Part shown: positions 1 to 64,000 of the stretch, piece by piece
Position numbering within the stretch: position 1 is the first letter of the stretch
Layout: each line of letters begins with the position of its first letter
Source of the DNA: Nitrospirota bacterium
GTDB taxonomy: Bacteria; Nitrospirota; UBA9217
Direction: 5' to 3'
DNA: 64,000 nt
Assembly: GCA_963796285.1 (NCBI GenBank)
Contig: CAWCKW010000012.1
Coordinates: 928,001 to 992,000 of the forward strand
Made by a program: the position numbers and the translations under genes
Notes under the pieces: generated by a model
What the model was told of the DNA's origin: nothing
Seen by the model: the letters and a program-made list of their open reading frames with translations, nothing else
Database searches by the model: none

Positions 1-121
1 TGCCGGCATGCTCGCTCCGCTTCGGCAATATCCGTTGTCTTACTTGTTTACATACATGATATTTCTGAGGCGGAGCCGTCTTTCCCATCTCCGGAAACTG
101 ATTTATTTTGGCACCAGAATA

Positions 122-610
122 ATGAAAACCCTTATTGCCATGCTGTTTATTGCAGCCATCCTGGTTCCTCTGCCGGCTTTTGCCGTCAATGCAGGGGAAG
201 TTGCTCCCGGATTCAGTCTGAAGGATGTTAACGGAAACGAGGTGACCCTGAATAGTTTGAAAGGGAAAGTGGTTTTCCTTACGTTCTGGGCCACATGGTG
301 CCCTTCCTGCAAAGAGGAACTGCCGGACCTGAATACACTGCAACGAAAATATTCGGCTAAAGGATTTACGGTCCTGAGTATTTGTATTGAATCATCGGAC
401 TCGATCGTGGCGAACTACCTGAAGAAACATCCGGTACTCTTTCCGGTCCTGGTGGACAAAGAAGGAAGTGTTGCGGAGTCTTTTCGCTTTTCCGGATTGC
501 CGGCATCCTTCATAATCGGAAAGGATGGCTTAATCCGGTACAAGCATTCGGGTTACGATAAGGAATCTTTCACCCTGATCGAGCAGGAGATCATTGAGTC
601 TGCTGAATAA
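122..610 (+). CDS. TlpA/ResA-family thiol-disulfide oxidoreductase (exported)
   Basis: Signal peptide MKTLIAMLF...AFA, APGFSLKD, FWATWCPSC motif, cis-Pro GLPASFII. Confidence 0.85.
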   Translation: MKTLIAMLFIAAILVPLPAFAVNAGEVAPGFSLKDVNGNEVTLNSLKGKVVFLTFWATWCPSCKEELPDLNTLQRKYSAKGFTVLSICIESSDSIVANYLKKHPVLFPVLVDKEGSVAESFRFSGLPASFIIGKDGLIRYKHSGYDKESFTLIEQEIIESAE

Positions 611-654
611 ATGAATGAAACAAAAATAAATGATAAAACTAGGAGGAACAAGAA

Positions 655-1583
655 ATGAAATGGATTAGATCATATGGTTTGGAACTGGTTTTGGTATGTT
701 TGGCATGCATGACAATGATGATCGCTTGCGTGCGGAAAATCCAATGATAGCAGTACACCGTCAGCGGTTTATAAAGTAGAGTATGTTCCTGGAACGGGCA
801 TGAACGCGCCGACTGAGGGAAAAACAACATTTCAACTGAAGATCACAAAAACAAGTGATGGATCTCCTGCAACAGGGCTCACGCCGGCGTTGTCATTACA
901 ATGACCATGACCAGCGGTGACTCAGCATGCCACGCCGATAGATCTTGTATCAGGAGTCCAGCACCACGCCCGGCACTTATGATTGCACGGTCTACTACAT
1001 GATGGCATCAGGAGAGGTACAACAATGGGGACATGGGAAATGAAGGTGACGGTCAATGGTGAAACAACGATATTCAATCCCGATGTCGCCATGTCCATGG
1101 ACAGTCGATACGGTGAAAGCGACATTGAAGGGACAGAACGATATAATCAGCAGCATGTCTGGTACGGAAAAGCGATCCTACTATCATTTTCAATGATGGT
1201 CTGACAGCGGCATGGGCATGGGGCAGGCACACTGAGCCTCAAATTCCTTGCACGCCAAGGAGAGCTAATGACTTCTCTGCTCTGTCGGTCAGCACGACGA
1301 CACCTGCATGATGAAACCGGTGCGCATGGATCCGCCGACCCCGTTACCGTGGAGGCATCCCTGGATGGGAACAAATTGGACAACGCGGCACGAACACCAA
1401 GGGCGGTCACTGGTCAATTTCCCTTTAATGTCAGGCATCACCTCCAGCGTCACGAACACGATCTATGTTCGCCTGTCTGTCGGCAAGAACGGTGGCGTGG
1501 CCGAGCAGAAAACCACTGACGGCAATGCGGCATCCGGCAGCAACGGATATCAGACCATTCTTGTGACGCCGAGCAGCATGTAA
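655..1583 (+). CDS. Met-rich lipoprotein with YtkA-like domain, multiply frameshifted
   Basis: SD GGAGG before ATG 655; pieces in different frames read YKVEYVPGTGMNAPTEGKTTFQLKIT..MTM..HATP..GTYDCTVYYMMASG..MGTWEMKVTV; ends TAA 1583. Confidence 0.55.
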
Positions 1584-2574
1584 ATGGATATGCGGCGATT
1601 TAAGATTTTGTTCTCATCGTTTCCTGACAGCGGCCCTCCTTGGGGGGGCCGCATGTCTCTTGCCTCCATCGGCCTGGGCCGGTTCCTGCTGCGGAGGCGG
1701 AGGCGGCGCGACCCTGCTTCTGCCGAAGTTCTCTCAGGGCATGGTCGATGTTTCCTTTGATCTGGAAAAATACGACGGTTTCTGGAACCAGGATGGGAAG
1801 TATACACCGGACCCTGCGGGATCCGATCTGCGGCAATACCGTCTGAACACGGGGCTTGCCCGGCGTCTTTCTACGAAATGGCAGGTCAGCGTCCTCGTTC
1901 CCTATGTCTGGAACGTCAATAGATATGCCTCGGGTACCCATCGAACGGACGGGATCGGCGACATGACATTGAACGCCTGGTATGAAGCGCTCGATGATAC
2001 TTCCGCGTGGAAGATACGTGATCTGAAGGACCTGACGCCTTCGATCACTATCGGTCCCTCACTGGTCATTCCCACCGGCATCTCGCCCTATGACGGTGTG
2101 CCCAGCGATGATGTGACCGGCCGCGGCTTCTACAGGCTCGATGGGAACATCATTATCTCGAAAACCCTCCACCCCTGGAGCGCTTCTGTTGCTCTGAGCT
2201 ATGGGAGTTATCTTGAACGACCTGTCAATCGGGAAGTAGACTACGTCCCGCCGTACCGTAAAAAACTGGGGGACCGATCATCCGCGTCAATTTCATTAAG
2301 CTACATCTATTACCTCGGGTCCGGTGGAGATGCATTGACCGGCACTGCTTCGCTGTCGGAATTACGTGAAGCTGATGCGACCAGAGACGGCAATCGGATT
2401 GATAACAGCGGACTTAAGAAGGACTCGATCGGCGGTTCCATTGCCTACTCAAGCACTGATCATGATTGGGGGGTCAGAGCGATATGGATTCATACGGTCA
2501 AGCAAGACGGTTGGGGGATAAACTTCCCTGCAACCGACATCTATACCATCGGGGTGAATTATGGGTTCCGCTAA
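1584..2574 (+). CDS. Outer-membrane beta-barrel (transporter/MetA-pathway-like family) with N-terminal SCCGGG motif; frameshift in signal peptide
   Basis: AWAGSCCGGGGG after signal region, GIGDMTL and IPTG barrel signatures, C-terminal GVNYGFR. Confidence 0.7.
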
Positions 2575-3121
2575 TATGCGTTGGCTAATACAGTTGCTGA
2601 TTCCGATCTTTCTTGCGGGATGCGGCGGCATGATGGATGATCTTAATCCGTCTAACATCGACAAACAGGCGACCGTTCAAGCAGGTACCGTGGGGCCCGC
2701 TGTTGGCCAGAATGCTCCGGATTTCACGCTTTCCGACACCCTCGGGACCAGCGTCACGCTCTCGTCCGTGCTTACCGGGACTGCCGTGAACGGCGTTGTT
2801 CTGTACTTCACCATGTGGTGCCCGACCTGCGACATACATATGAGCAGCATGCGAAGTTCCCAGATCCCGATGTTTCCGAATGTGCGTTTTTACGCTGTCG
2901 ATTATGTGTCAAGCACAGTTGCTGATGCCAGGAATTCAGAGCTATCGAACGGGTATGAAGGATCCGGATTCATTGTTCTGGCGGATACGGTTCAGACAGT
3001 ACTGAATCTTTACCATGGCACAATGGGGACCACTGTTGTCATTGACAAAACGGGTATCATACGGATGAACGAGGATTATAAGGACGATAGATTGACGGCA
3101 GCGCTCACGAGTTTACCGTGA
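2561..3121 (+). CDS. Redoxin-domain lipoprotein
   Basis: Lipobox LAGC, APDFTLSD, FTMWCPTC. Confidence 0.8.
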   Translation: MGSANMRWLIQLLIPIFLAGCGGMMDDLNPSNIDKQATVQAGTVGPAVGQNAPDFTLSDTLGTSVTLSSVLTGTAVNGVVLYFTMWCPTCDIHMSSMRSSQIPMFPNVRFYAVDYVSSTVADARNSELSNGYEGSGFIVLADTVQTVLNLYHGTMGTTVVIDKTGIIRMNEDYKDDRLTAALTSLP

Positions 3122-3153
3122 CCGGGGCACTCAATACAACTAAGGAGCAATTC

Positions 3154-3621
3154 ATGTTGAAACGAAGATTTGCCATCATCGCTGTACTCACCGTGGTTCT
3201 GGTCGGTATGGCTGAAATGAATGTCCTGGCCCAGGACGATATTGATGCTCACCGCTCCTGTGCCAGCTGCGGCATGGACAGGAAAGCCTACGGATACAGC
3301 CGTATGCTGATCCAGTATGAGGACGGGGCCATGGTAGGCACCTGCAGCCTGCATTGTGCCGTTGTCAAGCTTGATGCAAACCAAGGGCGGACGGTGAAAT
3401 CCCTTCTCGTCGCCGACAGGGACTCCCGGACGCTGATCGATGTTGAGCATGCGATCTGGGTCATGGGAGGTGGAAAGCGCGGTGTCATGACGCAACAGCC
3501 TACGTGGGCCTTCCAGTCAAAGGCAGGCGCTGAAGCGTTCATGAAGGCGAACGGAGGGAAGATGGTCACCTGGGCCGAAGCCCTCGCTGCTGCCAGGGAG
3601 GAGCTGGTCCAGAAGCATTGA
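3154..3621 (+). CDS. nosL: NosL-family copper chaperone-like protein
   Basis: CASCGM, CSLHC, GVMT..PTWAFQSKAGAEAF..NGG motifs. Confidence 0.75.
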   Translation: MLKRRFAIIAVLTVVLVGMAEMNVLAQDDIDAHRSCASCGMDRKAYGYSRMLIQYEDGAMVGTCSLHCAVVKLDANQGRTVKSLLVADRDSRTLIDVEHAIWVMGGGKRGVMTQQPTWAFQSKAGAEAFMKANGGKMVTWAEALAAAREELVQKH

Positions 3622-3738
3622 CAGATTCTATATCAGCCCCGTAAGCTGTTAGACACCGCTTTTAATGAAAGCGCAGGCACCTGCAACTATGTTGTTGATT
3701 CATCGGGAAGTTGTGTCTTTTATCAAGTTAGTGTATGA

Positions 3739-3766
3739 TTGACGTAAATAAAATAAGCGCTATAAT
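3739..3766 (+). promoter_or_regulatory. Sigma70-type promoter for cop operon
   Basis: TTGACG-16 bp-TATAAT. Confidence 0.55.
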
Positions 3767-3828
3767 AAAATTCAAGCAATAGAAGAATGTTGAACGTTAT
3801 TAATTTATAGGAGGAACATAAGCGTCGT

Positions 3829-4801
3829 GTGAAGAGTTCAATTGTGAGATTGCTGGCAGCAAGCTGTTCTGTTTCAGTCTTATAATGATCATCGCATCGA
3901 TCCCGTCAACTTCATTCGCCCATGGGGTCGCGGGACAACGGTTTTTCCCCACGACCTTTGCCGTGGATGATCCATTCATTTCTGATGAGTTTTCCGTGCT
4001 GTATCAATTCGATAAAGATGAACGATGACGCGGGCGGGCCGCAGCGTTCGGACTTCGTCATTTGATGTCGGATATTCCAAGCGCATCCTGCCCAACTTCG
4101 GGATTGAGGTCGCTGAATCGTACCAGCGCCTGCACACCGAGGGCGACGGCACTGTCAGCGGCTATGGCAACCTCGAAGTGAATGCAAAATATCAGTTCTA
4201 CACGAGCGCTTCAACATGAAACGATCATTTCTTTGGTGTGTCGGACGAAATCGGACAATACCGGTTCCAGCAAAGATCGGCTCGGAGTCCTTCTCCGACA
4301 ATTTCGCCCGCGCTTCTATTTTCGGCAAAGGGTTCGGCGACCTGCCCGACTCAATGCAATTACTTGAAGCCTCTCGCGATCACCGGGGTCATCGGTCCGA
4401 ACTTCCCTTCGCAGAAACAAACGATCACCGTAAACGCGGACACAGGTGACATAGATGTGGAACGTCATCCGACCACGCTGACGTGGGCGTTCTCTCTACA
4501 GTACAGCCTGATGTATCTCCAGTCGGCGGTAAAGGACGTGGGGCTTGGCGCTCCCTTCAACCGGATGGTCGCGGTCGTCGAATTTCCGATGGAGACGTGC
4601 CTGAACACGGACTGCAAAAATCAGACGACCGGGACCGTAAACCCGGGGATCGCCTGGATCGGCAAATATACGGAGTTGGGCATTGCCGCGGAGATCCCGA
4701 TGAACCCGCGTTCAGGAGCGGGTACCGGGGTCTTCGTCCTTTTTCACCTCTTTATCGATGACCTGTTCCCGAAGAGCATAGGGAGACCGATATTCCCGTG
4801 A
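3829..4801 (+). CDS. Copper-operon-associated outer-membrane barrel protein, frameshifted
   Basis: Mature N-terminus HGVAGQRFFPTTFAVDDPFISDE; GYGNLEVNAKYQFY; C-terminal LHLFIDDLFP-like end; overlaps copC start. Confidence 0.6.
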
Positions 4802-5184
4802 AAATATCTGCACAATCACTCACTATCCGGACTTCATCCGCTCTTCTGTTCACGGTGTTCCTCCTAATAATGCCGAACGCAGCGCGAGGCCATGCGTACC
4901 CGGACCACGCAGATCCCAAGGTAGGAGCGACGATCAACACCTCTCCCGACCGCGTGCGCATATGGTTTGACAGCGATCTGGAACCGGACTTTTCCACGAT
5001 CATGGTCCATAATGCGGAAAACACGATGGTGAGCAACAGGGACAGCCGCGTAAATCCGTCAGATGCGACACTTCTTGAGGTGAGTGTGCCGCGGCTGCCT
5101 CCGGGCAAATATCGCGTCATCTGGAGCGTCGTGGCAAGGGACGGGCACCTTACTCAGGGTGACTATACATTCTCTATCAGATGA
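4798..5184 (+). CDS. copC: Copper resistance protein CopC
   Basis: Mature N-terminal HAYPDHADP, GKYRVIWSVVARDGH. Confidence 0.9.
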   Translation: MKISAQSLTIRTSSALLFTVFLLIMPNAARGHAYPDHADPKVGATINTSPDRVRIWFDSDLEPDFSTIMVHNAENTMVSNRDSRVNPSDATLLEVSVPRLPPGKYRVIWSVVARDGHLTQGDYTFSIR

Positions 5185-6979
5185 CTTTCTTTATTCACAT
5201 CATTCCCGAATGGCTCGAACTCGCCGCCCTGACCTTCTGCATCGGGCTGCTTGGTTGCCGTCTCTGGGTCTCTACCCGGTCAGCGAACGCCGGGTTTATT
5301 GAACAAGAACATATCCTTGACAATATACGGCGTCTGCTCGGCGTCTGCATGGCCTTAATGTTCTTCGGCAGCGGTGTCAATTTGATCTGGCGCGCCGCGG
5401 AGATGAGCGGCCGTCCACTCTCGACAATTTTGCCCGTGCTCCCGAGGGTGATATTTCATACCCATCTCGGAGGCGCCTGGTTTATTCGCATCGTGGCACT
5501 TGTCCTTTTGTCGCTTACGCTCCTGGCGGGCCGGCGGCTCCGTAATGCGCGCGGAATTACAGGTTTCATGCTCTGCATCGCCGTCATCATCGCTATGACC
5601 GAAAGCGCATCAGGACACGCCTCGGATAAAGGCGACTTCAGCATCCTTGAAATAACGGATTTTTCCCACCTCCTCGCCGCCAGCGCTTGGGGAGGCGGGC
5701 TCTTGGCCTTGTCCCTGGTTATTCTTCCAAATTTGGCAAGGGCAGGCGATCAATCAGCAGCGCTGATAGCGGACATTGCCTGCAGATTTTCCAGGATAGC
5801 GGGCATCGCCGTCGGGATCATCGCGATTACAGCGCTCTACAACGCGTGGGCATTCGTTGGGAGTTTCGAATCGATCTGGACGTCGCCCTACGGTTGGACG
5901 GTGTTTGCCAAAGTAATTCTCTTTTCCCTCCTCATTTCCCTCGGCGCATTCAATCGGTACGTCAGCGTTCCCCTGTTGCTGGAATGGGGAGGGACTTCCC
6001 GCGCATCACGGGGCATGATTACTCGCGCTGCAAGCCATTTGTTTTCTCGATATTTCCATAATCCAGATGGACTCCAGATCGCGTTAAGATTCAAACGGAA
6101 CGTAAAGGTCGAGGCGATGCTTATGCTCGGGGTGCTCCTGTGCGCCGCCATGCTCCGCCACGAAATCCCCGCTCTCCATCATTCCCATATTGAACATGAA
6201 AGGCAGCGACATGCGGCCAAGGGACCAACGCCGGTTGTCAGCTTTGAGACAGAGCCTTCAAAGATAACTGCCCAGACCCCCGTGACGATGACGGTCCGCA
6301 TGAAAGATCCGGACGGAAGGCCGCTGCAAGGACTTGAGGTCTCCCACGAACGGATACTCCATGCAATTATCGTCGGCCAGGACATGAGGACCTTTGCGCA
6401 TATCCACCCCGAGGATGCGGGGCCGATCACCCGTGAGATGATGAAAAAGGCGGACTTCCCACTCCACTTCACATTTCCGAAGGCCGGGGAATATCTTGTC
6501 GGCGCCGACTTTTTTGCGGGAGATGAATTTTACAGCAGGATGTTTCACCTCTCTGTTTCTGGCAAGCCGGCAATGGAAGGGCCAACGACGGATTTCTCGA
6601 CGAGAAAGAATTTCGGCGAATACAGGGTCACCATGTCAGCTTCCCCGGCGAATATCAAGGCGGGCGAGGAAACGTCGCTCAGTTATATCATTGAAAAGAA
6701 CGAGAAGACGGTTACGGACCTCAATCCCTACCTGGGCGCAGCGATGCACATTGCTGTCGTCTCCGTAGACCTCAAACAGTATATTCACGTTCACGGGTCC
6801 GTTCCCGGCGAGCCCCATGATCACCAGGACCATATGCATACCAAAGCCCCCTAAAAAGTTCGGCCCGGAGATAGAGGCCGACGTCGTCTTTCCCGTCAAA
6901 GGGGATCTATACGATATTTAGTCAGGTAAAACACCGCGACAAGGTACTTCTCTTCGATTTTATGGTGAATGTACAGTGA
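5181..6979 (+). CDS. copD: CopD membrane protein fused to two His-rich soluble metal-binding domains; frameshift near 6850
   Basis: SGHA, HLLAASAWGGGL, YG..K..L motifs; tail KFGPEIEADVVFP..FSQVKH..FMVNVQ continues in other frames to TGA ~6979. Confidence 0.8.
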
Positions 6980-6995
6980 TCAAACAGGTGATAAA

Positions 6996-7458
6996 ATGAC
7001 TTATACGATTGGCGGGAACGCTGTCATCAGGAGAATAATAGCTCTCATCTCAGCTCTTTTTTATTTGCTGCTCATTTCCTGCTCGCGCCAGACCGTCTAC
7101 CCACCTGCGCCTCAAAGCGGAACGGATGTCGTCATTGAAGTAGCTGCGCTCCAGTCTGAGGTGCCGAAATTCTATACCTACCACTATCAAGGCAAGAACA
7201 TAAGTTTCTTTTTGCTCAAGGTCCAGGACAGGGTCCTTGCCTTTCTCGATGCCTGCGCAAGTTGCTATCCTCACAAACAGGGATTCCGCTATGAGAACGG
7301 TTGTGTTTCCTGCCGCTATTGCGCTATGCAATTTCCGGTTCGCAAAGCTCGAACAAGGGATCGGCGGGTGTTACCCGATCAAACTGGAAGGCAGGCTTGA
7401 AAATGGCCAGTTTCGTATTCCGGTAAAGTCGCTTGAAGCGGCCGCTGATAAATTCTGA
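6996..7458 (+). CDS. DUF2318-like membrane Fe-S protein, frameshifted
   Basis: DACASCYPHKQGF..CRYC then GIGGCYPIKL in the next frame. Confidence 0.7.
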
Positions 7459-7565
7459 CACAACCCGTTTGTTCTTACGGTAAAAGATGGTTACCCTCTG
7501 TTGCTCGTTGTTTTGTTCTCCGTCTGCGATCCCCATCAACCGCATGCGAGCATCTCACGCCATGC

Positions 7566-8696
7566 TTACTCTTTACCAAAAGGACAGACTGGATAGCGGC
7601 AAACATCACAGTTCATGCAAAGCCCCCCGTGTCCCAGTGTTGCCAACTCTCTTCTTCCGATCCTTTCACCGGCCAGTACCCGTGGGAGAATGAGGTCGAA
7701 GATGGTCGTTTTATGATACATACCGCAGGCAGGAATACCTAAAATAGGGACAGGATACAGGGCCCTGGGAGCGGGGTCTTGAGTACCCTGTTCCGGCCCT
7801 TGCTCCAGATAAGCCACAAGAAACATCGCACCCGGAAGCACGGCCGAACCGTAGCTTATGTCCGTGGCACCAAGGTCCCTGATCGCGAACCTGGTCACAT
7901 CATCGGGGTCCACGGACATGCCACCGGTAGTGATGAGCAGATCAGCGCCCGCATTCAGCAATTCCCGCAGCCTGTCAACAATGAATGCTTTATCATCAGG
8001 CGCATAATACACGCCGACCATCTCCCCGCCGAATTCCTCGATCTTCTTCGCGATGATCGGTGCAAAGGCATCCTTGATCCTGCCGTGATATACCTCATTG
8101 CCGGTAATGACTACGCCGGTTTTTGGTTTTCGGAGTTCCCTTACCTGGATCACGCCCTGGCCCTTGCCCCTTGACACTTGATCCCGACCCGCTGTCTTTA
8201 CCGCCTCATCAACAATGGTCCTTTTTATCACCAGCGGGATCGCCCGCGTCCCTGCCACGGTCTGTCCTTTTTTGACGATCATATTGTCGTGGAGCGTTGC
8301 GCACATCACTTCGCCCAATAGATTGAATTGAAAAAGCGCGTCTCGATCGATCTTCAATATGCCGTCATGGGCCGCTATCAAGTCAATCTTCCCTTCTTTG
8401 GGCTCACCCTTGATCACCACTCCGTCTCCCATAAGCGCGTTGGCAAGCGCATATGCCGCGTCGTTCTCATGCATTTCATCTTCAGCCACGTGCAGAACAA
8501 ACAAGTGTTCTTTGCCAAGCCGCTGGAGGTGACAGACGTCCTCTTCCCGGATGATGTGCCCCTTCTTAAAAACAGGTCCCTTGAATTCGCCTTGCCGAAT
8601 CTCGGTTATATCATGGGCAAGGACCGTGCCGACGGACTCGTGCACCGGGATGGACTTGGTTCCCGTTCTTGTGCTTTCATGGAGCGAGTCACACAT
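7566..8696 (-). CDS. Molybdopterin-binding protein (MoeA-like C-terminal domain)
   Basis: VLAHDIT, ITGNEV, TTGGMSVDPDD, GHGGLCMNCDVCRYPVCPFGK. Confidence 0.85.
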   Translation of the reverse strand: MCDSLHESTRTGTKSIPVHESVGTVLAHDITEIRQGEFKGPVFKKGHIIREEDVCHLQRLGKEHLFVLHVAEDEMHENDAAYALANALMGDGVVIKGEPKEGKIDLIAAHDGILKIDRDALFQFNLLGEVMCATLHDNMIVKKGQTVAGTRAIPLVIKRTIVDEAVKTAGRDQVSRGKGQGVIQVRELRKPKTGVVITGNEVYHGRIKDAFAPIIAKKIEEFGGEMVGVYYAPDDKAFIVDRLRELLNAGADLLITTGGMSVDPDDVTRFAIRDLGATDISYGSAVLPGAMFLVAYLEQGPEQGTQDPAPRALYPVPILGIPACGMYHKTTIFDLILPRVLAGERIGRRELATLGHGGLCMNCDVCRYPVCPFGKE

Positions 8697-9054
8697 GCGA
8701 ACCTCCCGTGAAAAGAGCTTTAAACTTCTCATCAACGATCTCTTGAATGCCTGTTTCCAGCAATTCGAACTTCCTCAGGAACACTCTCGCATGTTCGGTA
8801 AGCAGCGCGCCGCCGCCGTTCTTCCCTCCGGTCTGCCGCTCGATCAGTTTCACGCCGAGCCGGTCTTCCATGGCCTTGATGTGGCTCCATGCCTTGCGGT
8901 ACGAGATGCCTACCTCGCGCGCTGCGCGATTGATCGAGCCGTGCAGATCAATGGCCTCAAGAAGAAACCTCCTGCCCCTGCCGAATACCGGCTCACCGTC
9001 AACTTCGATCCATATCTTCGACCTGATGTCCATGCCGTTATGTTTTTTTTGCAT
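8689..9054 (-). CDS. ModE-family winged-helix regulator
   Basis: KIWIE..FGRGR..GSINRAA..ISYRKAW..GGKNGGGALLT. Confidence 0.85.
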   Translation of the reverse strand: MQKKHNGMDIRSKIWIEVDGEPVFGRGRRFLLEAIDLHGSINRAAREVGISYRKAWSHIKAMEDRLGVKLIERQTGGKNGGGALLTEHARVFLRKFELLETGIQEIVDEKFKALFTGGSHV

Positions 9055-9676
9055 AACGCACCGTCAAAAAAGAGTCTTTCACTATATAGTAGCCACCCCC
9101 GGCACAGGGAATGCACAGGACCTTTCCGTCCTGATGGACCTCTCGCATGTCCTGGACATGTTCACCGCAAACATCGCACGGTACTCTGCGCAGAGGCCTC
9201 CCCGGCATGTCCTGGGGCCGTATGTCAATAGACACTTCCATCACATTAAATAGCTCTTCGTCCGGCATGATCTTGTATGCCTCGAGCTGGGCTGTGTACT
9301 TGTTCTCGATTTCCGGCAAATGATCCTTTGCCTTCTGACGACAATCCTCGCGAGCGATGATCCGAACAGCATTGCCCGTGTTGAGGTTCATGAATGTTGC
9401 GGCCATCTTGCCGTAGTCCAAAAACCTCAACGTCCGGCGGCCGAGGCTGCATCCCGTGACGGACTGGACCGCATCCGCGGCGCACCGGTCCATCTCCACG
9501 AAAACGATGATGTTCTTACGGTCGTTGCCTTTCGGGTCATTGACGCCGATCTCGCGCAGTCCGAGCATGGACATCCTCACCCCCAACACCTGTCCCGCGC
9601 ACAGATGACCGTGCACTTTTACAGACCCGGCCAGCAGTTTATCGAAACTAGATGCCTGTTCAGTTTTGTCATTCAT
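9038..9676 (-). CDS. FmdE/FwdE-family protein with C-terminal C4 zinc finger
   Basis: HGHLCAGQVLGVRM, DRCAADA, CDVCGE..CIPC. Confidence 0.85.
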   Translation of the reverse strand: MNDKTEQASSFDKLLAGSVKVHGHLCAGQVLGVRMSMLGLREIGVNDPKGNDRKNIIVFVEMDRCAADAVQSVTGCSLGRRTLRFLDYGKMAATFMNLNTGNAVRIIAREDCRQKAKDHLPEIENKYTAQLEAYKIMPDEELFNVMEVSIDIRPQDMPGRPLRRVPCDVCGEHVQDMREVHQDGKVLCIPCAGGGYYIVKDSFLTVRYAKKT

Positions 9677-9801
9677 CCGGATTACGTCTCTCCTTATCCT
9701 GACGGTTCGCTGGGAAATCGCCACCATATAAATTATACTATATAATTATCGGACAGCAATATAATTTTCATCATTTCACAATACTCATCATGCCGGATGA
9801 A

Positions 9802-11010
9802 CTACTCGTATCGAAGCGCCTGGATGGGGTCCTGGAGCGCGGCCCTGCGCGCCGGGTACACGCCGAAGAACACGCCCACGGCAGCGGAAAATGTAAATGC
9901 CATGATGATGGACCAGGCCGAGACGCTCGTGGGAAGAACAGTCACAAATACGGGGATAAGAAGGGCAAGGCCGACTCCCAGCAGAATGCCGATCACCCCG
10001 CCCGCGCCGGAAAGCGTTATCGCCTCGATCATGAACTGGGCCATGATGTCCCTGTTCCGTGCGCCAAGGGCCTTCCGGATGCCGATCTCTCTCGTGCGTT
10101 CGCGCACCGAGACCAGCATGATGTTCATGATGCCGATGCCTCCGACGATAAGCGAGATACCCGCGATGCCGCCGAGCACGGCGGTCAGCACGCCGAGGAT
10201 CGTGTTCATCGTTTCAAGCATGGCCCCCTGGGTCTGGATAGTGAAATCCTCCTTGTGGGCATGCCGCTTGATCAGGATGTCCTTGATCTGGGCAATGGCG
10301 CGGTCGACATCCTCGGCCCTCGGTGTCGATGCGATGATCTCAAAGAGCGAGTCGGTATCAAAAAGTTCCTGGCCGCTGGTCACCGGAACGTACACGACGT
10401 CATCGATGTCCATACCGAGGCTGGTCCCCTTTTTCCGCATGACACCGACCACGCGATAGCGCGCATCGGACAGCGTCACCACCTTGCCGAGCGGATTGTC
10501 CGCGCCGAACAGCTCTTCCTTGACCTTTGTGCCGAGCACGATGATCTTGGCCTTTGAATCCACATCGCCCTGGGAAACATAACTTCCCGTGTCGACGAAG
10601 AGACTCCTCACCCGCTGGAATTCCGGCGTCGTGCCGATCACCATGGTGTCCCGGGCCATGTTCCCGAACTTGATCTTTCCGGTGCCGAACACGAGCGGCA
10701 CCGCGTCAGTCAGAAGCCACGCGCGCCGCCTGAGCGCCTGCGAATCGTCATACGTCAGCTTGCGCACCGTGCCCGCCGACGGAGGATGGAACCCGCCGCG
10801 CGTGGAGGTCTTCCCCGGCGTGATAATGAGCAGGTTCGTCCCGAGGCCGGTCAGTTCTTTCGTGATGTACACCTGCGCACCCTCTCCGATAGACACGAGC
10901 AGGATCACGGCCATGACGCCGATGATCACGCCGAGCATGGTGAGCCCCGAGCGGACCTTGTTCGAGAGGATCGCCTCGAAGGCGACGCGGAATGTTTCTA
11001 TAAAGTTCAT
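9802..11010 (-). CDS. MacB/FtsX-type ABC transporter permease
   Basis: LTMLGVIIG, VRERTREIGIRKALGA, DPIQALRYE. Confidence 0.92.
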   Translation of the reverse strand: MNFIETFRVAFEAILSNKVRSGLTMLGVIIGVMAVILLVSIGEGAQVYITKELTGLGTNLLIITPGKTSTRGGFHPPSAGTVRKLTYDDSQALRRRAWLLTDAVPLVFGTGKIKFGNMARDTMVIGTTPEFQRVRSLFVDTGSYVSQGDVDSKAKIIVLGTKVKEELFGADNPLGKVVTLSDARYRVVGVMRKKGTSLGMDIDDVVYVPVTSGQELFDTDSLFEIIASTPRAEDVDRAIAQIKDILIKRHAHKEDFTIQTQGAMLETMNTILGVLTAVLGGIAGISLIVGGIGIMNIMLVSVRERTREIGIRKALGARNRDIMAQFMIEAITLSGAGGVIGILLGVGLALLIPVFVTVLPTSVSAWSIIMAFTFSAAVGVFFGVYPARRAALQDPIQALRYE

Positions 11011-11685
11011 GCCCGCACCTGATCGCTGATGATCTGCCCGTCCTTCACGTTGACGATGCGCCTGCAGCGCGCCGCCACGGTCTGGTCATGGGTAACGATG
11101 ATGATCGTGACCCCCTGCGCGTTGAGTCCGGTCAGAATTTTCAAGTACTTCCTCACCAGAGCGGCTGTCGAGATTGCCCGTGGGCTCGTCGGCGAGAAGG
11201 AGCGGCGGGTTGTTCACGAGCGCCCGCGCGATGGCAACGCGCTGCTGCTGGCCCCCGGAGAGCTCCGTCGGTTTGTGATGCATGCGATCCGCGAGCCCGA
11301 CCTTTTCGAGCAGGGGGACGGCCCGCGCTTTGCGCAGGCGCGCCGGGACGCCGCCGTAGATAAGCGGCACCTCAACGTTCTTGAGCGCGGAAAACCGGGC
11401 GAGGAGATTGAAGGTCTGGAACACGAAGCCGATCTTGACGTTCCTGATGGACGCGAGCTCATCGTCCGTCATGGCGTTGATCTCCCGGTCCTCGAACCGG
11501 TACGAGCCGCTCGTAGGCCGGTCCAGGCATCCGACAATGTTCATGATGGTGGATTTTCCGGAACCCGAGGGCCCCATGATGGCGATAAGCTCCCCGCTCT
11601 GGACGCTCAGGGAAACGCCGGACAGCACGGTGAAGTCAACTTCACCCATGCGGTAGGTCTTGGTTATGTTGGAGAGCTCGATCAT
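11007..11685 (-). CDS. ABC ATP-binding protein (MacB/LolD type), frameshift near C-terminus
   Basis: [28 protein letters not shown]; IVTHD in the shifted frame. Confidence 0.9.
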
Positions 11686-11758
11686 GCCATACATTCGGTT
11701 CAAGTGCAAAGTTCAAGGGGTTCTCAATTCTTTACTCCGAACTGTGAACTCTGAACTT

Positions 11759-12853
11759 TTATTCTATCTTCACCGTCGCCCCGTCCTTTAACCCTTCGAC
11801 CTCAGGCGTGGTAATGACGAATTCACCTTCCTTCAGGCCTTTTATCACCTGAGTGAAACTCCAATTCGTTTCCCCGATCTCGATCGGCGTGAGCCTTGCG
11901 ACGGCCCGCGCGCCGGATTTGATGTCCTTCCCGCTCGCGACAAAAACCCGTTTTTTCCCCTCCCGCTCGATGACCGCCTGAGACGGGACCGACAGCACGG
12001 ACGAAAGCGTCGATACGAGGATCTCGACATCGGCCGACATTCCGGGTTTTATCTTTGCGTGTTTCTCATCAAAATAGATCCAGACGTCGGCCGTGCGCGT
12101 CTCAAGCTTCCCTCCGCTCACGATCGGCGAGATCCGCTTTACCTTCCCCGGATATTTTTCTCCCGGAAACGCGTCAACGGTTATCATCACGGGCTGGTCC
12201 AGACGGAGCCTTCCCACGTCCACTTCATCAATCGTCGAAAGAACGTAGATCCTGTCGGGATTCACGATCGTTACGATCTGCTTGCCCGGAAGCAGAATCT
12301 CTCCCACTTCGGTGTATTTTTTCGCGATCACACCGTCGAAGGGAGCGCGGATGACCGAATAATCGCTTTTTACCGTGGCATCTTCCGCCGAGGCTTCGTG
12401 CTGCGATCGTGCGATATCGTACGCCCTGCGTGCCGCGTCGAGGTCCTGCTGGGCCACCATCCCGTTCTCGAACAGTTCCTGGATACGCTTAAGGTTCTTT
12501 TCCGATTCGACATAGGTGGCTTTGCTCTGGGCCAGGACGTTCCCTGTCTGGACCGCTTCTTCGGACAGATCAAGCCGGGCGATGAGCGCTCCGGCCTTTA
12601 TGAGGTCGCCCTCTTTCACCGGGAGCTTGATCACCCTTCCTGTCCGCTGCGCCGAGAGCGTCACCTCGGTCTCGGATTTTACCGTTGAGGTGGTCGTTGC
12701 GTTCACGATAACGCGGAGTTCTCCCGGTTTGAGCAGAACGGCCTTCACCAGAGGGGGCTTCTTCCCGCTGACGACAACAATCGCGACGAGGACCAGCGCG
12801 ATGAGGACAGTCCATACTAATTTGCTTTTTAACAGTTTAACCACGATCGACAT
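11759..12853 (-). CDS. Periplasmic adaptor (MacA/RND MFP)
   Basis: N-terminal anchor, VKEGD lipoyl half, IRAPFDG, IKPGMSA. Confidence 0.9.
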   Translation of the reverse strand: MSIVVKLLKSKLVWTVLIALVLVAIVVVSGKKPPLVKAVLLKPGELRVIVNATTTSTVKSETEVTLSAQRTGRVIKLPVKEGDLIKAGALIARLDLSEEAVQTGNVLAQSKATYVESEKNLKRIQELFENGMVAQQDLDAARRAYDIARSQHEASAEDATVKSDYSVIRAPFDGVIAKKYTEVGEILLPGKQIVTIVNPDRIYVLSTIDEVDVGRLRLDQPVMITVDAFPGEKYPGKVKRISPIVSGGKLETRTADVWIYFDEKHAKIKPGMSADVEILVSTLSSVLSVPSQAVIEREGKKRVFVASGKDIKSGARAVARLTPIEIGETNWSFTQVIKGLKEGEFVITTPEVEGLKDGATVKIE

Positions 12854-12861
12854 ATCACCAA

Positions 12862-13070
12862 TCCCCAAACCGGACAAGCCGGAACCAAAAGAGCGTCTCT
12901 CGTACCCTGCTCTTGCGATAACGCGGGCACAAGCAAAGCACGCGAAGGACGCAGAGGAATGCCAATTTATTAGTCTTGTTTTAACTCAGCATATTTATGA
13001 GCTTTTCTCTCCGGACTCTGCGCCTCTGCGAGAATTTTTCCTGCCATTTTGAGACGAGTTCATTCGGACT
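12862..13070. repeat. Intergenic palindromic MITE/REP-like element
   Basis: CGGACAAGCCGGAACCAAAA start and CGCAGAG...CTCTGCG arms; related copy at 48053-48172. Confidence 0.45.
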
Positions 13071-13522
13071 TATTGCGGCTCATTCTGAGCGTGATACTCA
13101 AGCCGTTCTTTGATGCCCTTCATAAAACCGCGGGTCACTTCGCCCAGTTTTTCCGCTACCACCATGTCCTGAAGAATGGAAAAGTTGCCGGTCACATGGC
13201 CTTCAAGGTGATAGGTGATCTCCGTTTCATTGTCTGATATTTTCCTGAACGACACGAGCCCCGAGGTGACCAGGTGTTCATGCGTCGCCGTCCACGCCAG
13301 ACGCTGCTGCTCGACCATCTCGGTCGTATGAGCAAACATCTCGATCGTCCGGCTGAAAGGCCCGAGCGACATCTTGATCGTCCATATGGAATCCAGATCG
13401 TTCAGGATCTCAACCCCCTTGCATCCCGGGAAGAGACAGCCGACCTCCTTCCGGTCGATCATAAAGGACCATACGCTCTTTATCGGCAGCTTGATGGTGA
13501 AAGTCACTTCTCTTGTCGGCAT
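13070..13522 (-). CDS. SRPBCC/CoxG-family ligand-binding protein
   Basis: VWSFMID..VGCLFPGC pattern, terminal amphipathic helix. Confidence 0.75.
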   Translation of the reverse strand: MPTREVTFTIKLPIKSVWSFMIDRKEVGCLFPGCKGVEILNDLDSIWTIKMSLGPFSRTIEMFAHTTEMVEQQRLAWTATHEHLVTSGLVSFRKISDNETEITYHLEGHVTGNFSILQDMVVAEKLGEVTRGFMKGIKERLEYHAQNEPQ

Positions 13523-13537
13523 TGGTCACTCCAATCT

Positions 13538-13572
13538 TTTACTCCGAACTCCGAACTCTGAACTCCGAACTG
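13538..13572. repeat. Heptamer tandem repeat (CCGAACT)n
   Basis: actccgaact ccgaactctg aactccgaact; similar tract at 11733-11757. Confidence 0.6.
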
Positions 13573-13575
13573 CTT

Positions 13576-14949
13576 TTATTCCATCCTTCCCATTGCTTTA
13601 TAGAGCCTTGCTACTGCGAGCTGATAATCATAGAGCGCCTGGACGTGGTCGGTCTCGGTATTGACCTCGGCAACCAGCGCATCGGTCACCTCGATGTACG
13701 GTCCAACGCCGGCTTCGTATCTTCCCTTCGCAAGCTCAAGGCTCTCCTTCGCCTTTTTGAGCGATGTTTCCATGCCATCGATGCGCGCCGTCGCGCTCTC
13801 GATATCCGCGTATGCCTGATTCAACTCAATAAGAATTGCCTGTTTTAAGGTGCGGCCTTGCGCCTCCAAGGCGCGCATATTCGCCCGGGCCTCTCTTACC
13901 CTTCCTTTTGTGATCCCGCCCTCGAACAGCGGCATGCTCAGCATGATGCCTGCGTTCCAGCTGTTCTGAACATCACCCCGAAGCTGTATACCCTGGAACT
14001 CTCCCGCATCCGTGGTGCCGTGCGCCCAATTGTAGGTGCCGTTCGCGGAGAGGGTCGGAAGATAACCTGATTCTTCTGTTCCGACCCTTGCGCGAGCCGC
14101 TTCGATATCAGCTTCGGACTTCAGCAGATCCGGCCGGCTTCTGACGGCTTCCGACAGCGCCTCCTCAATCGTTGGAATAACGATCGGAGCAAAGAGGACA
14201 TCGTCGATCTCGAGGTCCTCTCCCGGATCGATGCCCATGGCATTATACAGCCCGAGAGTCCTGAGACGCACGGTGTTCTTCGCGTTGATCATCCCGAGCT
14301 TCGCGGCGTTCAATTCCACTTCCGCGCGGGTCACATCGAACCTCGGCTTTGACCCCGTCCGGAAAAAAGCCTCCGCCTGCCGGAGATGGCTCTCGGCCTG
14401 CTCAAGCGTCTTCTCCGCCACCAGCACAAGTTTCTTGGCCGCAAGCAAAGCATAATACGCCTGCTTCACATTCAAGATCACGTCCTGGACAACGCGAGCG
14501 ATGTCCTGCTCAGCTGAACGCGATCCCAGGCGCGCCGCATCAAGCGAATTGCCGGTCTTCCCGAAGTCATAAAGCAACTGGTTGATCGAAAGCGACGTGG
14601 TATAGCTCTTCGTGTCACTGTCCCCGAATGCGCCCCCGATTTGACGGCTCTCAGCATAACCGGTGCTCGCGCTGACCTTTGGAAAATACGCTGACGCGGC
14701 CTGCGTAACCCGTCCCTCTCCGGCGTTGACGACTTCACGCGCCGACATGATCGTCGGCTGATTTTTGAGAGCGACATCAATGCACTCGCGGAGCGTAAGC
14801 TTCACCGCGGCATAGACCGGGTTCTGCGTTAATACGGCAACCAGGAGTACGGTGATGATATTCAATTGTTTATGTATTTTTCGCATGAGAACGGCGGCCT
14901 TTATCACGTTACGAGAAACCGGGAATGACTCATTGGTTTTCAGCATCAT
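13576..14949 (-). CDS. TolC-family outer-membrane efflux protein
   Basis: Two OEP repeats, ALKNQP, VKQAYY, RYEAGV. Confidence 0.92.
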   Translation of the reverse strand: MMLKTNESFPVSRNVIKAAVLMRKIHKQLNIITVLLVAVLTQNPVYAAVKLTLRECIDVALKNQPTIMSAREVVNAGEGRVTQAASAYFPKVSASTGYAESRQIGGAFGDSDTKSYTTSLSINQLLYDFGKTGNSLDAARLGSRSAEQDIARVVQDVILNVKQAYYALLAAKKLVLVAEKTLEQAESHLRQAEAFFRTGSKPRFDVTRAEVELNAAKLGMINAKNTVRLRTLGLYNAMGIDPGEDLEIDDVLFAPIVIPTIEEALSEAVRSRPDLLKSEADIEAARARVGTEESGYLPTLSANGTYNWAHGTTDAGEFQGIQLRGDVQNSWNAGIMLSMPLFEGGITKGRVREARANMRALEAQGRTLKQAILIELNQAYADIESATARIDGMETSLKKAKESLELAKGRYEAGVGPYIEVTDALVAEVNTETDHVQALYDYQLAVARLYKAMGRME

Positions 14950-15530
14950 GTGGACAACTTGAGCGCCAGTTCCATGACTACGCCGGATACGATCGGGATC
15001 ACCAGGTTGTCGTTGAGCGGGAGCGTTAAGAGCTCAACTCCCGCGGCTGCCAGTGCGCCGAGGACCATTACCCACGGGTTGGTTCCCGATCCGATCAGCA
15101 AGAGGACGCCTCCGGCCGCGAGCGATGCAACGACAAAGGCAGCCGTGCCCTCCAGACTCTTGTTCCCGATCTTTGTTCTTCCGTATCGCTCCCCGATCGT
15201 AGTCGCGGCCACATCGCCGAAGACAAGATAGCAGATCGCCGCTGTCGCTACCGGCTGGGAGAAGAAATACAGCGAAAGGCCGATGCCCAGGATGTACGGA
15301 GCAGTGCCCGTGAGCTTATGCGCCTCGTTCGTCCGAATGAAGCCGGCGAACCGGGCAAACATGAAGTTGTTCACTGCCGGGACCGTGAGCCGAATGATAT
15401 CGAAGCCCAACACAATGAAAAACAACAGTGCATAGCATACAAGCGCCCGGTCTCTTCCCGTGATGGAATAAAGCGAAAGAAGCCCGACCCCGCCTATGAT
15501 ATGGTATAGTTTACGGCCGAGCTGGTTCAT
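14946..15530 (-). CDS. Phytol/dolichol kinase-like CTP-dependent membrane lipid kinase
   Basis: RKLYH, GDVAATTIG..YG..KSLEG, NDNLVIP. Confidence 0.8.
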   Translation of the reverse strand: MNQLGRKLYHIIGGVGLLSLYSITGRDRALVCYALLFFIVLGFDIIRLTVPAVNNFMFARFAGFIRTNEAHKLTGTAPYILGIGLSLYFFSQPVATAAICYLVFGDVAATTIGERYGRTKIGNKSLEGTAAFVVASLAAGGVLLLIGSGTNPWVMVLGALAAAGVELLTLPLNDNLVIPIVSGVVMELALKLST

Positions 15531-15598
15531 GGTAGCCTCTTCGTAACTCGTTCAGATCAGGGGTCTGGTTTCATCAGTGCGTGCCGACTGACGTCGTT

Positions 15599-16579
15599 TC
15601 AGCGGTGATTCCGGATATCGTCGGGCAAACTGCACGTCGGGTTCATGTCGCACTTCTCGCACTCCAGCTGAATGGTACTGTGGAGAACTTTGAACTTCTC
15701 AGAGAGGAGCTTTCTGATCCGGTCATTCAGTTCCCTGCTGTCGCTGACCATCTGATCGTCAATGAGCACATGGGCGCTCAAGGCGTAGACGCCGGAAGTA
15801 ATGGACCAGAGATGGATATGGTAGGCCTCACGCACTCCCTTGAGCTTTGCGATCTCTGCAGCAATGGTGTCGATATTAAGATGCGCGGGCGCCGACTCGA
15901 GGAGGATATTCACCGATTCCCTTACGAGCGACCATGCCCCGAAGATGATCACCAGCGAGATCATGATGCTCAGGATCGGGTCGATCAGATACCAGCCGGT
16001 GTAGAGGATAATGACTCCGCCGATGACCACCCCGACGGATGAGAGCGCGTCTCCGATGATGTGCAGATAGGCGCCGCGTATGTTGAGACTGGTATGGCTG
16101 TGTTTGAACAGGAACAGGGCGCCGATGATGTTCGCGACCAGGCCAATGACCGCAATGATCAGCATCAGCATGCCTTGTACCGGCTGGGGGTGGATCATTC
16201 GCAGATAAGCATGGTATATGATATAGAGCGATATCAGGACCAGCACAATGCCGTTCACGAACGCGGCAAGGATCTCAAGTCGATAGAACCCGAAGGTCTT
16301 GCGATCCGTTGCCGGCAAGGATGCAAAGGTCATCGCAAAGAACGAAAGCAGAAGAGCGAGGTTGTCGGTCAGCATATGACCGGCGTCCGACAGAAGAGCA
16401 AGGCTGTTCGAGAGCAGTCCGCCGATCACCTCGGCGACCATCATCAGGAGCGTGATAGAAAATGCTATCAGCAGATCTCTTTTCCCGCCCCCGGGGACCT
16501 TGCGCAGACCAGGATCGATATCGTGTTCATGACTATGTTCATGTTCGTGATTATCAGTATGAGGATGAGCCATTGACAT
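15599..16579 (-). CDS. Cation diffusion facilitator (CzcD/ZitB-like)
   Basis: His-rich N-terminus, SLALLSDAGHMLTD, HIIGD, HIHLW, HSTIQLE. Confidence 0.92.
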   Translation of the reverse strand: MSMAHPHTDNHEHEHSHEHDIDPGLRKVPGGGKRDLLIAFSITLLMMVAEVIGGLLSNSLALLSDAGHMLTDNLALLLSFFAMTFASLPATDRKTFGFYRLEILAAFVNGIVLVLISLYIIYHAYLRMIHPQPVQGMLMLIIAVIGLVANIIGALFLFKHSHTSLNIRGAYLHIIGDALSSVGVVIGGVIILYTGWYLIDPILSIMISLVIIFGAWSLVRESVNILLESAPAHLNIDTIAAEIAKLKGVREAYHIHLWSITSGVYALSAHVLIDDQMVSDSRELNDRIRKLLSEKFKVLHSTIQLECEKCDMNPTCSLPDDIRNHR

Positions 16580-16732
16580 GGTGCCTGAGCTCCCGAATAT
16601 AACAATTCATGATGCAATTGTCATGCGTTTAACACACCACGAAAACCCTGAGACAAAGAGAAAGCGTTTAAACTAAATGTTTTTTCTCAGTGCCTTAGTG
16701 ATATCGTGGTTCATTCCGCTTTTTAAAGATCG

Positions 16733-17551
16733 TCAATTTTTTGTCCAGAACCGCAGCGACGTTACTGGCTCGATCGCGCCAATCTCCGCGGCATACCCGT
16801 AAAAAGCGAGAAGTCCTTTTTGTTCATTATTTCCGAAGTCATAGCTGAATGAATTCCAGTACGATAAGAGCAATGCTGCCGGGACATTGAACCGATTCGC
16901 CTGCGAGATAGACAGGTCCCGCAGATGCGACATGCCATAAGTTCTCGATGTTATTAGTATATCATACAGTGCGGCGATGTCCCGATCGATGTTCTTTTTG
17001 TAGTTCACATGCCAGAGGGCGAAAACGAACGGAAGACCGGTGAATTCGTGCCAGAGTTCTCCGAGGTCATAGCGATAGGGAAACCCGGGCAGCGGTGCCT
17101 TCGTGAGCGCCAGGTCGCCAATCGTGAGCATTGCATCGGCCTGTCCCGAAGGGTCGTCTACACCCTGCTCATACTGTGTGTAGCCCGGGTGGACGTCATG
17201 CCGTACTTCCAGCAAAATGCGGAGAAGTACGACCGAGGTAGCCGATGCGGTGGTCAGGGCAACTACTTTTTTGTCCAGATCTTCAATCGGGACCTTACTT
17301 TCAAGAAGGATGCTCATGACCTTGTTCTTCGAGGTGATCGATAGGTTCGGCAAAAGATGGTAGCGTCCAGGGTTCATGGCATACTCAATGGACGAGGACG
17401 GCGATACATCGACCTTTCCCTCATAGAGCAGGCGGTTCAGCTCCGTTGGAATGCCCTCAACCAGTTTGAACGGAAATGGGACCGTCTTCGTGATGATCCC
17501 GGCATGGGGCGGGAAGCAATTGGAGTATACGATATGACCGAGTTTGAGCAT
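16733..17551 (-). CDS. mqnA: Chorismate dehydratase, futalosine menaquinone pathway
   Basis: IVYSNC, PTELNR, SATSV, IGDLAL, DLGELW..TGLPFVFALW. Confidence 0.85.
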   Translation of the reverse strand: MLKLGHIVYSNCFPPHAGIITKTVPFPFKLVEGIPTELNRLLYEGKVDVSPSSSIEYAMNPGRYHLLPNLSITSKNKVMSILLESKVPIEDLDKKVVALTTASATSVVLLRILLEVRHDVHPGYTQYEQGVDDPSGQADAMLTIGDLALTKAPLPGFPYRYDLGELWHEFTGLPFVFALWHVNYKKNIDRDIAALYDILITSRTYGMSHLRDLSISQANRFNVPAALLLSYWNSFSYDFGNNEQKGLLAFYGYAAEIGAIEPVTSLRFWTKN

Positions 17552-17858
17552 AAGATTAGTAAAATAACACGAATAAATACTGGAATACAAGAGAAACAAA
17601 ACAAGACGAGAGGTTATCCGTGTTTATCCATATTCAGCCTCCCGCTGCACTTTATATATTTATTGTTTTCGAACCCCTGTTTTCTATTTGCGTTTTCGAT
17701 CGACCTTTTGAGTACTAAGCCCGCAGAAAAATAGTTCAGCGACAAATGCTCCGAACCCGAAAACCGCCACGAGGATCATCCCGAGACAAATCCTCCACTT
17801 GCCGTAGCAAAAAGTGAGATTCTATATGTGGAGGTCTCAGCAATTCTGCGTTTTATAC

Positions 17859-18449
17859 TCATCCTGAAGTGGCCCCTCTCGTAGGACCGGCGTTATAGAT
17901 CGTCCCTCCTGTGGACGCATAATTCTGGAGTACTGCCACAGCATCCATGCGCAGTACGTCGCGCACCACCTCAATGCCGCGATCGTTGAGCGCTGTAACC
18001 CAGTCAATCATCTTGGGTCCTTCATCAAAACCAATGGCGCGAGCGTCTTCGTCTCGTGCCCCGCATACCAGTCTCTGCACACCGGACCAAGGAAGTGCGC
18101 CAAAGCACATGGCGCACGGTTCCGTCGTGGCAAAAAGATCGTAATTCAGCCGTCCACCATCGCTGAGATCGTATCTGCCCACAACCCTTTGAGCAAGAAC
18201 TAGTGCCACGATCTCCGCGTGGAATACAGAGCAGTTCGCGGTGACTACCAGGTTCACACCCGCAGCTACCAATCGACCATCATGTTCGAAAACCGCGGCA
18301 GCAAAAGGGCCTCCAGTTCCGTTCTGTACATTCCGATCAGAAAGGTCCAGTATGAACCGCATCCGGTCTTCTACGCTTTTGAATATTGTTGGAGCCGTCG
18401 CTAAAAAGCTCTCAACCCACTCAGGCAGATGTATGGTTACATGGGGCAT
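17859..18449 (-). CDS. Nucleoside/guanine deaminase family protein
   Basis: GGPFAAAV, HAE, EPCAMC. Confidence 0.85.
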   Translation of the reverse strand: MPHVTIHLPEWVESFLATAPTIFKSVEDRMRFILDLSDRNVQNGTGGPFAAAVFEHDGRLVAAGVNLVVTANCSVFHAEIVALVLAQRVVGRYDLSDGGRLNYDLFATTEPCAMCFGALPWSGVQRLVCGARDEDARAIGFDEGPKMIDWVTALNDRGIEVVRDVLRMDAVAVLQNYASTGGTIYNAGPTRGATSG

Positions 18450-18746
18450 ATTATTGCTGATCTCCTGACTGACACCTTTTTGATAATACTTGATCATGTC
18501 CTAAATTTACCGGTGGCCGCAGATTAGGATATTTGTGCAGATTGGCCTGAATCTTCCGTCTGTAAATCAGGAGGTAAGATTGAACTGCGGGTAGTCGAGC
18601 TGGAGCGAGATCAAAATGCCGATGAGTAGCACCACGATAGGCCAAAAAAGCGCTGAGAGAGCGAACCCTTATCAGTAAAGTACCCATACTCATTTTCCGC
18701 CATACGATTGTCCCCGAAGAATGGATTCATGGTTCAGGAAAACGCA

Positions 18747-19154
18747 TTATACTTTTTGTCTTGCCAGGTCTTCAAAATTTGTCTTTTTAAGCGTTTCGAC
18801 TATCTTTGACTGGACAGTGACCCACAGAAAATAGGTAGGGCAGTGTTTTGAAAAATTGCATTTCTTTTTATCGACAAGGCAGAGGTTTATGGCAAGTTTT
18901 CCTTCGATTGCATTCAGCACATCCAGCGCGGTGATCTCACGCGCCTGTTTGGCAAGCGAAAAACCACCTTTCACTCCGCGATAGGACCGTACGATCTTCG
19001 CCTTCACCAGTTTCTGAAGTATCTTTGCGAGAAAACTTCGTGGTATCTTGTATTCCTCGGAAATTTCATTCACGAAACTTACCTTGTTGAACGGCTGTCG
19101 GGCAAGATATAAGACACTTCTTATCCCGTAATCTCCCTCACGTGTAATTTGCAT
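18747..19154 (-). CDS. Rrf2-family regulator with three Cys
   Basis: ITREGDYG, FLAKILQKL, RGVKGGF, CLVDKKKCNFSKHC. Confidence 0.9.
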   Translation of the reverse strand: MQITREGDYGIRSVLYLARQPFNKVSFVNEISEEYKIPRSFLAKILQKLVKAKIVRSYRGVKGGFSLAKQAREITALDVLNAIEGKLAINLCLVDKKKCNFSKHCPTYFLWVTVQSKIVETLKKTNFEDLARQKV

Positions 19155-19560
19155 GCTACAACTATATCAAACCTGCCGTCTTTGTCAAGCCCGATATGTT
19201 CCTTCTTCCCAATCAATGAAGCGGCAATATCTTAAAGCATTCAATCTTTTTTTTGTGATATAATGCAGCCAACGGGATACCGTACATGCAGATGTCGAGA
19301 CAGATAATGACTATTGTGACTGTGCTTCTCTCCGCTCTCTTTTTATCCTCATGACGCAGTAGACAAGATGGAGCCATTGAAGGAGCCGTTCTCCCGCCGG
19401 AAACGTCAGCACATATCGAATGTTTTCTTAAGTGTTTTATGATCGTCAGTGAACGGAAAACGGCAAGGTTGAAGTCATACATGGAACTGCCGTTTTTTCC
19501 GGCCCTGCGGGGTCTGACCAGATACATAACCGAATAGAGCTGAATCGTCTAGTACTCATT

Positions 19561-20117
19561 ATGAGAGAGATTAGGAGTCCGATACCCGTTAAGCTGTTCA
19601 TCGGGATGCTTTCACCTGAACCTGAACTATTCGACATATGCGCGAATATCGTATGCAAGGAATATGGTCCCATCGATTATCAAAGCGAGATCGTTCCATG
19701 GACTAATTCGGATTTCTACCAGGAAGAAATGGGATCCGGAATTTTACGAAAGTTTATTTTTTTCGAGCAATTGAGGGACCCCGGGGACCTGCCGGCAATA
19801 AAATTAAACACCATCAGGATCGAGAATAGCCTCGCAATTCAGACTGTGAAATAAAGCTCGACGCAGAATCAACCTCGACCCCGGATACGTGACCGAAGCC
19901 AAGGTCGTACTTGCAACAACCAAGGATTACACTCATCGCCTTTACATCGGCGAAGGCATCTATGCCGAAGTGACGCTCCGATACGTCAATAAAATTCGAA
20001 GCTTTACTCCCTTTGATTATACTTACCTCGACTATTGCTCGGAAACGTACATAACAATGTTCAATGAAGACCCGGGACATTCTGCGAACAGCGCTGCAAA
20101 TACACGCGCAGAAATGA
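19561..20117 (+). CDS. DUF4416-family protein, frameshifted
   Basis: YQEEMG..LRKF, RRINLDPGY, VLATTKDYTHRLY, TYLDY. Confidence 0.75.
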
Positions 20118-20144
20118 TCATGCACGAAGTAGTGAAGAGAGCGC

Positions 20145-20673
20145 TCAGGTATGGGAGGACATTGCTGCAGGAGGCACCGCTTGCTTCGGCATTGCTATGG
20201 AAAGAAAGATCTCTGCGGACCGTAAGGTCTCCGGAGAGATAAATTCACGGGTTGGCAAATGAATCCTGTCGTAAGGTTGAATGTCTCTATCCACAAACGT
20301 CACGGTGAAGTCCTTCCAGGACTGAAATTCCTTCATTGATTGCCGGATCTGCTCATGGACCATCATTTCAATAACCTCGATGGTGACCTTACCTGTCTTC
20401 AAGAACATCCCCCCCCAGCGGTGAAGAGGAATTCATTTTCTGAAGCTTCAGAGTTTCGAGCAATTCCGCGTCGGTGATTATTCCATATTCGACGAGGAGG
20501 TCACCGATGGCCCGTGAATACGGAGAAAACGCCTGAAGTATTACCCTTGTAGAGCAGCATGGTCCGATGTTGTTTCCAGTTTCCAGGACCAGCTCCCCGG
20601 TGCGAAGCTCCATACCTATAATAAATAAAACATCCTCAACCGAAAAACCTGACGCTTCAGCCTTCTTGGTCAC
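20145..20673 (-). CDS. DUF4388/PATAN-like protein, frameshifted
   Basis: FSVEDVLFIIG..RTGELVL, IGDLLVEYGIIT..L..ALKLQ-like, LG..FLKTG. Confidence 0.55.
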
Positions 20674-21038
20674 GTATTAAACCATAAAAGCTGTCATCTG
20701 TCAAATCTGACAAATCATTATTTTGTCCCAAAGCATTACTTCAAGATCCACATACTACACCGCGTCACAAAGATTCCCAGCGACAAGTCTATAAATAGGC
20801 ATACACTAGCTCGCTACCTTATAACAATCGCGGCAATTTTCGCACTGTTTAGGCGATAGTGCGCATGGGTTCGGCAATTATTCCTGCTATCTGAGATAAG
20901 CAGCATCATCAGTCATTACTTACTGTTTGAAATTCACAATATAATTCACATACATAACCGCCTCGCAACACATACTCAAATAGCATGAATATGACGGCAC
21001 TTTTGATACAAATCGTTTATAAAAAGGCATTCATAAAA

Positions 21039-21104
21039 TGTGATTTGAATCACAAATATTGTGTAATCAGAATCACATACTATCTTTCGATCTTAACGTA
21101 CAAT
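21039..21104 (+). promoter_or_regulatory. Tandem CRP-family boxes plus -10 element (copy 1)
   Basis: TGTGA-tttgaa-TCACA 21039-21054, TGTAA-tcagaa-TCACA 21062-21077, TACAAT 21099-21104. Confidence 0.65.
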
Positions 21105-21172
21105 TGCACCAACTTTAAATCCAAATCTCACTCAATCTATTGCGGGTAGTAACAGATTTCATATTTTTTCAA

Positions 21173-21243
21173 ATTTTTTCTGCTCAGAGCAAAGGGAGTA
21201 ATGAGTTACCAGATTCACTGTACGTAGAGCCGCCCGAGAGAAT
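21173..21243 (+). ncRNA. Degenerate GEMM-I riboswitch lacking P2
   Basis: Aligns to 22531-22630 at both ends (CTGCTCAGAGCAAA...GAGCCGCC.GAGAGAA) with about 29 nt deleted. Confidence 0.55.
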
Positions 21244-21289
21244 CACCGGTATTTAAATATTGCCCGAAACAGAGGAGGAACACTAACTG

Positions 21290-21688
21290 ATGGTTAACAA
21301 AAAGGCATGCTTCGTTCTTTTTGTATCACTGATTGTTACAAGCCTGTTCGGATGCGGAGGAGGCGGTGCCAATCTAGATGGCTCAACAAGCAACAACAGC
21401 GACCAGACAGCGACAGAAGGGGTAGCTTTAACATTGGCTTGGGATGCGCCAACAACGAACACAGACGGATCTTCCTTGAATCCTGCGACTGATCTATCTC
21501 AGTATAAAATATACTATGGAACGGCATCTTTTACATATATACAAGTAGTGGATGTCACAAATCCTGGGACGACTACAATTTCAAAAACCTTGAACCTTTC
21601 ACCAGGGACATACTATTTTTCGGTAACTACAGTAGATGCCTCTGGGCAGGAAAGCAGCTATTCAAATGAAGTAATGAAAACGATTTAA
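21290..21688 (+). CDS. Lipoprotein with FN3-like domain only (0 Ig repeats)
   Basis: Lipobox LFGC; LAWDAP..YKIYYG..YYFSVTTVD..ESSYSNEV. Confidence 0.85.
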   Translation: MVNKKACFVLFVSLIVTSLFGCGGGGANLDGSTSNNSDQTATEGVALTLAWDAPTTNTDGSSLNPATDLSQYKIYYGTASFTYIQVVDVTNPGTTTISKTLNLSPGTYYFSVTTVDASGQESSYSNEVMKTI

Positions 21689-21696
21689 TATACAAT

Positions 21697-21737
21697 AAAA
21701 CATGCCCCCCAGCTGCATCGGGGGGCATTTTGTTTTT
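21697..21737 (+). terminator. Intrinsic terminator
   Basis: ATGCCCCC-loop-GGGGGCAT followed by T tract. Confidence 0.7.
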
Positions 21738-21913
21738 ATACAAGAATAATTTTGGCACTTCGTGTGAACTTACGAGCGAAAAAGCATGCCCCATTTTACG
21801 CATCCAATGATTATCGTTTAAACCCGCATATAGAATGTACTTGAAACACAATAACATCGGCATGCATCATCTTTCATGAAGCAATCGTGATGCAGTCCTA
21901 ATCTCTGCATTGC

Positions 21914-22055
21914 TTATCTGATCTTCTTCACAATTATCTCCTTCGCAATGTCCTAATCAAATATGATCATGATCTTACCATGCTGGATCACAGAATAAGT
22001 TCTGTGAAACTTTATCACGGTGCCAGGCACGGCCCCATTGCAGGAAGACGATGCA
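21914..22055 (-). pseudogene. Relic of FeoA domain (DtxR-FeoA type)
   Basis: Minus strand reads RLPAMG/VPGTVIKFH..YSVIQHGKIMIIFD*DIAKEIIVKKIR*, matching the C-terminus of 29480-30187. Confidence 0.65.
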
Positions 22056-22397
22056 CGCTCTTATAAAACGACCTCTATCGTTTGCTTTAATTCAAAGCGT
22101 CATTAGAAACAGACTCACTTAGGAACACTCCCTCCACTCCCAAATACACATTAACGATAACGTTACCTAGACCATCAGGCTTGCATCCACTTCCGATTTT
22201 TTCCAGAGCATCTCCGTAACACTGTCCGCAGTTTCAATAATCCTGCCAGTTTTTTAACAATGACATCAGCGGACGTTTCCTCATGCTTGAGCCGTCGGCA
22301 AATCACATTCTTTTTTACCACGAACCATAGATCATTACAGAATATTTATTGACGGCGACGTTGACGTGCTTCGTCATAATATCGTGCATTCATACAA

Positions 22398-22463
22398 TGT
22401 AACTCGAATCACAAATAATGTGTATTCGAAGTCACAGACTATCCTTCGGGTCTAACGTACTAT
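22398..22463 (+). promoter_or_regulatory. Tandem CRP-family boxes plus -10 element (copy 2)
   Basis: TGTAA-N6-TCACA 22398-22413, TGTAT-N6-TCACA 22421-22436, TACTAT 22458-22463. Confidence 0.6.
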
Positions 22464-22530
22464 TACATCAACGTGAGATTCAACTCTCACATGATCATTG
22501 ATGGCATTCATAGTTTTATGACTTTTTTTA

Positions 22531-22630
22531 TCTTTCTCTGCTCAGAGCAAACCAGGGGAAACCCTGGGACGCAGAGAAACGGGACTAACGAATTACTGGA
22601 GTCAATGTCCGCCGAGCCGCCAGAGAGAAT
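22531..22630 (+). ncRNA. GEMM-I (c-di-GMP-I family) riboswitch, A20 variant (candidate 3',3'-cGAMP sensor)
   Basis: GAGCAAACCAGG-GAAA-CCTGGGACGCA..CGGGACTAA..ATGTCCGCCGAGCCGCC; P1 UUUCUCUG/CAGAGAGA; A at 22546 aligns to Vc2 G20. Confidence 0.8.
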
Positions 22631-22672
22631 CACCGGCATTTATGTATTGCTCGAACAGAGGAGGAACACCAA

Positions 22673-23656
22673 ATGGTTAACAAAAAGGCATGTGTCATTC
22701 TTTTGACATCGCTGATCATTACAAGCTTGTTCGGCTGCGGAAGCGGAGGAGGTACTGCCAATCTCGATACATCGGCAAGCAGCAGCGGCGCCCAACTTGA
22801 ATCCATCGCATTAACGCCGACAAACCCAACGATCGCTGTAGATACCGATATACAATTCACCGCTACCGGCACATACTCGGACAACACAACAAAAGACCTG
22901 ACATCGACAGTAACATGGACCTCATCGTCTCTGGATGCTTTGAATGTTGCATCCGGCGCTGATGTTGCACAATTCACAGGATTCTCCGCATCAACAGCCG
23001 ATAACTCAAGCACGCTCCTCAGTGCGGGGCGCACAAAAGCCACGCGTTCTGGCAAGGCAAAGATCACGGCAAAGTGGGGAAGCATTTCAGGATCGACTAC
23101 TGTAACAGTGACTTCGGCAACACTCGTATCCATAGCCATCACCCCGACCGATCCAAGCATTGTCAAGGGAACAAACCAGCAGTTCGTTGCCACAGGTACA
23201 TTCTCAGACAATACAACGCAGGACCTGACGATAACAGTAACCTGGAGTTCATCGGATGCGGCTGTGGCAGCCATCAGTAACGCAGCAGGTTCCAATGGAT
23301 TGGCAACCTCTGTAGCCACTGGCTCAACAACGATCACGGCAACATCAGGGAGCGTTTCAGGAACTGCCACACTTGCCGTAACCGTGGGGGGTGTTGTATC
23401 TTTGGCGTGGGATGCGCCAACGACAAACACAGACGGATCGTCCTTGAATCCTGCGACTGATCTATCTCTGTACAAAATATACTATGGATCGGCATCTCTT
23501 ACGTATGCAACAGTATTGAATGTCACAAATCCGGGGACAACTACCATATCACAGACCTTGAACCTTTCACCAGGGACATACTATTTTTCGGTGACAACGG
23601 TAGATGCCTCTGGTCAGGAAAGCAGCTATTCAAACGAAGTAATGAAAACAATTTAA
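22673..23656 (+). CDS. Surface lipoprotein, 2 Big_2/Lig-type Ig repeats plus FN3-like tip
   Basis: Lipobox LFGC; SIA.TP..QF.ATGT.SD..DLT..VTW.SS repeats; same C-terminal domain as neighbours. Confidence 0.88.
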   Translation: MVNKKACVILLTSLIITSLFGCGSGGGTANLDTSASSSGAQLESIALTPTNPTIAVDTDIQFTATGTYSDNTTKDLTSTVTWTSSSLDALNVASGADVAQFTGFSASTADNSSTLLSAGRTKATRSGKAKITAKWGSISGSTTVTVTSATLVSIAITPTDPSIVKGTNQQFVATGTFSDNTTQDLTITVTWSSSDAAVAAISNAAGSNGLATSVATGSTTITATSGSVSGTATLAVTVGGVVSLAWDAPTTNTDGSSLNPATDLSLYKIYYGSASLTYATVLNVTNPGTTTISQTLNLSPGTYYFSVTTVDASGQESSYSNEVMKTI

Positions 23657-23662
23657 CATACA

Positions 23663-23706
23663 ACAAAACATGCCCCCCCAGCCGTACCGGGGGGGCATTC
23701 TGTTTG
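23663..23706 (+). terminator. Intrinsic terminator
   Basis: ATGCCCCCC-loop-GGGGGGCAT then TCTGTTT. Confidence 0.7.
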
Positions 23707-23880
23707 TAAACAAGCAATATTGGGCACTTCGTTTGCACAATGGAGCGAAGAAGCATGGCTCATATTGTGCGTGCAATAATGATCGTTTAAACCCACTTAT
23801 AGAAAGTAATTGAAACTCAATAACAGCAGCATGCATTCTTTCTTGCAGCGATCGTGAATCAGTCCTAATCTCTGCATTGC

Positions 23881-24030
23881 TTATCTGATCTTCTTCACCA
23901 ATAATCCTTCGTGATATCGATATCAAATGCGACCATCGTCCTACCAAGCTGGATCATATAATAAGTTATTTTCTGGTAAAGTTTGGCCACAGTGCCAGGC
24001 ACTTCCCCATTGCAGAAAAGACGATCATGA
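23881..24030 (-). pseudogene. Second FeoA-domain relic
   Basis: DRL/AMGEVPGTVAKLYQKITYYMIQLGRTMVAFDIDITKD/VKKIR*. Confidence 0.7.
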
Positions 24031-24517
24031 AGATAAAGTGCTGCGTTCTCATAAATTTGATCTCCGAGAAATAGTTTACGATGAGAAACGCTCAATGTGG
24101 TAAGCGACAGAGAGGACATCGCTTGGGGAAGTCAAATCTATTCTAACGTGTTAAATTGTGACTAGGCACATAAATACTTTTCGTGCATATCTTTAAACGA
24201 TTCGTATACTTCTATTCAAAGCGACATCATAAACGACCACGCAGGAACACCTCCTCCACTCCCAATACACATGACCATAACGTTACCTAGACCATCAGCC
24301 TTGCATCCTACTTCCGATTTTTTCAGAGCATCTCCGTAAGACTGTCCGCAGTTTCAATAATCCTGCCAGTTTTCTAACAATGACATCAGCGGACGTTTCC
24401 TCATGCTTGAGCCGTCGGCAAATCACATTCTTTATTACCACGAACCATAGATCATTACAGAATATTTATTGACGGCGACGTTGACGTGCTTCGTCATAAT
24501 ATCGTGCATTCATACAA

Positions 24518-24583
24518 TGTAACTGGAATCACAAATAATGTGTATTCGCTGTCACAGACTATCCTGCGAGCCTAACGTACTAT
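24518..24583 (+). promoter_or_regulatory. Tandem CRP-family boxes plus -10 element (copy 3)
   Basis: TGTAA-N6-TCACA 24518-24533, TGTAT-N6-TCACA 24541-24556, TACTAT 24578-24583. Confidence 0.6.
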
Positions 24584-24649
24584 TACATCAACGTGAGATT
24601 CAAATCTCACACGATCTTTGAGAGCGTTAATAGATTCAGACTTTTTCAA

Positions 24650-24749
24650 TCTTTCTCTGCTCAGAGCAAACCAGGGGAAACCCTGGGACGCAGAGAAACG
24701 GGACTAACGAATTACTGGAGTCAATGTCCGCCGAGCCGCCAGAGAGAAT
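24650..24749 (+). ncRNA. GEMM-I riboswitch, A20 variant (same aptamer as copy 2)
   Basis: Same sequence as 22531-22630; A20 equivalent at 24665. Confidence 0.8.
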
Positions 24750-24791
24750 CGCCGGCATTTATGTATTGCTCGAACAGAGGAGGAACACCAA

Positions 24792-26855
24792 ATGGTTAAC
24801 AAAAAGGCATGTGTCATTCTTTTGACATCGCTGATCATTACAAGCTTGTTCGGCTGCGGAAGCGGAGGAGGTACTGCCAATCTCGATACATCGGCAAGCA
24901 GCAGCGGCGCCCAACTTGAATCCATCGCATTAACGCCGACAAACCCAACGATCGCTGTAGATACCGATATACAATTCACCGCTACCGGCACATACTCGGA
25001 CAACACAACAAAAGACCTGACATCGACAGTAACATGGACCTCATCGTCTGTGGATGCTTTGAATGTTGCATCCAGCACTGATGTTGCACAGTTCACAGGA
25101 TTCTCCGCATCAACAGCCGATAACTCAAGCACGCTCCTCAGTGCGGGGCGCACAAAAGCCACGCGTTCTGGCAGGGCAAAGATCACGGCAAAGTGGGGAA
25201 GCATTTCCGGATCGACTACTGTAACAGTGACTTCGGCAACACTCGTATCCATAGCCATCACCCCGACCGATCCAAGCATTGTCAAGGGAACAAACCAGCA
25301 GTTCGTTGCCACAGGTACATTCTCAGACGATACAACGCAGGACCTGACGACAACAGTAACCTGGAGTTCATCGGATGCGGCTGTGGCAGCCATCAGTAAC
25401 GCAGCAGGATCCAATGGGTTGACAACCTCAGCAGCCGCCGGCTCAACAACGATCACGGCAGCATCGGGAAGCATATCGGGTTCAACTTCGCTGACGGTAA
25501 CTTCGGCTGTACTCGTGTCCATAGCAGTAAACCCGACGAGCCCGAGCATAGCGCCAGGGACTACGCAGCAGTTTACTGCCACAGGCACTTACTCCGACAA
25601 TACGACGCAGGACCTGACTACAACAGTGATGTGGAATTCATCGACTGCGGCAGTTGCCACCATTAGTAACGCGGCAGGTTCCAACGGATTGGCTAATTCT
25701 GTAGCCACGGGCTCAACTACGATCACGGCAACATCGGGAAGTATTTCAGGAATTTCCACGCTGACAGTGACACCCGCAACGCTCGTTTCCATTGCGCTCA
25801 CCCCTACCAATCCAAGTATTGCGCTGGGGACATCCAAGCAGTTCACTGCAACGGGGACGTACTCCGATAATTCGACGCAGAACCTGACCACGTCAGTAAC
25901 TTGGAAGTCATCATCGACGACTGTTGCAGCCATCAGTAACGCAGCAGGTTCCAATGGTAAGGCAACATCAGTGGCCGCGGGCTCAACAACGATTACGGCA
26001 ACATCGGGAAGTATATCGGGATCTACCACGCTTACGGTGACCTCGGCTACACTCGTATCCATAGCGGTTACCCCGACCAACCCAAGCATTGCGCTGGGGA
26101 CATCCAAGCAGTTCACTGCCACGGGGACGTACTCCGATAATTCGACGCAAAACCTGACCACATCAGCAACTTGGAAGTCATCATCGACGACTGTTGCAGC
26201 CATCAGTAACGCAGCAGGTTCCAATGGTAAGGCAACATCAGTAGCCGCGGGTTCAACAACGATCACGGCAACATCGGGAAGTATATCGGGATCTACCACG
26301 CTTACGGTGACCTCGGCTACACTCGTATCCATAGCGGTTACCCCGATTAATCAGAGCATTTCGCTTGGAGCAACACAGCAATTCACCGCAACAGGGACTT
26401 ACTCCAATAGTTCAACACAGAACCTGACGACCGCAGTAACCTGGAAGTCATCAACGGCGGCTATTGCAAGTATCAGTAACGCAGCAGGTTCCAATGGACT
26501 GGCAACCTCGGTAGCAGCTGGCTCAACGACGATAACAGCAACGTCAGGGAGCGTTTCAGGAACTGCCACTCTTGCCGTAACCGGGAGCGGTGTTATATCT
26601 TTGGCGTGGGATGCGCCAACGACGAATACAGATGGATCTTCCCTGAATCCTGCGACTGATCTATCCCTGTACAAAATATACTATGGATCGGCATCTCTTA
26701 CATATGCAACAGTTGTGAATGTCACAAATCCTGGGACGACTACAATTTCAAAGACCTTGAACCTTTCACCGGGGACATACTATTTTTCGGTGACGACAGT
26801 AGATTCCTCCGGTCAGGAAAGCAGCTATTCAAATGAAGTAATGAAGACGATATAA
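24792..26855 (+). CDS. Surface lipoprotein, 6 Big_2/Lig-type Ig repeats plus FN3-like tip
   Basis: Lipobox LFGC, 90-aa (270-nt) repeats; 360 aa longer than its paralog, equal to 4 repeats. Confidence 0.9.
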   Translation: MVNKKACVILLTSLIITSLFGCGSGGGTANLDTSASSSGAQLESIALTPTNPTIAVDTDIQFTATGTYSDNTTKDLTSTVTWTSSSVDALNVASSTDVAQFTGFSASTADNSSTLLSAGRTKATRSGRAKITAKWGSISGSTTVTVTSATLVSIAITPTDPSIVKGTNQQFVATGTFSDDTTQDLTTTVTWSSSDAAVAAISNAAGSNGLTTSAAAGSTTITAASGSISGSTSLTVTSAVLVSIAVNPTSPSIAPGTTQQFTATGTYSDNTTQDLTTTVMWNSSTAAVATISNAAGSNGLANSVATGSTTITATSGSISGISTLTVTPATLVSIALTPTNPSIALGTSKQFTATGTYSDNSTQNLTTSVTWKSSSTTVAAISNAAGSNGKATSVAAGSTTITATSGSISGSTTLTVTSATLVSIAVTPTNPSIALGTSKQFTATGTYSDNSTQNLTTSATWKSSSTTVAAISNAAGSNGKATSVAAGSTTITATSGSISGSTTLTVTSATLVSIAVTPINQSISLGATQQFTATGTYSNSSTQNLTTAVTWKSSTAAIASISNAAGSNGLATSVAAGSTTITATSGSVSGTATLAVTGSGVISLAWDAPTTNTDGSSLNPATDLSLYKIYYGSASLTYATVVNVTNPGTTTISKTLNLSPGTYYFSVTTVDSSGQESSYSNEVMKTI

Positions 26856-26860
26856 GATAC

Positions 26861-26901
26861 AAACAGAATGCCTTCCAGCAGCACCGGAGGCATTCTGTTT
26901 C
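26861..26901 (+). terminator. Intrinsic terminator
   Basis: AAACAGAATGCCT-loop-AGGCATTCTGTTT. Confidence 0.7.
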
Positions 26902-26979
26902 ATTACCTGCTTGAGTTATATGTCGATTGCTGAAACGAGATTAACATTGTGCTTATGACGGAGTCCTATACTATAATAG

Positions 26980-27147
26980 GTGGTTACGCCGGCTAATTTC
27001 CCACTTGGAACCACCTGCTTTCAGTGACTTTGATGAGTATGGACTTGCCGGAGTTGGAGTTGCATACGACGGCTATTGTAATAGGCAGGGTGGGTGCTTC
27101 TGGGTCGGACTTGAACACTGGCGCCATTTTCAGTTTTATTCCTTCAT
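26980..27147 (-). pseudogene. feoB: feoB 5' remnant
   Basis: SD then ATG AAG GAA TAA; ITIAVVCNSNSGKSILI..QVGN*PA is a decayed G1/G2 region; truncated. Confidence 0.65.
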
Positions 27148-27162
27148 CTTCCCTCCGTGCCT

Positions 27163-27395
27163 TCAATTAAGCTTCTGCACATCAACCCACTCCGTTTTTC
27201 TCTTTTTTCTGGACGAAAGGTGTTAGTTTTTGATCTGCACCTCGATGCGGTCGTCGAGAGGGGCAACTATCCTGATCCAGGTCTCTTCCCCAACGAGCAC
27301 AGCCATGTCCATGAATCTCCGCTTGAACGGACCGAGCGATCCGGTCCGTGTGATCTTCCTTTTTCGCTGACTTTCAGCATTGCCGGATTCTTCAT
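27163..27395 (-). pseudogene. feoA: feoA pseudogene
   Basis: KRRFMDMAVLVGEE..VAPLDDRIEVQIKN*HLS.RK. Confidence 0.7.
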
Positions 27396-27620
27396 ACTAT
27401 TCTCCGCACCGTGATGTTCATTGCCAGACCCCGGACGAGAGTGATCCTGGATTCATCGACTCTGATCAGGATTGGGCCTTTGCCGTTGTTATCCAATATC
27501 TCGACCAAATTTCCTGCGCGTAAATTCCATGTCCTCAATCCGCGCATAGGAATGCTTTCCAGGAATGATCGCCCCGACCTGCGCCGCATCTCTTGAATGT
27601 AACAACCCCAAAGGAAACAT
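27392..27620 (-). pseudogene. feoA: feoA, frameshifted
   Basis: MFPLGLL..RIEDM/AGNLVEILDNNGKGPILIRVDESRITLVRGLAMNITV. Confidence 0.7.
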
Positions 27621-27630
27621 GCCATACCTT

Positions 27631-28455
27631 CTAAAACAACGGGTGTTCGAAAGAAAGATAGAAAAAGACACCATATTCATTCTTTGACTCACCCACTCCT
27701 ATCGGAAAGGCCAGTCCCGGCACAACCTGCAATCCGGATTTATAATTTAAGGCAAACCGCATCCCAGGATTGATGAAACACGTTTCCGAATTTTTTTTCG
27801 AACCATCCGTACGCACCAGCTGAGAGGAATTCCAGACCACCTCGGTCAGAAGATTGAAGTTCTCCGATACGAGCCATATCGCGCTGGCCCCCAGGTTGTA
27901 ACCTATGGTGTCCGCCCTGGCACCTCCCGGTTCTTTGCTTCCCGGCGTATACGTGGTCCCTGCGTTCCAGTGAGTAACCAGGTTGTTCGAAAGTATCCCA
28001 CTGAACGGCATATTCACCTGATAACCATACGCGCCCGAGCCCATTCGATTTTTATAATCGCCGGTCGGTAGTATCAGTGAAAAACGAGGGGCGACCGCGA
28101 TTTTTTCTTTTTGAACGAGCTGATATCGATAATTAAGAAGAATGTCTCCCAGTCCTGTTTCTGTCGGTTCTCCGAAATGGGATACTGGAAGGGTATACGA
28201 AAGCTGATTTTTCTCGTCCGGTACCGGCCACTCCTGCGTGAAAGTATAAAGCCACGTGTTAGCTTTTTTCAGATATTCAAAGGTCTGAATATGCTGGACT
28301 ACACCTCTTTCTTGGTTGTAGGCTTCTTCGATGAGGAACGAATTGTCCTCAATCCTCTTTGGTTCATCTTTCTTATTTTCCTCCGCAAAGGTACAGGTAA
28401 TGAAAACCAGAACATTCAAGAGGCAAACCAGTAAAGCCACAACTGTCTTAATCAC
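27631..28455 (-). CDS. Outer-membrane beta-barrel (transporter family)
   Basis: Signal peptide, IEDNSFLIEEAYNQE, GLGDILLNYRYQ, LPTGD, terminal SFEHPLF. Confidence 0.8.
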   Translation of the reverse strand: MIKTVVALLVCLLNVLVFITCTFAEENKKDEPKRIEDNSFLIEEAYNQERGVVQHIQTFEYLKKANTWLYTFTQEWPVPDEKNQLSYTLPVSHFGEPTETGLGDILLNYRYQLVQKEKIAVAPRFSLILPTGDYKNRMGSGAYGYQVNMPFSGILSNNLVTHWNAGTTYTPGSKEPGGARADTIGYNLGASAIWLVSENFNLLTEVVWNSSQLVRTDGSKKNSETCFINPGMRFALNYKSGLQVVPGLAFPIGVGESKNEYGVFFYLSFEHPLF

Positions 28456-28504
28456 CTTTAACTCCTTTTATATTTATTTTCTCGCAAAATAAATTTGGCG
28501 GCTT

Positions 28505-29203
28505 TTAAAACGGAACTCCAAGAACGAAGCGTACTTCGCGGTCATTGGTGTTCCTGTTCAGGCCGTACACTGCCCCGAGGTTCGCCCAGATTCTGCTTCC
28601 CATCCAGGATAAAGTCGGTCCTACAGCATATTCGTCTCTAGTATAGCTCCCCTTCGACTCAACGCCGATCCGTATCCATGGTGCGAGCTCGTAGCTTATA
28701 CCGGCGGCGTATGCGTTATCGCCCGTACCAGTGTTTTTTACACGTTCATAGATTTGGTTGTACGAGGCATTGAACCTCCCGATGTCCTTTGACAGAATGA
28801 TTTTACCTTCGTACACGCTCCCCTCTACTGTGCTCACCTCGGTCTCTGCATATAACAGCACATCCACGGGCAGCATATTAGCATCAGCTATTCGGTACTT
28901 GAGTTCGACATTGTATCCTACATAGGTCAGTGAATTGCTGTCCGCTGCTTGTTCATAAATCTGATAGAGGCTCGCATTCAGACGGTCCGTTATACCGTAC
29001 TCAAGCTCTACCTTCTGCTGCCAATCGCTCGCATTCCGTGTCTGCACATCCTGTGTCACGGCGGTGTTCCAAAACTCGATTTCCGCGTTTCCTTTTGCCA
29101 GAGTCGCATACTCTTCAGTCCAAACATAGGTCTTCTGCGCCGCCCACGCCCCTGTGCTTCCAAAAAACAACATTACAACAATACCCCAAAACATCCTCTT
29201 CAT
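28505..29203 (-). CDS. Outer-membrane beta-barrel protein
   Basis: Signal peptide, ELEYGITDRL, alternating beta strands, terminal Phe. Confidence 0.75.
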   Translation of the reverse strand: MKRMFWGIVVMLFFGSTGAWAAQKTYVWTEEYATLAKGNAEIEFWNTAVTQDVQTRNASDWQQKVELEYGITDRLNASLYQIYEQAADSNSLTYVGYNVELKYRIADANMLPVDVLLYAETEVSTVEGSVYEGKIILSKDIGRFNASYNQIYERVKNTGTGDNAYAAGISYELAPWIRIGVESKGSYTRDEYAVGPTLSWMGSRIWANLGAVYGLNRNTNDREVRFVLGVPF

Positions 29204-29221
29204 GTTCCTCGTCCTCCTCAT

Positions 29222-29240
29222 GATATTGATTTTCATTTTC
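29222..29240 (-). promoter_or_regulatory. Fur-box-like site
   Basis: GATATTGATTTTCATTTTC, 15/19 match to GATAATGATAATCATTATC, just upstream of the barrel gene SD. Confidence 0.55.
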
Positions 29241-29241
29241 A

Positions 29242-29430
29242 TTAAAAGACCGAACTAATTTCTCCCTTTTTTATTCCAAAGGCGTAGTTCAGGTTGCCGG
29301 ATGCGGCTTGTTCTAGAATATTTTTATCGTTGTCGGTGGGCGTGTCGGCAGCTTCATGGTTTTCAAGAAAATCCTGATGAAATCCCAGTAAACCGTCCAT
29401 ATAAACCGTCGCCGCATCGTCCCTGCTCAT
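29242..29430 (-). CDS. Small acidic hypothetical protein
   Basis: GGAGG SD 5 nt before ATG, co-oriented within the iron locus. Confidence 0.45.
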   Translation of the reverse strand: MSRDDAATVYMDGLLGFHQDFLENHEAADTPTDNDKNILEQAASGNLNYAFGIKKGEISSVF

Positions 29431-29479
29431 GGTAACCTCCTTTCCCTAATTTAGTATTTTGAGCTTTCAAAACAGACCG

Positions 29480-30187
29480 TCATACTTTTTTCACGAATAT
29501 CTCTTTTGTAATGTCCTTGTCAACTGCGATCATTGTCTCGCCAAGTTGGATTACATAAGCCGGTTTTTTCTGGTGAAGCTTTACCACCGTGCCAGGCACA
29601 ACCCCCATTGCCGAAAGTCTGTCAAGACGCGAGTGGGAACCTGGGGTAATGAATACGATCTTTGCCTGCTCACCAGGTACAAGATCAGCAAGCGGCGCGA
29701 CAAGCGGCTTCATTTCCTGCCGGAACATTGTGCAGCATTCACCGCGTGGTATCGGCTTTCCGTCCGGCGAGTTCGGCGGATGACCGAGAAGGGTGCAGAC
29801 GCTGTCGGTTACCTCAGGGGAAAGAATATGCTCGAACTTGCAGGCCTCTGCCTCAGCACCGTCCAGGGCAAATAGATCGTAGAACATCCTGAGCGAGAGT
29901 CGATGCCGCCTTACCAACTCACGTGCCCTTTTCTCACCTGTCGGGAGCAGTTCTACCACCTGCCCTTTGATATCGATCCAGCTGTTCCTGGCAAGATCTT
30001 TAAGGATATCTGCGCATCCCTGGAGAGTACAGTTCTGAACAATTGCGTCCAGCGTCAGCGTTCCTTCCTCTCTCAGCGTCCAGATAATCTCAAAGAGTTC
30101 GTCTTCCTTCTCAATCTCCGGCAACACGCACAACGCAGGATGACCTGCTTTCCCCTCAAGAGTATTAATTCGTTTTTGTTCTGACAT
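29480..30187 (-). CDS. DtxR/MntR-family regulator with C-terminal FeoA domain
   Basis: ARELVRRHRL, EAEACKFEHILS, HPPNSPDGKPIP, RLSAMGVVPG. Confidence 0.88.
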   Translation of the reverse strand: MSEQKRINTLEGKAGHPALCVLPEIEKEDELFEIIWTLREEGTLTLDAIVQNCTLQGCADILKDLARNSWIDIKGQVVELLPTGEKRARELVRRHRLSLRMFYDLFALDGAEAEACKFEHILSPEVTDSVCTLLGHPPNSPDGKPIPRGECCTMFRQEMKPLVAPLADLVPGEQAKIVFITPGSHSRLDRLSAMGVVPGTVVKLHQKKPAYVIQLGETMIAVDKDITKEIFVKKV

Positions 30188-30296
30188 GATTCACCTCTTT
30201 CCTCGCGGATCGCTAATTGAACCATAATGATCAACGTTTAATCCGCAATCCTCTTTTTGTTTTACGCCTTACTCCTCACCCTGACGTTGCACGGGT

Positions 30297-32291
30297 TTAC
30301 AATGCTACATTAAAGGTCCTCAGCACCCAGTTCAGCGCACCTCCCACGCCAAAGGCAAAAGGGAATATGAAAGCCACCATATACAGGGCGGTCTTCATTC
30401 CCCGCTCCTTCACCATCATGAAAAAGTTCGCGATACAGGGCACAAACAAGGTCATCACGGTGAGGCTCACCACGATCTGGATAGGGTCAAGCAATCCTTC
30501 TTTGGCCAGCATGAAGAGCCCTGCAGCGCCATAATCACGACGTAAAAATCCGATGACGAATGCCTCTGCAGCCCTGCTTGGGAGGCCGAGGAAATGACAA
30601 CAATTGGATCGGTCAGCTGCTGGATATAGGCAAGTGCCCCCACTTTGTGACTGATAAAAAGGATGAACGTGCCGAGAATGAAAAGCGGCACCGCTTCTTT
30701 CAAATACCACTGCACACGGGCGAGGGTCTTGACAAGGATGTTCGAAAGTTGCGGCACGCGAATCGGAGGCAATTCGAGAACGAAGTCGGACGGATCGCCA
30801 GGGATGACCTTTGCGGCCAAATACCCTACGAGAAGCATCACCGCAAGCAGTGTGACAAGCCAGATGATCGTGGCAAGGCCGGAAAGCCCGGCAACCAGTC
30901 CGAGGATGACTCCCAGCTGGGCTGAACAGGGCACCCCGAGCGCAAGCAGAAGTGTTACAAGTATTTTCTCTTTTTTGGTCTCAAGGATCCGTGTGGTAAG
31001 CGTTGCCATAGTGTCGCAGCCCAACCCGAGGATCATAGGGAGCACTGCTTTGCCGTTCAGACCCATGATTTTAAAGACCTTATTCACCATGACCGCGAGC
31101 CGGGGCAGATAACCCGAGTCTTCCAAAAGGCCGAACGCGATAAAGAAGAACCCAACGATCGGCAACACAATAGCGATGGAATAAGTGAGCGCCATGGTCA
31201 CGAGTCCGTAGTCGCCGACGATCAATTCCTGAAGAAATGGTATCGGCAGGATAAAATGAACGATCTTTACAGCCCAGGGGTTCAAGTATTCGCCAAAGAC
31301 GATCTTCTCAAGAAAATTGACCGCAGTGCCTGCCCCCAGCACACCAACAAATTGATAAACGACATAGAGAACGGCCAAGCAGGATCGGCAACCCATAGAC
31401 CGGATGCATGGACCATTTGCCGATGTGGAATGCAATGGCTGAACCCTTCCCTGCCTCGTGGAGGCTCAGTGACTGTGCGAGGATCTCATCGGCTTTCTTC
31501 ATCCTTCGCTGGTTGATGAGATAACCGAGCGAGTTATTGAATTTCGACTGCACTCCCTGGCGAATCTTTTCTATCTCTTTGATCACGTGGTCCTGAACGT
31601 TCGCATGAAGCCAACCTTTGAGACTCTCGTCACCGGCCAGGATCATAAGCGCAAGAGCTCGGCGCGAAATATTAGCTTCCGGCAACAAAACAGAGATGTC
31701 CCTGATCCCGCCTTCGATCTTATCATCGTACAACACCTCGATAGCGGACGGCCGCGGATGCTGAATGCCCTTCAACAGCTTATCGATACCGCTCCGCCGG
31801 ATCGCCACGGTTTTTACCACTTCAATACCGAGGATCTGTGAGAGCGTCTCCTGATTGATTACGATGCCGCGACTCCTCGCCTCATCGTCCATATTGAGAT
31901 CGAGAATAAACGGTACACCCATTTCCGCAAGTTGGAGCGTGATCAATAGTCCGCGCCTCAGGTTCTTGGTATCGGCAACCTGCACGATCACATCAGCCCG
32001 ATCGGAGATCAGCATGTCCCGCGTTACCTTCTCGTCCTCGGACATGGGCACCAGACTGTTCACCCCGGGAGTGTCGATCACGAGGGTCTTTGTTTTATTC
32101 AAGACCGCATTTCCATAAGTCACTTCCACCGTGGTGCCCGGATAATTGGAAACGGTAACATAGGTTCCCGTCAGAAGACCAAAAAGCGCGCTTTTGCCGA
32201 CATTGGGATTGCCTATCAGAAGGACCTTATGTAAAGTGGAATCACGGTAACGATTTTCATTGCTAGACCCATGGTCATGCATTATATGCAC
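30297..32291 (-). CDS. feoB: Ferrous iron transporter FeoB, split by two frameshifts
   Basis: GNPNVGKS, NYPGTTVE, DTPG, LEDSGYLPR, PCSAQ, FVLELPP, LFVPCIA. Confidence 0.92.
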
Positions 32292-32325
32292 ATCCTCACT
32301 TTCAGTACTGGCTTCCGGATCCTGA

Positions 32326-32769
32326 CTACTTGTTTTTCTTTCCCTGGCATCCAGCGCACAGGCCGTACAACTCCAACTTGTGACTCAGCACCTTGAAGCG
32401 GTTCTTCCTGGCTACGTCCTGCTGGAGTGCCTCGATGCTTTCGTTCTCAAACTCGATGATGGCACCGCATCGCGTACAGATAAGATGATCATGGTGCGCG
32501 TCCTGGCTCGCGTGCTCGTAGCGGGTAAACCCGTCCTCGAAACGCCGCTCCTGTGCAAGCCCCGCGTCGGCCAGAAGTTTCAGCGTCCGGTACACCGTGG
32601 CATAGCCAATACCGGGGTGTGACTTCTTCACGCGGGCATAAAGCTCTTCGGCGCTCAGGTGTCGTCCAGCCTCCACGAAGACATTTAATATCGTATCCCG
32701 CTGGCTCGTCGACTTAAGGTTTTTGGCGGCAAGATATTCACTCAGTTGTTCAGAAGGTTTTTTTAGCAT
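32326..32769 (-). CDS. fur: Fur-family regulator
   Basis: TSQR, HLSAEEL, ATVYRTL, HHDHLICTRCG, CAGC. Confidence 0.92.
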   Translation of the reverse strand: MLKKPSEQLSEYLAAKNLKSTSQRDTILNVFVEAGRHLSAEELYARVKKSHPGIGYATVYRTLKLLADAGLAQERRFEDGFTRYEHASQDAHHDHLICTRCGAIIEFENESIEALQQDVARKNRFKVLSHKLELYGLCAGCQGKKNK

Positions 32770-32774
32770 TATTT

Positions 32775-32832
32775 GATATTGATAACCATTTTCAATTGAA
32801 GACTTTATACCATGGAGCGCATTCGCTGTCAA
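32775..32832 (-). promoter_or_regulatory. fur promoter with Fur box in the 5' leader
   Basis: TTGACA-17-TATAAA; GATATTGATAACCATTTTC 32775-32793 is a 16/19 Fur-box match. Confidence 0.7.
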
Positions 32833-32899
32833 GCAGTATTATAACGGTTAATAAAATAGCTGCGCGTGGGATATGAATAGTATATTCATGGTTCCATCA

Positions 32900-32933
32900 A
32901 AACAGCCCGCCCCGCAAACGCGGAGCGGGCTGT
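32900..32933 (-). terminator. Intrinsic terminator
   Basis: ACAGCCCGC..GCGGGCTG hairpin with TTTT on minus strand. Confidence 0.65.
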
Positions 32934-32942
32934 CGCAAACTC

Positions 32943-34094
32943 TTAGAATTTGAGCTGGTTTTTGAACTCACGGATCGAGAGAAGCGCATCAGCCCCTGAA
33001 ACCGCGTCGCCCGGTTTGAATTCACCGGTGGCCTTATCGGCTTCAATGAATCCCCTCGAGGTAGCGATCATGGCGGCGTTGAAGAAATACTGATCATTCC
33101 TGACGTCAGAAAAAGGTGTTGTAGCTCCCAGAAACTTGGTGGCCAGTTTCTCGTCACCGGATACTTTGATCAGAATAGCTTCAAGCATAAGGGCGAACTC
33201 ACTTTTTGATATGAGCCTGTCAGGGTCGAATGTGTGGTTCGGTCCCGCTCCGAGACCGCGGATCTGGAGTTTGAGCACCAAATCGATGCTCGCCTTGAGC
33301 CAATGGTCCGCAATGTCCGTCGCTGCCTCCATCTTGATGACCTTTTCGGTCTGCGTGGCTGTGGAAGCATCTGTCGAGGCCTTGAATGAAGTATCATAGT
33401 TCTTGACGCCTCGTTTGGTGATGAGCTTTTCGAGGTTCATTTCTTGGTCAAAGAGCGCGGCAATATCGGCCCGGTCAATTTTGTCGACGAGGGCGATCTT
33501 CTTACCGATCTCGGTCCCCGGCGCTGCGCGCTGGATCTTCTGGATCAATGCCCATTCGGCATTGGCATCGCCGGTGAACTCCTTATTTATATCAATGACC
33601 TTATGAAACATCTTGGCGGCCTTGTCAAAATCAAGCGCAACCTTGTATGCCATCCCCATGAAATAATGGAGCCACGCACTGTTCGGATCTTTTTTCTGTG
33701 CGGCCTTGAACTCGCTTTCCGCGTCAGACATCCAGTCTTTTGCCCGCTGCATGCTCAAGAGTCTGATCATACCGATGTTGGCTTCAATACCGGGATCAAG
33801 TCCTTTGGCCTTTGACATGTTTTCGAGAGCGGGGTTAAACTCACCCTTCGTGCCGAAAGCCAATCCCTTGCCGATATACCCGCGCGAAAACGTGGGGTCG
33901 AGCGCGATGGCCCTGTCAAAGGACTTCATGGCATCGTCAATATGATCGCTGTCGAGATACTTTAATCCGTTTCTGTAATGATATTCGGGCGAGTCCATCA
34001 CCGACGTAGGGGGCGCTATCTTCCTACCGCATCCAGCAACCACAAGAACCAGGGCCGCCATAAGCACTATAAGACGTTTAATCTGAATTAACAA
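32943..34094 (-). CDS. TPR lipoprotein with SLH-like C-terminal domains
   Basis: Lipobox VAGC, TPR repeats, TDIADHW, FDPDRLISKSEFA, FSDV. Confidence 0.75.
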   Translation of the reverse strand: MLIQIKRLIVLMAALVLVVAGCGRKIAPPTSVMDSPEYHYRNGLKYLDSDHIDDAMKSFDRAIALDPTFSRGYIGKGLAFGTKGEFNPALENMSKAKGLDPGIEANIGMIRLLSMQRAKDWMSDAESEFKAAQKKDPNSAWLHYFMGMAYKVALDFDKAAKMFHKVIDINKEFTGDANAEWALIQKIQRAAPGTEIGKKIALVDKIDRADIAALFDQEMNLEKLITKRGVKNYDTSFKASTDASTATQTEKVIKMEAATDIADHWLKASIDLVLKLQIRGLGAGPNHTFDPDRLISKSEFALMLEAILIKVSGDEKLATKFLGATTPFSDVRNDQYFFNAAMIATSRGFIEADKATGEFKPGDAVSGADALLSIREFKNQLKF

Positions 34095-34176
34095 AACCTA
34101 GCTCCGATCGGTAATCAATTTTGAGAAGCGGAGCATCCCGATACTCCGGATAGTACGGACGGTGCGATCGCTCATG

Positions 34177-35037
34177 TTAATCCACCAAAATAATGACCCT
34201 GCACTTCTGGAGCATACTCAGGTTTTCTGAAGCGCTATGCAGCATGGCTGCGTCCGCATTAGTGATGACCATGTCCACTCTCGCGTCTCCCGCAACCTTC
34301 AGTGCCTTTACCATGAGGGGTTTATCCGTTACCCGGGGGTTCGTTTGTGCCTGGACAGGGTCTTTGAGATAGCCGGCCATGCCCTCGCGTACAGCGTAAT
34401 CCCTGCTGATCAATGCGGAACCGTAGACTTCCTTTCCGTCTTCATTCAGGATCTTCGGTGCCATAGCAGGCTTGACGCCGAGTCCCCGTGCGTCCACAAT
34501 GAGACCGGTATACAGTTGTCCCGGAGAAGCAGGCGTGATGGTGCCGGGAAGACCGGTTGGAGGCGTCGGCGAGGTCTTCGGGAGGAGCGTGTCGGCAAGC
34601 GCGCCGGTGAGCCTCGTTCCTATCGTCACTTCGACAGATCCATCGGACATGTACTTCTTGTCCATGATCGTGGCTCCCTGAATAATACCGTTCACCTCTG
34701 TCCTGATCACATCGCTCGTGGTGATGAAGTTCTCAACCGTGGTTGTGGAATCGACCCGTACACCTTTCACTGCTTCGAGCAGGTTTCGATACGCGACCAC
34801 TTGCGCGGCCCGTTCAGTCATGGCCCTCGCCTGCGCCGAGTTGGCAGGTTGAGCCGGCGGAGCGCCGATACCGACCGCGGTGATCACTCCCGTTGTCCAA
34901 TCCACTTTACCGGAGGAACCCACCGGCTGCTCTACATCCTTGATCGTGCCCGGAAGCTGCGCTGATGAGCTTCCTGCAATACATGCGAAAACGGTTAAGG
35001 CGATTATCACGAAAGCTATAGACCTTTTATTGAACAT
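34177..35037 (-). CDS. Exported LPP20-like protein
   Basis: VDWTTG.ITAVG.G, RAAQVVAYRNLLE.V.GVRVDS, YTGLIVDARGL. Confidence 0.65.
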   Translation of the reverse strand: MFNKRSIAFVIIALTVFACIAGSSSAQLPGTIKDVEQPVGSSGKVDWTTGVITAVGIGAPPAQPANSAQARAMTERAAQVVAYRNLLEAVKGVRVDSTTTVENFITTSDVIRTEVNGIIQGATIMDKKYMSDGSVEVTIGTRLTGALADTLLPKTSPTPPTGLPGTITPASPGQLYTGLIVDARGLGVKPAMAPKILNEDGKEVYGSALISRDYAVREGMAGYLKDPVQAQTNPRVTDKPLMVKALKVAGDARVDMVITNADAAMLHSASENLSMLQKCRVIILVD

Positions 35038-35317
35038 ATTAAACCTCCCTCGATAATTTGCTAAGACTCAGAATAGATAAATCCAGGATGCAAAATAGAT
35101 TTACCCTTCACTTCCTAAAATAATATATTTACAGCAAAATAATAATTTATCAATGAATGGTCGTTATGATCAGGGTAATTTTCACCCAGCGGTCAGGTAT
35201 GACAAAAAAAGAAGTCAAAACAAGATATGATAAATGTACGGCAGACTATACCCAATCAAGGGATAATTGTCAAGATTGCCAAATCGTTCATGGCTGCATG
35301 AATACAGATCAAGCCTA

Positions 35318-36040
35318 TTACAGTGCCCTCGCAAGCGTGAACGCCGTCACCTGCGCAGCCCCCGCCTGCTTGAGAACCGAAGCACATTCGTTCATCGTAG
35401 CGCCGGTGGTAAACACGTCATCAACAAGGACCACACTCCTGTCCACAACTTCTCCGGGCTTTCGGAGAGCAAAAGCGCCCGCCACATTCTGTACCCGCTC
35501 CGCTCCTGTCAGTTCCACCTGAGGCCGGGTAGGCCTTGACCGGTACAGGTTGTCGCAGGAGCACGGGATATGGTGCGCTTCGCTCATTCGGTGCGCGAGA
35601 AGGAGCGCCTGATTGAAGCCGCGTTGTCTGAGTCTTTTAGTATGGAGAGGGACGGGCATAATGATGTCGATGTCCGAAACCAGACGGACGTTCGTTGACA
35701 TCCATTCGCCAAGCGGTCTTCCGAGAGATCTGCATGGCCGGTATTTGAACTGGTGCACCGCCTCGCGCAACGAACCCTCAAAATACCCGATCGACAAAGC
35801 CTGATCGAACAAAGGAGGCTCCCGCCTGCATGCAAGGCACATATGCGCGGGACTGCTGCTCAACGCCTCGGGCGAATCAAACGGCCTGCCGCAGCGCGGG
35901 CACAGGGGCCCCTGAATGGGGGTGAAATCAGACCAGCAGGTGGAACAGAAAAAAGGGATATTGGAATCGCCGACCCTGCCATTGCAAAAGGAACATGAGG
36001 TTGGAAGTATGATATCCAGAATACGCCTGAAAATATGCAT
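35318..36040 (-). CDS. ComF-family phosphoribosyltransferase
   Basis: CxxC double zinc ribbon, VPLH..R..RGFNQA, LVDDVFTTGAT. Confidence 0.9.
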   Translation of the reverse strand: MHIFRRILDIILPTSCSFCNGRVGDSNIPFFCSTCWSDFTPIQGPLCPRCGRPFDSPEALSSSPAHMCLACRREPPLFDQALSIGYFEGSLREAVHQFKYRPCRSLGRPLGEWMSTNVRLVSDIDIIMPVPLHTKRLRQRGFNQALLLAHRMSEAHHIPCSCDNLYRSRPTRPQVELTGAERVQNVAGAFALRKPGEVVDRSVVLVDDVFTTGATMNECASVLKQAGAAQVTAFTLARAL

Positions 36041-36206
36041 AATACCTCAAGGTAGTTACAACCACATTTCAAATCTCAATGTAATCGGGCACTCTCGCGG
36101 ACCAGTGTCCTCAGTCAATCACGGATCGGTTCTGAGAGAGGTTCTGGTTTTTGGTTCAACACCATGTCAGCGATAGAGGCAATCAGGGAGGTAGCGAGTA
36201 TTTGAC

Positions 36207-37745
36207 TCAAATCATGAGGCTCTTGCCGGTCATTTCAGAGGGAATGTCGATGCCCATAAGGTCGAGCACCGTCGGAGCAACATCGGCAAGGATCCCCGCG
36301 TCCCTGAGCTGAATATTCTTTTGAACAATAATGAAAGGTACGGGATCGGTCGTGTGTGCGGTAAGCGGCTGGCCGGTCGAGGAATCAAGCATGATCTCAA
36401 CATTGCCATGGTCCGCGGTGATGACCACCACCATCCCCTCTTCCCGCGCCGCGGTCAGCACGCGACCCAGGCATTCGTCGATCACTTCCACGGCCTTGAC
36501 AGCGGCATCGATCACCCCTGTGTGGCCGACCATGTCCGGATTTGCGTAATTAACGAGAATAAAACCAAACTGGCGCGACGTGATATGCTCAACGAGCTTA
36601 TCTGTTATCTCACGCGCGCTCATCTCCGGTTTTAAATCGTACGTGGGAACATCGCGAGTTGACGGCACCAGCACCCGCTCTTCCAGAGAAAACGGTCGCT
36701 CTTCCCCCCCGTTGAAGAAAAAGGTGACGTGGGCAAATTTTTCGGTCTCGGCAATGCGGAGCTGCCGTATCCCGTTCGCGTTCAGGACTTCTCCAAGAAT
36801 GTGCGTGAGCCGCACAGGCCCAAAGGCCACCGGCAGATCAAAGACCTCGTCATAGGTCGTAAGACAAACAAAGGATGAAAGCGTCGGTACCTGGAGCCTT
36901 TTGAAACCCTGGAACTCCGGGTCCGTCAGCGCCCGGGTGATCTCACGGGCCCTGTCGGACCGGAAGTTGCAGAAGATGACCGCGTCGTTGTTCCGGATCG
37001 TGGCAATATGCTTGTTCGTTTTCGCATCGAGCAGAGACGTCGGGAGCACGAACTCATCAGTTTTGCTGTGTTCATAGCTCTGCTGGACCGCCTCGAGAGC
37101 GGAATATTTTCTTATTCCCTCTCCCACGACCATGGCCTCGTACGCCTTTTGGACCCTTTCCCAGCGTTTATCGCGGTCCATGGCATAGTATCGTCCTGAA
37201 ACCGAGGCGATCCTCCCGATGCCTATCTTGGCAAAATAGTTCTCGAGTTGGGTGATGTATTTGAGAGCGCTTGATGGCGGTGTGTCCCTGCCATCCAGGA
37301 ATGCGTGGAAAAAAACGTTTGTAATCCCCCGGGCCTTTGCCAGATCGAACATTGCGAAAATATGGTCCATCCGGCTGTGCACACCGCCGTCCGAGAGAAG
37401 CCCCATCAGGTGAAGATTCGCTCCGGCCTGTTTGACGGACTCCATCGCCGAAATCAGCACCGGATTTTTAAAGAACTCACCGTCCCTGATCGCCTTGCTG
37501 ATCCGCGTCGAGTCCTGGTAAACGATCCTGCCTGCGCCGAGGTTCAAGTGACCCACCTCGGAATTCCCCATTTGTCCCTCGGGAAGGCCGACTGCTTCGC
37601 CCGATGCCTGGAGCGCAGCATGCGGGTAATCGCTCATCAGCCTGGAATAGACCGGCGTCTTTGCAGAGGCGATGGCGTTCCCTTGTTTATTTGTGTTGAT
37701 GCCCCACCCGTCGAGGACCAGCAGCACTACCCGCTTGCTTGACAT
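36207..37745 (-). CDS. gpmI: 2,3-bisphosphoglycerate-independent phosphoglycerate mutase
   Basis: LDGWG, QMGNSEVGH, SDGGVHS, YAMDRD, ADHGN. Confidence 0.96.
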   Translation of the reverse strand: MSSKRVVLLVLDGWGINTNKQGNAIASAKTPVYSRLMSDYPHAALQASGEAVGLPEGQMGNSEVGHLNLGAGRIVYQDSTRISKAIRDGEFFKNPVLISAMESVKQAGANLHLMGLLSDGGVHSRMDHIFAMFDLAKARGITNVFFHAFLDGRDTPPSSALKYITQLENYFAKIGIGRIASVSGRYYAMDRDKRWERVQKAYEAMVVGEGIRKYSALEAVQQSYEHSKTDEFVLPTSLLDAKTNKHIATIRNNDAVIFCNFRSDRAREITRALTDPEFQGFKRLQVPTLSSFVCLTTYDEVFDLPVAFGPVRLTHILGEVLNANGIRQLRIAETEKFAHVTFFFNGGEERPFSLEERVLVPSTRDVPTYDLKPEMSAREITDKLVEHITSRQFGFILVNYANPDMVGHTGVIDAAVKAVEVIDECLGRVLTAAREEGMVVVITADHGNVEIMLDSSTGQPLTAHTTDPVPFIIVQKNIQLRDAGILADVAPTVLDLMGIDIPSEMTGKSLMI

Positions 37746-37849
37746 TCAAAAGCCTCTTCTCAAGGAGCCAGGAGACAGGATTCAGAACTCAGGATAATAA
37801 TTGATATATTCTGACCTCTAACTTCTACCGTCTGGCTGCTCTTACCAGG

Positions 37850-39157
37850 TTAACAGTTTTTTTCGAGATTGACACCGAAGGTGTTCCACTTACCGCAGTT
37901 CGGGCACCGGCCTGACCAGTCGGTGGTCCTGAGATCGCAGTTCGAGCAGACGAAGGGAATGATGATCTGCTTCTTGAAGCCAAGGGCCTTTTTGAACTCG
38001 GACGCGGCAAGACCAAGAGAGCCGCGGCGCAGATAGATATTGCCGAGCAGTTTGTGCATGTCGGGAAATTCCTTGTCCCCCCAGTCCACAGTGGAGAGGA
38101 TGTCGAATGCCTCATCGATCATCTCAAGTCGGTAGTATAGTTTCCCCAGAAAGAATTTAAGCCTGATGTCCTGAGGCTTCCAGTTGACCGCCTGGGTATA
38201 AAGCTCAATGGCCTTGCCTGGTTCACCCTGTTTCAGGTAAAGGTCCTCCAGACGGTGCAGCAACAGGACCGATAACGTCATTTTGTACGCCTTATCCCAC
38301 AGCTCGGCTGCATCCTTGACCTTGCCCTCATCAAGGTATATCTCGCCCAGGCCGAGGTACGCGGGAATAAAATCCTTGTCCAGCTTGATCACGCCCCGGA
38401 ATATCTTTTTCCCCCGCTCTAGATCACCCGTTTCAAGGAGCGAGCGGCCGAGCTCATACTTGAAACCAACCAGTTTGCGATGCTCGACCTCCTGTTCCGA
38501 AGGGGTGAGGGGATTAGCAACCAATTTGCGCTGCGCCTCGTATAAATTCTCCCATTGGTTCAGCCTTTGGTAGAGATCGCGCATCTTGATCAATGCGGTG
38601 AGGTTGGATGAATCCTTGGACAGGATGTTCTGGTACCTTCCGAGTGCGTCATCATATTGTTTCGCTTCTTCATAGTCCGTTGCAAGCGAGAACATGACTT
38701 CCTGGTTGTCGTTCTCCAGACTCAAGGCCTTCTGGTGGAGCAGGATGGCCTCCTGCGGGTTCTTTTCGCGGAGCTGGCAGATCCCCATGCGCAGGAGCGT
38801 GTCCACATGGTTTGGATCAATAGCGAGCACTTTCTGAAAAAAACGGATCGCCTCGGAATTCCGTTTGGCAAGCAATGAGTTCAACCCCTTGGTATAGAGG
38901 TCCTGGACCTTGAGCCGTTTTTTTTGTTCACGCTGGACCCGAAGGCCGCGCAGGAATCGTTTGACGTCTCTCAGCAGATAGAGAAGGAATACGATCCCGG
39001 CGCCGACGGCCAGGGACAAGAGGAAGAAGCTCGATTTCGAGATCTCGTAGGACTTGGAAGGGAGAAGGTTGACCGTGATCATCCCCTGATTGAACTCCCT
39101 CAAGGCTGTTATGAATATCACTACGGCGATCAACAAAATGGTGACGATGAATCTCAT
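37850..39157 (-). CDS. LapB (YciM)-like TPR protein with rubredoxin-type tail
   Basis: N-terminal TMs, TPRs, CSNC..W.GRCPNCGKW. Confidence 0.8.
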   Translation of the reverse strand: MRFIVTILLIAVVIFITALREFNQGMITVNLLPSKSYEISKSSFFLLSLAVGAGIVFLLYLLRDVKRFLRGLRVQREQKKRLKVQDLYTKGLNSLLAKRNSEAIRFFQKVLAIDPNHVDTLLRMGICQLREKNPQEAILLHQKALSLENDNQEVMFSLATDYEEAKQYDDALGRYQNILSKDSSNLTALIKMRDLYQRLNQWENLYEAQRKLVANPLTPSEQEVEHRKLVGFKYELGRSLLETGDLERGKKIFRGVIKLDKDFIPAYLGLGEIYLDEGKVKDAAELWDKAYKMTLSVLLLHRLEDLYLKQGEPGKAIELYTQAVNWKPQDIRLKFFLGKLYYRLEMIDEAFDILSTVDWGDKEFPDMHKLLGNIYLRRGSLGLAASEFKKALGFKKQIIIPFVCSNCDLRTTDWSGRCPNCGKWNTFGVNLEKNC

Positions 39158-39240
39158 CCACGGTCCTTTCTCTTAACAGGTTATACGGCTGATACGGGAT
39201 ATACTGAAATCAATAATAAGAAAATCGTGATAAATCGTAG

Positions 39241-39322
39241 TTAACCGCAGAGTCGCGGAGGGCGCGGAGGAAACCCTATAGTGTTAATTTTTTTCTCAGC
39301 GTCTCGGCGTCTCTGCGGTAGA
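39241..39322. repeat. Palindromic 9-mer-type intergenic repeat
   Basis: ACCGCAGAGTCGCGGAG...CTCGGCGTCTCTGCGGT arms. Confidence 0.5.
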
Positions 39323-39343
39323 TGATGACTTTTTACGCGATCA

Positions 39344-39814
39344 TCAATAATGATAGGTCTTCCCTTTTATGATCGTGAACGCCCGGTACAGCTGTTCAAG
39401 CAGCACCAACCTCGCCATCTCGTGGGTCAGCGTCCAGCGCGACATGGCGATCGTCTTGTTTGCGCGCCCGGTAACGCTCTCATCCAGCCCCAGGGCGCCG
39501 CCGACCACGAACACCATGTCCCTGACACCGGACTCGAGCGCGTTGTTCATAAAATCCGCAAACTCGTGCGAGGTGAATTCCTGTCCGCGTTCGTCCAGTG
39601 CCACAAGGAATGCGTTCGCCGGGACTGACTTGAAGATCTTCTCCGCCTCTTTCTTCCTGATCAGGGGAGCGTCCTTGAGGTCATGGATCTTCTCTTCTTT
39701 TAGGTCCTTGAACTCACTATCCGCATAATGCTTCAGGTATCCGGAATACTTTGCGATTCCGTCCTGGATGAACCGTTCTCTGGTCTTCCCCATGCAGATG
39801 ATGGTCAATCTCAT
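39344..39814 (-). CDS. rlmH: 23S rRNA m3Psi1915 methyltransferase
   Basis: LDERG, GGALG, HEMARLVLLEQLYRAF..YH. Confidence 0.95.
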   Translation of the reverse strand: MRLTIICMGKTRERFIQDGIAKYSGYLKHYADSEFKDLKEEKIHDLKDAPLIRKKEAEKIFKSVPANAFLVALDERGQEFTSHEFADFMNNALESGVRDMVFVVGGALGLDESVTGRANKTIAMSRWTLTHEMARLVLLEQLYRAFTIIKGKTYHY

Positions 39815-40188
39815 GAAGCTGCGCCCAGCAACTCCCTTGGCCGAATGGCAACAGGTATCCGCGGCGCCTCGCCCCAGAGTTTTTCAAGGCTGTAATAGGT
39901 CCTGGTCTGCTCTTCGAAGACATGCACGACCACATCACCGTAGTCCAGGAGCACCCAGCTGGCCTCTGTCGCCCCTTCCACATGTGAATAATGGATGCCG
40001 GCCTTTGCAAGGGCATAGCCGATGCTGTCGGCAATAGCACTCACCTGCGTGGTATTACTCCCTGAACAGATGACGAAATAATCGGCGATAACGGTGAACT
40101 CGCGGATATCGAGTATCAGGATATCGAACGCCTTTTTATCTTCCGCGCCCTCGGCGCAGAGCTGCGCGGTTTCCAGTGCATTAACCAT
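39811..40188 (-). CDS. rsfS: Ribosome silencing factor
   Basis: DKKA.DI, DYFVICSG, WVLLDYGDVVVHVF, YSLEKLW. Confidence 0.95.
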   Translation of the reverse strand: MVNALETAQLCAEGAEDKKAFDILILDIREFTVIADYFVICSGSNTTQVSAIADSIGYALAKAGIHYSHVEGATEASWVLLDYGDVVVHVFEEQTRTYYSLEKLWGEAPRIPVAIRPRELLGAAS

Positions 40189-40840
40189 ATAACCTCTTGT
40201 TCATTATATAGATTTCAACTGCCTCAGGCAAGTGATATTTGATACTTCTACCCTCTTTGACCCTCTCTCGGATGCCCGTCGATGATATGTCGTACAGGGG
40301 GACCGTCTCAAGGACGATGGTAAACGCGCCCGACCTGATCAATGCGCGCTTCATATCGCCCCGGTCCAAGGCCATCAGCTCTTTTTCGGCACTTCTCATA
40401 AAGTCGATCTTCATCATGTCGGTAAAGAGGTATCCCGGCCTCGGCAACACCACAAAACAGCACAGGGTCAGAAGCGTCTCCCACTCATGCCAGGTCTGGA
40501 TCTCGAGGAACGTATCCAGGCCGGTGATAAAGTAGAGTTCCGCGCCGGGATATGTATGGCGGAGCGCCTTGATCGTATCAATAGTGTAGGACGTCCCTCC
40601 GCGCTTGATCTCGAGGTCCGATGGTTCGAAATGAGCATTGCCCGATATCGCGAGCCGTACCATTTCCATTCGTTGGGCAGCGGAAGGAACATCTTCTTCA
40701 AGCTTATGAGGCGGAAGATACGAAGGGATGAACAGTACCCGGTCCAGTTTCAGCCGATCCCGGACCTCTTCAGCCGCGGCAAGGTGGCCGTAGTGGATGG
40801 GGTTGAATGTACCGCCGAGAATGCCCAGTTTCTGTGACAA
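40181..40840 (-). CDS. nadD: Nicotinate-nucleotide adenylyltransferase
   Basis: GGTFNPIHYGH, PPHK, ISST.IR; TTG start after GGAGG. Confidence 0.95.
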   Translation of the reverse strand: MSQKLGILGGTFNPIHYGHLAAAEEVRDRLKLDRVLFIPSYLPPHKLEEDVPSAAQRMEMVRLAISGNAHFEPSDLEIKRGGTSYTIDTIKALRHTYPGAELYFITGLDTFLEIQTWHEWETLLTLCCFVVLPRPGYLFTDMMKIDFMRSAEKELMALDRGDMKRALIRSGAFTIVLETVPLYDISSTGIRERVKEGRSIKYHLPEAVEIYIMNKRLYG

Positions 40841-40857
40841 ACGACCTCCGGTTTTTT

Positions 40858-40950
40858 CAATTGCGGATTTCGGAATTCGGATTGCGGAAAAAAAGGCAAC
40901 TGACAATCGCCTGATTCAATCCGCAAATCTGCAATCCGCAATCCAAAATT
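40858..40950. repeat. Inverted heptamer tracts (TTGCGGA / TCCGCAA)
   Basis: ttgcggattt cggaattcgg attgcgg ... aatccgcaaatctgcaatccgcaatcc. Confidence 0.55.
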
Positions 40951-42205
40951 ATTTCCTAATCTGTCCATTCCCATACACGATGAACTTGGTGGAGGTAAGT
41001 TCTTCCAGTCCCATGGGGCCGCGCGCATGGATCCTTGTGGTGGAAATTCCGATCTCCGCCCCCAGACCGAACTCAAATCCGTCATTCAGCCGCGTGGACG
41101 CGTTCACGAACACCGCTGATGCGTCAACCTCGCGCTGGAACCGGTGGGCGTTCCGGTAATCGTTCGTTACAATGGCCTCGGAATGCTGGGAGCCGTGGGC
41201 CGCAATATGCTCCATGGCCTCTTCCATGCTTCCGACGGTCTTCACGTTCACGATAAGATCGTTGTACTCCGTGTCCCAGTCCTTGTCCGTCGCTTCTTTG
41301 ATGTCGGGAACGATAGCCCTGGTCTTTGCGCAGCCGCGTATCTCGACGCCGGCCTTCTTCATTCTGGTGAGGATCGCGGGCAGGAACGTCCTTGCCACGT
41401 CCTGGTGCACCAGCATGGCCTCCATGGCATTGCACGTGCCCGGCCGCTGGACCTTGGCGTTGAAGCAGATCTCCTCCGCCATCGCGAGGTCGGCCTTGCT
41501 GTCCACATATACATGGCAGACTCCCTTGTCGTGCTTGATCACCGGGATGGTAGAGTTCTCCGACACCATCCGGATCAGCCCTTCCCCTCCGCGCGGGATG
41601 ATGAGGTCGATAATACCGTTCAGTTTCAGCATCTCCATGACGCAGGCCCGGTCGGGGTTCTCGATGAACGACACCGCTCCTTCGGGGATGCCTGCCTCTG
41701 CTCCAGCCCGTGCGAGCACTTCAACGATGGCGGTATTGGAATAAACTGCCTCTGAACCGCCGCGAAGAATTACGCCGTTGCCGGATTTCAGGCAGAGTGC
41801 TGCGGTGTCCGCTGTCACATTCGGCCGCGATTCGTAGATAATGCCGATGAGCCCGATGGGCACACGCATCTTGCCTACTTCCATGCCGTTCGGCCTTCTC
41901 CGTATGCCAAGCACCTCGCCGACCGGATCGGGAAGCGCCGCGACCTCGCGCAGACCGTTAGCCATGCCCTGAATGCGCTCATTGTTCAAGGTCAGTCGGT
42001 CGATCATGGCCTTTGACAGGCCCTTCTGTTCGGCGGCAACAAGGTCCTTCTTGTTCTCGGCGATCAATTTCGCCGATTCTTTCTCAAGCCCTGCCGCCAT
42101 TTTGAAGAGCGCGTTGTTCTTGATCTCTGTCGGGATGTTCGCCAGCTGCCGTGATGCGGCCTTGGCCTTTTTCGCCTTATCGGAAACGTATTGTTTGATG
42201 TCCAA
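40949..42205 (-). CDS. proA: Gamma-glutamyl phosphate reductase
   Basis: IYESRPNV, IPRGG, CNAME, NASTR..DG.EFGLGAEIGIST. Confidence 0.97.
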   Translation of the reverse strand: MDIKQYVSDKAKKAKAASRQLANIPTEIKNNALFKMAAGLEKESAKLIAENKKDLVAAEQKGLSKAMIDRLTLNNERIQGMANGLREVAALPDPVGEVLGIRRRPNGMEVGKMRVPIGLIGIIYESRPNVTADTAALCLKSGNGVILRGGSEAVYSNTAIVEVLARAGAEAGIPEGAVSFIENPDRACVMEMLKLNGIIDLIIPRGGEGLIRMVSENSTIPVIKHDKGVCHVYVDSKADLAMAEEICFNAKVQRPGTCNAMEAMLVHQDVARTFLPAILTRMKKAGVEIRGCAKTRAIVPDIKEATDKDWDTEYNDLIVNVKTVGSMEEAMEHIAAHGSQHSEAIVTNDYRNAHRFQREVDASAVFVNASTRLNDGFEFGLGAEIGISTTRIHARGPMGLEELTSTKFIVYGNGQIRK

Positions 42206-42232
42206 CGATACCTCCTGCCAATAACCTGTGGA

Positions 42233-42743
42233 TTATTTTAACAGCTTCACGACACTTGCCATCAACTCGCGTTTATCTATGATCTCGCCAAAAATAATAT
42301 CTTTCACCCTGCCGTCGGCCCCGATAAAGAACGTCGTGGGGAGGAACCTGACCTGATATTTGTCGCCGGCCTTGCCGTAGCGGTCCATCAATACAACGGG
42401 TTTATCCACCTTTAATTGCGCAAGGAAGGCGCCAATGGTTTCGACATCCTCTTTAACGTCCACGATCACAACCTTGATGCCTTTGCCGGTCAGCTCATCG
42501 ACAAGCGAATTGACCAGCGGCAGTTCGTTTCTGCACCCTGTACACCAGGAGGCGAAAAAGCTCAGGATGACGCCATTCCCTTTCTCTTTTTTTGTTGCGC
42601 CCGCATGGTCGCTCAGATTAAATTCTTTACCATCAAGGTCACGTAGGGAAAAGGCTGGGGCCGTGTCATCCAGTTTGAGCGCGGCAGCAGCGGAGGATGC
42701 GAACAATAAAGAAAGGAGCAGCGTGAGGATGGTACTTGTTCAT
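42233..42743 (-). CDS. TlpA-family redoxin, frameshift in signal peptide
   Basis: FFASWCTGC, FLPTTFFI. Confidence 0.8.
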
Positions 42744-42760
42744 TTTAATTTCCTTGTGCG

Positions 42761-43903
42761 CTACAATATTACCAGATCATCCCGATGGATCACTTCGTCA
42801 TAATCCTTATGCCCGAGCACAGACTCTATTTGTGAGGTCTTAAGCCCTTTGATGCGGTCCAGATCAGCCGAAGAATACTTGACCAGACCCCTTGCAAATG
42901 CATTTCCAGAGCGATCAATACAGGTCACGCAATCACCGATTTTGAAGCTCCCCTCCACCCTTTCGATACCGCCGGGCAGCAGGCTTTTCCCCTTGTTCAT
43001 CAGTGCTTCAAGAGCGCCATCATCTACCATGACCCTGCCATTGGAGCAGACCGTGTACGCGATCCAGTGTTTCCGGCTGTCCTGTTTCTCCGGCTTTGGC
43101 AGAAAGAGCGTGCCGACCGCCGCGCCTTCGAACAATGTCTGAAGCACGCCGTTCTTCTTCCCGTTCAGGATCACCATGGGCGCGCCAAAGACGCCGACCT
43201 TTTTCGCAGTCATGAGCTTGGAACGCATGCCGCCCGTTCCCAGGGACGTATGGGCATCGCCCGCGGAGCGCTCCATCTCGGCAGTGATCTTTTCAACAAA
43301 CGGGATCAGTTCCGCGGACGAGTCGATCTTGGGGTCGGCAGTGTAGAGGCCGTCAATGTCCGACAGAATAATCAGCAGGTCCGCATCGGTGAGATGCACG
43401 ACCATGCTGGAAAGATTGTCATTGTCACCGAACTTGATCTCATCCACTGAGACCGTATCGTTCTCGTTGATGATAGGGATGACACCGTAACCTAAAAGCG
43501 TCTGGAGCGTGTTCCGGGCATTGAGAAATCTTGTCCGGTTCGAGAGGTCTTCACGCGTGAGCAGCACCTGCGCGACCTTTTTCCCGTGCATGCCGAAGGT
43601 CTTTTCATACATCCACATGAGGCCGGACTGGCCGATGGCAGCCGCTGCCTGCTTGAGTGAAAGCGGCATGCTCTTTGTTTTCTTCAGTCCCAGCTTCGCC
43701 AGGCCGGCCGCGATCGCGCCTGATGACACCAGGACCACTTCGCGTCCCTGCCCCATGATGGAGGAGATGTCCGACGCAAGCCGCTCGATGCGGTCCTGGT
43801 CGAGTCCCTGTTCGGACGAGGTCAGTACCGCGCTGCCGACCTTGATAACGATCCTGCGGGATTTGGAGAAGATGGTTTTTCTGTTGATTGGATTATTTTT
43901 CAT
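42761..43903 (-). CDS. proB: Glutamate 5-kinase with PUA domain
   Basis: IKVGS, INENDTV, FGDND, GTGGM. Confidence 0.97.
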   Translation of the reverse strand: MKNNPINRKTIFSKSRRIVIKVGSAVLTSSEQGLDQDRIERLASDISSIMGQGREVVLVSSGAIAAGLAKLGLKKTKSMPLSLKQAAAAIGQSGLMWMYEKTFGMHGKKVAQVLLTREDLSNRTRFLNARNTLQTLLGYGVIPIINENDTVSVDEIKFGDNDNLSSMVVHLTDADLLIILSDIDGLYTADPKIDSSAELIPFVEKITAEMERSAGDAHTSLGTGGMRSKLMTAKKVGVFGAPMVILNGKKNGVLQTLFEGAAVGTLFLPKPEKQDSRKHWIAYTVCSNGRVMVDDGALEALMNKGKSLLPGGIERVEGSFKIGDCVTCIDRSGNAFARGLVKYSSADLDRIKGLKTSQIESVLGHKDYDEVIHRDDLVIL

Positions 43904-43914
43904 CTGTCTGCTAC

Positions 43915-45000
43915 CTACGCAGGCTGAAGCCTGCGGCTACCATCAAACTCCTGACTCCTGACTTGCCGTGCTTTCTGTCTTCTGACTTCCTCTGCTTCCC
44001 TCTCCTCTTCCACCCGGTCCGACAAAAATCTGAGAAGCGGCTCCAGCCCGGCACCGCTCACGGCCGAGATGGGAAAGAACGGATGTCCGTTCTCGCGGCA
44101 GTAGGCTGTCAGTGAATCCAGCATACCCTGATCAGCGGCGTCAATCTTGGTCGCTGCGACAGCCATGTACTTTTTCTTCAAGGCCTCGCTGTAGAGCTCT
44201 AGCTCGATATTGATCTTTTTGAAGTTCTCGACCGGGTCGCCGGGCACGATGCCGGACACGTCAACCAGGTGAAGGAGAATGGACGTCCGCTCTACATGAC
44301 GCAGGAACTCAAAACCCAGCCCCGCCCCCTTGTGCGCGTTCTCGATCAGACCGGGGATATCGGCGACAACGAAGCTCGTCCTGCCCTCGGGCTTCACCAC
44401 GCCGAGCACCGGGGAGAGCGTGGTGAACGGGTAATCCGCGATTTTGGGTTTGGCTGCCGAGATGCGCGATATGAGCGTGGACTTGCCCGCATTCGGAAAC
44501 CCCACGAGCCCGACATCGGCAAGGAGCTTGAGCTCAAGGAACAACCACTGTTCTTCCCCCTCTTCACCCGGCTGAGCGTGCCGGGGCGCCTGGTTCGTGG
44601 CTGTTTTGAAAAAGGTGTTCCCCTTGCCGCCCCTGCCGCCCTTGGCAATGATGTAGTACATGCCATCCGTGTCGAGATCAACGATCATGGCACGGGTCTC
44701 TGCATCGTTCACGATCGTACCCACGGGCACGCGGACAATGACATCTTCTGCATCGGCGCCGTACTGGTCCTTGCCGCGGCCGTGCTCGCCATCCTTGGCG
44801 CGATACTGCTGCTGGTACTTGAGGTCGATGAGCGTACCAAGCTGTTTGTCGGCCTTGATGATCACATCGCCGCCCTTGCCGCCGTTTCCCCCGTTCGGTC
44901 CGCCGCGCGGAACATAGGCCTCGCGCCGGAAACTCACGCAGCCCGGTCCACCGTGGCCCGCTATTACTTCGATCTTGACCCGATCAATAAAATTCGACAT
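43915..45000 (-). CDS. obgE: GTPase ObgE
   Basis: Gly-rich Obg fold, GFPNAGKS, YPFTT, DIPG, TKID. Confidence 0.97.
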   Translation of the reverse strand: MSNFIDRVKIEVIAGHGGPGCVSFRREAYVPRGGPNGGNGGKGGDVIIKADKQLGTLIDLKYQQQYRAKDGEHGRGKDQYGADAEDVIVRVPVGTIVNDAETRAMIVDLDTDGMYYIIAKGGRGGKGNTFFKTATNQAPRHAQPGEEGEEQWLFLELKLLADVGLVGFPNAGKSTLISRISAAKPKIADYPFTTLSPVLGVVKPEGRTSFVVADIPGLIENAHKGAGLGFEFLRHVERTSILLHLVDVSGIVPGDPVENFKKINIELELYSEALKKKYMAVAATKIDAADQGMLDSLTAYCRENGHPFFPISAVSGAGLEPLLRFLSDRVEEEREAEEVRRQKARQVRSQEFDGSRRLQPA

Positions 45001-45280
45001 TCTCTTTTTTTAATCCCCCTTGCTCGCCTTCTCCGGACCTTAAAGGGAGATTTGAACAATGATTTCAATGAAATATACCGTTATAACGCCTAAAATGCAA
45101 GCCGGAACCGTCAACCCTTGGATATTCGTCAAGACGCGAATGTAGCGAAATAAACCATGTGGAACTTCAATTACAAGCAAAATAACCTTCTGTTTTTTAC
45201 GTCCATTGACTGCTCATCGCATTTACGGGGCAAATTTTCTGGCCGCAAGAAACGGATTTGATCCAGAACTAACAAAATAA

Positions 45281-45315
45281 AAAATGGCGGCATAGACATC
45301 TATGCCGCCATCATA
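45281..45315 (-). terminator. Terminator after rpmA
   Basis: ATGGCGGCATAGA..TCTATGCCGCCAT hairpin, T tract on minus strand. Confidence 0.7.
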
Positions 45316-45336
45316 AAAATCCTTTGCGTGAGACGT

Positions 45337-45600
45337 TTACGCCTCTGCTGCTGCGTACACGCTCACCTGCTTGCGGGTCTTGTCATAGCGCTCGAACTTC
45401 ACCACGCCGTTGATCTTGGCAAAGAGCGTATCATCGCAGCCCTTGCCCACGTTCTGGCCCGGGTGAACCTTGGTCCCGCGCTGACGCATAATGATCGTTC
45501 CCGCGAGAACTGTTTCTCCGTCATACCTCTTTACACCGAGGTACTGCGGTTTGCTGTCTCTTCCGTTCCTTGAACTACCAACGCCTTTTTTATGAGCCAT
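45337..45600 (-). CDS. rpmA: 50S ribosomal protein L27
   Basis: [16 protein letters not shown]. Confidence 0.98.
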
Positions 45601-45628
45601 GACTCAACCTCCGAAATATATTTATCGC

Positions 45629-45940
45629 TTATTGCGTAATTTCTTTTACCTTGATCGCCGTATAATTCTGACGATGACCGTTGGTCTTGCGGTAACCCTT
45701 GCGCCTCCGGTGCTTGAAAATGAGAAGCTTTTCGCCCCTGCCCTGCTCCACGACCTCGGCCGTGATCTTTGCGGATGCGAGCATGGGCTTGCCCACTGAT
45801 ATCGTATCTCCGTCGACGATCATGTACACATCCTTGATCTCGACCATATCGCCTTTTTGACCTTCAAGGCTCTCAACCCTGACGATATCGCCAGGAGCAA
45901 CCTTATACTGTTTTCCGCCGGTATTGATAACTGCGTACAT
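45629..45940 (-). CDS. rplU: 50S ribosomal protein L21
   Basis: MYAVINTGGKQYKV, GHRQ.YT. Confidence 0.98.
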   Translation of the reverse strand: MYAVINTGGKQYKVAPGDIVRVESLEGQKGDMVEIKDVYMIVDGDTISVGKPMLASAKITAEVVEQGRGEKLLIFKHRRRKGYRKTNGHRQNYTAIKVKEITQ

Positions 45941-46122
45941 GCCACTTCCTCCTTGAACTAGCAGATTCACTCGTATCGAGAGCGCATAAAATACCACGTA
46001 ACTTATGGACTTGTCAAGGGAAATAACAGATTATTTTTGAAAAAAACCGCCCTTTGGGCTTGATTTGACATATACTTCAACCGCCTGCTACAATTTGGGG
46101 AGAAAGAAGGACCGATTTCTCC

Positions 46123-46977
46123 ATGGCATACTATGAATTCACCATCAAAATATCGGACACCTTCAAGGACACGCTCATCCAGAGGCTGTCTGAAAGCGGA
46201 TGTCTCGGCATGATAGAGAACGACGAGTCCCTCGTAGCCTATTTCCCGTCAGCCCTTGATGTCGAAACCATAAAATGCGACCTCTCGCTCCTCAAAACGC
46301 TGCTTGAAAAAGCGGGACACGCCCATGAACTGACCTACGATTACTCCATCATTCCCGAAAAGGACTGGAATGAAACATGGAAAAAAGGGTTCCAACCCGT
46401 TGATGCGGGCGAGCGGTTCACCATCCTTCCTCCCTGGGAAGAAAAAAGAAAGGACCGGACCAACCTGGTCATAGACCCCGGTATGGCCTTCGGCACCGGT
46501 CACCACGAGACCACGCGGTCCTGCCTTGTGCTCATGGAAAACTATGCGCCAAAGACCGCACGGGAGAGCTTGCTCGACCTCGGAACGGGTACAGGCATCC
46601 TTGCCATTGCCGCGAGGAAACTCGGATACCGCCATGTCATCGGAATTGATACGGACACCCTTGCCATTGATGCGGCACGGAACAACGTCATCATCAACCA
46701 GGTCCCGGACGTGGAGATCAAGGAAGGGAGCCTTTACGAACTTCAACAGACCTTCGAGGTCATCGCGGCGAACCTCATATCCGGGGTCCTGGTCCTGCTT
46801 GCACCGGCGCTGTTTGCACATATGCGTCCCGGCGGTATTGCTATACTCTCGGGCATCCTCTTCGGGCAGGAAGACGAAGTGATCAAGGCAATGGAACAGG
46901 CGGGCTTGACGTTGCGGGAACAATACCGCGACGGTAAATGGCTGTCACTTGTCATGGGACGAAATAACAACGTCTGA
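46123..46977 (+). CDS. prmA: Ribosomal protein L11 methyltransferase
   Basis: IDPGMAFGTGHHETT, DLGTGTGIL, ILSGIL. Confidence 0.93.
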   Translation: MAYYEFTIKISDTFKDTLIQRLSESGCLGMIENDESLVAYFPSALDVETIKCDLSLLKTLLEKAGHAHELTYDYSIIPEKDWNETWKKGFQPVDAGERFTILPPWEEKRKDRTNLVIDPGMAFGTGHHETTRSCLVLMENYAPKTARESLLDLGTGTGILAIAARKLGYRHVIGIDTDTLAIDAARNNVIINQVPDVEIKEGSLYELQQTFEVIAANLISGVLVLLAPALFAHMRPGGIAILSGILFGQEDEVIKAMEQAGLTLREQYRDGKWLSLVMGRNNNV

Positions 46978-47089
46978 ATTATATAATATTCCATTACTAA
47001 CCGTTCTGTTCGCAGTACCTCTTTTTATGCCGATCAACGCTGGCGGAATACAGTGTACAATCACAGCTCGTTTGATTATAATCACGGCC

Positions 47090-48022
47090 ATGAAAAACAT
47101 ATCGATACTCATATTCAGTTACCTACTCATATGCCTTCTCGGAATGTTCGCGTTTGTCCCCGCGCCGGTCTCTGCCACGCCGGACTACGCGCGCCAGACA
47201 GGGTTCGAATGCAAACAGTGCCACGTCGATGTCATCGGCGGCGGTACGCTTACCCAGCAGGGCAAGGAATTTCTTGCCGATATGAAGTCCAAGGGACTTT
47301 ACCGGCCCTTGAACACGACCCAGCGTATCGTACGTCTTATGATTGGCTACCTCCATATGATGGCGGCCATCATGTGGTTCGGAACGATCATGTACGTCCA
47401 TATCCTTTTGAAACCTGCCTATGCCTCGAAGGGCCTGCCCAAGGGCGAACTCAGGCTCGGCTGGCTCGCGATGATCGTGCTGCTGATAACCGGATCGCTC
47501 CTGACCATTGCAAGGATAGCGTCATGGGACATGTTCTTCACTACGCGGTTCGGCATCCTGCTGGGCATCAAGATATGCCTGTACCTGCTCATGCTTTCGA
47601 GCGCCCTTATCGTTACGATCTATATCGGACCAAAATTGAGAAAGCAGAAGACCCTCGTCCCCGCGATGGACGACACCGGTGCCTGCACCATCGACGGCCT
47701 CTGCCAGTTTGACGGGAAAGACGGGCATCCGGCCTACGCTGCATATAAAGGCATCATCTATGATATGACCAGGAGCAAGCTCTGGAAGAACGGCTCGCAC
47801 ATGATGAAACATGCCGCGGGGAACGATCTGACGGACATCCTGAAGACCGCTCCGCATGGTGAAGACAAGATCCTGGCCATGCCCCGGGTCGGCACGCTGC
47901 TGGCAACCTCGGAAAAACCCAAGCTGCCATTCCACATGAAGCTCTTCTATTTCTTTGCTTATATGAACCTCATTCTCGTGTTCGTCATCGTATTTGTCAT
48001 CGCGCTCTGGAGGTGGTGGTAA
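47090..48022 (+). CDS. Membrane protein: c-type heme motif + TM bundle + cytochrome b5-like domain
   Basis: CKQCH; YLHMMAAIMWFG; FDGKDG.PAY.AYKG.IYDMT.S.LW.NG.H..HAAG.DLT..APHG. Confidence 0.8.
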   Translation: MKNISILIFSYLLICLLGMFAFVPAPVSATPDYARQTGFECKQCHVDVIGGGTLTQQGKEFLADMKSKGLYRPLNTTQRIVRLMIGYLHMMAAIMWFGTIMYVHILLKPAYASKGLPKGELRLGWLAMIVLLITGSLLTIARIASWDMFFTTRFGILLGIKICLYLLMLSSALIVTIYIGPKLRKQKTLVPAMDDTGACTIDGLCQFDGKDGHPAYAAYKGIIYDMTRSKLWKNGSHMMKHAAGNDLTDILKTAPHGEDKILAMPRVGTLLATSEKPKLPFHMKLFYFFAYMNLILVFVIVFVIALWRWW

Positions 48023-48179
48023 AAACCCCTACCGCATCTCGCTCGAGATGCTTTCGGACAAGCCTGAACTAAAAGATCGAAGCTAAAAGGCGTCTCACGC
48101 AAAGCCGCCCTTTGCGCGCTTGGCGCCTTTGCGCGATAACTTTTCTTCCGTTTTGCGTAGAATTTACCTGAGTATCCCG

Positions 48180-48222
48180 TATGACACAGGTCATAGCATC
48201 TTCATCGCAGCCATGCTATTGT
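48180..48222 (+). promoter_or_regulatory. CRP/FNR-family-like palindrome plus extended -10
   Basis: TATGAC-acag-GTCATA centred 41.5 bp upstream of the start predicted from TGcTATTGT. Confidence 0.4.
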
Positions 48223-48318
48223 AAGCTATAATAAGAGAAACGAATCTGTGAAATTGAAGGATTTATAGATAATGTTGAACCATGAACTGAGAATTTCAAA
48301 CGTACAACGGAGGATACC

Positions 48319-48633
48319 ATGGAAGTGCTCGACTTAAAGAAACTGATCCAGTTCAAACCCGACCGCATCTCACGCGAGATGCTTTCAGACAAGCCGGAGA
48401 TGCGCGTTGCCCTCATGTGCCTTGAAGCAGGCCAGAAGCTTGATCCCCATAAGGCGCCGCTTCGGCTCATGATGTATTGCGTGCAGGGCAAAGGGACCTT
48501 TACCGTAGGCGACGAGAAGATGGAGGCCGATGAGAAGACCTGCATCCTGTGCGAGCCCAACGTACAGCACGGCTTTGCCGCTGACAAAGGTGAAAAGCTC
48601 GTGGTCATGGCGATCGTTACGCCGGTGGAGTAA
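48319..48633 (+). CDS. Cupin-domain protein
   Basis: LEAGQ.L.PH, QGKG.F.VG, PNVQHG. Confidence 0.85.
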   Translation: MEVLDLKKLIQFKPDRISREMLSDKPEMRVALMCLEAGQKLDPHKAPLRLMMYCVQGKGTFTVGDEKMEADEKTCILCEPNVQHGFAADKGEKLVVMAIVTPVE

Positions 48634-48697
48634 ACGCTCGGAATGCCTGGGATCGCCTGAAGATAAACGCGATACGAACATACGATGAGTCACAATG

Positions 48698-48733
48698 AAA
48701 AGGCCCCTGTTTTATACAGGGGCCTTTGTTTTT
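48698..48733. terminator. Bidirectional terminator
   Basis: AAAAGGCCCCTGT-loop-ACAGGGGCCTTT between convergent genes. Confidence 0.7.
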
Positions 48734-48748
48734 CAACAGTTCTAGGAA

Positions 48749-49156
48749 CTAAATCTGTTTCATCTCTTTGCCGCAGCCGCATTTGCCCGGTTTGTCGGAA
48801 ATTGCGCCGCATTGGCAATCAGCCCCGCATGCGCAGACGTACTTGCCTTTCAAGCTGACCGTTTTCACCGGCTTGCCGCACCCGCATTTGCTCGGGTCGT
48901 CCTTGCTCCGCTCGCAGGTGCAATCCGCACCGCACCGGCAGAACACGGCCGTGTCCTTTTCAATAGCGAGAAGATGCATGGGGACCAACGCATTGCCGCA
49001 TTTGCACTTGCCGGGCTCCTTGGATATCGTGTCGCACTTGCAATCATCCTTGCAATTGCAGACATAATAGACCTTGCTCTTATCCGCTGCCACGACCAAG
49101 CCTATCGTGACAACAAGGAATACAACGACGAATACAGCGATAAATGCTCTCTTCAT
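48749..49156 (-). CDS. Exported Cys-rich metallothionein-like protein
   Basis: Signal peptide, SD GGAG, three CxCx3CxCx9CxCG repeats. Confidence 0.75.
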   Translation of the reverse strand: MKRAFIAVFVVVFLVVTIGLVVAADKSKVYYVCNCKDDCKCDTISKEPGKCKCGNALVPMHLLAIEKDTAVFCRCGADCTCERSKDDPSKCGCGKPVKTVSLKGKYVCACGADCQCGAISDKPGKCGCGKEMKQI

Positions 49157-49310
49157 GGTGTCTCTCCTTTCAGATTATGGAATTTATATAAAAAAAGATA
49201 GCAAACGATTGGCATAAAGTCAAATCGCGCTTGCGGCCGTGTTTAGTGCATCTTTATGACACATTGTATGTATATCGGCGCATTGATATGAATAGGCAGG
49301 ACTTTTCTAC

Positions 49311-49769
49311 ACCGTTGCCCATGCCATCTTCAACTTTGTGGGCGCGGGCTTGTGGGGCCTGGTCCATACCCTTCCGCAAATGAACCAGTGGACCCACGGT
49401 ACCCAGATCACCGCGGCCCACGGCCACCTGGCTTTCTATGGCGCGTATGTGCTTCTGGTGATCGCCATGATCTATGTGACCCTGCCCGCTATCCGCGGCA
49501 TCAAGGAGTTTGATCCCGGCAGGGCGTACCTGGCGTTCTGGTGGATGACGATCTCGATGGTGTTCATCACCATGACCCTCACCGGCGCCGGCATGGTCCA
49601 GGTCTACATGGAACGTCTCATGGGTCTGGACTACGAGGCGGTGAAGGCGAGCTACAACATCTGGTTCTGGGTCTTCCGCGCGATCTTCGGCGTCGGGTTC
49701 CTTGTCGGGGTCGGCATCTTCGTGGTGGATTATTTCACGCTTAGGGAAAGGGCGGCGGTTAAGGCCTGA
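49311..49769 (+). pseudogene. norB: Nitric oxide reductase large subunit, 3' fragment only
   Basis: GAGLWG..HTLPQMNQWTHGTQITAAHGHLAFYGAY; N-terminal two-thirds absent. Confidence 0.8.
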
Positions 49770-49870
49770 CAAGAAAACAGGAATAGTTGAAGTTAATCTG
49801 ATACGAGGACGGCAATCTGCCGTCCTCTTTTTTTATTTATACCATGACTGTACCGGGATAGCCGAATCCA

Positions 49871-50040
49871 TTAAAAATCCAACGGGCTGGCAACTTCCTG
49901 TCCGGCGGCGGATACTTTACCCGGAAATCAAGGTAATACTTGAGCCATTTCCGATACTCGTCTTGCAACGAAGATGAAACTGCCTTCTGTGCCAAAACTA
50001 CGTTAAATTGCGTCAGAATATCTTCTGGAATGGGCTGCAT
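49871..50040 (-). pseudogene. intI: Integron integrase with large internal deletion
   Basis: N-terminus ..YRKWLKYYLDF.. joined out of frame to QEVASPLDF*, the typical IntI C-terminus. Confidence 0.7.
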
Positions 50041-50199
50041 GCAGTTCTCCTCAAATCAGAGAATACCGTTTTTGCATATTAGTCCCGATAATATAACTTG
50101 CCGTCATTTTGCATATTAGTCTTTTTGCGCAAGCATAGCGATTCCAAGAGGTTACGTCAAGTTTTTTCTTAAATTCATTGACCGGTTTGTCCTTTCTAT

Positions 50200-50236
50200 G
50201 CTACTGTATCCCGAAAGACTAATTACTTGTTAAGGT
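50200..50236 (+). mobile_element. Candidate attI site
   Basis: GTT core at 50229 immediately before the first cassette ORF, divergent from the intI remnant. Confidence 0.35.
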
Positions 50237-50243
50237 ACAAAAG

Positions 50244-51765
50244 ATGATTCAAAAAATTAATAAAATTTTCATCAGTTTTACAAATCGAGCGGAAAAAATA
50301 GATCACAAGTCATTTGTGGATAGTTTCGTTGACGTTGGCCCACTCTTTACGGTACTTTCAACCACTGAAATCAAATACTTTATGGACGCCGGGGTACAGG
50401 GAAGACACATGCGCTTGTGTATTAAGCTGAATCAAAACGAAGTGTTGGAGACGTACCGATTTATAAAGACCTTAGAAATCGGCTCTACAGGTGGTCTCTA
50501 TTCAGACCCTCTGGTGCCTTTCCCCGAAAGAGCCACACGATTACTTGTTGATACTCTCGTCGCTATTCACGGTGAATTGATTGATGCTGCTCTCAATGAA
50601 AGTACGAGGATTGATTAGTCAAGTATCAACTGTTCTTGATGACATGGCTGATTATATCCGAGGTCGTTGGTGCAGCAGAAGAAGAAGTGTCCGTAACCGG
50701 TACACATAAAACGACATCGGCTGAGGAGGCAGGTGTAAGCTTCACACCTAAAACAGTTTCTGTTACGGCGACAACAAAGGATATGCAGGAGCAACAAGAG
50801 CAGGGTTCATATCGATTGAAAATTACCGGCTCACAGTTCCATCGCATTCATTTTGGTCGCGTGGGGGACGTGTTTTCCCGTTTAATGAAGGTCTTGAATG
50901 GAAAAAGGTTTGATTCTGCTTGATGAAGGAGTGTTATTATTTTGAATTACAACCATATTGGCAGATTTATCAGAAGAAGCTTATTCCTGTTCAACATTAC
51001 AATTAAGATAGGCGCTATCGAAAAAAGAAGTAAATTCCAGCAAGCTCTTGAGGCGGGCGATTATCGCGGTATAGAACTCGGGGGTGATGCATCAGCACAT
51101 TTGAACATGGACGAATTCAAGGTATTTGATAATGATGTAGCGACGCTGTGGCTTTATTCCAGAATGTCATTTAGCGACATTATCTTCGATTGCAGATCAA
51201 GCTAATGACCCCGCCCTTCCTAATTCGAGCTTCGGCTTTAATCCGCAGCGATTTACGCGGAAAATGTTTTTCGCGAGCTTGACCGGCGGCGGAAGGTATA
51301 CCTCGTGATGGATTTTACATATTATGCTGGCAGCTCAAAGTGATTTCTCAAAACCTATTTCAATTGAAATTGTGAGAAAGGCCAGCAAAACATGGTATCA
51401 ACGCGACAAAGAATCAGCCGTATCGGCTAATGCAAAAGTACTGCAACTTTTACACTGGATAATCGATAACGTAATAGCACATAGGCGATCGCGTGCATTT
51501 TTGTTGCAGAGAACTGTATCGGCGGCTTTAATAGACTATCTTTTCGATGCAAGAGTACTGCATCTATTGAAGCGAAATGTCGCTGCGCACGATACGCCGG
51601 GGATTAGATACGATGTCTACAAAATTGATTATGGCTGTTATGTCGACCTCCTTGCAACAGCAAAATCACCTTTGGGCCTTCTTGAAACGGATTGGAACGC
51701 ATATTAATATTCCACCAGATGATTATAGGGCCATTCGGCGCGCCATTCTGGACATAGATATGTGA
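50244..51765 (+). pseudogene. P-loop ATPase (ORC/CDC6-like), heavily frameshifted
   Basis: RAEK..SFVD, NQILYGRRGTGKTH across a frameshift, IKIGAIE, EGIPRD, YKIDYGCYV; lower GC. Confidence 0.65.
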
Positions 51766-51793
51766 AAATGATCTTTCAATAACATCACAAATT

Positions 51794-51852
51794 GACTAAT
51801 AAACCAGGTGTCAGCCTTGAATCGGCTTGGGCGCGTGACCCGCGTGTTAGGC
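51794..51852 (+). mobile_element. Degenerate attC site
   Basis: GACTAAT ... GTTAGGC between the ATPase stop and the cupin start. Confidence 0.4.
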
Positions 51853-51878
51853 CCTGGAAGTACAGAGAGGAGAGCACG

Positions 51879-52223
51879 ATGAGCAACGAACAGGTGGCAC
51901 CTGAGACGAAAGGTGTTACGGTGAAGTTACTTGCAACGGTTGACCTTGGCCCTGAGATCGAGGGCATGGCAGGGCGCCAACTTCGAATGCGTATGGTGAC
52001 CATCGAGCCTGGAGGCGTCTTCGGCCCGATTCACGACCATAAAGACAGACCAGGCACCGTCTACATACTGCAAGGAACGATCACTGACCATCGAAATGGA
52101 GTCGCTACGGACTATGGGCCGGGAGTGGGCTGGCCCGAGGATAGGAACACCACACACTGGCTTGAGAACAGAGGAACGATTCCGGCGGTGGAGATCTCGG
52201 TCGATATAGTCAGGCAAGAGTAA
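51879..52223 (+). CDS. Cupin-domain protein (gene cassette)
   Basis: LRMRMVTIEPGG..HDH..RPG.VYILQG, HWLENRG. Confidence 0.85.
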   Translation: MSNEQVAPETKGVTVKLLATVDLGPEIEGMAGRQLRMRMVTIEPGGVFGPIHDHKDRPGTVYILQGTITDHRNGVATDYGPGVGWPEDRNTTHWLENRGTIPAVEISVDIVRQE

Positions 52224-52251
52224 GCTCAGGCCCGACATCTAACACGGTCGG

Positions 52252-52329
52252 GCCTAACACGCGGCTCAACCGGACGCGCTTCAGTCGGCTTCGCCTCCTT
52301 TCGCGCGCCGGTTAGCCACAACGTTAGTC
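52252..52329 (+). mobile_element. attC site
   Basis: R'' GCCTAAC, L'' GCTCAACC, L' GGTTAGC, R' GTTAGTC, palindromic interior. Confidence 0.8.
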
Positions 52330-52348
52330 CTATCACAAGGAGATTCTC

Positions 52349-53182
52349 ATGAGTTTATTTACGATCGACGAAAAGAAGTGCAAACGCGACGGAATCTGTG
52401 TCGCAGAATGTCCCCTCAAGCTCATCGAGATGAAGGACAGTGCCTCATCGCCGACGCCTACTGCCGATGCGGACGAGCGGTGTGTGCGATGCGGGCATTG
52501 CGTAGCTGTCTGCCCGCACGGGGCTTTTACGCACAACGCTATCAAGACCGGGGATTTTTCTCCGATCAGAAAAGACTTAGCTCTTACGAATGAACAGGCC
52601 GAGTATTTCCTTAGATCGCGGCGCTCCATCCGCACGTATCAGGACAAGCCGATCGAGCGCGAGAAACTCGAAAAGCTCATCAGCATCGCCCGCTATGCTC
52701 CCACGGGCGGCAACAGCCAGCAGATAAAATGGCTTGTCGTGAACGAGGGAAAAGACGTGAAGAAAATGGCGGGGCTTGTCGTTGACCTGTTTCGGTATAT
52801 GATCGAAAAGAAACATCCCCTGGCGGAACAGTATCGCCTCTCCAAAACGGTGACTGCGTGGGAATCTGGCATAGATGGCATCACCCGGGGTGCGCCAGCG
52901 CTCATCGTCGCCTATGCGCCCAAAGACTACGGACTTGCCCAGGTTGATTGCGCATCAGCGCTATCCTATCTTGACCTTGCCGCACCGACGCTCGGCCTCG
53001 GTTCCTGCTGGGCGGGTTTCCTGATGGTTGCAGCCGCACAGTGGCCGCCGTTTCAGCAGGCACTCGCGCTTCCCGAGGGATACCTGAGCTTCGGAATCAT
53101 GATGATCGGTTATCCGAAATACAAGTATCATCGGTTGCCTCCCCGGAATGAGGCGAACATCACATGGTTGAATACACCGTAG
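52349..53182 (+). CDS. Nitroreductase with N-terminal 2x[4Fe-4S] ferredoxin
   Basis: CKRDGICVAECP, CVRCGHCVAVCP, RRSIR, APTGGN, GLGSCWAG. Confidence 0.9.
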   Translation: MSLFTIDEKKCKRDGICVAECPLKLIEMKDSASSPTPTADADERCVRCGHCVAVCPHGAFTHNAIKTGDFSPIRKDLALTNEQAEYFLRSRRSIRTYQDKPIEREKLEKLISIARYAPTGGNSQQIKWLVVNEGKDVKKMAGLVVDLFRYMIEKKHPLAEQYRLSKTVTAWESGIDGITRGAPALIVAYAPKDYGLAQVDCASALSYLDLAAPTLGLGSCWAGFLMVAAAQWPPFQQALALPEGYLSFGIMMIGYPKYKYHRLPPRNEANITWLNTP

Positions 53183-53547
53183 TCCTGCTTGTCAGGGGAG
53201 CCAATGGGTCAGGACCTTCGTGTTGACAATTTGGGGACAAGCGATAGCTTGACCAGAATATGGTAGAAGCTATTTAAATATATAAGTGCAGACAGAGTGA
53301 AATTGCCGGGCCTGATCTGCACGTCTCTATGGTGAGCAATATCCTTCGTTTCAGCGATTGATAGCATGACAATAGACCTGCCTCTCCTGCCCCTATTTAT
53401 TCTCCCATACGGATAACGCATGAATAATTTGACTCGCGGCCATTGCTAAAAGATAACCGCTGTTGTGCCATTTTTTCACAAAAAGTGATAAACTACATTC
53501 AGACATAAAACAGTACTGTGTTGGCAACATGATTGGGAGGAACAATT

Positions 53548-55311
53548 ATGGCACAACATAAATGGATACATGTCTGCACCCTTTGAGTGATGATCGTTTT
53601 GTCAGTAATGGCATCGACCTCGACGGCCGCCGAGAAAAATGGACCCTGCAATAAAATCATAGAGGCCTGCAAGAACGCGGGCTTTGTACAGGGAGGCACG
53701 TCGGAAGGTATCGGTCTTATCGTGGATTGTGTTAATCCGATCATGCAGGGGAAGGCCAAGCCGCACAAGGCGAGCAAGGTGTTGCCGCAAGTCGATCATG
53801 AACTGGTGGAGGCTTGCAAAGCTAGGAACCCGGACTTTGGACAGGCGAAAGCTCATACATCGGAAAGCGACGACCAATCTTCCCCTGTGATCCCATTGCC
53901 TGCTGTTCCCTCGGCTAAGACGAATAATTCAGTTAAAGGTCCGAACGTCGTGTTTATCCTGACCGATGATCTTTCGCTCAACCTGGTGCAGTACATGCCG
54001 CACGTCCTCAAGATGCAGAAGGACGGCGTCACGTTTTCCAATTACTTTGTGACCGATTCGCTCTGCTGTCCCTCTCGCTCATCGATCTTCACCGGGCGCT
54101 ACCCGCACGACACCGGCGTGTTCAGGAACAAGGGCAAAGACGGCGGTTATTTGGTATTTCGAGATCGCGGGCTTGAACGGGTAACGTTCGCCTTTGCGCT
54201 CTCAGCTGCCGGATATCGCACTGCCATGCTTGGCAAATATTTAAACGAGTATCAGCCTGCAGAGCATCCAGCCTGCTCCAGGCTGGACGACCTGGGCAGT
54301 GGCGGGCAATGGTTATCCGGAATTTAACTACAAACTCAGGCAGGACAGCACAGTCGTGCACTATGGAAGGAAGCCAACGGACTACCTCACCGACGTTCTC
54401 TCCCATTTGGCAGTGCGCTTCATCAAGGAGAAGCCGGATCAGCCGTTTTTGATCGAGGTTGCGACCTTTGCGCCGCATGCGCCGTATACGCCCGCGCCGC
54501 GCGACCTTGATGCATTTCCGGGACTGCGCGCTCCTCGAACGCAGGCATTTAATGCCGCGCCTGATGCAAACGACCCCAATGGCTGCGCGAGATCCCGCCC
54601 ATTACCGAGGCCGAGATGACCGCTATTGACGCTGATTTTCGCAAACGCGCCCAATCAGTACTGGCTGTTGACAAAATGATCGGCGAGCTGCAGGCGGCTG
54701 TGGCAGCGATCGGCCAGGAGAAGAACACCTACTTCGTCTTCAGCTCCGACAATGGCTACCACATGGGCGAACATCGCTTGAGGCCGGGGAAGATGACCGC
54801 GTTCGATACTGATATCCATGTTCCGCTGGTCGTCACGGGACCGGGAGTTCCGGCCGGCCGAATGATCGATGAGATCGCGGAGAACATCGATCTTTGCCAA
54901 ACCTATACCGAACTTGCGGGTGTCGTGCCCCCCGCGAATGTAGACGGCCACAGCCTGGTGCCTTTACTTCACGGCCAGGAAATCGCAGATTGGCGGGATG
55001 CTGTGCTGATCGAACACCACGGGTGGCCGCAGAGACCGAACAGACCCGGACTCACCTGCCCACCGCTCAGGAAACCCGCCCACGTATGAAGCAATCCGGA
55101 CGCTGACGTCGATTTACGTGGAATACGCCACTGGGGAGAAAGAGGTACCACGACCTCGTCACAGACCCGTACGAGCAGCGTAATACCTTCTCGTCACTGC
55201 CCGAACGAGGAGAAGAAGTTGCTGCACACGGTGCTCGAAGCGATCAAGAACTGCCATGACGCTAAGACCTGCTGGGCTGCAGAGCATGCGAATTTTAGCG
55301 CAATGCGATAG
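53548..55311 (+). pseudogene. Sulfatase (N-acetylglucosamine-6-sulfatase-like), frameshifted
   Basis: PNVVFILTDD, CCPSRSSIFTG, GKYLN, APH, SDNGYH.GEH; in-frame TGA at 53584 and several shifts. Confidence 0.8.
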
Positions 55312-55663
55312 CAGATAACGGCTATCGCTCCTGGATCGAGGTTGCCGATTGCAAGCTTAATTTGTTTTTTTATTAAAATAATAACGAACTTACTTTCTAT
55401 TGCACAATCATTACGCTTATCGCATTCTGTTCAGAACATAGGCGGGATAAATCGGCAGAGATAGCGAACTGTACCAACCGGTCGAGAGGGCGCTGCACCT
55501 TTCACCATCGTGCGTAGGAGTTCACGTAAAATTAAATCTATGCGAATATTGATGGGTGACTAATGCCGATTGTTAATGAATCGTTCCCTGAGATAGCTTC
55601 ATGACGTGCTTAAACATATAACGGCCTGCCATCCGACAGCACAACTCACAATAAAGGGTATCT

Positions 55664-56035
55664 ATGCGAAAATTTAGCGGCATGGTCTTTATCATTCTAC
55701 TAATCCTCTGCATTGCGCAAGCCGCATACTATTACCCCCTTCTTCCGGATAACGTCGCATCTCACTTCGGGGCTTCAGGCCGGCCGGACGCATGGGCGAG
55801 CAAAGAGTTCTTCGTGAAGATCTATCTCATCGCCGTTGCGTTCGTCGCGGTCCTTTTCCCTGGTGTTGGATTCATCGCATCAAAGATCCCCAACGATTTG
55901 ATCAATCTGCCGAATAAGGACTACTGGCTGTCGCCGGAGCGAAGACACGAGACTGTCGACTTCCTGGTGCGGCAATTCATATGGTTCGGTTCCGCAACGC
56001 TTATGCAATTACTAGACATCAGCATGAGTAATTAG
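55664..56035 (+). CDS. DUF1648 membrane protein, probably C-terminally truncated
   Basis: LPDNVASHFGASGRPD.W, INLPNKDYWL.PERR. Confidence 0.75.
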   Translation: MRKFSGMVFIILLILCIAQAAYYYPLLPDNVASHFGASGRPDAWASKEFFVKIYLIAVAFVAVLFPGVGFIASKIPNDLINLPNKDYWLSPERRHETVDFLVRQFIWFGSATLMQLLDISMSN

Positions 56036-56240
56036 GGAGCTTCTCATAGTTAAATCAGCATAAGGCTCAATTGCCGCTTATTTTTTGATACAATAGTAAC
56101 AGGGTAGGTTATAGGAAAAGCATGATGCAATCGTATCGAAAAATGCTGTCTCGAATCTGAGCAAGAGAAGGTTATCACCGAGAACAGTGAACGTGCTTCG
56201 CACGATTCATACGTGATCTTACGTCTGATGGAATGAGAAC

Positions 56241-58127
56241 ATGATAGCAAGAATGTCGAAGGTCGAGATAGTCGGACCGCAGAGCTATTTGCAGGATGTC
56301 ATTCAGCTACTGCAAAAGCTGAATGTCCTTCAGATCGAACCCGAGCCAACGGAGCTTGCGGAAGAGGAAGCAGGAGACGATAAAATCAGGCCCTTTCTTC
56401 ATGATGAGCGGGAGAGGACTCTTTTTGAACGTCTTTTCCTGGACGATCTACGCCGCAAGATCGACGAGCTCCTTACGTATCTTCCCAAGTTGGCGGTGCG
56501 TACAAGCTATATCCAGCCACAATCGATCATCGGGACTATTCTGTATACGGTCGAGAAACACCTCAAGACCGCCAGAATGCTCCACCTGCGAAAGCTGGAG
56601 ATAAAACACGAAATGGCGGAACACGGCCACTTTGCCGCATTCCTGAACACCCTCGATACACTCCTGAAAGAGACCCATACCCCGCCTGATTTCGATATCA
56701 TCGGGCTCACCATCAAGGACGCAAGCTCGGTAGACCATGTGCGTTCGCTCGTGGCGAAGATGACGGGCGGGAACTTCCGATTTTTCACGGTACCGGCCGG
56801 AGACGGCACGCTCGCGGGGATGATCACCATTGAAAAGACCATCGCCGATTCAGTAAGCAAGGAGTTGAGCAAAGAGCATGTCCCTGAGGTGAGTTTGCCG
56901 CCGGATTTCGATAAACTTTCCCTTTCCGGGAAGATCAGTTATCTCGAAGCTCAAAACTTTACGTTGTCCAGGGAGAGCGAAACGATCAACAGGGAACTCG
57001 AAGAACTGGGGCGGCGCTGGATCCCTCTTTACCGCAGTGTTCTGGGTTGGATCGATGAGCGGATCTCGCTGCTTACGACCACGGCTACGATCTATCGTAC
57101 GCAGATGTGTTTTTATGTCCGGGGCTGGATGCCCTCGGACGACGTGGTGAGGTTGAAGGCGCAGCTGGATGCGTCATTCGGCATGCAGGTGGTCATGGAG
57201 GAAAAGCATGTTCGCGAAAAGGAGCTCGAGCATGCCCCGGTCGTTCTGGAGAACCCGCCCTACTTCAAGCCTTTTGAACTCCTGAGCCGCGTGCTTCCGC
57301 TTCCGGCATACACGTCTATCGATACGACGCCCTACATCGGAATTTTCTTTCCCATATTCTTCGGTATGATCCTCGGTGACGCGGGGTACGGCCTGCTCCT
57401 TGCCCTCCTCGCGTTCGTCCTCATCAGGCGTTATTCAAAAAACAGGGACGTTGCCGATGCGTCCAAGATACTTTTCGTGTCATCACTGTATACGATAGTG
57501 TTCGGATTGCTCTATGGTGAGCTGTTCGGCGATCTCGGCGCGAGGCTCTTCGGCCTTGAACCGCTCCTGATCGAGCGGCGGACATCGGTTGTGCCCATGA
57601 TGGTATTTGCTATCTCGGCCGGGGTGGTGCATATCCTTTTGGGTCTGGTTCTTGGCGTCATAACGGCGTTCAAGAAACATATCCGGAAAGAGGCGATCTA
57701 TAAGCTCCTGAACATCGCCGTCCTCTTCGGTATGATCGCCGTGTTCGCCTCTTTTTTCGGGTACTTTCCCGCGCTGCTTTCGAAGCCTATCATCATCGCC
57801 ATCCTGATAGCCGTCCCCTTCCTGTTTATCTTCGGCGGTCTTCTGGCGCCGCTTGAACTGCTTAAGAGCATCGGGAATATCATTTCATATGTCAGGATCA
57901 TGGCCATCGGCCTCACGTCGGTCCTGCTTGCATATGTGGCAAACCAATTGGCGGGGGAAATGGGTAATGTTGTTCTCGGAGTGGCAGTGGCCGCGCTGCT
58001 TCACCTGCTCAACATTATCCTCGGCGTGTTCTCACCGACGATCCATTCGCTCAGGCTCCATTACGTCGAGTTCTTCAGCAAGTTTGTGGAAAGCGGAGGG
58101 AAAAAGTTCGAGCCTCTTGGGAAATAG
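56241..58127 (+). CDS. V/A-type ATP synthase subunit I
   Basis: GWMP, FFGMILGDAGYG, SYVRIMA, RLHYVEFFSKF. Confidence 0.92.
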   Translation: MIARMSKVEIVGPQSYLQDVIQLLQKLNVLQIEPEPTELAEEEAGDDKIRPFLHDERERTLFERLFLDDLRRKIDELLTYLPKLAVRTSYIQPQSIIGTILYTVEKHLKTARMLHLRKLEIKHEMAEHGHFAAFLNTLDTLLKETHTPPDFDIIGLTIKDASSVDHVRSLVAKMTGGNFRFFTVPAGDGTLAGMITIEKTIADSVSKELSKEHVPEVSLPPDFDKLSLSGKISYLEAQNFTLSRESETINRELEELGRRWIPLYRSVLGWIDERISLLTTTATIYRTQMCFYVRGWMPSDDVVRLKAQLDASFGMQVVMEEKHVREKELEHAPVVLENPPYFKPFELLSRVLPLPAYTSIDTTPYIGIFFPIFFGMILGDAGYGLLLALLAFVLIRRYSKNRDVADASKILFVSSLYTIVFGLLYGELFGDLGARLFGLEPLLIERRTSVVPMMVFAISAGVVHILLGLVLGVITAFKKHIRKEAIYKLLNIAVLFGMIAVFASFFGYFPALLSKPIIIAILIAVPFLFIFGGLLAPLELLKSIGNIISYVRIMAIGLTSVLLAYVANQLAGEMGNVVLGVAVAALLHLLNIILGVFSPTIHSLRLHYVEFFSKFVESGGKKFEPLGK

Positions 58128-58220
58128 TCGCATAGGTCGCTGTGAAGCGCGCCCACACCCGCGCAAGAGACGATCGCAGCATGTAGGAAACCACACTTCC
58201 ATTGATAAGGAGGAACAATT

Positions 58221-58730
58221 ATGGATCCCGTCGTTCACTTTGAGTTGCCGTACGACAATCGGGTGCGTATGGCTAAATTCTATGAGTCAGTATTCGGTTG
58301 GCAAACGCAGTTGCTTGCCGAAGATATGGGCAATTATGTCCTTGCAACCACCACTGAAACCGACGAGAGCGGCCCCAAAAAAAATGGCGTGATCAATGGG
58401 GGATTTTACCCGAAAAAACCCGATTGGCCCGCACAATATCCATCAATAGTTATCGCGGTGGAAGATGTCATCAAAAAGCGCTTTTCACGCGAGGTGCAGG
58501 TCCATGGGAGTTGCGGCCTAGCCCAAACGCTGATCGCGAACGACCTCATTGACAAGTACAGGTTTTTGACTTTTCCGATGGTCCTCGGCATGGGGAAGCG
58601 GCTGTTCGGCGTCGGCGCCGTGCCGGCTATGCTCACGCTCGTGAGAACCAATACCACGAGCAAGGGCGTAATTGTGAGTGTTTATCGCCGCGCGGGGAGT
58701 CTCAAGACAGGCTCGTTTGCACTCGATTAA
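58221..58730 (+). CDS. Chimeric ORF: VOC/glyoxalase N-half joined to RibD-C/DHFR-like C-half
   Basis: VVHFE..FY..VFGW..INGG..IAVED then VHGS..LAQTL...LID.Y....P..LG.GKRLF. Confidence 0.7.
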   Translation: MDPVVHFELPYDNRVRMAKFYESVFGWQTQLLAEDMGNYVLATTTETDESGPKKNGVINGGFYPKKPDWPAQYPSIVIAVEDVIKKRFSREVQVHGSCGLAQTLIANDLIDKYRFLTFPMVLGMGKRLFGVGAVPAMLTLVRTNTTSKGVIVSVYRRAGSLKTGSFALD

Positions 58731-58850
58731 AATACCAACCGTGGCCAACGGTTGCATCGACAAGCGGGTATTTCAAGTGGGGTGCTGGAACATGGCAATT
58801 ACTGAAATGAATTTCGTCCAATAATTCATTTATACTGATACTGAAGAAAT

Positions 58851-59264
58851 TCAATATACATTGTCCTTCCGTTGGACGATAAAATCGTGAATCTCCACGA
58901 ACACATTAAACCAGGTTGCATCCGCGACTGTCTTGATACTTGCTCCGATGAGGAAAGCCGGTCCATTTTTTCTGCAATATTTTACGGCGATACCAAAAGA
59001 AATGTCCCGCGACAGCAAGCGGGAAATAGTTATGATGCACTCAGCATGGGTGTCGACATCGAACGGCTCCGTGCATTCGAACAGGATGCCGTGGCGGCTG
59101 AAGTTGTTCAAGACAGCTGGGACGAAATCGTTGCCAGCTTTTACGCGCAGCTGAACATATCGCTGATAGAAGGCCGGGACCTCGTATCGTTTATCCAACC
59201 TTTTATCGGAATTGTCACCCTCTGCTAATCGTTCTTGATCATTTGCGCTCTGTTCATCAGACAT
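58851..59264 (-). CDS. PilZ-like domain protein
   Basis: KRLDKRY (RxxxR) and NFSRHG (D/NxSxxG). Confidence 0.7.
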   Translation of the reverse strand: MSDEQSANDQERLAEGDNSDKRLDKRYEVPAFYQRYVQLRVKAGNDFVPAVLNNFSRHGILFECTEPFDVDTHAECIITISRLLSRDISFGIAVKYCRKNGPAFLIGASIKTVADATWFNVFVEIHDFIVQRKDNVY

Positions 59265-59414
59265 GCTCCGACCTCCCTGAAACAATGTCTCTGAAATAGG
59301 CCCTCGATTACTTGTAGCAGAAGATGATTAAAACTTCAAGGAAATTCGCGCGGATCTTTTAGGTCCTATGACGTGTATCATATTTTATTAGACCGGATCG
59401 CGCTATATTTCAGC

Positions 59415-60341
59415 ATGAAACTGACCTCTTACAGACGGATGACGCAGGCGTTCTTCATCCTCTTCATCCTCCTCATGCCGGTGCTGAATATCTTCCGGTA
59501 TGACACGGATACCCATGACCTGATCATCCTCGGCAACGTCTGGAGCCTTGGCCTGGAGCAGGGTTTCTATGCCGACCAGAGTGCTGCCGGCGCGTTCCAT
59601 ATTGCTGTCCAGTTTTTTCTGAAGGCCATCCTGCCCTGGATCCTCGTCCTCGCCCTGTTCCCTCTCCTCGGATTCCTGACAGGACGGTTCTTTTGTGGAT
59701 GGCTCTGTCCTGAAGGCGCGCTCTTTGAGTTTGCCGACGTTCTGACACTCAAGCTCCTCGGCAGGAGAAGCCTGTATGGGAAAAAGCCGAGCGATCCCGA
59801 AGTGCCGTTGCAGAACAGGGTACCATACGGTGTCCTTGCGCTTCTGAGCATTGTCGTGATCCCGCTGGTCAATGGTGTAGCGCTCACTGGTTTTTTTGTC
59901 GCGCCCAAGACCATCTGGCACCAGATCTGGACCGGGAACTTCACCTTCGGCGTAAAGGCCGGCATTATCGGTGTTGCGATCTACATGGTCATCACGTCCA
60001 TTTTTGTCCGTCACGTGCTGTGCAAATTCGTCTGCGCAGCCGGGCTCATGCAGATGCTGTTCGGCTGGATCAGCCCGATATCTCTCAGGCTCGGTATGGA
60101 CACCGCAAGAATCTCGGAATGCACGGATTGCAAGGGCTGCGACCGTGCCTGTTTCATGAACGTGACTCCGCGAAAGAACAAGCGCGACATTTCTTGCGTG
60201 AACTGCGGAGCCTGTATCCAGGCGTGCAATAAGGAACTCGGTGCAGGCAAAGGCCTTTTCCATCTTGGTTTCGGCAAAAGGTGCGGCCTGCATCGCATTA
60301 ATTGCCGGAATATCAGTACGCGTGAAACTATCAATGTTTAG
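59415..60341 (+). CDS. Membrane polyferredoxin (NapH/CcoG-like)
   Basis: GRFFCGWLCP, CKFVC, CTDCKGCDRAC, CVNCGACIQAC. Confidence 0.85.
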   Translation: MKLTSYRRMTQAFFILFILLMPVLNIFRYDTDTHDLIILGNVWSLGLEQGFYADQSAAGAFHIAVQFFLKAILPWILVLALFPLLGFLTGRFFCGWLCPEGALFEFADVLTLKLLGRRSLYGKKPSDPEVPLQNRVPYGVLALLSIVVIPLVNGVALTGFFVAPKTIWHQIWTGNFTFGVKAGIIGVAIYMVITSIFVRHVLCKFVCAAGLMQMLFGWISPISLRLGMDTARISECTDCKGCDRACFMNVTPRKNKRDISCVNCGACIQACNKELGAGKGLFHLGFGKRCGLHRINCRNISTRETINV

Positions 60342-60627
60342 ATTTCCTTGACTGTCTCCGCTGTTATGCATCAACCGCCTCTCTCAACTAAAGTATCACT
60401 CCTCTTCGCAGGACCGTCATTAAAAAACAGACGTATATAATTCTATGCACATGTTATTTTCTGCCGGAACAGGAATGATATGCGCATCGTATGCTATACT
60501 AGTATCATGATCAATAGAAATTCATTGCCGACCCATCATTTTCTTCAGAACCCGGCCCTAGTTAGGCTCTTGAATCCATCGCAGTTCGCATTTTTCAGAA
60601 ACATTTTGCACCTTCCATAAAAAGCGC

Positions 60628-60676
60628 TTGACAACAATCTCTATAGTGGTAAATTAGGGCCTTAAATACCCTAATT
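60628..60676 (+). promoter_or_regulatory. Promoter with overlapping 25-bp inverted repeat (candidate Rrf2 operator)
   Basis: TTGACA 60628; AATTAGGG-N9-CCCTAATT 60652-60676. Confidence 0.55.
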
Positions 60677-60695
60677 AACCTCAGGAGGTAGCGTC

Positions 60696-61307
60696 ATGTC
60701 AGAACCGTGCTGCAGTATCCGCGTCGGCCAGGCCGTGCCCGATTTCAAGCTCGATACCTACGACCCATCCCAGGGTGATTTTGGCGAGATCACCCTCTCC
60801 TCCCAGAAAGCCGCAAAGAAGTGGACCATCCTTTTCTTCTACCCTGCGGACTTTACGTTCGTTTGCGCGACCGAGTTCGCCGCCCTGGCCGAGCAGTATG
60901 AGGAATTCAAAAAACTCGGGGCAGAGGTCATTACCGTAAGCACTGACACCAAATTCGTCCACCTCGCCTGGCAGCGGGACGAGAAGATGCTCGAGAAGGC
61001 CAAATATCCCATGGGGTCCGACCGGACCGGCTCGCTCGCCCGCATCTTTGGCGTCTACGACGAAGCTTCGGGCAACGCGCTCCGTGGCTCATTCATCATT
61101 AATCCCGAAGGCACCCTTCTCAATGCTGAAGTGAATTTCTACAATTTAGGCAGGAATATGGAAGAACTGCTCCGCAAGTTCAGGGCGAATATCCATCTCG
61201 CTTCGAACCCGAGCGAGGTCTGCCCTGCCCAGTGGAAAAAGGAAGGCGACAAAACCCTGAAACCGTCCGCCCGGATCGTTGGAAAGATCTATGAGGCCCT
61301 GAAATAA
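60696..61307 (+). CDS. ahpC: 2-Cys peroxiredoxin (AhpC family)
   Basis: FYPADFTFVCATE, GRN..E.LR, EVCPAQW. Confidence 0.9.
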   Translation: MSEPCCSIRVGQAVPDFKLDTYDPSQGDFGEITLSSQKAAKKWTILFFYPADFTFVCATEFAALAEQYEEFKKLGAEVITVSTDTKFVHLAWQRDEKMLEKAKYPMGSDRTGSLARIFGVYDEASGNALRGSFIINPEGTLLNAEVNFYNLGRNMEELLRKFRANIHLASNPSEVCPAQWKKEGDKTLKPSARIVGKIYEALK

Positions 61308-61311
61308 CGCC

Positions 61312-61713
61312 ATGTTGGTGACCAGAGAGACAGATTACGCGGTACGCACGGCCCTGTATTTGGCCCAACAGGACGGCCGAATGGTGAGCGTTACGGAAAT
61401 AGCGCATGCGATGCACATCCCGAAAAGCTTTCTAGCCAAACTCCTGCAGCGGCTGGTGCGAAGCCATATACTGGCATCCTCGCGCGGGGCCAAAGGCGGT
61501 TTTCTGCTCGCACGGAAGCCATCCGAAATAAGCCTCCTTTCCATCATGGAAGCGATGCAGGGGCCTGCCGGTATCAACGTCTGCGCGATCGACAGCAAAA
61601 GGTGCCGATTGAGCTCTACTTGTGCCGTACACCCGGTTTGGGTTGAAATCCGAAAGGATGTCGAGAAACGGCTCAAGAGGGAAACGATCGGCAAGCTGGC
61701 CGGAGTGCGTTGA
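61312..61713 (+). CDS. Rrf2-family regulator
   Basis: RETDYAVR, FLAKLLQRL, RGAKGGF, three Cys. Confidence 0.9.
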   Translation: MLVTRETDYAVRTALYLAQQDGRMVSVTEIAHAMHIPKSFLAKLLQRLVRSHILASSRGAKGGFLLARKPSEISLLSIMEAMQGPAGINVCAIDSKRCRLSSTCAVHPVWVEIRKDVEKRLKRETIGKLAGVR

Positions 61714-61801
61714 CCGTACCGACTATTTTTTTCGTTTAAGATTAGGACCATCTCACTCATATACTTATGGTACGTATCTTTTTACAAGGAGGACTATTAC
61801 T

Positions 61802-63151
61802 ATGGATGTGGTAACACTCAGCAGACTGCAGTTTGCCCTCACGAGCATGTTTCACTGGATCTTTGTACCGCTCACGCTGGGGCTCTCGATCATGACGGCC
61901 TACATGGAAACACGGTACGTGATGAGCGGCGACGAGATGTATCTCAGGATGACGAAATTCTGGGGCAAGCTGTTCCTCATCAATTTCGCCCTCGGTATCG
62001 TAACGGGCATTACCCTGGAGTTCCAGTTCGGCATGAACTGGGCAGAATATTCCAAGTACGTGGGCGATATTTTCGGCGCGCCCCTTGCCATCGAAGCAAC
62101 CATGGCCTTCTTTCTCGAATCGGTGTTCATCGGCCTCTGGATCTTCGGATGGAACAAGATTTCGAAAAAGGCCCATGCCGTCTCCATCTGGCTCGTGGCC
62201 CTGGCAACGAACCTCTCCGCGCTCTGGATCCTGCTGGCGAACGGTTGGATGCAGCATCCGGTGGGATACGTGCTCCGGAACAACCGCGCGGAGATGGTGG
62301 ATTTTGGCGCCTTTCTTACAAACCCTTACGGCTGGCTCAAATTCGGGCACACGCTCACCTCGGGCTACGTTGTGGCCGCGTTCTTCGTCATGGGCGTATC
62401 GGCCTATCACCTGTTAAAAAAGAACCAACCGGAGTTCTTTAAACGGTCCTTCACCATAGCAGCGATCTTCGGCCTGGCAGCGACCATCGCCGTTGCGGCG
62501 ATCGGCGATTTCCATGCAGTGGAGGTCGCTAAAACGCAGCCGGCCAAGTTTGCCGCCATGGAATCGCTCTGGGAGACCCAGAAAAACGTGGGATACAATC
62601 TCTTTATCATCCCGGACACGGAAAATGAATGCAACTCGCTGGAAGGCCCCTGCGTGCCAAATATGCTGAGCTACCTTGCCTTCCATACCGCTGATGCCGA
62701 GATCAAGGGCCTGAAGGCCTTCCCGAAAGAAGACCGTCCGCCGGTGCTGCCCACCTTCTGGAGCTTCAAGATCATGCTCCTGCTCGGCTTTGCCATGCTC
62801 TTTCTGTCGCTCCTGGCGGTCGTCTACGCAAAGCGGGGAACGCTGGAGCTCCATCCCCTGTTCCTGACGATCATGCTCTTCTCTATTCCCCTGCCCTACA
62901 TCGCGGGGCAGCTCGGCTGGATCGTTGCCGAGGTGGGGAGACAGCCCTGGATTGTTTACGGGGTCATGAGGACCACCCATGCAGTATCGCAGTCCATCAG
63001 TCCGCTGCAGGTCTACGCGTCGCTTCTGGGCTTTACCCTGCTCTACGGAGGGCTTGGCGTGGTCGATATGTACCTGCTGTCGAAGTTCGCGAAAAAGGGT
63101 CCTGACAAAGATCGTTCCGGTTTCATGAAACCGGCGAAGGAGGAGGCATAA
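61802..63151 (+). CDS. cydA: Cytochrome bd ubiquinol oxidase subunit I
   Basis: LSRLQFA..FH, EFQFG.NW, QPAKFAAME, EVGRQPW. Confidence 0.96.
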   Translation: MDVVTLSRLQFALTSMFHWIFVPLTLGLSIMTAYMETRYVMSGDEMYLRMTKFWGKLFLINFALGIVTGITLEFQFGMNWAEYSKYVGDIFGAPLAIEATMAFFLESVFIGLWIFGWNKISKKAHAVSIWLVALATNLSALWILLANGWMQHPVGYVLRNNRAEMVDFGAFLTNPYGWLKFGHTLTSGYVVAAFFVMGVSAYHLLKKNQPEFFKRSFTIAAIFGLAATIAVAAIGDFHAVEVAKTQPAKFAAMESLWETQKNVGYNLFIIPDTENECNSLEGPCVPNMLSYLAFHTADAEIKGLKAFPKEDRPPVLPTFWSFKIMLLLGFAMLFLSLLAVVYAKRGTLELHPLFLTIMLFSIPLPYIAGQLGWIVAEVGRQPWIVYGVMRTTHAVSQSISPLQVYASLLGFTLLYGGLGVVDMYLLSKFAKKGPDKDRSGFMKPAKEEA

Positions 63152-63152
63152 C

Positions 63153-64000
63153 ATGGAATTCCAAGTAACGTGGTTCATTCTCTGGGCGGTCCTGTGGGCA
63201 GTGTACTTCATGCTCGACGGCTTCGTGCTCGGCACGGGCATGCTGCACTATTTCCTTACGCGGAACGATCGCGAAAAAAAGGTCCTGATCAACACCGTCG
63301 GCCCGGTCTGGGATGGGAACGAGGTCTGGCTCGTGACCGCAGGCGGAGCAACCTTTGCCGCTTTCCCGAAGACCTATGCGTTGATGTTCAGTTATCTCTA
63401 CTCTGCTCTGCTGCTCCTGCTCTTCGGTCTCATTATCCGCGGAGTTTCCCTGGAATTCCGCGGCAAGATAAACAGCAACGGATGGAAAAAAGCATGGGAC
63501 CTGGGGATCTTCCTTGGCAGCGTACTTCCCGCGCTCCTGTTCGGCGTGGCCTTCGGCAACATATTCAGCGGCCTGCCCATGGACGCGGCCGGCTACCATG
63601 GTTCGATTCTTTCGCTGCTGAATCCCTACGGTTTGTTGACCGGCGCCTTGTTCGTCGTGATGTTCCTGACCCACGGCAGCCTGTACGCATGCGTAAAGAC
63701 CGAGGGTGAGCTCAGTCTCCGTTCATCGGTCACAGCGAACAGACTGTGGTTCGCAGAGCTGATCATTGCCGTCCTGTTCCTCGTCGCCACGGCCTTTTCC
63801 ACCAGGCTCTACGATAATTATCTGAGCACACCGCTGCTCCTCGCCGTACCGCTCCTTGCCGTGGCCGCGCTCGTCGGCATCAAGGTCTTCCTTGCCAAAG
63901 GAAGCCCCCTGATGGCCTTTGCCTCGTCGTGCCTGACCATCCTGATGGTGGTGTTCACCGGCGTAGTCGGGCTTTTCCCGAACCTGATCCCGTCCAGCAT
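63153..64000 (+). CDS. cydB: Cytochrome bd oxidase subunit II (runs off window)
   Basis: MEFQVTWF..YFMLDGF..G, GPVWDGNEVWL..AGG..FAAFP; open to window end. Confidence 0.93.
   Translation, partial: MEFQVTWFILWAVLWAVYFMLDGFVLGTGMLHYFLTRNDREKKVLINTVGPVWDGNEVWLVTAGGATFAAFPKTYALMFSYLYSALLLLLFGLIIRGVSLEFRGKINSNGWKKAWDLGIFLGSVLPALLFGVAFGNIFSGLPMDAAGYHGSILSLLNPYGLLTGALFVVMFLTHGSLYACVKTEGELSLRSSVTANRLWFAELIIAVLFLVATAFSTRLYDNYLSTPLLLAVPLLAVAALVGIKVFLAKGSPLMAFASSCLTILMVVFTGVVGLFPNLIPSS

Follow-up and report, generated by a model that had tools for sequence, protein, structure and literature searches.

A20-type GEMM-I riboswitch copies upstream of surface-lipoprotein genes in a Nitrospirota-type genome: candidate sensors of 3',3'-cGAMP

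The 64-kb stretch of DNA analyzed here (the window) contains a GEMM-I class riboswitch for cyclic dinucleotides in two A20-type copies, each ahead of a gene for a surface lipoprotein. We regard them as functional copies whose signal is most likely 3',3'-cGAMP, possibly together with c-di-GMP, an explanation that we favor by a modest degree over the alternatives discussed below.

The Rfam family RF01051 (c-di-GMP-I) was matched by cmscan at 22536-22624 and 24655-24743 on the + strand, each match scoring 52.0 bits (cut-off, 35 bits; E = 2.9e-07) and spanning model positions 1-87 of 87; these two were the only matches above the gathering threshold in the whole window. An initial annotation had described an element of about 100 nt occurring twice in front of ATGs, and the start codons at 22673 and 24792 indeed lie 43-44 nt 3' of this element. 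The parts that it had likened to the Vibrio Vc2 aptamer (the G-C pair closing P1, C92, a GAAA-capped P2, the C44-G83 tertiary pair, and the receptor) were all located in the RF01051 alignment (Table 1), which also marks the mismatches it had reported at the base of P3. The GNRA tetraloop, its receptor, and the C44-G83 pair are thus all present, and the C and the G of this pair are invariant (14/14 aligned copies). The G at position 20, which reads G-alpha in c-di-GMP-I riboswitches, is replaced by A in both copies, as had been noted, and A is found here in all 14 aligned relatives; in RF01051 this is an unpaired base 5' of G-C/C-G pairs. A20 combined with retained A47 and C92 (A22546, A22573, and C22620 in copy 1) is the GEMM-Ib pattern.

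Table 1. Positions of the riboswitch elements, lipoprotein genes, and associated features (window coordinates unless another contig is given).
Feature	Position	Strand	Remarks
Aptamer copy 1, GEMM-I A20 type	22533..22628	+	RF01051; pair counts in 14 relatives
Aptamer copy 2, GEMM-I A20 type	24652..24747	+	aptamer identical to copy 1, offset +2119
P1, copy 1	22533-22540 with 22621-22628		closing pair G22540-C22621
Position-20 base (Vc2 G20)	22546 (copy 1), 24665 (copy 2)		A; model position 11
P2, copy 1	22552-22557 with 22562-22567		GAAA loop 22558-22561
C44/G83 equivalents, copy 1	C22570, G22611		
A47 and G48, copy 1	A22573, G22574		A48G change
P3, copy 1	22576-22618		CUAAC receptor 22585-22589
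C90 and C92 equivalents, copy 1	22618 (C90), C22620 (C92)		
Expression platform, copy 1	22629..22672	+	SD GGAGGA 22660-22665 inside 22647-22666
Expression platform, copy 2	24748..24791	+	same predicted SD-sequestering helix; SD 24779-24784
Relic leader of paralog A	21170..21289	+	keeps P1 5' strand, A20 region, P3, SD
Gene A	21290..21688	+	132-aa paralog; signal peptide and C-terminal FN3-like domain only
Hairpin 3' of gene A	21702-21728		
Gene B	22673..23656	+	327-aa lipoprotein; signal peptide ending LFGC
G+C-rich hairpin 3' of gene B	23670..23698	.	13-pair terminator-like site listed on - strand
Gene C	24792..26855	+	687-aa paralog; same C-terminal domain
Hairpin 3' of gene C	26866..26895	+	followed by TGTTTC; read by eye, absent from terminator scan
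Geobacter-type GEMM-Ib aptamer with terminator	G000:C3:340423-340499		elsewhere in own genome

In the covariation set of 14 related copies, drawn from 11 genomes, pairing is seen in 84% of cells, versus 33-40% when the partners are slid. Eight pairs have changed on both sides, with as many double changes in 2 of 500 shuffles; the element is therefore conserved beyond chance. None of these aligned copies departs from A20 or the pocket bases, and in the relatives 12 of 13 copies score above the Rfam cut-off. Sequence comparison places the window aptamers in a conserved clade, found in many phyla, that combines A20, G48, and C90 with the GAAA loop and receptor. In pattern counts on one fixed scaffold in 201 genomes, A20/G48 occurred 50 times, G20/A48 22 times, and G20/G48 never; a stricter heuristic, noisy at position 90, was applied alongside these counts. 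The suspicion that A48G might weaken binding is largely removed by these comparisons, since G48 does not vary within the clade and is accompanied by C90; the change reads as a signature of the clade rather than damage. Genes for cytochromes c7 follow 2 of 54 clade leaders. At 22577 the window copies have A in place of the C of relatives and of most environmental contigs, and one P3 pair is lost. Contigs of metatranscriptome run X20 are 90-99% alike over 22300-22626 and parts of the gene; as assembled contigs they show neither transcription nor RNA ends, and were thus used only for the base at 22577.

Other aptamers of the same type were sought in the host genome, where four of seven GEMM-I matches are A20, one of these being Geobacter-type. 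The lipoprotein gene linked to this Geobacter-type aptamer has a homologue (55% identity) in a congener, where it lies behind an aptamer of the window type. The ORF after a further aptamer of the genome (L006) looks unreliable, and no regulon claim is made for that aptamer for this reason.

A search for Hypr-type GGDEF enzymes, which the initial annotation had also suggested, identified two GGDEF proteins with the Hypr-defining Ser in the genome (specificity site: Ser 2, Asn 1, Asp 16; 21 places parsed out of 23 rows). The first, a GAF-GGDEF protein encoded at G000:C12:1973325-1974470, has as its best solved relative 6d9m, a lysozyme-GGDEF fusion (E = 3.4e-31) whose molecule name fits the Geobacter metallireducens GacA construct of PMC6456294; that paper cites 5VS9. 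The two share NYR (Tyr304), and GHLEGS of the GAF-GGDEF protein aligns with GHLVGS (Ser348), such that it has both Ser at the specificity site and a non-arginine residue at the cross-dimer site, the latter being a rule for Hypr GGDEF enzymes (PMC6456294). Its motif is GGEEF rather than the GGDEF, with Asp374, that the "Goldilocks" rule pairs with Ser348, and follows the Ser by 26 residues (24 in GacA); of 25 ortholog loci, 23 keep the Ser/Tyr/GGEEF triad. Ser/GGEEF was inactive in GacA and WspR, and no natural Ser/Thr enzyme was observed to have it (PMC6456294). The second protein (GYANGS, GGDDF) is encoded at G000:C12:803593-804972, and Pfam gives HAMP and a partial GGDEF only. It is matched over its full length by a Geomonas homologue (33% identity, E = 6e-68) that shares these motifs, and its membrane/HAMP N-terminus, Ser, GGDDF, and lack of EAL/HD-GYP agree with GSU1937 as described in section 2.3 of PMC8835794. 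Both proteins, if active, would be candidate sources of cGAMP. PF18144 (SMODS), the CD-NTase family, was unmatched in the genome, which is 96% complete. Among distant genomes carrying the window aptamer type, a Ser/GGDEF/non-Arg enzyme was found in three of five, whereas it was found in none of five same-phylum genomes from aptamer-free families, where 23 of the 24 domains could be parsed and each of these was Asp-type; both sampled Gemmatimonadota genomes bearing the aptamer had no Ser-type GGDEF among their parsed matches.

Taken with A20, these enzymes make cGAMP sensing by the window aptamers plausible, with the balance tilted slightly in its favor. The proposal of the initial annotation that cGAMP switches on adhesin-like proteins thus holds as regards A20, the Ser-type GGDEFs, and the lipoproteins; cGAMP as the ligand is not established. 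Its caveat that A20 alone does not guarantee selectivity agrees with the data of PMC6140456, where binding of c-di-GMP and cGAMP is at 53 nM and 120 nM, respectively, for Vc2 G20A and at 30 nM and 463 nM for Cbe 1-2, a natural A20 aptamer; A20 aptamers, whether natural or engineered, bind c-di-GMP equally well or better. Because natural A20 aptamers can also take c-di-GMP, cGAMP sensing is unproven, and A20 falls short of demonstrating a cGAMP riboswitch. The same caution follows from the sub-clade, which differs from the Geobacter-type aptamers of Geomonas, from the GGEEF of the GacA-like enzyme, a combination inactive under the published model, and from two of five other aptamer-bearing genomes that showed no Ser-type GGDEF. 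A literature text search returned, among the matches listed, none that joined Nitrospir*, cGAMP, and riboswitch in the title or abstract.

The same data give most weight, among the alternatives, to an ordinary c-di-GMP riboswitch in practice, in which a protonated A20 would bind c-di-GMP supplied by canonical diguanylate cyclases, with the Ser-type GGDEFs unrelated or inactive. We consider this a serious but distinctly less probable explanation: it would account for the affinities of Vc2 G20A and Cbe 1-2, the Asp-type majority of GGDEF places (16 of the 21 parsed), the predicted inactivity of Ser/GGEEF (PMC6456294), the genomes that showed no Ser-type enzyme, and a GAAA loop and receptor like those described for Vc2 in PMC6140456 and PMC11705072, but it fits poorly with an A20 that is invariant in the clade, with G20 forming a separate group in the same scaffold, and with the co-occurrence of Ser-type GGDEF and the clade. 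Genomes with this clade also keep G20 aptamers, which suggests that two signals are told apart. Extending the cGAMP interpretation beyond the window, the A20/G48/C90 pocket could mark a separate cGAMP riboswitch class across phyla, paired with Ser-type GGDEF enzymes; we put this forward tentatively, as a possibility with the odds against it. Such a class may span Nitrospirota, Gemmatimonadota, Acidobacteriota, and Desulfuromonadales, and may include a Ser/Tyr/GGEEF enzyme, conserved family-wide, that breaks the published "Goldilocks" rule.

The genes downstream were described in the initial annotation as encoding Ig-repeat surface lipoproteins, and Pfam searches bear this out. Genes B and C encode Big_2 repeats (E = 8.6e-15 for gene B; E = 5.9e-56 in five stretches for gene C, which has five or more repeats with a DNA repeat spacing of 270 nt), and all three paralogs have a C-terminal FN3-like domain in common, as indicated by a shared C-terminal DNA repeat and by the homologue in L202, which scores fn3 at 2e-06. 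The hairpin 3' of gene B is a palindrome on the + strand, followed by TCTGTTTGT, and probably terminates the unit; each paralog would thus have its own riboswitch-gene cassette, proposed to consist of a promoter, riboswitch, Big_2/FN3 surface-lipoprotein gene, and terminator. The promoter sites at 22371-22398 and 24491-24518 carry no weight, since the promoter scan gave 12 sites versus 10.4 expected. Pfam searches of the flanking genes identified no signaling or secretion genes adjoining the cassettes. A tandem duplication of 2119 nt relates 22520-22819 to 24639-24938 (99%), with a flank repeat of 94% between 22154-22453 and 24274-24573. The relic leader of gene A includes a repeat 80% identical to 22572-22655, lacks, between the repeats CAGAGCAAA and CAGAGAAA, about 29 nt that would hold P2 and the pocket bases of J2/3, and gave no Rfam match by cmscan.

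In the leaders of relatives, visible terminators overlap the P1 3' strand, which implies an ON switch; in most relatives the same aptamer would act in this way, via an intrinsic terminator that shares this strand. The terminator scan of the window found no + strand terminator-like site between aptamer and ATG, so that the ancestral terminator was lost in this genome, and hiding of the Shine-Dalgarno sequence (SD) is predicted in its place. In the free leader of copy 1, the minimum-free-energy fold (-48.4 kcal/mol, z -2.76) has the SD paired, versus -31.0 kcal/mol with the aptamer enforced, and the probability that the SD is unpaired is 0.02 versus 0.45, respectively; for the leader before gene C (-52.6 kcal/mol) the same long-range helix is predicted. 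Ligand binding would therefore hold P1 together, whereas without ligand the P1 5' strand and A20 region (22531-22550) would pair with 22647-22666 and bury the SD, such that ligand would turn translation ON. We infer this ON logic for the window's genome from the modeled folds and the relatives. The free fold exceeds the aptamer fold in stability by 17 kcal/mol, which would require kinetic control of any switching, and as the SD helix is confined to close kin, it is without independent covariation.

Loss of the ancestral terminator is also what would be expected if riboswitch control were fading from the lipoprotein cassettes of the genus, with the two copies having ceased to gate expression. 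The extra P3 mismatch at 22577 relative to the clade and environmental contigs, the score of 52 bits versus 56-65 bits in eight relatives, the third paralog's leader without P2, and the aptamers of the small paralogs in a related genome (G004; 36.8 bits or under the cut-off) would be compatible with such decay. We nevertheless judge it improbable: the pocket bases, P1, P2, loop, and receptor are all kept in both copies, which score well above the cut-off; the aptamers are identical between copies, whereas their flanks are down to 94%; and the alternative helix predicted over the SD is coherent. A pocket remodeled by the coupled A20, G48, and C90 to take a ligand besides cGAMP and c-di-GMP is the least credible explanation of all, despite three positions at or beside the pocket changing together and an A48-U90 Hoogsteen pair in Vc2 with A48 needed for ligand recognition (PMC11705072 and PMC3764141), as C92 and A47 are kept along with the whole scaffold, no other synthase class was found in the genome (PF18144, SMODS, gave no match), and the A20/A47/C92 triple is that of the cGAMP type.

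One Nitrospirota-type genome unites the A20 aptamer clade, a Geobacter-type GEMM-Ib aptamer, and two Ser-type GGDEF proteins, and offers a compact set of RNAs and enzymes for testing whether cGAMP signaling reaches other phyla. To our knowledge, nearly all that is understood of riboswitch-based cGAMP signaling comes from Geobacter. Sharp questions follow, namely whether the coupling of G48 and C90 tunes ligand choice, and whether a natural Ser/GGEEF enzyme is active. Should the ligand be c-di-GMP, the finding would be an ordinary GEMM-I riboswitch. Should the A20/G48/C90 pocket define a class of its own, GGDEF-made cGAMP signaling would be common in soil and sediment bacteria rather than a Geobacter speciality, and would switch on beta-sandwich surface proteins.

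The Geobacter GEMM-Ib riboswitches for 3',3'-cGAMP (c-AMP-GMP) include Gs1761 before pgcA, Gm0970, and pilM. The window aptamers resemble these in the GEMM-I fold, A20, A47, and C92, in the control of secreted or surface proteins, in a Hypr-signature GGDEF encoded in the same genome, and, among the window's relatives, in putative ON logic via a terminator sharing the P1 3' strand; unlike them, they have a GAAA loop, receptor, G48, and C90, no terminator, and a Nitrospirota-type host. In Geomonas, aptamers of the Geobacter type have a GCGA loop and A48, lack a receptor, and mostly have U90; among 17 Geomonas aptamers, 13 are of this GCGA-loop A48 type and one is of the window's type, and the window aptamers are not of the Geobacteraceae sequence type. 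The natural A20 aptamers of PMC6140456 share the GEMM-I scaffold with A at position 20 and bind both ligands similarly or favor c-di-GMP. Compared with c-di-GMP-I of Vibrio cholerae (RF01051, Vc2), the full-length match, P1-P3, tetraloop-receptor, and C44-G83 are alike, whereas the window has A for G20, G for A48, and C for U90. For the enzymes, the GAF-GGDEF protein has the Ser specificity site and Tyr cross-dimer site of GacA (GSU1658/Gmet_1914), but carries a GAF domain where GacA has a receiver, GGEEF in place of GGDEF, and a Ser-to-motif spacing that is two residues longer, while the second protein fits the description of GSU1937 in its Ser, HAMP, and GGDDF (PMC8835794).

RF01051 (c-di-GMP-I) gave the sole matches above the gathering cut-off in a Rfam 15 scan of the whole window, one in each of two leaders; both span the full model and score 52.0 bits (cut-off 35; see table). 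The initial annotation had proposed two A20-type GEMM-I aptamers, and the Rfam alignment bears out the key base: model position 11, equivalent to G20 in Vc2 of Vibrio cholerae (whose numbering is used here) and to A14 in the cGAMP riboswitch Gs1761 (PMC6140456), is A in both copies, an unpaired base immediately preceding the two pairs that close the P2 arm. The remaining features claimed for the element, namely the P1 G-C closing pair, C92, a GAAA-capped P2, the C44-G83 tertiary pair, the receptor (CUAAC), A48G and mismatches at the P3 base, were all found. We conclude that the window holds two copies of a genuine A20-type GEMM-I riboswitch, with predicted control of surface lipoproteins. Both copies have A at 22577 and 24696, where all but one of 13 aligned relatives have C, as do most environmental contigs at the 22577 position (79/112 depth in contig set X1, 80/80 in X13); C there would give an extra C-G pair at the P3 base.

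Coordinates of features in the window and elsewhere in the genomes compared
Feature	Position	Strand	Context
RF01051 match	22536-22624	+	aptamer copy 1
RF01051 match	24655-24743	+	aptamer copy 2
A at model position 11	22546; 24665	+	copies 1 and 2
P1 closing pair	G22540-C22621	+	aptamer copy 1
C92 equivalent	C22620	+	aptamer copy 1
C44-G83 tertiary pair equivalent	C22570/G22611	+	aptamer copy 1
A48 position = G	22574	+	aptamer copy 1
CRP/FNR-like palindromes	21039-21077; 22398-22413; 24518-24533		window
Eroded aptamers of small paralogs	21170-21289; L080 3164-3330; L081 1660-1812		window; loci L080 and L081
DUF4416, two ORFs	19561-19854; 19889-20242		window
FeoB, two overlapping ORFs	31308-32291 (N-terminal part); 30467-31435 (C-terminal part)		window
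A20 aptamer L007	G000:C3:340423-340499 (L007 1501-1577)	-	window's own genome
A20 aptamer L006	L006 1501-1580		window's own genome
Aptamers L001; L002	G000:C12:1341586-1341665; C13:270679-270757		window's own genome
GAF-GGDEF, Ser-type (L020/L083)	G000:C12:1973325-1974470	-	GacA signature residues
Membrane GGDEF, Asn-type (L016)	G000:C12:1400419-1400889	-	window's own genome

The genes behind the two aptamers, B (327 aa) and C (687 aa), encode Big_2-repeat lipoproteins (E 8.6e-15 and 5.9e-56, respectively), whose C-terminal FN3-like domain recurs in the 132-aa product of the upstream gene A (21290-21688); a G+C-rich hairpin lies at the end of each gene. A 2119-nt tandem duplication, which spans ~370 nt of upstream sequence, the leader and the gene start at 94-99% identity, explains why the two aptamers are identical. 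The leader of gene A, the third and older paralog, retains the P1 5' strand, the A20 region, P3 and the ribosome site; ~29 nt with P2 and the J2/3 pocket bases are missing, apparently lost between two CAGAG(C)AAA repeats, and this relic had no Rfam match in the whole-window scan. Eroded aptamers accompany small paralogs with only the FN3-like domain, P2 being deleted in the window's genome and mismatched in the relative G004, whose small-paralog aptamers score 36.8 bits or fall under the cut-off. Elsewhere in the window, DUF4416 and FeoB each appear split over two ORFs, which may reflect frameshifts or assembly errors.

RF01051 matches occur in 35 of 41 related genomes, and a DNA search with the leader found, in ten relatives, copies that span most of the aptamer, with 12 of 13 relatives' copies passing the Rfam cut-off (36.8-65.4 bits). 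Across 14 aligned copies from 11 genomes, A20 is invariant and compensatory changes are seen in P2 and P3; 84% of cells pair, compared with 33-40% with slid partners, and both-side changes fall in eight pairs, as many as 2 of 500 shuffles attain. Judged by eye, the first downstream ORF encodes a lipoprotein with the same Big_2-like or FN3-like motifs in 9 of the 13 relatives' copies. An exact-pattern scan for the clade core, with one genome per species, found at least 120 stretches; among the 80 loci listed, grouped by record title, 27 were Nitrospirota-type, 21 Gemmatimonadota-type, 15 Acidobacteriota-type, eight Deltaproteobacteria/Desulfuromonadales (one Geomonas included), and nine belonged to other groups. 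Across phyla, 74 downstream ORFs were predicted and 54 scanned, after duplicates and spurious-looking ORFs (in high-G+C DNA) were dropped; counting hits of E 1e-4 or lower, several of them below Pfam's own threshold, 31 of the 54 encode fn3, Big, PKD, CarboxypepD_reg or DUF5666 domains, two encode cytochromes c7 and one a PilZ protein.

The initial annotation had raised the concern that A48G plus two mismatches at the P3 base could weaken binding; A48G is a clade signature and no defect. With one fixed scaffold in which only positions 20 and 48 varied, 201 genomes of the phylum yielded 50 A20/G48 matches (38 genomes), 22 G20/A48 matches (19 genomes), three A20/A48 matches (three genomes) and no G20/G48 match; kin are not independent, so these counts show two aptamer lineages and no statistical law. 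In Vc2, A48 forms a Hoogsteen pair with U90 (PMC11705072), and A48 is given among the nucleotides required for ligand recognition (PMC3764141). In a heuristic read-out with a noisy tail regex, position 90 is C in 20/20 A20/G48 copies from relatives and in 65/79 such copies of a multi-phylum set, and mostly U where position 48 is A. This accompaniment of G48 by C90 and of A48 by U90 makes a G48-C90 pair beside the pocket most likely.

In the relatives' leaders, the P1 3' strand and the preceding bases make up the 5' half of a hairpin that leads into a U run, the ON arrangement found in Geobacter, as described for the pgcA terminator (PMC6456294). The 3' half of this hairpin is absent in the window and in G004, and a scan of the window found no + strand terminator-like site between aptamer and ATG. 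The minimum-energy leader fold (-48.4 kcal/mol, z -2.76) pairs 22531-22550 with 22647-22666, taking in GGAGGA at 22660-22665, and the same SD-covering helix is predicted for copy 2 and for the G004a copy. With the aptamer enforced (-31.0 kcal/mol), the unpaired probability of the ribosome site rises from 0.02 to 0.45. From the SD-burying fold versus the enforced aptamer fold, energy models and close kin predict that the leader would act as a kinetic, translational ON switch. CRP/FNR-like palindromes (TGTGA-N6-TCACA, at most one mismatch) lie ~115-135 nt upstream of all three leaders and may add transcriptional control; four of the window's five matches are at leaders, with 1.7 expected per 64 kb and five reached by 2 of 100 shuffles.

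The one cultured Geobacteraceae genome examined, a Geomonas (via locus L207), has 17 RF01051 matches, 13 of which, on our reading, combine A20 and A48 with a GCGA loop and a short P3 that lacks the receptor; the others comprise one of the window's type, one further A20 form and two with G20. We regard these 13 as the classical GEMM-Ib type, and the window's aptamers therefore lie outside it. The window's own genome has seven RF01051 matches, three with G20 and four with A20, the latter comprising the two window copies and those at L006 and L007. The L007 aptamer is of the Geobacter GEMM-Ib type (A20, GCGA loop), shares its 3' strands with a strong terminator that follows it, and precedes a gene for a 215-aa lipoprotein with no family assigned, a homologue of which in the congener G001 (55% identity, 209 residues) is preceded by a window-type aptamer. 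This single case, in which the genes are possibly paralogs, hints that the two types are interchangeable. The L006 aptamer scores 41.1 bits, and the ORF after it (1729-2694) has two CXXCH motifs and otherwise looks unreliable. For L001 and L002 the best model is c-di-GMP-I-GGC (RF03167; 69.8 and 64.8 bits), and their alignment shows A, not G, immediately following GACGG.

The genome's 23 GGDEF rows gave 21 places that could be parsed, and the guanine-reading site is Asp in 16, Asn in one, Ser in two and unreadable in two. Both Ser-type proteins, a GAF-GGDEF and a HAMP-GGDDF, are Hypr-type candidate cGAMP synthases. The best solved relative of the GAF-GGDEF protein is 6d9m (E 3.4e-31), a lysozyme-GGDEF fusion with a molecule name consistent with the Geobacter metallireducens GacA construct of PMC6456294, a paper that itself cites 5VS9. 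The protein shares with 6d9m the NYR (Tyr304) and GHLxGS (Ser348; here GHLEGS) motifs, residues whose roles are described in PMC6456294, and differs in having GGEEF and two extra residues before that motif. The same triad occurs in 23 of the family's 25 ortholog loci and is therefore under selection. Ser/GGEEF is reported to be inactive and absent from natural Ser/Thr enzymes (PMC6456294); judged by its sequence, the GAF-GGDEF protein provides a naturally occurring departure from the published rule of GGDEF in all Ser/Thr-type enzymes. The HAMP-GGDDF protein, whose motifs recur in a full-length Geomonas homologue, fits the published description of GSU1937, a contributor to cGAMP production in G. 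sulfurreducens (PMC8835794). The Asn-type membrane GGDEF has NYA at the cross-dimer site and GGEEF. In a small co-occurrence test, a Ser/GGDEF enzyme with a non-arginine cross-dimer residue was present in three of five distant clade-carrying genomes; the other two, both Gemmatimonadota, had no Ser-type GGDEF among parsed hits, and in five genomes of the same phylum, from families that lack the clade, none turned up among the 23 domains parsed out of 24.

The proposal that these are cGAMP riboswitches therefore stands in part: A20 is confirmed and Ser-type GGDEFs are present, but A20, although the cGAMP type requires it, is no guarantee of selectivity (PMC6140456), and the aptamers are not of the Geobacter type. 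The G20A variant of Vc2 binds c-di-GMP at 53 nM and cGAMP at 120 nM, the values for Cbe 1-2 are 30 and 463 nM, and P1 composition may matter for ligand choice (PMC6140456). A switch responding to c-di-GMP only is the main rival, and we consider it rather unlikely; cGAMP sensing is the best single reading, toward which we lean slightly. The window provides a further case of an A20-type GEMM-I riboswitch, a known class, ahead of surface lipoprotein genes.
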